Assembly (NCBI GenBank): GCA_033764955.1
Contig: JANRIL010000035.1
Location: 1-25,325, forward strand
DNA length: 25,325 nt
Source of the DNA: Cyanobacteriota bacterium
GTDB lineage: Bacteria; Cyanobacteriota; Cyanobacteriia; Thermostichales; Thermostichaceae
Direction: 5' to 3'
The notes beneath the pieces were generated by a model. That model searched no databases, was not told where the DNA came from, and saw only the letters and a program-made list of their open reading frames with translations. The first letter of the stretch is position 1. Each line of letters begins with the position of its first letter. Shown in pieces: positions 1 through 25,325 of this stretch. A program made the position numbers and the translations under genes.

Positions 1-160
1 GAAAAGTCTTGGACACACCATCTAGTTAGATTGCTCGTTTCCTCCTTCTCCCCTTCTCTCGCCTCCGGCATTGGTCAGGGGAGTGTCGTCAACTCGCACG
101 CATTCTTCCCCACGCTCACCCGAAGCGGGTAGAGCGCGGGGCTGCTGCTGCTTTAGCTCA
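1..160 (-). mobile_element. Probable left end of an IS200/IS605-family element running off the window start
   Basis: Imperfect GC-rich hairpin at 108-141 (CCCCACGCTCACCCG-AAG-CGGGTAGAGCGCGGGG). On the minus strand its context is TGAGCTAAAG...hairpin...GGGGAAGAATGCG, resembling cyanobacterial IS605 subterminal hairpins. A possible GTG start at 16-14 gives MSKTF, TnpB-like but only 5 codons. Recognised by resemblance only. Confidence 0.4.
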
Positions 161-253
161 TTCGCACCCTATGGGTATTTGCTACAGAGCTTGTTTCGTG
201 CGAGAAGAATCAGTTATGATACTTCAGCTAGCTAACCTCCTTCTTACCTTAAA

Positions 254-325
<72 letters not shown>

Positions 326-333
326 TAGTTCTC

Positions 334-358
334 AAACCCGCTCCAGCAGCGGGTTTTT
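334..358 (+). terminator. Rho-independent terminator after tRNA-Val
   Basis: AAACCCGCT-CCAGC-AGCGGGTTT stem-loop followed by a T-rich tract. Confidence 0.7.
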
Positions 359-462
359 GTTTGGAATAGGGATCCCTTAAAGCCTGTCATGGGGCGTGCA
401 TAAGGCTACTTTGACTAGGGATTTAGTGGGTTTTAGCTAGAATATGGGTATGAAATTTGGGT

Positions 463-637
463 ATGAATGGGTTAAAGTCCGCCAAGGGTACGGTTGCCGT
501 TACACTGGCGGTATCAGGGTCAGCGATACACACTCTCGATCGGACTTCCAGACTCAAAAGTGAATCGCCAACTAGCTCAAGGGAAGGCAACCCAGATTGA
601 ATTGGATATGGCATCCTGGCCAGTGCCTTATGGCTAA
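463..637 (+). pseudogene. Frameshifted N-terminal (arm DNA-binding) remnant of a tyrosine integrase
   Basis: Manual translation gives MNGLKSAKGTVAVT, then after a frameshift WRYQGQRYTLSIGLPDSKVNRQLAQGKATQIELDMAS. This matches the N-terminus of cyanobacterial phage integrases and resembles the 14143 integrase (RWQHQGKRF...AAEIERGI). It lies just downstream of a tRNA and is not in the ORF track. Confidence 0.75.
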
Positions 638-791
638 TGCCGATAAATTCAGTTACGTACTTATTGAAAATGAGCGAAGCCCACAACCCTCATTCCAGTT
701 TATTTATTCTCAATAAGCTAACCTTGTAGAATATGCTGGTATTTCATAGCCATTACTTGAATAGGACGACCCCTTTTTAGGTCGCTTTCGG

Positions 792-2666
792 TCAATGATG
801 CCCGTCAACGCTGCTCATAGACTGGGTTCTGTCTAATGCTTTCTGGGAAGGACGCTCCTCCGGCAAAAAGCCTCCAGCTTGCATTGTCCAGAGGCGGTAG
901 TAGGATCCCTTTTTTGTCAATAGCTCGGTATGGCTGCCATCTTCCACAATCTCACCGTGATCAAAGACGAGAATGCGGTCAAGGTGAGCGATGGTGGAGA
1001 GGCGGTGAGCCACAACAATCACGGTTTTATGCTGCATCGCTCGGTTGAGGCTATCTTGGATAGCTTTTTCTGTAATCGAATCCAAACTAGAGGTGGCTTC
1101 ATCCAAAATCAAAATGGGAGCATCTTTGAGAATAACGCGGGCAATGGCAATCCGTTGTCTTTGTCCTCCCGATAACTTTACCCCCCGTTCTCCCACCAGG
1201 GAAGCATAACCCTTGGGGGTAGCTTGGATAAATGCATCGGCGTGAGCCTGACGAGCTGCCTCGATCACCTGCCAGTCCTGAGCATGGATGTCACCATAGC
1301 GGATGTTTTCCATAAGGGCACGATGAAACAAGGTGGGATCCTGAGGAATCAGACTGATTTGCGCGTGGAGAGAATCTTGTGTCATCTCCCGAATATCCAC
1401 TCCATCGATCAAGATTTGTCCCGACTGGGGTTCAAATAAGCGCAGGATCAGATTGACAAAGCTAGATTTGCCAGAGCCGGAAAATCCTACTAGACCGACT
1501 CGTTGACCGGGATCGATCCGCACCGATAAATCTTGAAAAACTGGTTGATGGGGGTGATAGGCAAATTGCACATGCCGGAACTCGATGCTGCCCTGCCGAA
1601 TCGGGTGAGCTATGGATCCTGCCTGATTGACAATCTCATGGGGACGGACGATCGTATAAACACCATTGCTAATATTGCCAATATGCTGAAAAAATTCCAA
1701 AAAGCGGCGGCTAAGGTTGCGGGCTTCACTGATGATTAACAGAGATAGGCTGGTGGCAACAACAAAATCCGAGCCACTGATGAGTCCTTGGTTCCATAGA
1801 GCCAGCGAGTAATAGAGAATGCCGATTTTGAGAACTGCCGCTGCCACAAATTGAAACCAACGCACCCGCTCCGAATACCAGTTGGACTTCCTGACTTCTT
1901 TGAGTTCCTCAGCCAGTTGTTGATCCAACAGATTCCGTTCAAAATCCAGGCGGGCAAACAGCCGAGTGGTGCTCAGATTGGTTACCGTATCAACAATCAT
2001 GCCCGTGGTTTCACTGCGAGCCGCTGCCGCCTGCAAGGCATAGGGACGGCAACGTTTGGCTAGCTCAAAGGAGACCGCCGCAAACGACAAAGACCAGACT
2101 CCCACAAACAGGGAAAGTTGAGGGTGAGCCTGAAAAAGGAGAACGGTTGAGACACCAAAAACGATGACAATCGGCAAAAACTCGGTAATCAACATCGACA
2201 AAGACTGGGTAACCCCTAAGGCTGTCTCACTGATGCGATGAGCCAGAGCTCCGGCAAAGTTGCTGATCAGATAGCGATGGGAGTGATGTTGCAAGTAGGC
2301 ATACAAAGTGCGGGTGACGGCTTGCCGATGGATGGGATGCAGGATCGTGTGACATAGTCCGGCGGCTCGAGCAAACAGCACCTCCCCCACGCTTAGCCCG
2401 ACAAACAGGAGGAGAGGTTGATGAACTCCTGCCAGCATCGTGGTGCTTGTGGCCTCATTTACACTACGGATAATCTCACCAATTGCGTAGGGTAAAAGGA
2501 TCCCACAGGTGGCCTGAAGAATCTCCAGCAGCACCATCCCCACATACCACCAGCGAAATTGTTTAACGAAATAGCAGACGAAAGCGAAAGGGGTCGTCGG
2601 CAAGCGGGGAGCATCGGGATCCTGTTGAAAGGGAGGGATCCCGGTGGAGGGGGAAGCATGGGTCAT
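792..2666 (-). CDS. ABC transporter, fused permease/ATP-binding (exporter type)
   Basis: N-terminal TM domain; Walker A GFSGSGKS; signature LSGGQ; Walker B ILILDE; H-loop VAHR. Confidence 0.95.
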   Translation of the reverse strand: MTHASPSTGIPPFQQDPDAPRLPTTPFAFVCYFVKQFRWWYVGMVLLEILQATCGILLPYAIGEIIRSVNEATSTTMLAGVHQPLLLFVGLSVGEVLFARAAGLCHTILHPIHRQAVTRTLYAYLQHHSHRYLISNFAGALAHRISETALGVTQSLSMLITEFLPIVIVFGVSTVLLFQAHPQLSLFVGVWSLSFAAVSFELAKRCRPYALQAAAARSETTGMIVDTVTNLSTTRLFARLDFERNLLDQQLAEELKEVRKSNWYSERVRWFQFVAAAVLKIGILYYSLALWNQGLISGSDFVVATSLSLLIISEARNLSRRFLEFFQHIGNISNGVYTIVRPHEIVNQAGSIAHPIRQGSIEFRHVQFAYHPHQPVFQDLSVRIDPGQRVGLVGFSGSGKSSFVNLILRLFEPQSGQILIDGVDIREMTQDSLHAQISLIPQDPTLFHRALMENIRYGDIHAQDWQVIEAARQAHADAFIQATPKGYASLVGERGVKLSGGQRQRIAIARVILKDAPILILDEATSSLDSITEKAIQDSLNRAMQHKTVIVVAHRLSTIAHLDRILVFDHGEIVEDGSHTELLTKKGSYYRLWTMQAGGFLPEERPSQKALDRTQSMSSVDGHH

Positions 2667-2687
2667 GGTGGGTTTGATAGAGGTTGA

Positions 2688-4511
2688 CTAGGAACGAAAG
2701 CGGGGTCGCAGTTCGTGATAGCCCGTTTGCTCATCCCGTTGTCGCTCAAAACGGTGGCGGAGACTTTCACCAATCACCATTTCGGCGGTGGTGTAAATCA
2801 AGCACCCAGCCTGTAGGTGGCCTCCCCTGACCTGACCAGAGGGATCCGTGATCAGCAGGTGCAAATGCACGCCACTGGGAGCGAGTGTACCCACCAAACT
2901 GACAATCTCAAAGGTGTCCCGCCATACTTGATTGGTGGTTGCTCCCGCCATTCTGAGGGTAGCCTGCCGCAAACTCCCCACGCTGGTAAGCATAAAGCCC
3001 GCTTGGATCCCCTCTTGCTGAATAAATTTCAGTAACTCTGCTTTAAGATCCTGGTGGGGATGCAGGCGCAGCACAAAGATTTGCACCGATTCTGAGGGAG
3101 AGGGGGCTGGGTATGCCGATGCAGAGGAGGATCCCGCCCCTGTTGTCCGCCCTTCACCTAAGCGCCAGCCTGGTTTGACCACCTGCCGTGCCCGCGCAAT
3201 CGCCAACACATCATCTGGCAAATTCTCAGTAATCGTGGATCCCGCCGCAATGGTGACCTGTTCCCCCACAATGAGAGGGGCTACCAACACCGAATTAGCC
3301 CCTGTTTTGCTGCCTTTGCCAATCTGGGTGGAATGTTTGGTGATGCCGTCGTAGTTGGCGATAATCGTGCCCGCTCCAATATTGACTTCCTCCCCCAGTG
3401 TGGCATCTCCTAAATAAGCCAAATGGGCAGCATTCGTGCGGGATCCGATGCGCGTATTTTTGGTCTCGACAAAATTGCCAATCCGGCAATGATCGTTGAT
3501 CTGGCTGTGGTGGCGAATATGGGCGTAGGGACCTACGGTGGTGTGATCACCAATGTCACTCTCATGCACTACTGAATAGAAAATTTGACAGTGCTGACCA
3601 ATCTGGCTGTGCTCGATCAGGCTACCGGGTCCAATCCGGCAGCCCTCACCAATCTGGGTATGCCCCCGCAGGTGGGTTTGCGGCTCGATCACCACATCCA
3701 CCCCCAGCGTAACGGTGTCATCGATCGTAATGCTATTGGGATCGACCAGGGTGACTCCCGCCGCCATCCAGTTCGCTTTGATCCGCTCCTGCAAAATTTG
3801 GTAGGCTTCCGCCAACTGCAAGCGATCATTGATCCCAGCAATTTCTTGCACATCCTGTACATCCAGAGCCAACGCTTCCGGTAAGAGAGCAATTACGTCG
3901 GTCAAGTAGTATTCCTGCTGTTGATTGTCGGTTTTCAGTTGAGGCAGAACCTCGCCTAAAACAGGCCAGTGAAAGCAATAGATTCCGGCGTTAATGCGGT
4001 GGTTTTGGCGTTGCGCCGCTGTGCAATCGCGATCCTCGACAATTTCCACCACCCGATTGTCATGGTTGCAAAACACCCGCCCATAGCCTGTGGGATCCCC
4101 TACCCGTGCCGATAACAACGTGACAGAGGGTTTTTGGGATTGGTGGGTAGCAATCAAGGATCGCAGAGTTTCCGTGCGTAAGAGGGGGACATCCGCATTG
4201 ATCACCAAAAGATCTCCCTCAAAATCAGCCAAACAGGGAATGAGTTGCTGCACAGCATGACCTGTCCCCTTTTGCTCTGGTTGCTCGACAAACTCCACCG
4301 GGTAGCCGACAAGTGCCCCCCGCACTTGCTCCTGACCGTAACCCACCACCACCAAGCACCGCTGCGGTTGAAGGAGAGAGACATTTTGAATCACCCGTTC
4401 AATCAGTGAGAGGGATCCCAGTTTGTGGAGCACCTTGGGAAGATTAGACTTCATGCGGGTGCCTTTCCCGGCTGCCAAAATTGCCACGCTGAGAGGTGCG
4501 TTTTGCCTCAT
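2688..4511 (-). CDS. glmU: Bifunctional GlmU with C-terminal PPC/DUF296 domain (start ATG 4511, or TTG 4523)
   Basis: [11 protein letters not shown] nucleotidyltransferase motif, EYYLTD, hexapeptide repeats and NYDG. A Ser/Pro linker is followed by a PPC domain ([10 protein letters not shown]...[10 protein letters not shown]...HLHL...GGHL...TTAE). Confidence 0.95.
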
Positions 4512-4554
4512 GTCTCGCCTCAATCTTCTGGCAGGAGTATAGCAGTTGTTTGGA

Positions 4555-5163
4555 TCACCACAGATAAAGCAAGATGAACAAAATTACCCAGATCACATCA
4601 ACAAAGTGCCAGTAGATTTCTGCCGCTTCTACGCCGAAGTGGTGCTCAGAGGAATAGTGACCGGCCTTCATTGAACGCCACAAAACCCCCAGAATCAGCA
4701 ACAAACCACAGGTGACATGCAAGCCATGAAAGCCTGTCAAAACATAAAAAGTACTAGCAAACAAATCGGTTGTTAACCCATATTCCAGGTGATTATATTC
4801 ATAGAGTTGACCAGCTAAGAATATAGCCCCCATCAGAGCTGTCACACCAAACCAAAATCGTAAGCCTTTTACATCATTTTTTTGAATGGCGGGCATGGCA
4901 TTGTGAATCACAAAACTGCTGGCAATCAAAATCAAACTATTCACACCGGGTAACAACAACTCCCGTTCCGGGGTAACAAAATTTGGGGAAACCAAACGAA
5001 AGGTAATGTAGGCGATAAACAGCCCCATGAATAGCATTCCTTCCGCCACCAGAAAGACAAAAATGCCAAACACACGATGATCATGATGGACTTCAGAATG
5101 AGCAGGCTGGGTATAACCCTGGGTAAACAGCCCTGTTTGTTCCGTACTGAGAGAGCCTTGCAT
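4555..5163 (-). CDS. ctaE: Cytochrome c oxidase subunit III (likely start ATG 5163; ORF open to 5253)
   Basis: [12 protein letters not shown] and YWHFVDVIW motifs; third gene of the cox operon. Confidence 0.93.
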
Positions 5164-5256
5164 GATATCAACCTTTGCAGAGTTTGCGGAAAGTGAGTAG
5201 CGGTAATTGCTAAATGGACAGTCAATCAACAAATCCCCGTGCAGGAGCTTCATCCC

Positions 5257-7002
5257 CTAGGTCTGATGAGGATTGGGATCCCCACTGTCGGAAGCAACAG
5301 TCGTGACCCCACTCTTTTGTGAAAAGGTTCGCAACGCATTTAACTGATTGGCAAAATAGGCCAAGGTTTCTTTGTTGTGAACCCCGTAATCATAGGGGCC
5401 TGTCAGCAATAAAGGTTCCCCATAAAAATTATGGAGGGGGGGCGGAGACGCGGTAGTCCATTCTAAGGTCATGCCCTCCCAGGGGTTATCCCCCGCTTTG
5501 GGGCCTTTGAACCAACTCCAGACCGCATTCACGATAAAAGGCAAGGTAGAAATTGCCAAAATAAAAGTGCCAATCGTACAGATCAAATTGAGGGTAGAAA
5601 ATTGGGGATCATATTGAGCCACGCGGCGGGGCATACCCTCCAGTCCCAGTTTATGCATGGGCAAGAAGGCCAAATTAAAACCAATAAAATTGAGGGCAAA
5701 ATGTACTCTTCCCCAAAATTCGTTGATCATCCGTCCTGTCATTTTTGGGAACCAGTGATAAAGTCCCGCATAAATCCCAAAAATACTGCCGCCAAATAGC
5801 ACATAGTGAATATGAGCCACCACGAAATAAGTGTCATGCACATGGATATCGAGGGGAACCGAGGCCAAAATCACGCCACTGAGTCCGCCAATCACAAACA
5901 TCGAAATAAAGCCCAGACCAAATAGCATGGCACTATTCAGGCGAATTTTTCCTCCCCAAATGGTAGCCAGCCAACTGAAAATTTTGATGCCAGTCGGGAC
6001 GGCAATTACCATCGTGGCCACCATAAAAAATACGCGCATCCAATCCGGTGTGCCACTGGTAAACATGTGGTGTGCCCATACCACCAAACCTAGGCCACAA
6101 ATCGCCATACTGGAATAGGCAATCGCTTTGTAGGCAAAAATGGGTTTGCGAGCGTGAACGGGCAAAATTTCAGAAATCATGCCAAAAACAGGCAGGATCA
6201 TGATGTAGACAGCCGGATGCGAATAGAACCAGAACATGTGCTGATAAACAATCGGATCCCCTCCGCCCGTCGGGTTAAAAAAGGCAGTTCCGGCTAACAA
6301 ATCAAAGCTTAAAAGAATCAATGCCCCTGCCAAAACGGGTGTGGCAATCAACGTTAAGATGGAGGTAGCGAGCATGGCCCAACAAAAAAGTGGCATATCC
6401 GTTAATTTCATGCCGGGAAGACGCATTTTAAGGATAGTCACGAAAAAGTTAACCCCTGCCAAAATGGAGGAAGTTCCCCCCAACAAAAGCGTTAAAATCC
6501 AAACTTCTTCCCCAAATTTCCCGGTTAACAAACTCAAAGGGGGATAAGAAGTCCAACCCGCTTGCGGGGCATCTACCAAGAAACTAGCCAATAGGAGGAT
6601 CCCGGTTGGGGGAATCATCCAAAAAGCCAAGGCATTGAGGCGGGGAAACGCCATATCTCGTGCCCCGATCATCAGGGGAACCAGATAGTTGCCAAATCCC
6701 CCGGTCAAGGCAGGCACAATCCACAAAAAGATCATGACCGTGGCATGAATCGTAAACACACTATTGTAGTGCTCATACCCCAATAAATCGGCTTCGGGAG
6801 TGGCTAATTCTGCCCGAATTAGAGTGGCTAAGGCTCCTCCAATCAGATAAAAAATGAAGGTTGTGACCAGATATTGAATGCCAATGACTTTGTGATCGGT
6901 AGAGAATGTGAAAAATCGCCACCATTTTTCCCCGTCATGTTCAGCAGAAACGGAGAGATGGGGATCCTGAGCGAGATTTGGGTTTTCTTGCAGTTGTGTC
7001 AT
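5257..7002 (-). CDS. ctaD: Cytochrome c oxidase subunit I
   Basis: GWTSYPPL, WFYSHPAVY, WAHH and HDTYFVVAHIHY heme/CuB ligand motifs. Confidence 0.97.
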   Translation of the reverse strand: MTQLQENPNLAQDPHLSVSAEHDGEKWWRFFTFSTDHKVIGIQYLVTTFIFYLIGGALATLIRAELATPEADLLGYEHYNSVFTIHATVMIFLWIVPALTGGFGNYLVPLMIGARDMAFPRLNALAFWMIPPTGILLLASFLVDAPQAGWTSYPPLSLLTGKFGEEVWILTLLLGGTSSILAGVNFFVTILKMRLPGMKLTDMPLFCWAMLATSILTLIATPVLAGALILLSFDLLAGTAFFNPTGGGDPIVYQHMFWFYSHPAVYIMILPVFGMISEILPVHARKPIFAYKAIAYSSMAICGLGLVVWAHHMFTSGTPDWMRVFFMVATMVIAVPTGIKIFSWLATIWGGKIRLNSAMLFGLGFISMFVIGGLSGVILASVPLDIHVHDTYFVVAHIHYVLFGGSIFGIYAGLYHWFPKMTGRMINEFWGRVHFALNFIGFNLAFLPMHKLGLEGMPRRVAQYDPQFSTLNLICTIGTFILAISTLPFIVNAVWSWFKGPKAGDNPWEGMTLEWTTASPPPLHNFYGEPLLLTGPYDYGVHNKETLAYFANQLNALRTFSQKSGVTTVASDSGDPNPHQT

Positions 7003-7145
7003 GGATGCAACTCACAGGGCAGGAACTTTTCAGATTTTTCAACCTTTAATTTAACTTTCAAATTTCTATCCAGTTAGGCTCGATCGTGGAGTGGGTAGTG
7101 CCTTGACCCGGATTCCTATGGGGACAGCCGAATTCAACTCACCAA

Positions 7146-8087
7146 TCAAGAAGAGGGATGGGATCCGGTGTGGGCTAGCTGATGGAGGGTTTCCACATCC
7201 ACCCCCAGGGTTTGACTTTGTTGTTCGGCAAAACTAGAGGCGGCAGTTGAGCTGAGGCTGGCGATCCTGGACGGGGATCCCCCTTGAGCAATCAACTGGC
7301 TTTCTTGCCAAGCCAGAAACTCCACTCCGTCTTCCACCATCAGTTGCCCTTGCATCGCCCCATGATAGGGGCCACACAACTCGGCACAGACAATTGGATA
7401 TTCACCCACTTGGGTAGGGGTAAACTCCAGATGGGTTTCTCGGCCTGCAATTAAATCTTGCTTGAGGCGAAACTGAGGCACCCAAAAGGCATGATTGACA
7501 TCCTGAGCCACCATATCCAGGCGAATTCGCTTGTTCACGGGCAGGTGCAGTTCCCCCGTGACTACCCCTGTTTCTGGATAAGTAAACAGCCAGGCATACT
7601 GCATACCCGACACTTTCACTACCAGATCTGGCACTCCCGGAGCCTTTTGAGCCGCAATCGCGGGTTGATAGCCCATACCTTCCGACTCGGCCATCATGGG
7701 CATCGCGTGAGCCGTATGTCCACCCGGATCCACGCCACTCCCCATCGCCTGATACACATCCAGGCTGGCGACGGCTAACCACAGCACCACCACCGCCGGA
7801 ATTGCTGTCCAGACAATTTCTAACAAGACATTGCCATGCACAGGATCGCCATCCCGGTTGTCGCCCGGTTGTCGCCGAAAGCGAATCGCTGAGTAGAGCA
7901 ACAGCCCCTGCACAACCAGAAAAATACCCGTAGCAATCACCATCGTGGTGTCAAACAGACCATCAAACAGTGGAGCCTCAAGGGAGGCTTCGGCAGGCAA
8001 AAGATGATGATTGTGCCCGTACCATAGGCTGACCAATGTTAGGCCAATACCCAAAGCAACCAAAATAATATTGTTGAAAACGCTCAC
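7146..8087 (-). CDS. ctaC: Cytochrome c oxidase subunit II
   Basis: LEIVWT, DVNHAFW and an intact CuA motif CAELCGPYHGAM. Confidence 0.95.
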   Translation of the reverse strand: MSVFNNIILVALGIGLTLVSLWYGHNHHLLPAEASLEAPLFDGLFDTTMVIATGIFLVVQGLLLYSAIRFRRQPGDNRDGDPVHGNVLLEIVWTAIPAVVVLWLAVASLDVYQAMGSGVDPGGHTAHAMPMMAESEGMGYQPAIAAQKAPGVPDLVVKVSGMQYAWLFTYPETGVVTGELHLPVNKRIRLDMVAQDVNHAFWVPQFRLKQDLIAGRETHLEFTPTQVGEYPIVCAELCGPYHGAMQGQLMVEDGVEFLAWQESQLIAQGGSPSRIASLSSTAASSFAEQQSQTLGVDVETLHQLAHTGSHPSS

Positions 8088-8531
8088 AATGTTTTGTTTT
8101 TTTAAGGATTAAGTATGGGAACCTTGAACCACGGATCCTGGTATTCCGTCATCACCCTAGTGGAGAGACCCAGGAGGATCCCGACAAATTTATGAATGTC
8201 TTTGGGATCGAACCAACCCACTTTCTGGAATTCCGCCCTCACGATAACCTTCTCCTCTGGCCTGAGCAGCCAGAGATCCAGAAACATTTAACTTTTTCAA
8301 AGCAAAACTAAGACTCAAAAATAATCCCACACAAATCGAAGAAATTATTAAAACCTCGTCACCTCTTGGCGGCAGCTTTTAGTATCAAGAGATAGGAGCC
8401 AATTTAGGGATCCGGTAGGATATTTGGGTCATTTATCCTCATTTTTGCCCCATTTTGGCAACGAAATGCTGACAGCTCCTTAGTTTTGCTCTCCTGCTCA
8501 AAAAGACTGCATCATCTGCCCAGGAAATCGC

Positions 8532-9512
8532 ATGGTAGACTCCTCCTTCTCTGCGGAGCATGTCTGGATCGCTGGATCCACCGACTCTCCATCTTCCTTT
8601 TCCCCGTCCACTACTTGGCAAGAACGCTGGTTGGGGCGTGTCACCCTGACATTAGCCGTCGTCACGCTGTTTTTGATGGCCTTGGGTAGTGCTACCCGTG
8701 TGATGAATGCAGGACTATCCTGCCCCGATTGGCCCCTTTGCTATGGCGAGATCGTCCCCGCCCAGCAAATGAATCTTCAGGTTTTTTTGGAGTGGTTTCA
8801 CCGCTTGGTGGCTTCTTCCCTAGGGCTGGTGGTGCTGATCGTAACGGGGTTGAGTTGGTTTTATCGACAACGTTTAGCCCCTTGGATCCCGATGGCGATG
8901 AGCTGGGCTTTGGGCTTGGTAATGGTGCAGGGGTTGCTGGGGGGGTTGACAGTGACGGAGCTATTGCGCTTTGACATCGTGACGGCTCATCTGGGCACAG
9001 GGCTACTTTTTTTTGCCACCCTGCTGACGATTGCTCTCTGTCTCTTGCCAGTTGCAACAGCATCCTCGGTCAGCCGGATGGGATCCCTCCCCTGGTTGGC
9101 GGGGTTGGCGGCTCTGCTGGTTTATGGTCAAAGCCTCTTGGGGGGATTGGTGGCTTCCCAGTGGGCGGTTCATCAATGCTTGGGATCCCAGCAGCTTTGT
9201 GCCGTTATGAACAGCCACCTCCTGGGGGTGATTCCAGCTAGCCTAGCCACTCTGGTGGTGGTGGTGAGCACCTTGGTCAAGGCGATTCGCCACCCTTTAC
9301 CTCCCCTCCTGCCCAAGCTGGCTCTGCTGGGGGGAGGGCTGTTGATAGGGCAACTGGCTTTGGGCTGGGCTACCTTTCGACTGCATTTGCAAGTGGAGCC
9401 TCTCACGGTAGCCCATCAGGCGATTGGCGCGGCTCTGTTGGGATCCCTGGTGGCCTTAACTGTGCTGGCTTGGCGGGAACAAAGACGCTCATTTCGGGCA
9501 TTGGCAGTCTAA
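8532..9512 (+). CDS. ctaA: Heme A synthase (COX15/CtaA)
   Basis: GLSCPDWPLC and EWFHR motifs, multiple TM helices, divergent from the cox operon. Confidence 0.92.
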   Translation: MVDSSFSAEHVWIAGSTDSPSSFSPSTTWQERWLGRVTLTLAVVTLFLMALGSATRVMNAGLSCPDWPLCYGEIVPAQQMNLQVFLEWFHRLVASSLGLVVLIVTGLSWFYRQRLAPWIPMAMSWALGLVMVQGLLGGLTVTELLRFDIVTAHLGTGLLFFATLLTIALCLLPVATASSVSRMGSLPWLAGLAALLVYGQSLLGGLVASQWAVHQCLGSQQLCAVMNSHLLGVIPASLATLVVVVSTLVKAIRHPLPPLLPKLALLGGGLLIGQLALGWATFRLHLQVEPLTVAHQAIGAALLGSLVALTVLAWREQRRSFRALAV

Positions 9513-9604
9513 ATCTCCTGTCATCCTTCGCTACCCGATGTCGTAGCTGATTGATGATGGCTACTTCTTCCTTCTTTAGTGGATAGCTTTTCTGTTGAGA
9601 TCCT

Positions 9605-10597
9605 ATGCAAGACACTCTTTTGATCGATGGCTCAGAATCGAAGCTATCTCGTCACCACGACCATTTTGGGCAGGTTGTCCGCAGCTATAGCCAACTGATC
9701 AAGCCAAAGATCATCTTCTTATTATTGGTGACTACCGCCGGAGGAATGTGGATCCCGGCGCAGGGGCATCTGGATCCCAAGCTGTTTGGGTTCACGCTTT
9801 TGGGGGGCGGGCTGGCAGCGGCGGCGGCCAATGCCATCAATATGATCTATGACAGCGACATCGATCAGGTGATGGAGCGCACCCGTGCGCGTCCGATTCC
9901 GGCTGGGCGAATTCAGCCGCGGGATGCCTTAATTTTTGCGGTGGGTTTGGCGGTATTGTCCTTTAGCCTGTTGATGACCTTTGCCAATGGGTTAAGTGCT
10001 TGCTTGGCGATGGTGGGCATCGTTGTTTATGTTGGAGTTTATACCCATTGGTTGAAGCGCTCCAGTACCCAGAACATTGTGATTGGGGGGGCAGCGGGGG
10101 CGATTCCTCCCTTGGTGGGCTGGGCAGCGGTCACGGGAGGTTTGAGCTGGCCTGCTTGGGTTTTATTTGCGATTATCTTTTTGTGGACTCCCCCGCATTT
10201 TTGGGCATTGGCGATTTTGAAGCAAGAAGACTATGCCAGAGCGGGAGTGCCCATGCTACCCGTAGTGGAAGGAGAGATCTCCACCGCTCGACAAATTTTT
10301 ATTTATACCTTGTTGATCTTGCCCGTCACCTTATTGCTAGTGTTTCCCTTTCATGTCATGGGATCCTTTTATGGGTTCTCCGCCCTGGGGTTGGGGGGGG
10401 GGTTGATTTGGAAGTCCTGGCACCTGATGCAGTGCCCCCAGGATCGGGATCGGGCGGGTGGATTGTTTGTCTATGCCAATCTCTATCTGTTGTTTTTGTG
10501 CTTAGTGATTGGTGTTGATACCCTCCCCATCACCCATCAGCTTTCCGCCCACCTTTGGCAGATGCTTGATCCCCTCTGGCGGTCGGGGTTAGCCTGA
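9605..10597 (+). CDS. ctaB: Protoheme IX farnesyltransferase (heme O synthase)
   Basis: DSDIDQVMERTRARPIP, NIVIGGAAG and WTPPHFWALA motifs. Confidence 0.95.
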   Translation: MQDTLLIDGSESKLSRHHDHFGQVVRSYSQLIKPKIIFLLLVTTAGGMWIPAQGHLDPKLFGFTLLGGGLAAAAANAINMIYDSDIDQVMERTRARPIPAGRIQPRDALIFAVGLAVLSFSLLMTFANGLSACLAMVGIVVYVGVYTHWLKRSSTQNIVIGGAAGAIPPLVGWAAVTGGLSWPAWVLFAIIFLWTPPHFWALAILKQEDYARAGVPMLPVVEGEISTARQIFIYTLLILPVTLLLVFPFHVMGSFYGFSALGLGGGLIWKSWHLMQCPQDRDRAGGLFVYANLYLLFLCLVIGVDTLPITHQLSAHLWQMLDPLWRSGLA

Positions 10598-10623
10598 CTG
10601 GATTTGGACATCGGGTAGGATGG

Positions 10624-11118
10624 GTGAGCAATCCCGATGTAGTGGTTTTTTCTATGGTTGCGGGTGTATCGAGTGGGTTAAATACCTCCTTTCAAGTCAC
10701 GCTGGCTCCCTTATCGGTAAAGGCAGTCTATGATTTGGCTACGGATCCCGCCCATGGAGCGGTTGTGGTGATGACGGGCACCGTACGCCATCAAACGGAG
10801 GGTAGAGCGGTTGCCTATCTGGAATATCAAGCCTACGAACCGATGGCACTACAAGTTTTTCGACAAATTAGCCAGGATATTCAGCAGCGTTGGCCTGAGG
10901 CTGGCTCGGTTGTGATTCATCATCGGGTGGGCAAGCTAACCATCAACGAGATCAGCGTGGTAGTGGCGGTTGGAATGCCCCACCGAGCCGAGGCTTTCGC
11001 CGCCTGTCAATATGCCATCGATACCCTCAAACACAATGCACCCATCTGGAAGAAAGAGCATTGGCAGGATGGGGCTAGCGAGTGGGTGAGCATCGGCAGT
11101 TGTGAAACCCTCGCTTAG
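10624..11118 (+). CDS. moaE: Molybdopterin synthase catalytic subunit (exact start uncertain)
   Basis: GAVVVMTGTVR, LEYQAY, HRVG, HRAEAF and PIWKKE motifs. Confidence 0.92.
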   Translation: MSNPDVVVFSMVAGVSSGLNTSFQVTLAPLSVKAVYDLATDPAHGAVVVMTGTVRHQTEGRAVAYLEYQAYEPMALQVFRQISQDIQQRWPEAGSVVIHHRVGKLTINEISVVVAVGMPHRAEAFAACQYAIDTLKHNAPIWKKEHWQDGASEWVSIGSCETLA

Positions 11119-11133
11119 TTACTCGCTTAGTTA
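11110..11133. repeat. 12-bp tandem duplication CTCGCTTAGTTA x2 spanning the moaE stop
   Basis: Read directly at 11110-11121 and 11122-11133. Confidence 0.9.
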
Positions 11134-11169
11134 TTTGTAAGCACCCCCCCGACTGGATGTGCTGAGCTG

Positions 11170-11619
11170 CTAACTTTCTGGGGGATGCCATCCGGCGAGA
11201 ACCCAAAAGCGGCGTACTTCTAAAGCATCCGGATCCGTGTCGAGATGCAATACAGCAACCGTGGCTCGACCCATAGCGGTTTTGCCAACAATGCGGATCC
11301 CATCTTCCGACCACGTAAAGTGATCTGCCCACACTTGGGTACGGGGATTGAAGAGAGAAACGGTTTCGCCAGTGTGCGGATCCGGTGCTGTGGTCTTGTC
11401 GCTTTTGTAGCGGTTGCAGATGGGGCAAGCCAACCACAAGTTGGATTCGTCGCTGGTACTCCCTTTGGACAGGGGGATAATGTGTTCAATTTCCAAACGC
11501 GCCATCACCAGATGCTGAGGGCTTAAACAGAAGCCACAACGGTTCTGAGCAGCAGTACGAACTTTCCAGTCAACCTCTGCAGGGATGTAGCGTGTCAGGA
11601 CATCAAGTCCGGTTGTCAT
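11170..11619 (-). CDS. HNH endonuclease (start uncertain, ATG 11619 used)
   Basis: CGFC...EIEHIIP...NLWLACPICN...LFNPR...GRAT...GWHPP, a complete zinc-binding HNH. Confidence 0.85.
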   Translation of the reverse strand: MTTGLDVLTRYIPAEVDWKVRTAAQNRCGFCLSPQHLVMARLEIEHIIPLSKGSTSDESNLWLACPICNRYKSDKTTAPDPHTGETVSLFNPRTQVWADHFTWSEDGIRIVGKTAMGRATVAVLHLDTDPDALEVRRFWVLAGWHPPES

Positions 11620-11776
11620 GAGCAGCATTCCCGATAAACTTCGTACCCAAATCACCCAGCTCGACCAAAATCATTGTGCCTACTGCCAAACCAGCCAAGC
11701 CAACAGTGGGATCCCGTTGACTTGCGACCATATCCTGCCTCGTGTCCAAGGCGGACTCACGATCTTGGAGAATCTC
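11618..11776 (+). pseudogene. Truncated HNH endonuclease (N-terminal half)
   Basis: CAYC...DHILP...ENL, after which homology stops before the second CxxC. The rest of ORF 11618-11869 is unrelated sequence, partly antisense to the integrase C-terminus. Confidence 0.75.
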
Positions 11777-11820
11777 AGACACATACAAGTTTGGTATCGC
11801 CGACTCTGCAAAGACCAGGC

Positions 11821-12309
11821 TCAATACCACTCCGGCATCACTGGCCGACTACTAACCGCTGCTGCATAGTGTTCATAGAGTGTTTGCACATCATGTCCCG
11901 TCATCTGAGCCACCAGGAGCTTCCAAGCAGTGACTGCTCGCTGTATGTCTCGTATTGTAGAGTTTGCGATAAGGCACCTTCACATTCCCCAAAACCGACT
12001 TCCAAGCCCTTCTAGAAAAATTATGGTCATCAATCGCTAATCCGGTGGGGGTGGGGAAGACCAAGGATTCCGGATCAAGATTTTCCCCTCTTCTCACCAT
12101 TAGCATTTCCTGTAACTTGGGAGTCAATTTAACATCTCTAGATTTATTAGTTTTGGTTGCTTTGCTGACTTCTCTTGATATACTTTCACCGATCCAGACT
12201 GAACTGCAATCATGGCTCAAATGTTTCCAGCGTAAGCCGAACGCTTCCCCCGTCCGACACCCCGTACCAAACAGAAACTCCACGAAGTCTGCATAGTGGC
12301 TGTAGTAAA
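11821..12309 (-). pseudogene. Tyrosine integrase C-terminal catalytic fragment, frameshifted
   Basis: YYSHYADFVEFLFGTGCRTGEA...TKT...YNTRHT...SHCLEA, then a frameshift near 11918 to LVAQMTGHDVQTLYEHYAAAVSSRPVMPEWY* (stop 11823-11821), which contains the catalytic His and Tyr. Confidence 0.88.
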
Positions 12310-12597
12310 GGGATCCCTGTGATGGATTGGCAAGGTTTCAACAAGAGTCACATGAGATAACTCTATCCCCAGCAACTCAAATGAATTGGTCTCTAACTCA
12401 CGCAGCAGAAAGGTTGAGGCAGGTTCTCCAAGGTCTAACTTTTTCAACCCAGCTTTGATGGAAATCTCCCAACAAGTTGCAACACTCACCAGTTTTCGGT
12501 TGCTTGGGTTCTCAATCCTCTCCTTGGCAGACGGCAGCAATTTGGGATCATCCGCCAAGAACCAGAGCAGTACATGAGTGTCAAGTAATAGATTCAC
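12310..12597 (-). pseudogene. vapC: VapC/PIN toxin truncated after HHRDPF
   Basis: LLLDTHVLLW...WEISIK...LPIHHRDPF. The expected DRxLxAQ...TxD end is replaced by out-of-frame integrase sequence. Confidence 0.85.
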
Positions 12598-12833
12598 TCC
12601 ATATACTCCTGAAACTCTTCTAGAGGTTGATCGAAATCAGGAGCGATTCGGATCTTTCCCCTGGCACTGCCTGCTTTGCAAGGCCATTGTTGCTTCACCT
12701 CTGTTTGAGGAGAACGAGCCAGTTGCGCTACAGGCAGGCCATTTTCAGTAATAACAACCTCATCCCCCATCGGCAAATTATGAATTAACTCAGGTAGAGT
12801 CGCCTGTGCTTGTTGGATCGTGACCCTTGCCAT
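12594..12833 (-). CDS. Phd/YefM-type (DUF2281-like) antitoxin
   Basis: VTIQQAQATLPELI...EVVIT..G.PVAQL...GSARGKIRIAPDFDQPLEEFQEYME; 4-bp overlap with the PIN gene. Confidence 0.85.
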   Translation of the reverse strand: MARVTIQQAQATLPELIHNLPMGDEVVITENGLPVAQLARSPQTEVKQQWPCKAGSARGKIRIAPDFDQPLEEFQEYME

Positions 12834-12914
12834 ACCCGGATCCCCTTAATAAATGCTGACTAAATGTGCCCACTCCCTAACCTAGCAATTCCATGCCTGA
12901 CAACCATAGATATC

Positions 12915-13517
12915 TCAATGGGATCGAAACGACCAAAGCACCCGCCCCACTACGGCAAAATCCTCAGGTGGGTTCCGTAAATCAATCTGAAACGGTTCAT
13001 AGGCGGGATTATCACTCATAACCTTGAGCTGTTTACCTGGCAGCAGATTCAACCGCTTCACCAACAACGTCTCATCCAACCGCAGCACACTGATTCCCTC
13101 CACCACCTCACGCGGCTTCGTATCCACCAAAATCAGATCCCCAGATCTGAGCGTGGGTTCCATCGACTCCCCCCGCACCGAGATCAGATTCAACCCCTCA
13201 GGGCTGGTGTGACAGTGCAACCGGATCCATCCCTCACTGAAGGCAATCACCTCTTCCGGCTCTGTTATCTCTTCCACAAACGTGCCCAACCCTGCCCCTG
13301 CACTGATGTCAAAAATCGGGATCCGTACCAACCTATCCTCTGATTCTGGCTGAGCCATCTTGCGAAACATCGGCCCCTCACCACTCACCAACCAATCCAC
13401 ACTCACCCCCGAGCAGCGGGCAATCAGCGCCAACCGATCCGCTGTTGGCTGGGATCCGGTCAAATACTTGCGCAAGGTGCTGTCCGGCAGGCCACAGCGC
13501 AAACAGAAAGCAGACAA
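12915..13517 (-). CDS. CI/LexA-like repressor (HTH + S24 peptidase), N-terminus apparently truncated and fused to integrase sequence
   Basis: CGLPDSTLRKYL...GVSVDWLVSGEG HTH; SAG cleavage-site region; GESMEPTL (Ser); LLVKRL (Lys); SDNPAY. The first codons derive from the integrase in another frame. Confidence 0.8.
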   Translation of the reverse strand: MSAFCLRCGLPDSTLRKYLTGSQPTADRLALIARCSGVSVDWLVSGEGPMFRKMAQPESEDRLVRIPIFDISAGAGLGTFVEEITEPEEVIAFSEGWIRLHCHTSPEGLNLISVRGESMEPTLRSGDLILVDTKPREVVEGISVLRLDETLLVKRLNLLPGKQLKVMSDNPAYEPFQIDLRNPPEDFAVVGRVLWSFRSH

Positions 13518-14143
13518 AATCGTAGTAATGGCGGTAGTAACGATGGGTCTGAAAACATCCCAGGATCGCCGTTATTTCAGCCCGTGAGAACGGTTTCACC
13601 TTCTGACAAGGGGCAACTTTGCTCCGCGTCGCCAAACCATCCCAGGGATTGGGGTCAACGATCTGAATATTGCCCCTTGGCCCATTGCCAACAACTGAAC
13701 AACAGCCACAGCCGTTCCTTAGCAGTACGAGGGTTTAACCGTTCCATACATAAAGACGCGAAATCCTCAGCCCGCCGTGATGTCACTTTACTGGCCGAGA
13801 CATTCAACCACTGGGCAAGGGATCCTCCCAGTGGCTTGTATTTTGCCTCAACCGTTGAAGCTGCCAATCCCTTGGATCGTTGTTGGTGCTAAGTGAAGCG
13901 GTGGAACAGTTCTGGGGCTGTGATGTCCGTCCCATTCCGCCCCAACCGTTGCGGCTTGTATTTGAGCAAGGTGGGGTCAAAATAACCCGCCTGGATGCCC
14001 CTCTCGATCTCAGCCGCCCTCATCCTGGCAACCGACATCCCTACAGCATCCGCTTTGACACCACAAGCAAAGCAAAAACGTTTGCCTTGATGCTGCCACC
14101 GTAGGCGTAACCGCCCGTCGTGATTCTCTATCGTGACTTTCAT
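13500..14143 (-). pseudogene. Tyrosine integrase N-terminal and core-binding part with internal stop and frameshift
   Basis: MKVTIENHDGRLRLRWQHQGKRF...FDPTLLKY; TAG at 13891-13889; continues STVEAKY...PRTAKERL; then a frameshift to NPWDGL...KPFSRAEITAIL...RHYYDFVCFLF. Spans ORFs 13889-14278, 13655-13867 and 13378-13635. Confidence 0.88.
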
Positions 14144-14165
14144 CGGGGTAAATTCCGGGGTAAAT
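14144..14165. repeat. Direct repeat CGGGGTAAAT x2 (12-bp period), putative integrase arm-type sites
   Basis: Copies at 14144-14153 and 14156-14165, abutting the integrase ATG. Function is inferred. Confidence 0.6.
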
Positions 14166-14282
14166 GTATAGCCCCAAAAGCCCATAAACGCCCTGGAATT
14201 TCCTCTTAGTTGAGAAGAGCCTAAGCCTTGGGACTGCTGGGGGGATCCCCGCAAGCCTTGAAGGATAAGCTTTCTCAACCAA

Positions 14283-14327
14283 TCGGAGCGAAAGGATTTG
14301 AACCTTCGACCCCCACTACCCCAAAGT
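14283..14327 (-). mobile_element. 3' half of tRNA-Pro(GGG), att core of an integrative element
   Basis: Minus strand reads ACTTTGGGGTAGTGGGGGTCGAAGGTTCAAATCCTTTCGCTCCGA (anticodon loop, T arm, acceptor 3' strand). There is no D arm or 5' acceptor strand upstream, and an integrase is adjacent. Confidence 0.85.
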
Positions 14328-14386
14328 TGTATGCAGATGCCTAGAAATATTTTCAGATAAGCTTCTCATGATGACTGTATTTTATT

Positions 14387-14406
14387 GATACCCAAAGCGA
14401 TACCCA
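14387..14406. repeat. Direct repeat GATACCCA x2 (12-bp period), putative arm-type sites
   Basis: Copies at 14387-14394 and 14399-14406. The TACCC core is inverted relative to the 14144-14165 pair. Confidence 0.5.
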
Positions 14407-14454
14407 TTCAAAGAGATCCCTTAGCAGTAGTTCCAGGCACTATGCCTAAAATTC

Positions 14455-14880
14455 TCAAGAGGGTGGATGCCAGCCACTGTTCGCGCCAGCGGCGACTTGC
14501 CGCATCACCCATCGTATGCAGGCGGCCACGATGATCTCGTGGTTCATGCGTAGGGACTTGACTGTAGCTCGACCTGTTGGGGTTTGGCCTTCTACCCCTG
14601 TCCCGTCAGGGATCCATTGGAATTAGTCGTGCCGCTTGTTGGCGAGGATGAAACAGTGGGTTCGTGACTCCTTTGACGGGATCTAGAGTCTCAGTGGTAT
14701 CGGATTTGTATTCGTTACAGGTGGGGTAGGCCAGACAGAGATTCACCAAGATCGTGAGTTCACCACAGGTACGCGGGAGAATGTGTTTGCCTTTGGCGCA
14801 CCATAGGTGATCTACTGTCAATGGGATCCCACTGTTGGCTTCGTTGATTTGACAGTAGGTGCAGCTCGCAGCATTGCTGT
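14455..14880 (-). pseudogene. HNH endonuclease pseudogene with frameshift, stop and two 24-nt in-frame insertions
   Basis: CTYC...DH[LWCAKGKH]ILP...NLCLAYPTCN...LFHPRQQ, then a frameshift to HD*FQWIPDG...TPTGRATV...RWVM[RQVAAGAN]SGWHPPS* (stop 14457-14455). The 5' boundary is approximate. Confidence 0.8.
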
Positions 14881-15034
14881 TGCAATCAGGCAGTGATACA
14901 ACGGATCCGAGCCCCTGCTTGAAAATCTCTGATTTCACCTATTCTGGCGTTAATCAAATAACATAAACTTGTGATTATGTCAAGAATCAGCCCTAGAAAA
15001 TCTATAGTTTTGAGGCTGTGCGTAGTTTTTGTGA

Positions 15035-15850
15035 TTGAATATCGATAGGATTGATGGCCCTCTTACTCGTCTGATGCAGGATCCTAAGCTGAGATTGGTA
15101 CAAAGTGATAACTCGGCAAGATTGACCATTAATGTTGATGGCCCATACTTGCCACTTGACAAGTTTCGTGCTGCTCTTAATTATTTTTCACAAATTCTTG
15201 TTGATGTGGATAAAGAGACCTCTGAAAATGGTTCTCCCACCATCGAATGGGCAATCACGGATGTCAGGAATGGAAGCTTACATCTTACGGTTGAAGCTAA
15301 TGTCCTCAGCGAAGATATAGAGCTAAAGCGACCATCAGATGTAATCTCGATCTTCAAGAAAGGAATCCAATCTATCCAAGACCAAGGAATCCGACCAGAA
15401 GGATTTTCCAACAAGTCTATTAAGGCAGCAAAGCAGTTTGCGAATATCCTTGATCCGGATAATATTGCAGAGATAGGCTTCAGAAGTAATGGTACTGAGG
15501 TAAAGATTCAACCTCAGCTTTTTGCCAATGCCACACAAATTATTAGCAATCACTATAAGTACTTCGGCTCTGTCGAAGGTACGCTAGTTTCAATCAGTGT
15601 TGCGAAAAGACGACAATTTGGTATTAGGGTTTCTTCCCAAAACAAGATCATTAAATGTTTCTTTCAACATGATATGCAGGAAGAGGCTAAAAACTATCTA
15701 GAGAAACGGGTTTACGTATATGGCTTGATTCGCCAGCTTCTACATGGTGATAAAGTTAATGTTGAGGTGCAAGAGATCAAGAGACTTCCTGATTGGAGTG
15801 AGGCTGTTTCGGCTGAAGCATTACTTCGAATGATCAGAGGTGAGTCTTGA
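15035..15850 (+). CDS. Hypothetical protein, putative large antitoxin/partner of the downstream PIN gene (start TTG 15035 or ATG 15074)
   Basis: Intact AT-rich ORF with a 4-bp overlap (TTGA) with the PIN gene. The C-terminal beta-rich region suggests an OB fold (inferred). Confidence 0.8.
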   Translation: MNIDRIDGPLTRLMQDPKLRLVQSDNSARLTINVDGPYLPLDKFRAALNYFSQILVDVDKETSENGSPTIEWAITDVRNGSLHLTVEANVLSEDIELKRPSDVISIFKKGIQSIQDQGIRPEGFSNKSIKAAKQFANILDPDNIAEIGFRSNGTEVKIQPQLFANATQIISNHYKYFGSVEGTLVSISVAKRRQFGIRVSSQNKIIKCFFQHDMQEEAKNYLEKRVYVYGLIRQLLHGDKVNVEVQEIKRLPDWSEAVSAEALLRMIRGES

Positions 15851-16344
15851 TAACAGAGGTGCATTATTTAGATGCTTGTGTGTTTTTGGGCTATCTTAAC
15901 TCAGATAGTGAACCAAACAATGCAAGAGAGTGTAAGCTGATCATAAAGGCAGCAGAAGAACAAAAAATTAAGGTTGTGACTTCTGCATTTTCTGAATCAG
16001 AAGTTTTTGGCATCAAAGATCCTAAAAATCCACCAAATAAGCTCGATGCTATTCTGTCAGAACCTATAATTAAGAGTTTATTTGAAATGCCTTGGTTAGA
16101 TCTTGCTTCTTATGATCGAGAAATTGCTGAGATTAGTAGGTATGTATCAAGAACATATGGAGTTAAGCCTGTAGATGCTACCCATATTGCAACTGCCATA
16201 AGGATGAAAGTTGATTTTTTTGATACTGTTGATGATGCCTTACTAAGGAAGTTTCCCGAAAAGGTTAGCTATCCACCCTTGTATCCAAAAGTAATAGTTC
16301 TTCAGCGACCATTTATTGATAATTATAATCCTTTGTTTTTATAG
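15847..16344 (+). CDS. PIN-domain (VapC-like) nuclease
   Basis: YLDACVF, SESEV, DATHIATA and DTVDDAL supply the acidic PIN tetrad. Confidence 0.85.
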   Translation: MITEVHYLDACVFLGYLNSDSEPNNARECKLIIKAAEEQKIKVVTSAFSESEVFGIKDPKNPPNKLDAILSEPIIKSLFEMPWLDLASYDREIAEISRYVSRTYGVKPVDATHIATAIRMKVDFFDTVDDALLRKFPEKVSYPPLYPKVIVLQRPFIDNYNPLFL

Positions 16345-16620
16345 ATTCTAAATGGCTAGGTTTTTCACTTAAAAGATCCCAGGTGGATTACTTGATGTGG
16401 ATGTGAGTTTCACTGGGGAGCAGGTGGACACTTGACACACTCACGCATTTTACTAGGCAACCGGATCCCACCTATATCAGCCTTGAACACAGGATAGTAG
16501 ATCTACTCATGTTGCTCCTTGCAGGAGAATCCTGGCTAAAAAGCTTGTCTGTGAGTCAGGGTGGCCTATATTGAGCTAAGTAAGGGTAACAAACCATTGT
16601 CTGTACTTGGCTTCACGCTG

Positions 16621-18273
16621 ATGGATCCGCAAGAAGATCAGTTTCTTAAAGACCTGGATAAACGGCTCTGGACAGCTGCCGATAAGCTGCGGGCGAATGT
16701 GGATGCGGCAGTTTATAAGCATGTGGTGTTGGGGCTGATCTTTCTCAAGTACGTTTCGGATGCTTTCAACGAGCGGCGGATGGAGCTGGAGCGTCAGTTT
16801 CGGGATCCTGAGGATGAGTATTACCTGGGTGACGATGAGGGGTTGATTGCGGGGGAGTTGGAAACACGCGATTACTACACCGAGAAGAATGTGTTTTGGG
16901 TACCTGCTCTGGCTCGGTGGGAGACGCTGCAAAACAATGCGAAGCTTCCACCTGGCACGGTCATCGAAATCAAGAATGGTAAGACGGATGCCTACGAGAT
17001 GAAGGGGATCGGTCGGTTGCTGGATGATGCGCTGGAAGCGGTGGAGAAAGATAATCCCAAACTGAAAAATGTGCTGAGTAAGGATTACGCTCGGCTGCAA
17101 GTGGATCCGGCGAAACTGAGTGGGTTAATTGATTTGATTGCTACGGTGCCTTTTACGCATGAGTCCCTTAAGGCTAAAGATATTTTGGGTCATGTGTATG
17201 AGTATTTTTTGGGTGAGTTTGCCAGTGCGGAAGGGAAGAAGGGCGGGCAGTATTACACTCCTAAGGCCATTGTCGGTTTGATCGTGGAGATGTTGGAGCC
17301 GTTTCAAGGACGGGTGTATGACCCTTGCTGTGGATCCGGTGGATTTTTTGTGCAGTCGGAGCGGTTTATTGAGGAACACGCGGATCAGCAGCATTACAAG
17401 CCTGAGGAGCAAAAGCGGAAAATCTCGATCTATGGGCAGGAGTCCAACCCGACAACTTGGCGACTTTCAGTGATGAATTTAGCGATCCGTGGGCTTGATT
17501 ATGATCTGGGCAAGGAACCTGCGGATACGTTTAGTCGGGATCAGCATCCTGATTTACGGGCAGATTTCATTATGGCGAATCCCCCTTTTAATATGGATGA
17601 ATGGGGTGGCAAACAGGATGATCCTCGCTGGAAGTATGGGATCCCGCCTATGCGGAATGCCAACTTTGCCTGGATGCAGCACATGATCTACCATCTGGCT
17701 CCGAATGGGAGTATGGGGCTTTTGCTGTCGAATGGCTCGATGAGTTCTAACACGAATAATGAGGGGGAGATCCGTAAGGCGATTATTGAGGCGGATCTGG
17801 TGGAGTGTATGGTGGCGTTGCCAGGTCAGCTTTTTACGAATACGCAAATTCCAGCTTGTATTTGGTTCCTCTCTCGCAACAAGGCGGCGCGGAATGGGTG
17901 GCGAGATAGGCGTGAGGAAGTTTTGTTTATTGATGCCCGCGATGTCGGCTATATGAAGGAGCGGGTGTTGCGAGACTTTAAACCAAAAGATATCCGGCGG
18001 ATTGCGGACACATTCCATGCTTGGAAACGGGAGCAGGGCTATGAAGATGTGCCTGGTTTCTGTAAGAGTTCGACAGTGGCTGATATTCGCAGCAAAGATT
18101 ATGTGTTGACCCCAGGGCGATATGTGGGGGCGGCGGCTCAAGAAGAAGATGGGGAGCCTTTCGAGGAAAAAATGGCTCGGTTGACGGCTGAGTTGAAACA
18201 ACAGTTTGAGGAAGGGGCGCGGTTGGAGCAGGTGATCCGGCAGAACTTGCGAGGGATCGGGTATGACCTCTGA
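16621..18273 (+). CDS. hsdM: Type I R-M methyltransferase subunit (likely start ATG 16621; ORF open from 16561)
   Basis: LWTAADKLR, GQYYTP, DPCCGSGGF (motif I), NPPF (motif IV) and LTPGRYVG. Confidence 0.96.
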   Translation: MDPQEDQFLKDLDKRLWTAADKLRANVDAAVYKHVVLGLIFLKYVSDAFNERRMELERQFRDPEDEYYLGDDEGLIAGELETRDYYTEKNVFWVPALARWETLQNNAKLPPGTVIEIKNGKTDAYEMKGIGRLLDDALEAVEKDNPKLKNVLSKDYARLQVDPAKLSGLIDLIATVPFTHESLKAKDILGHVYEYFLGEFASAEGKKGGQYYTPKAIVGLIVEMLEPFQGRVYDPCCGSGGFFVQSERFIEEHADQQHYKPEEQKRKISIYGQESNPTTWRLSVMNLAIRGLDYDLGKEPADTFSRDQHPDLRADFIMANPPFNMDEWGGKQDDPRWKYGIPPMRNANFAWMQHMIYHLAPNGSMGLLLSNGSMSSNTNNEGEIRKAIIEADLVECMVALPGQLFTNTQIPACIWFLSRNKAARNGWRDRREEVLFIDARDVGYMKERVLRDFKPKDIRRIADTFHAWKREQGYEDVPGFCKSSTVADIRSKDYVLTPGRYVGAAAQEEDGEPFEEKMARLTAELKQQFEEGARLEQVIRQNLRGIGYDL

Positions 18274-19312
18274 GTTGGTGCCGATGGGATATGAGGAGTT
18301 GCTGCGGGATCTGAAGGATCGGATCCGCACGGCTCAGGTACGGGCGGCGCTGGCGGTGAATCGGGAGTTGGTGTTGCTCTCTTGGCAGATTGGACGGGAG
18401 ATTTTGCGGCGACAGGGGCAGGAAGGTTGGGGATCCAAAGTGATTGATCGGTTGGGGCAGGATCTGAAGCGTGAATTTCCCGATATAACTGGATTCTCAC
18501 CACGCAACATCAAATATATGCGGGCGTTTGCTGAGGCATGGCCAGATGAATTAATAGTGCAACAGGTTGTTGCACAAATTCCTTGGGGGCATAATGTGCG
18601 GTTGCTCGATAAACTAACGGATCCGATGGAACGGCTTTGGTATGCTCAGTCAGTGGTGGAGAATGGCTGGAGTCGGGCGATTCTGGAATATCAGATCGAG
18701 AGTAAGCTTTATCAACGACAGGGATCCTCGACGACTAATTTTGAACGGACGTTGCCGAAGCCACAGTCGGATCTGGCGCAGCAGTTGATCAAGGATCCGT
18801 ATACGTTTGATTTCTTGAGTTTGGGGAAGGAAGCACAGGAACGGGATCTGGAAAACGCTCTAGTCACCCATATCCGAGATTTTTTACTGGAATTGGGGGT
18901 AGGGTTTGCCTTTGTGGGTAATCAGTATCATCTGACAGTGGGCGGGGATGATTTTTATATTGATCTGTTGTTTTATCACCTAAAATTGCGCTGTTATGTG
19001 GTGATTGATCTGAAGATGACAGAGTTTAAGCCGGAGTATTCGGGCAAGATGAGTTTTTATGTGTCGGCGGTGGATGATCTGCTACGGGATCCGGTGGATA
19101 AGCCTACGATTGGGATCATTTTGTGTAAGTCGAAGAATAAGGCTGCGGCGGAGTATGCGTTGCGGGATGTGAATAAGCCGATTAGCATTTCGACTCATCA
19201 AATCAGGGAGTCTTTGCCGGAGTCAATGCAAGGGATCCTGCCGACCATTAAGCAGTTGGAGATAGAGTTAGCAACAGTAGATATAGATAGAAAAACAGAG
19301 GTGAACGAATGA
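18263..19312 (+). CDS. YhcG/DUF1016 PD-(D/E)XK nuclease-domain protein
   Basis: AALAVNRELVLL.WQIG, GFSPRNI, KDPYTFDFL and DLLFYHLKLRCYVVIDLK. Confidence 0.93.
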   Translation: MTSELVPMGYEELLRDLKDRIRTAQVRAALAVNRELVLLSWQIGREILRRQGQEGWGSKVIDRLGQDLKREFPDITGFSPRNIKYMRAFAEAWPDELIVQQVVAQIPWGHNVRLLDKLTDPMERLWYAQSVVENGWSRAILEYQIESKLYQRQGSSTTNFERTLPKPQSDLAQQLIKDPYTFDFLSLGKEAQERDLENALVTHIRDFLLELGVGFAFVGNQYHLTVGGDDFYIDLLFYHLKLRCYVVIDLKMTEFKPEYSGKMSFYVSAVDDLLRDPVDKPTIGIILCKSKNKAAAEYALRDVNKPISISTHQIRESLPESMQGILPTIKQLEIELATVDIDRKTEVNE

Positions 19313-19623
19313 TTACAAGACAAGTCGGGTTAGGAATTTCTGATATCGTTGGATCTAAACGTGAAGAGATTTTGTCAATAGCTGCTAAGCATGGAGCCTC
19401 TAAGGTTAGAGTGTTCGGATCCGTTGCCAGAGGTGAGGCTAGGGTAGATAGCGATATTGATTTTTTGATAGATTATGATTTAGAAAGAATTAGTTCTTGG
19501 TTTCCGATGGGACTGATTCATGATTTAGAAGACTTGTTGCAACGAAGAGTAGATATCATACCTTCAGATTCGATCCATCCAGCAATTTGTGACCAGATCC
19601 TGCGAGAGGCGGTTACTTTATGA
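19309..19623 (+). CDS. Minimal nucleotidyltransferase (MNT, HEPN-MNT antitoxin type)
   Basis: FGSVARGEARVDSDIDF (GS-x10-DxD) and LEDLLQRRVDI; 104 aa. Confidence 0.9.
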   Translation: MITRQVGLGISDIVGSKREEILSIAAKHGASKVRVFGSVARGEARVDSDIDFLIDYDLERISSWFPMGLIHDLEDLLQRRVDIIPSDSIHPAICDQILREAVTL

Positions 19624-20921
19624 TTAATCAATTCCCAGATTACTGGGATCTAATTCCTCTCGAAGATTGCATGGAAGCAATCATTGACTATCGAGGGAAA
19701 ACGCCTAACAAAACCTCTTTCGGCATACCATTAATTACCGCAAAAATAATAAAAAATGGGCGAATTGAACCTGCTGAAGAATACATAAATCCGGATGATT
19801 ATGATGATTGGATGAGGAGAGGGTTACCACAACCTGGGGATATCGTTATGACCACTGAGGCTCCTTTAGGGGAGATAGCTCAGCTAGACAAAAGGAAAGT
19901 AGCCTTAGCCCAAAGATTGATTACACTCAGAGGGAAACAACATCTTCTTGATAATAATTACTTGAAATTCCTTCTGCAATCGTCGTTTGTTCAGGATCAG
20001 CTTAATGCAAGATCTACAGGGACAACAGTACTTGGTATTAAGCAAAGTGAACTTCGAAAAGTGTTGCTGGTTATTCCACCTCTCCCTGAACAAAAAGCGA
20101 TCGCCTCGATCCTCGGATCCCTAGACGACAAGATAGAACTCAACCGTCAGACGAACAAAACCTTAGAGGCAATGGCTCAGGCGATCTTCAAATCCTGGTT
20201 TGTGGATTTTGATCCGGTGCGGGCTAAAGCTGAAGGACGGGATCCGGTGGGGATGGATGCCGAAACTGCCGCCCTCTTTCCCTCGGAGTTTGTGGATTCA
20301 GAGTTGGGACGGATCCCGAAGGGGTGGCGACAACTCCCATTAAATGAAGTGATGGAGATCAACCCATATAGACCCTTAGGTAAAGGAGTAGAAGCACCTT
20401 ACCTAGATATGCAAAATATGCCAACACAGGGACATCGTCCTAGTGGGTGGATTTATCGCCCCTTTGGATCCGGTATGAAATTCCAAAACGGGGATACGTT
20501 AGTAGCCAGAATTACTCCATGCCTTGAGAATGGGAAAACAGCTTTTGTTGATTTTCTAGATTATGGACAAGTAGGATGGGGATCAACAGAGTATATCGTT
20601 ATCAGACCTAAGTCACCATTTCCATTAGAGTATGGATATCTTCTTGCACGAGATGAAGATTTCAGAGCTTTTATGATACAAAATATGACTGGCACAAGTG
20701 GAAGACAACGTGTTCCTGCCTCAAGCCTGTCTCAATATTTTGTTGCTGTACCAGACAATCATATTAGTCATGCTTTCAGAAAGATAATTAGACCAATTCT
20801 CAAAACAATAAAGTCAAATTCGGAGCAGACATTGATATTAACGGAAACAAGAGATATTCTTTTGCCTAAAATACTATCAGGCCAATTGACTGAATTACTA
20901 TCTGGGGTTGCATATGGATAG
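19620..20921 (+). CDS. hsdS: Type I R-M specificity subunit
   Basis: Two TRDs separated by PPLPEQKAIASILGSLDDKIELN...LEAMAQAIFKSWFVDF...SELGRIPKGW; C-terminal RDILLPKILSG. Confidence 0.95.
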   Translation: MINQFPDYWDLIPLEDCMEAIIDYRGKTPNKTSFGIPLITAKIIKNGRIEPAEEYINPDDYDDWMRRGLPQPGDIVMTTEAPLGEIAQLDKRKVALAQRLITLRGKQHLLDNNYLKFLLQSSFVQDQLNARSTGTTVLGIKQSELRKVLLVIPPLPEQKAIASILGSLDDKIELNRQTNKTLEAMAQAIFKSWFVDFDPVRAKAEGRDPVGMDAETAALFPSEFVDSELGRIPKGWRQLPLNEVMEINPYRPLGKGVEAPYLDMQNMPTQGHRPSGWIYRPFGSGMKFQNGDTLVARITPCLENGKTAFVDFLDYGQVGWGSTEYIVIRPKSPFPLEYGYLLARDEDFRAFMIQNMTGTSGRQRVPASSLSQYFVAVPDNHISHAFRKIIRPILKTIKSNSEQTLILTETRDILLPKILSGQLTELLSGVAYG

Positions 20922-22023
20922 AGGACAGCAGCAAAAGCATCTTATTGATGTAGCAATTCAGATTCTCATAGCTCAATACGAATCGAATAATGAATTTAAT
21001 ACTGACTTTGATCAGTTAGGCTTGGTTTCTATTGGGAAATATCAATACGAAGCAAGTAAAGTTTTATTTTGGACTGATCAACAAGCATACAATATCGAAA
21101 AGAAAGCATGGGAAGATTATTCTGTCGAACAACGTAATGCCGAAGCTATCAAACTGTTAAAAGATAATGATCAGACAGTACCATTTAAGGCGATTGTAGA
21201 AGCAGTAAAACGACAACGAGTTATCCCTTTTATAGGGGCAGGCTTATCTAAACCAATGGGAATGCCACAATGGGGAGAGGCTCTCAAGAAATTACACCTC
21301 AGAATGGCTATTAACAATAATATAATAGATAAACTCATAGATAGTGGCGATTTTCTTGAGGCAGCAGAACTTCTTTTTCTTCATGACACCGATGTATGCA
21401 ATAATTTCATTAATACGACTTATAATGTCCAAAAAATCATAGGATCAATATTGCTTTTGCCAAGCATTTTCAAGGGATGTGTAGTCACCACAAATTTCGA
21501 CAAAGCAATCGAACAATCCTATGATCTTGCGGGCATTAGTTTTGATGGATATATGCATGGCACTCAGGAACATAATTTCTTTGTAAGGTTGGTAAAAGGA
21601 GATCGGTGTATTCTAAAGTTGCATGGAGATGCAGAGGATTCGGGAACATTTGTCTTCACTAGATCACAGTATCAGGACGCATATGGCTCTCCTCTAAATT
21701 TTTCTAATTCACTACCTCAGGCACTTCGGCAAATATATCTCAGTAGCTCATTAATTTTCATTGGATGTAGCTTGGAACAGGATTGGACATTAGATTTGTT
21801 TAGGAACATTCGAGATGCGGGTGGATTTAAAACACCAAATCATTATGCTTTTCTTTCTGAGCCAGATGCTTATAGTCAGCAAACAAAACAGCAAAAAGAA
21901 TCTCGATTGTTGTCACTCGGAATTCAGCCAATTTGGTATCCCTCTAAAAAGCATGAATATGTCGAGAAATTACTACAGCTTGTGATTGACATCGCAGAAA
22001 ATCGTATATCTTGTCCAAGCTAG
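20914..22023 (+). CDS. SIR2-like domain protein with an uncharacterised ~85 aa N-terminal extension
   Basis: PFIGAGLS, VTTNFD, LKLHG and LIFIGCS sirtuin-fold motifs; ATG 20914 overlaps the hsdS end. Confidence 0.88.
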   Translation: MDRGQQQKHLIDVAIQILIAQYESNNEFNTDFDQLGLVSIGKYQYEASKVLFWTDQQAYNIEKKAWEDYSVEQRNAEAIKLLKDNDQTVPFKAIVEAVKRQRVIPFIGAGLSKPMGMPQWGEALKKLHLRMAINNNIIDKLIDSGDFLEAAELLFLHDTDVCNNFINTTYNVQKIIGSILLLPSIFKGCVVTTNFDKAIEQSYDLAGISFDGYMHGTQEHNFFVRLVKGDRCILKLHGDAEDSGTFVFTRSQYQDAYGSPLNFSNSLPQALRQIYLSSSLIFIGCSLEQDWTLDLFRNIRDAGGFKTPNHYAFLSEPDAYSQQTKQQKESRLLSLGIQPIWYPSKKHEYVEKLLQLVIDIAENRISCPS

Positions 22024-22032
22024 GGGGAAGCC

Positions 22033-25000
22033 ATGATGAACGAAAACGACATTGAGCAATTAGCCCTAACTTGGTTTCAAGATAACGGATGGGCTTACCT
22101 CTACGGCCCCGACATCGCCCCCGACGGATCCACCCCTGAGCGCACCGATTACCGCCAAGTCTTACTCCCTAACCCCCTACTCGAAGCACTCTATCGCCTT
22201 AATCCTAGTGTCCCAGGATCCACATTAGAAGAAGTCCGCGACCGCATCGGCAGACCCCAACATCCCTCATTGATCCAAAACAACCGAGCCTTTCACGAAT
22301 CCCTGGTCGAAGGGATCCCAGTCGAGTATGAACAAAACGGAGAAAAGCGTGGGGATCGAGTCAAGTTGATCGACTTCCAACAGCCAGAACGTAACCGTTA
22401 CCTCGTCGTCAACCAATTCACCGTCCAAGGCACCCAACAACTCCGCCGCCCCGATATCGTCGTCTTCATCAACGGCTTACCCATCGCTGTTATCGAACTC
22501 AAAAATCCACTCGATCAACAAACCGATATCTGGAAAGCCTTCCACCAGTTAGAAACCTACAAAGCCGAAATCCCCGATCTATTTGTCTACAACGTCGCTC
22601 TGATCATCTCCGATGGCATCCATGCCCGCGTCGGATCCCTGACCGCCAATCCAGAACGATTCATGCCCTGGCGCACCATTCGCAACGAAAAAGATAAACC
22701 CCTTCTAGAATACGAACTCGAAAAAATCGTGCGCGGCTTCTTTGCTCCCGATCTATTCCTCGACTACATCCGCCACTTCATCCTGTTTGAGCAAACTAGC
22801 GACCAAATCATCAAAAAAATCGCAGGCTATCACCAATTTCACGCCGTGCGAGAAGCCGTGCAAGCCACCCTCAAAGCCTCAGGATCCGGAGGTAACCGTC
22901 GCGGTGGCGTAATTTGGCACACCCAAGGATCCGGTAAAAGTATTTCGATGGCCTTCTTTGCCGGAAAACTGATCCAGCAACCCGAAATGCATAACCCTAC
23001 CCTGGTCATGGTCACCGACCGAAATGATCTTGATGGGCAACTTTACGAAACCTTCTGCACCGCCCAAGCCCTACTCAAAGAAACTCCCATCCAAGCCGAA
23101 GATCGAGAACAACTCCGCACCCTACTAGCTGGACGACCATCCGGCGGCATCATCTTTACCACCATGCAGAAATTCACCCTCATCGGTGACGAAGCCCAAT
23201 TTCCCGAACTCTCCCATCGCACCAACATCATCGTCATCGCCGACGAAGCCCACCGCACCCAATACGGCTTAGAAGCAAAACTAGATCAGAAGACAGGCAA
23301 ATATCGCTATGGCTATGCCAAACACCTAAGAGATGCCCTACCTCTTGCAACCTTCGTCGGCTTCACCGGAACCCCAATCGAAAACGAAGACACCGACACC
23401 CGCGCCGTTTTCGGAGAATACGTCAGCATCTATGACATTCAAGATGCCGTCCTCGATGGATCCACCGTCCCCATTTACTATGAAAGCCGCCTAGCCAAAC
23501 TGGATATCAACCCAGCCGAAATGGAGCAGCTCAACGAAGAGATCGAAGAAGTATTCGAAGACGATGAAGACACCGCCCAACGCCAACAAGCCATGACCAA
23601 ATGGGCAACACTCGAAAAATTAGTCGGAGCAGAATCCCGCATTCAAGAAGTCGCCGCCGATCTCGTCACCCACTTTGAAACCCGCCTCACCAGCATCGAG
23701 GGGAAAGGAATGATCGTCGGCATGAGCCGCGAAATCTGTGTGCATCTCTACAACGCCATCACCACCCTTCGCCCCGACTGGCACAACTCAGATCCCCTAC
23801 AAGGATCCATCAAAATCATCATGACCGGATCCGCGAGTGACACCGAATTCCTGCGCCCCCACATCTACAGCCCCACCACTAAAAAGCAACTGGAAAAACG
23901 CTTTAAGGATCCGAATGATCCACTCCAACTTGTCATTGTTCGGGATATGTGGCTCACAGGCTTTGATGCCCCTTGTCTGCACACAATGTATATCGACAAG
24001 CCCATGAAAGGCCACAACCTAATGCAGGCAATAGCTCGCGTAAATCGAGTCTTCCACGAAAAACAAGGTGGTCTAGTCGTTGACTACATCGGCATTGCCG
24101 CCGAGCTGAAACGAGCACTCAAAACCTATACCGACAGCCGAGGTAAAGGAGCACCCACCCTCAATGCACCGGAAGCCTTAGCCCGATTGCTCGAACTCAT
24201 GGAAATCACACATGGCATGTTTCATGGATTCGACTACAGTAAGTATCGCCAAAATGCCGTCAGCCTATTACTCCCTGCCGCTAACTTTATTCTTGGCCTC
24301 GAAGACGGCAAAAAGCGATATTTTGATGCCATTTTAGGCATTACGAAAGCCTTCTCCCTCTGTGGCACCCTAGATGAAGCTCAAATTCTCCGAGAAGAAA
24401 TCGCCTTCTTCCAATCCATCAAATTAGTGATCACCCGTGCCACAACCCCAGAGAAAAAACTCACAGCCGATCGTAAAGACGAAATCCTCAAACAGATTAT
24501 TGACAACGCCATTATTTCCGAAGGCGTAGAAGACATCCTCAAACTGGCTGGATTAGAACGCCCAGATCTCAGCATCCTCTCCGATTCGTTCTTAGATGAA
24601 GTCAGAGCATTACCAGAACGCAACCTAGCCGTTGAGCTATTACAAAAACTTCTCAACGATCAAATCCAATCCCGCACTCGCAACAACGTTGTCATAGAAC
24701 GCAAATTTAGTGATCGTCTGGAAGCTGCATTAAATCGCTACCACAGTCGAGCCATAGAGAGCGCCCAGGTGATCGAAGAGTTGATCAGCATGGCGAAAGA
24801 GTACCGCGAGGCGGCCAAACGCGGAGAGAACTTAGGACTCAATGAATCCGAGCTAGCCTTTTATGATGCTCTGGCTGACAACGAAAGTGCTGTTCGTGAA
24901 CTGGGGGATCAAGTTCTCAAACAAATTGCCCAAGAACTCACCGAAAAGCTGCGAAACAGTACCACGGTAGATTGGCAGAAACGAGAGAGTGTCCGCGCTC

Positions 25001-25125
25001 GTCTCAGAAACCTCGTCAGGATCATCCTACGCCGCTATAAATACCCACCCGATCAACAAGAAAATGCGATCACTCTAGTGCTTCAACAAGCCGACAGATT
25101 ATCGGAAGACTGGAGTATTAGCTGA
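22033..25125 (+). CDS. hsdR: Type I R-M restriction subunit
   Basis: RPDIVVFINGLPIAVIELK nuclease motif, TQGSGKS, DEAH, FTGTP, LTGFD, QAIARVNR and a DUF3387-like tail. Confidence 0.97.
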   Translation: MMNENDIEQLALTWFQDNGWAYLYGPDIAPDGSTPERTDYRQVLLPNPLLEALYRLNPSVPGSTLEEVRDRIGRPQHPSLIQNNRAFHESLVEGIPVEYEQNGEKRGDRVKLIDFQQPERNRYLVVNQFTVQGTQQLRRPDIVVFINGLPIAVIELKNPLDQQTDIWKAFHQLETYKAEIPDLFVYNVALIISDGIHARVGSLTANPERFMPWRTIRNEKDKPLLEYELEKIVRGFFAPDLFLDYIRHFILFEQTSDQIIKKIAGYHQFHAVREAVQATLKASGSGGNRRGGVIWHTQGSGKSISMAFFAGKLIQQPEMHNPTLVMVTDRNDLDGQLYETFCTAQALLKETPIQAEDREQLRTLLAGRPSGGIIFTTMQKFTLIGDEAQFPELSHRTNIIVIADEAHRTQYGLEAKLDQKTGKYRYGYAKHLRDALPLATFVGFTGTPIENEDTDTRAVFGEYVSIYDIQDAVLDGSTVPIYYESRLAKLDINPAEMEQLNEEIEEVFEDDEDTAQRQQAMTKWATLEKLVGAESRIQEVAADLVTHFETRLTSIEGKGMIVGMSREICVHLYNAITTLRPDWHNSDPLQGSIKIIMTGSASDTEFLRPHIYSPTTKKQLEKRFKDPNDPLQLVIVRDMWLTGFDAPCLHTMYIDKPMKGHNLMQAIARVNRVFHEKQGGLVVDYIGIAAELKRALKTYTDSRGKGAPTLNAPEALARLLELMEITHGMFHGFDYSKYRQNAVSLLLPAANFILGLEDGKKRYFDAILGITKAFSLCGTLDEAQILREEIAFFQSIKLVITRATTPEKKLTADRKDEILKQIIDNAIISEGVEDILKLAGLERPDLSILSDSFLDEVRALPERNLAVELLQKLLNDQIQSRTRNNVVIERKFSDRLEAALNRYHSRAIESAQVIEELISMAKEYREAAKRGENLGLNESELAFYDALADNESAVRELGDQVLKQIAQELTEKLRNSTTVDWQKRESVRARLRNLVRIILRRYKYPPDQQENAITLVLQQADRLSEDWSIS

Positions 25126-25189
25126 TAAGAGCAAAAAATCTCAACAGTTTAGATGCTCCCTGGTAATTGAAAGATAGGGATCCAAGAAT

Positions 25190-25325
25190 GTCGGGTAAGG
25201 AAGGAAACGTCACCGTTCCTTCCTCCCCTAAGAACCGGACTTGACAGTTTCCCATCATCCGGCTCAAGCCTTCCGGCAAGAATGGACATTGATGTGGCAG
25301 TGGCGGTGTAGCAGTTGTAAGTTAT
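25190..25325 (-). mobile_element. Group II intron 3' end (domains V and VI)
   Basis: Domain V GAGCCGGATGATGGGAAACTGTCAAGTCCGGTTC (25265-25232; AGC triad, GAAA loop). Domain VI TTAGGGGAGGAAGGAACGGTGACGTTTCCTTCCTTACCCGAC ends in AC at 25190. Confidence 0.93.
25264..25325 (-). CDS. C-terminus of a group II intron-encoded RT/maturase (HNH En domain), partial
   Basis: Manual translation NLQLLHRHCHINVHSCRKA*, with the TGA overlapping the start of domain V. Confidence 0.8.
   Translation of the reverse strand, partial: NLQLLHRHCHINVHSCRKA

Follow-up and report, generated by a model that had tools for sequence, protein, structure and literature searches.

A VapC-like PIN nuclease coupled to an N-domain/OB-fold protein: a candidate toxin–antitoxin module with a putative sensor-bearing antitoxin

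The window, a 25,325-nucleotide contig taken whole from a 3.8-Mb cyanobacterial genome assembly that is 89% complete, carries two overlapping genes, A and B, in which a large protein containing an OB fold precedes a VapC-like PIN nuclease. The pair is best explained as a type II toxin–antitoxin module with an oversized, three-part, sensor-bearing antitoxin, most likely serving in defence against phages or mobile DNA, an explanation to which we give an even chance. The longest open reading frame (ORF) of gene A runs intact on the forward strand from a TTG at 15035 to 15850 and encodes 271 residues. The true start is probably the ATG at 15074, which gives 258 residues (15074–15850), because the nearest homologue, a protein of 256 residues with 63% identity, starts at the equivalent methionine; residues of gene A are counted here from the TTG at 15035. 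Gene B (15847–16344, forward strand) is intact, encodes 165 residues and has the four bases 15847–15850 in common with gene A. This 4-bp stop/start overlap and a Shine-Dalgarno-like AGAGG (together 15836–15850, forward strand), as read from the sequence, are consistent with translational coupling of A and PIN. The GC content is 0.41 in gene A and 0.35 in gene B compared with 0.515 in the genome, where each gene has one copy. Promoter and terminator scans at the locus remained at chance level. An 18-nucleotide, 78% inverted repeat around the pair (14989–15006 and 16340–16357) is a chance feature, one of eight similar pairs in 2.9 kb.

Upstream of the pair lies a decayed island (11170–14938), which contains an intact HNH gene alongside two remnants of HNH genes sharing a 43-nucleotide repeat, an integrase split into two separated pieces, a gene for a CI/LexA-like repressor, and a small vapBC-like pair made of a DUF2281/Phd-like gene and a truncated-looking PIN gene. 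Downstream (16561–25125) is a type I restriction-modification (R-M) operon carrying three inserted genes, namely a DUF1016/YhcG nuclease gene (PADLOC PDC-S02, E = 1e-157), a lone nucleotidyltransferase gene and, between hsdS and hsdR, a SIR2-like gene whose top PADLOC matches are LmuA and ThsA with E values of about 1e-21. The first-pass annotation had described two intact AT-rich ORFs with a 4-bp overlap beside decayed island genes, and this description is borne out by the coordinates and base composition, by the HNH remnant at 14606–14938, whose match is below threshold, and by the divided integrase. Elsewhere in the window, the product of positions 2688–4523 is GlmU-like and is prolonged at its C-terminus by a segment that, by eye, resembles a PPC/DUF296 domain. 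Over the whole genome, the palindrome GGGATCCC occurs at 1.29 per kb compared with 0.03 per kb for the usual cyanobacterial HIP1 GCGATCGC.

A PIN gene or gene fragment is found directly 3' of A at 64 of the 69 evaluable loci and in 44 of the 48 clusters at 90% nucleotide identity, and so the pairing read from a single locus in the first-pass annotation holds for the homologues of gene A as well. The A–PIN pairing is far beyond chance. The sample consists of 73 loci (L001–L027, L030, L031, L051–L054 and L056–L096), 69 of which have at least 150 bases downstream; the window's own locus, the distant scaffold variants L028, L029 and L055, and the loci fetched with other families are excluded. Among 401 cyanobacterial genomes, all seven matches to the PIN clade of gene B, distributed over six genomes, follow an A gene, one of them across a contig break, and no lone PIN of this clade was seen. 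Matches of gene A are patchy, occurring in 10 of 401 and 5 of 301 genomes. The linked loci come from cyanobacteria, from the phylum of L018 (Thermoanaerobaculia), from metagenomes and from three viral contigs. Two tblastn queries gave no match in plasmid and phage collections, a search in which single distant queries are insensitive. On a Nostoc contig (L011) and on the IMG/VR contigs L094 and L095, the pair adjoins a phage tape-measure gene; on one of these two IMG/VR contigs, an IS1595 transposase gene precedes the pair and a methylase–Mrr gene follows it.

Gene A has no match above cut-off in Pfam or NCBIfam, no match in PHROGs and no PDB sequence match over the cut-off. With a profile built from 11 close homologues and clustering at 50% identity, the family comprises 2,240 clusters at E ≤ 1e-3 and 1,016 at the stricter limit of E ≤ 1e-10, and 30 look-alike clusters in the ESM Atlas (best scores of 0.96–0.97) have no Pfam family in common. 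No longer fused forms were found among 8,000 candidates searched, which is weak evidence. The AlphaFold2 model of gene A, built with 148 sequences, has a mean pLDDT of 93.4 and consists of an alpha/beta domain, an OB fold and a tail helix. The N-terminal alpha/beta domain (residues 29–171; 15119–15547, forward strand) reaches a pLDDT of 97.3 when modelled alone. Its best fold match is weak and lies among ferredoxin-like folds (Z = 5.7, rmsd 3.4, 94 residues aligned), and Foldseek gives no match at E ≤ 0.001, an absence of relatives that does not make the fold new. The best-conserved residues of this domain are W, G, S, P and F, which are of structural rather than catalytic types, suggesting that the domain is probably not an enzyme.

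The second domain of gene A (residues 172–255; 15548–15799, forward strand) is an OB fold in the model, with a Z score of 9.8 to the SSB structure 4dam (rmsd 3.8, 83 residues aligned, many OB folds tied) and a Foldseek E value of 2e-4 to Stn1. Since the OB domains of SSB, RPA, Stn1, MCM and tRNA synthetases, the last being anticodon-binding domains, are matched about equally, the comparison shows the fold and not the ligand; the Pfam family tRNA_anti-codon is matched in 4 of the 148 members. About 16 residues lead from the OB fold to the end of the protein. Conservation and the complex model described below mark the C-terminal tail (residues 251–271, with a helix at 260–267; 15785–15847, forward strand) as the predicted PIN-binding segment, which has the family consensus LPxxxDxxGIL. 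The models and the fold search thus support the anatomy that had been proposed from the letters of the sequence, namely an alpha/beta N-domain, an OB fold and a toxin-binding tail. The accompanying claim that the partner of the PIN protein has no RHH, AbrB or Phd domain also stands, because none of the 148 aligned members matches an RHH, AbrB, Phd/YefM or HTH Pfam family at E ≤ 0.01. Among viral proteins, a DUF6575 protein is one of those whose fold matches that of gene A over the whole length (E = 9e-12).

PIN proteins of the VapC type are metal-dependent RNases. Gene B matches the Pfam PIN family PF01850 above the cut-off (E = 8.2e-10), and alignments show that the full acidic tetrad noted in the first-pass annotation is present here and in the family: in a set of 34 full-length homologues with less than 80% identity, drawn from the 45 that the loci contain, D9 is conserved in 33 and E52, D110 and D129 in all 34. 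No NCBIfam VapC model matches gene B, and no PADLOC model does so at E ≤ 1. The PIN family carries a C-terminal extension with an aligned Gln in 21 of 34 and an aligned Leu in 29 of 34 homologues. The strict pattern QxxL[FY] or QxxLx[FLM], the six-residue form of which is presumably a variant of the clamp-binding motif, is present within the final 45 residues in 15 of the 34 PIN proteins, compared with 103 of the 1,816 long ORFs of the genome (5.7%), none of the 34 PIN N-terminal stretches, and a mean of 1.6 and a maximum of 7 in 1,000 shuffles. Because the pattern was picked after inspection of the tails and the homologues are related to each other, this count shows conservation, not function. 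The motif resembles the beta-clamp-binding motif, for which the available parts of two papers give a QL[S/D]LF-like consensus at protein C-termini (PMC4549789, PMC9690074). It is clean at L023 and L021, for example, and degenerate in the window's own PIN, which has lost the Gln (motif position 16324–16341, forward strand). At the Microcystis-type loci L023, L024 and L026, the pair lies beside a methylase that is Dam-like by eye and whose C-terminus is also clamp-binding-like.

An ESMFold2 model of the A–PIN complex has a score of 0.75, compared with 0.00 for the best of three controls; 116 of 157 solved complexes attain the mark set for this score, as do 2 of 215 mismatched pairs. The score may come in part from likeness to solved VapBC complexes. 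Separate runs share at least 87% of the contacts, and the pLDDT of the partners is at least 83. In the model, the tail of A (residues 251–268) lies against residues 16–20, 33–37 and 56–82 of PIN, with residues 260, 263, 264 and 267 making the nearest contacts with PIN helices. Residues 174–181, 199–201, 225 and 234–237 of the OB domain also touch PIN, residue 181 facing PIN residues 85–86, and the catalytic acids of PIN are absent from the contacts listed. The model supports binding of A to PIN through both the tail and a face of the OB fold, and it is very probable that A binds and regulates PIN. Conservation is about equal at interface (0.50) and non-interface (0.45) positions of the OB domain, and since conserved OB residues touch PIN in the model, nucleic-acid binding cannot be deduced from the fact that they are conserved.

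Loci with damaged genes show a difference in the order of decay. No intact PIN gene accompanies a broken A at any of the ten distinct loci with room to judge (L015, L016, L017, L026, L027, L080–L083 and L088), and a full or nearly full A occurs with a broken or absent PIN gene at seven loci (L002, L006, L007, L053, L069, L085 and L086), L007 having lost the tail of A too. These counts omit loci cut by contig ends (L090–L093, L096 and others). The ten broken-A loci represent about three lineages, and so the asymmetry is statistically weak; it is also possible that some of the breaks are assembly errors. Such an order is the pattern expected if PIN is a toxin and is lost first. The complex model and the decay order point, only indirectly, to an antitoxin role for A.

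A defence gene is present among the nearest ORFs at 8 of 30 loci (L001, L002, L004, L005, L057, L078, L079 and L095), a raw count without a background rate, obtained by comparing 124 nearest ORFs with Pfam and 89 of these also with PADLOC. The neighbours at these eight loci are R-M, Hma, Dnd/Pbe, DrmD-like, HEC-09 or methylase genes; a type I R-M operon encloses the pair at L004 and adjoins it in the window. The other 22 loci have no clear defence gene nearby, three of them with weaker candidates, and many loci lie among housekeeping genes. Of the 44 clusters whose upstream sequence spans 300 bases or more, 10 have an IS1595 transposase gene immediately 5' of A. Terminal inverted repeats surround the transposase, A and PIN genes at three of the four loci examined (L072, L073 and L074) and were not found at L095, and 8-bp target duplications are readable at L074 and L073. 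A–PIN relatives are cargo of IS1595 transposons. At the other transposase-linked loci, a search with a simple terminal-repeat pattern did not locate the two ends together. No IS1595 match was obtained by tblastn with four transposases in the window's genome at its 89% completeness, and none lies beside any cyanobacterial copy. In the IS1595 element at L073 (4007–7385), flanked by its 8-bp target duplication, A and PIN are followed by a SocA-like/Panacea antitoxin gene and a further ORF. This carriage of relatives by IS1595 and the conserved clamp-binding-like motif in the PIN tail are new relative to the first-pass annotation.

Profile comparisons indicate that the N-domain/OB scaffold is reused with other toxin-binding domains. 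The gene A profile matches L028, a longer-tailed version accompanied by another kind of VapC, with a probability of 97.9 (L055 is similar), DUF6575 fusions located after small enzyme-like genes with a probability of 90.7, and L035 with a probability of 88.3 over 207 columns. L035, a protein of 357 residues located behind an hsdS gene and followed by a 94-residue HicA-like gene, fits class 8 hicBA by size and layout only. According to the available part of Gerdes 2024 (PMC10865869), class 8 HicB consists of an N-domain without known relative (1–171), a LysRS-like middle domain (175–253), which is read here as an OB fold, and a HicB fold, and has no DNA-binding domain. As far as that text goes, class 8 hicBA resembles the A–PIN pair in that the antitoxin gene comes first and the N-domain of about 170 residues has no known relative, and domain boundaries are nearly those of gene A, so that the scaffold is in print once, as part of a predicted antitoxin with another toxin. 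Gene A itself shows such an N-domain and a LysRS-like middle domain by model, fold search and the profile match to L035. The two differ in that the third domain of gene A is a 20-residue tail instead of a HicB fold of about 90 residues, and in that gene B encodes a 165-residue PIN protein instead of a HicA toxin of about 95 residues.

Gene A also matches the PADLOC candidate PDC-M32A weakly (E = 8.9e-5), within the first 223 of its 375 positions (65–223), and 7 of the 148 members do so at E ≤ 0.01. The full PDC-M32 pair of A and B is not found at this locus: gene A is missing the C-terminal domain of PDC-M32A, and gene B has no PADLOC match. Since the same scaffold carries other toxin-binding domains in these proteins, gene A is a variant of class 8 HicB and PDC-M32A and a member of neither. 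At L032, L033 and L034, the C-terminal domain of PDC-M32A stands alone before a PDC-M32B-like gene, which makes it a partner-binding domain that can be separated. In the DUF6575 fusions, the C-terminal part is matched by PDC-M63B, from another PADLOC candidate. In cyanobacteria, PDC-M63B-like proteins with an N-terminal extension (L097, L099, L100 and L101) are each encoded immediately behind a gene whose product of about 170 residues is nuclease-like and which we take to be DUF4365-like; a link of gene A to these four proteins is unsupported, since the profile probability is 0.3 compared with 0.1 for a reversed control. In one E. coli strain, defence was unaffected by deletion of PDC-M63AB, as stated in the available text of 10.1101/2024.12.20.629700, a result that weighs against the defence reading of the A–PIN pair. 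PD-T4-10B was rejected as a carrier of the scaffold (probability 0.2 against the gene A profile), and models of PD-T4-10, in which a small A protein is followed by a DUF6575 protein, gave no match in the window's genome, where the controls also gave none. The DUF6575 proteins at L036, L037, L038, L046 and L047 follow small genes that look RES/ADP-ribosyltransferase-like by eye, one of which has a weak PD-T4-10A match (E = 1.7e-5); this hints that the PD-T4-10 'antitoxin' may be an enzyme.

The A–PIN pair resembles VapBC in that a PIN protein with a conserved acidic site is preceded by a directly upstream, overlapping partner gene, and in that a short C-terminal segment of the partner is modelled on the PIN surface. 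It differs from VapBC in that A is three times larger (258–271 residues) and has an OB fold in place of an AbrB, RHH, Phd or HTH domain, and in that the PIN family of gene B has a C-terminal extension with the clamp-binding-like motif. A small antitoxin with one of those four domains is not present, though A might still bind DNA through another fold. Two anti-phage systems of two genes likewise combine a PIN protein with a non-VapB partner. DS-5 of DefensePredictor, as far as the available text describes it (PMC13092281), has components of 166 residues and, for the PIN protein, 376 residues; compared by size with 258 and 165 residues here, it is not the A–PIN pair. In HEC-03 the partner is an ABC ATPase, according to the available part of 10.1101/2024.01.29.577857. 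The toxin of Caulobacter SocAB binds the beta sliding clamp via a short motif, which provides a precedent for the C-terminus of PIN. SocB blocks replication by binding, as reviewed in PMC9690074, whereas the motif here is on a nuclease and is degenerate in the window copy. No published description of the A–PIN pair was found in a search with thin coverage of subscription papers, bioRxiv supplements (e.g. PADLOC candidate tables) and the class 8 supplement, and the available text of 10.1101/2025.01.08.631966 mentions neither PIN nor an OB fold. The proposal of a candidate new system in the first-pass annotation therefore stands insofar as no named system in the libraries and papers checked contains the pair, but not for the scaffold, which is in print in class 8 HicB and has the weak match to PDC-M32A.

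These observations lead to a plausible mechanism for a toxin–antitoxin module. In the sequences, A and PIN are a coupled unit of two genes with joint inheritance. In the modelled complex, the tail helix of A is held in a groove between PIN helices, and the OB domain grips PIN residues 80–92 with its conserved GSVEG strand and with R225. By analogy with PIN/VapC biology, and from the decay patterns, free PIN may be a harmful metal-dependent RNase that is neutralised by A; that PIN is toxic and neutralised is likely. The modularity of the family suggests that the N-domain/OB scaffold may replace the usual DNA-binding domain and act as a portable sensor that recurs in combination with further toxin-binding domains. 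On meeting a sign of infection, for which a phage replication protein or single-stranded nucleic acid is the most plausible candidate, A would release PIN, and the released PIN would cut RNA and thereby stop the infected cell. An anti-phage role of the pair is slightly favoured, and a nucleic-acid trigger acting through the OB fold is a tentative suggestion.

The pair may alternatively be a two-component nuclease in which PIN depends on A as an obligate co-factor, the OB fold bringing it tRNA, an RNA primer or single-stranded DNA (ssDNA) as substrate, and in which defence requires both genes. DS-5 is a precedent for such an arrangement and counts against the toxin–antitoxin reading, being, as described in the available text (PMC13092281), a validated two-gene PIN defence system and not a toxin–antitoxin system. 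The direct packing of the OB domain on PIN in the model and its resemblance to anticodon-binding and ssDNA-binding domains agree with a co-factor, and the absence of orphan PIN genes would also fit a PIN protein that is useless alone. However, the scaffold bears antitoxin-type domains (the HicB fold of class 8 and VapB-like tails) with unrelated toxins, to which a regulator is better suited, and a harmless PIN predicts intact PIN genes beside broken A genes, of which the ten loci show none. A co-factor role is considered unlikely. It is with similarly low probability that the pair is a selfish addiction module, that is, a plain stabilising toxin–antitoxin pair and passenger of IS1595 and islands that has no phage trigger and uses its extra domains for autoregulation or stability. 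The transposase upstream of A in 10 of 44 clusters, the repeats enclosing the genes at three of four loci, the frequent decay and the housekeeping surroundings are all in line with a passenger, but a two-domain scaffold of 230 residues is a high price for plain addiction and has been kept in different phyla and with different types of toxin, the transposase is absent beside cyanobacterial copies and from the window genome, and two insensitive tblastn queries gave no match in the plasmid collection.

Inverted roles, in which the N-domain/OB protein is the toxic effector, acting for example by binding ssDNA, and is restrained by PIN, are highly improbable. The larger second component is toxic in PD-T4-10, where it is a DUF6575 protein, and in PD-lambda-2, according to the available part of PMC9519451, and DUF6575 is also fused to the scaffold of gene A; however, the C-terminal part of PD-T4-10B reaches a probability of only 0.2 against the scaffold, full-length A persists without an intact PIN at L002, L006, L053, L069 and L086, and the catalytic residues of PIN are invariant. 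A speculative and rather improbable further reading is an immune nuclease linked to the replication fork, in which PIN would sit on the beta sliding clamp by way of the motif at its C-terminus, the SSB-like OB fold would read ssDNA or a foreign replisome, and nucleic acid, not tRNA, would be cut at or in response to invading forks; the scaffold would then be a general sensor that IS1595 transposons disperse and that is attached to PIN, to HicA and to further toxins.

How toxin–antitoxin systems detect infection is understood in only a few cases. Returning to the toxin–antitoxin reading, the family, large and unnamed, supplies a candidate sensor that is folded and is seen again beside toxins of unrelated kinds, which makes sensing accessible to tests by swapping tails and deleting domains. 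Should the clamp-binding motif prove real, a VapC-like nuclease would be tied to DNA replication, a link not found in print. One scaffold joins candidates that have been listed separately, namely class 8 HicB, PDC-M32A and the DUF6575 fusions.
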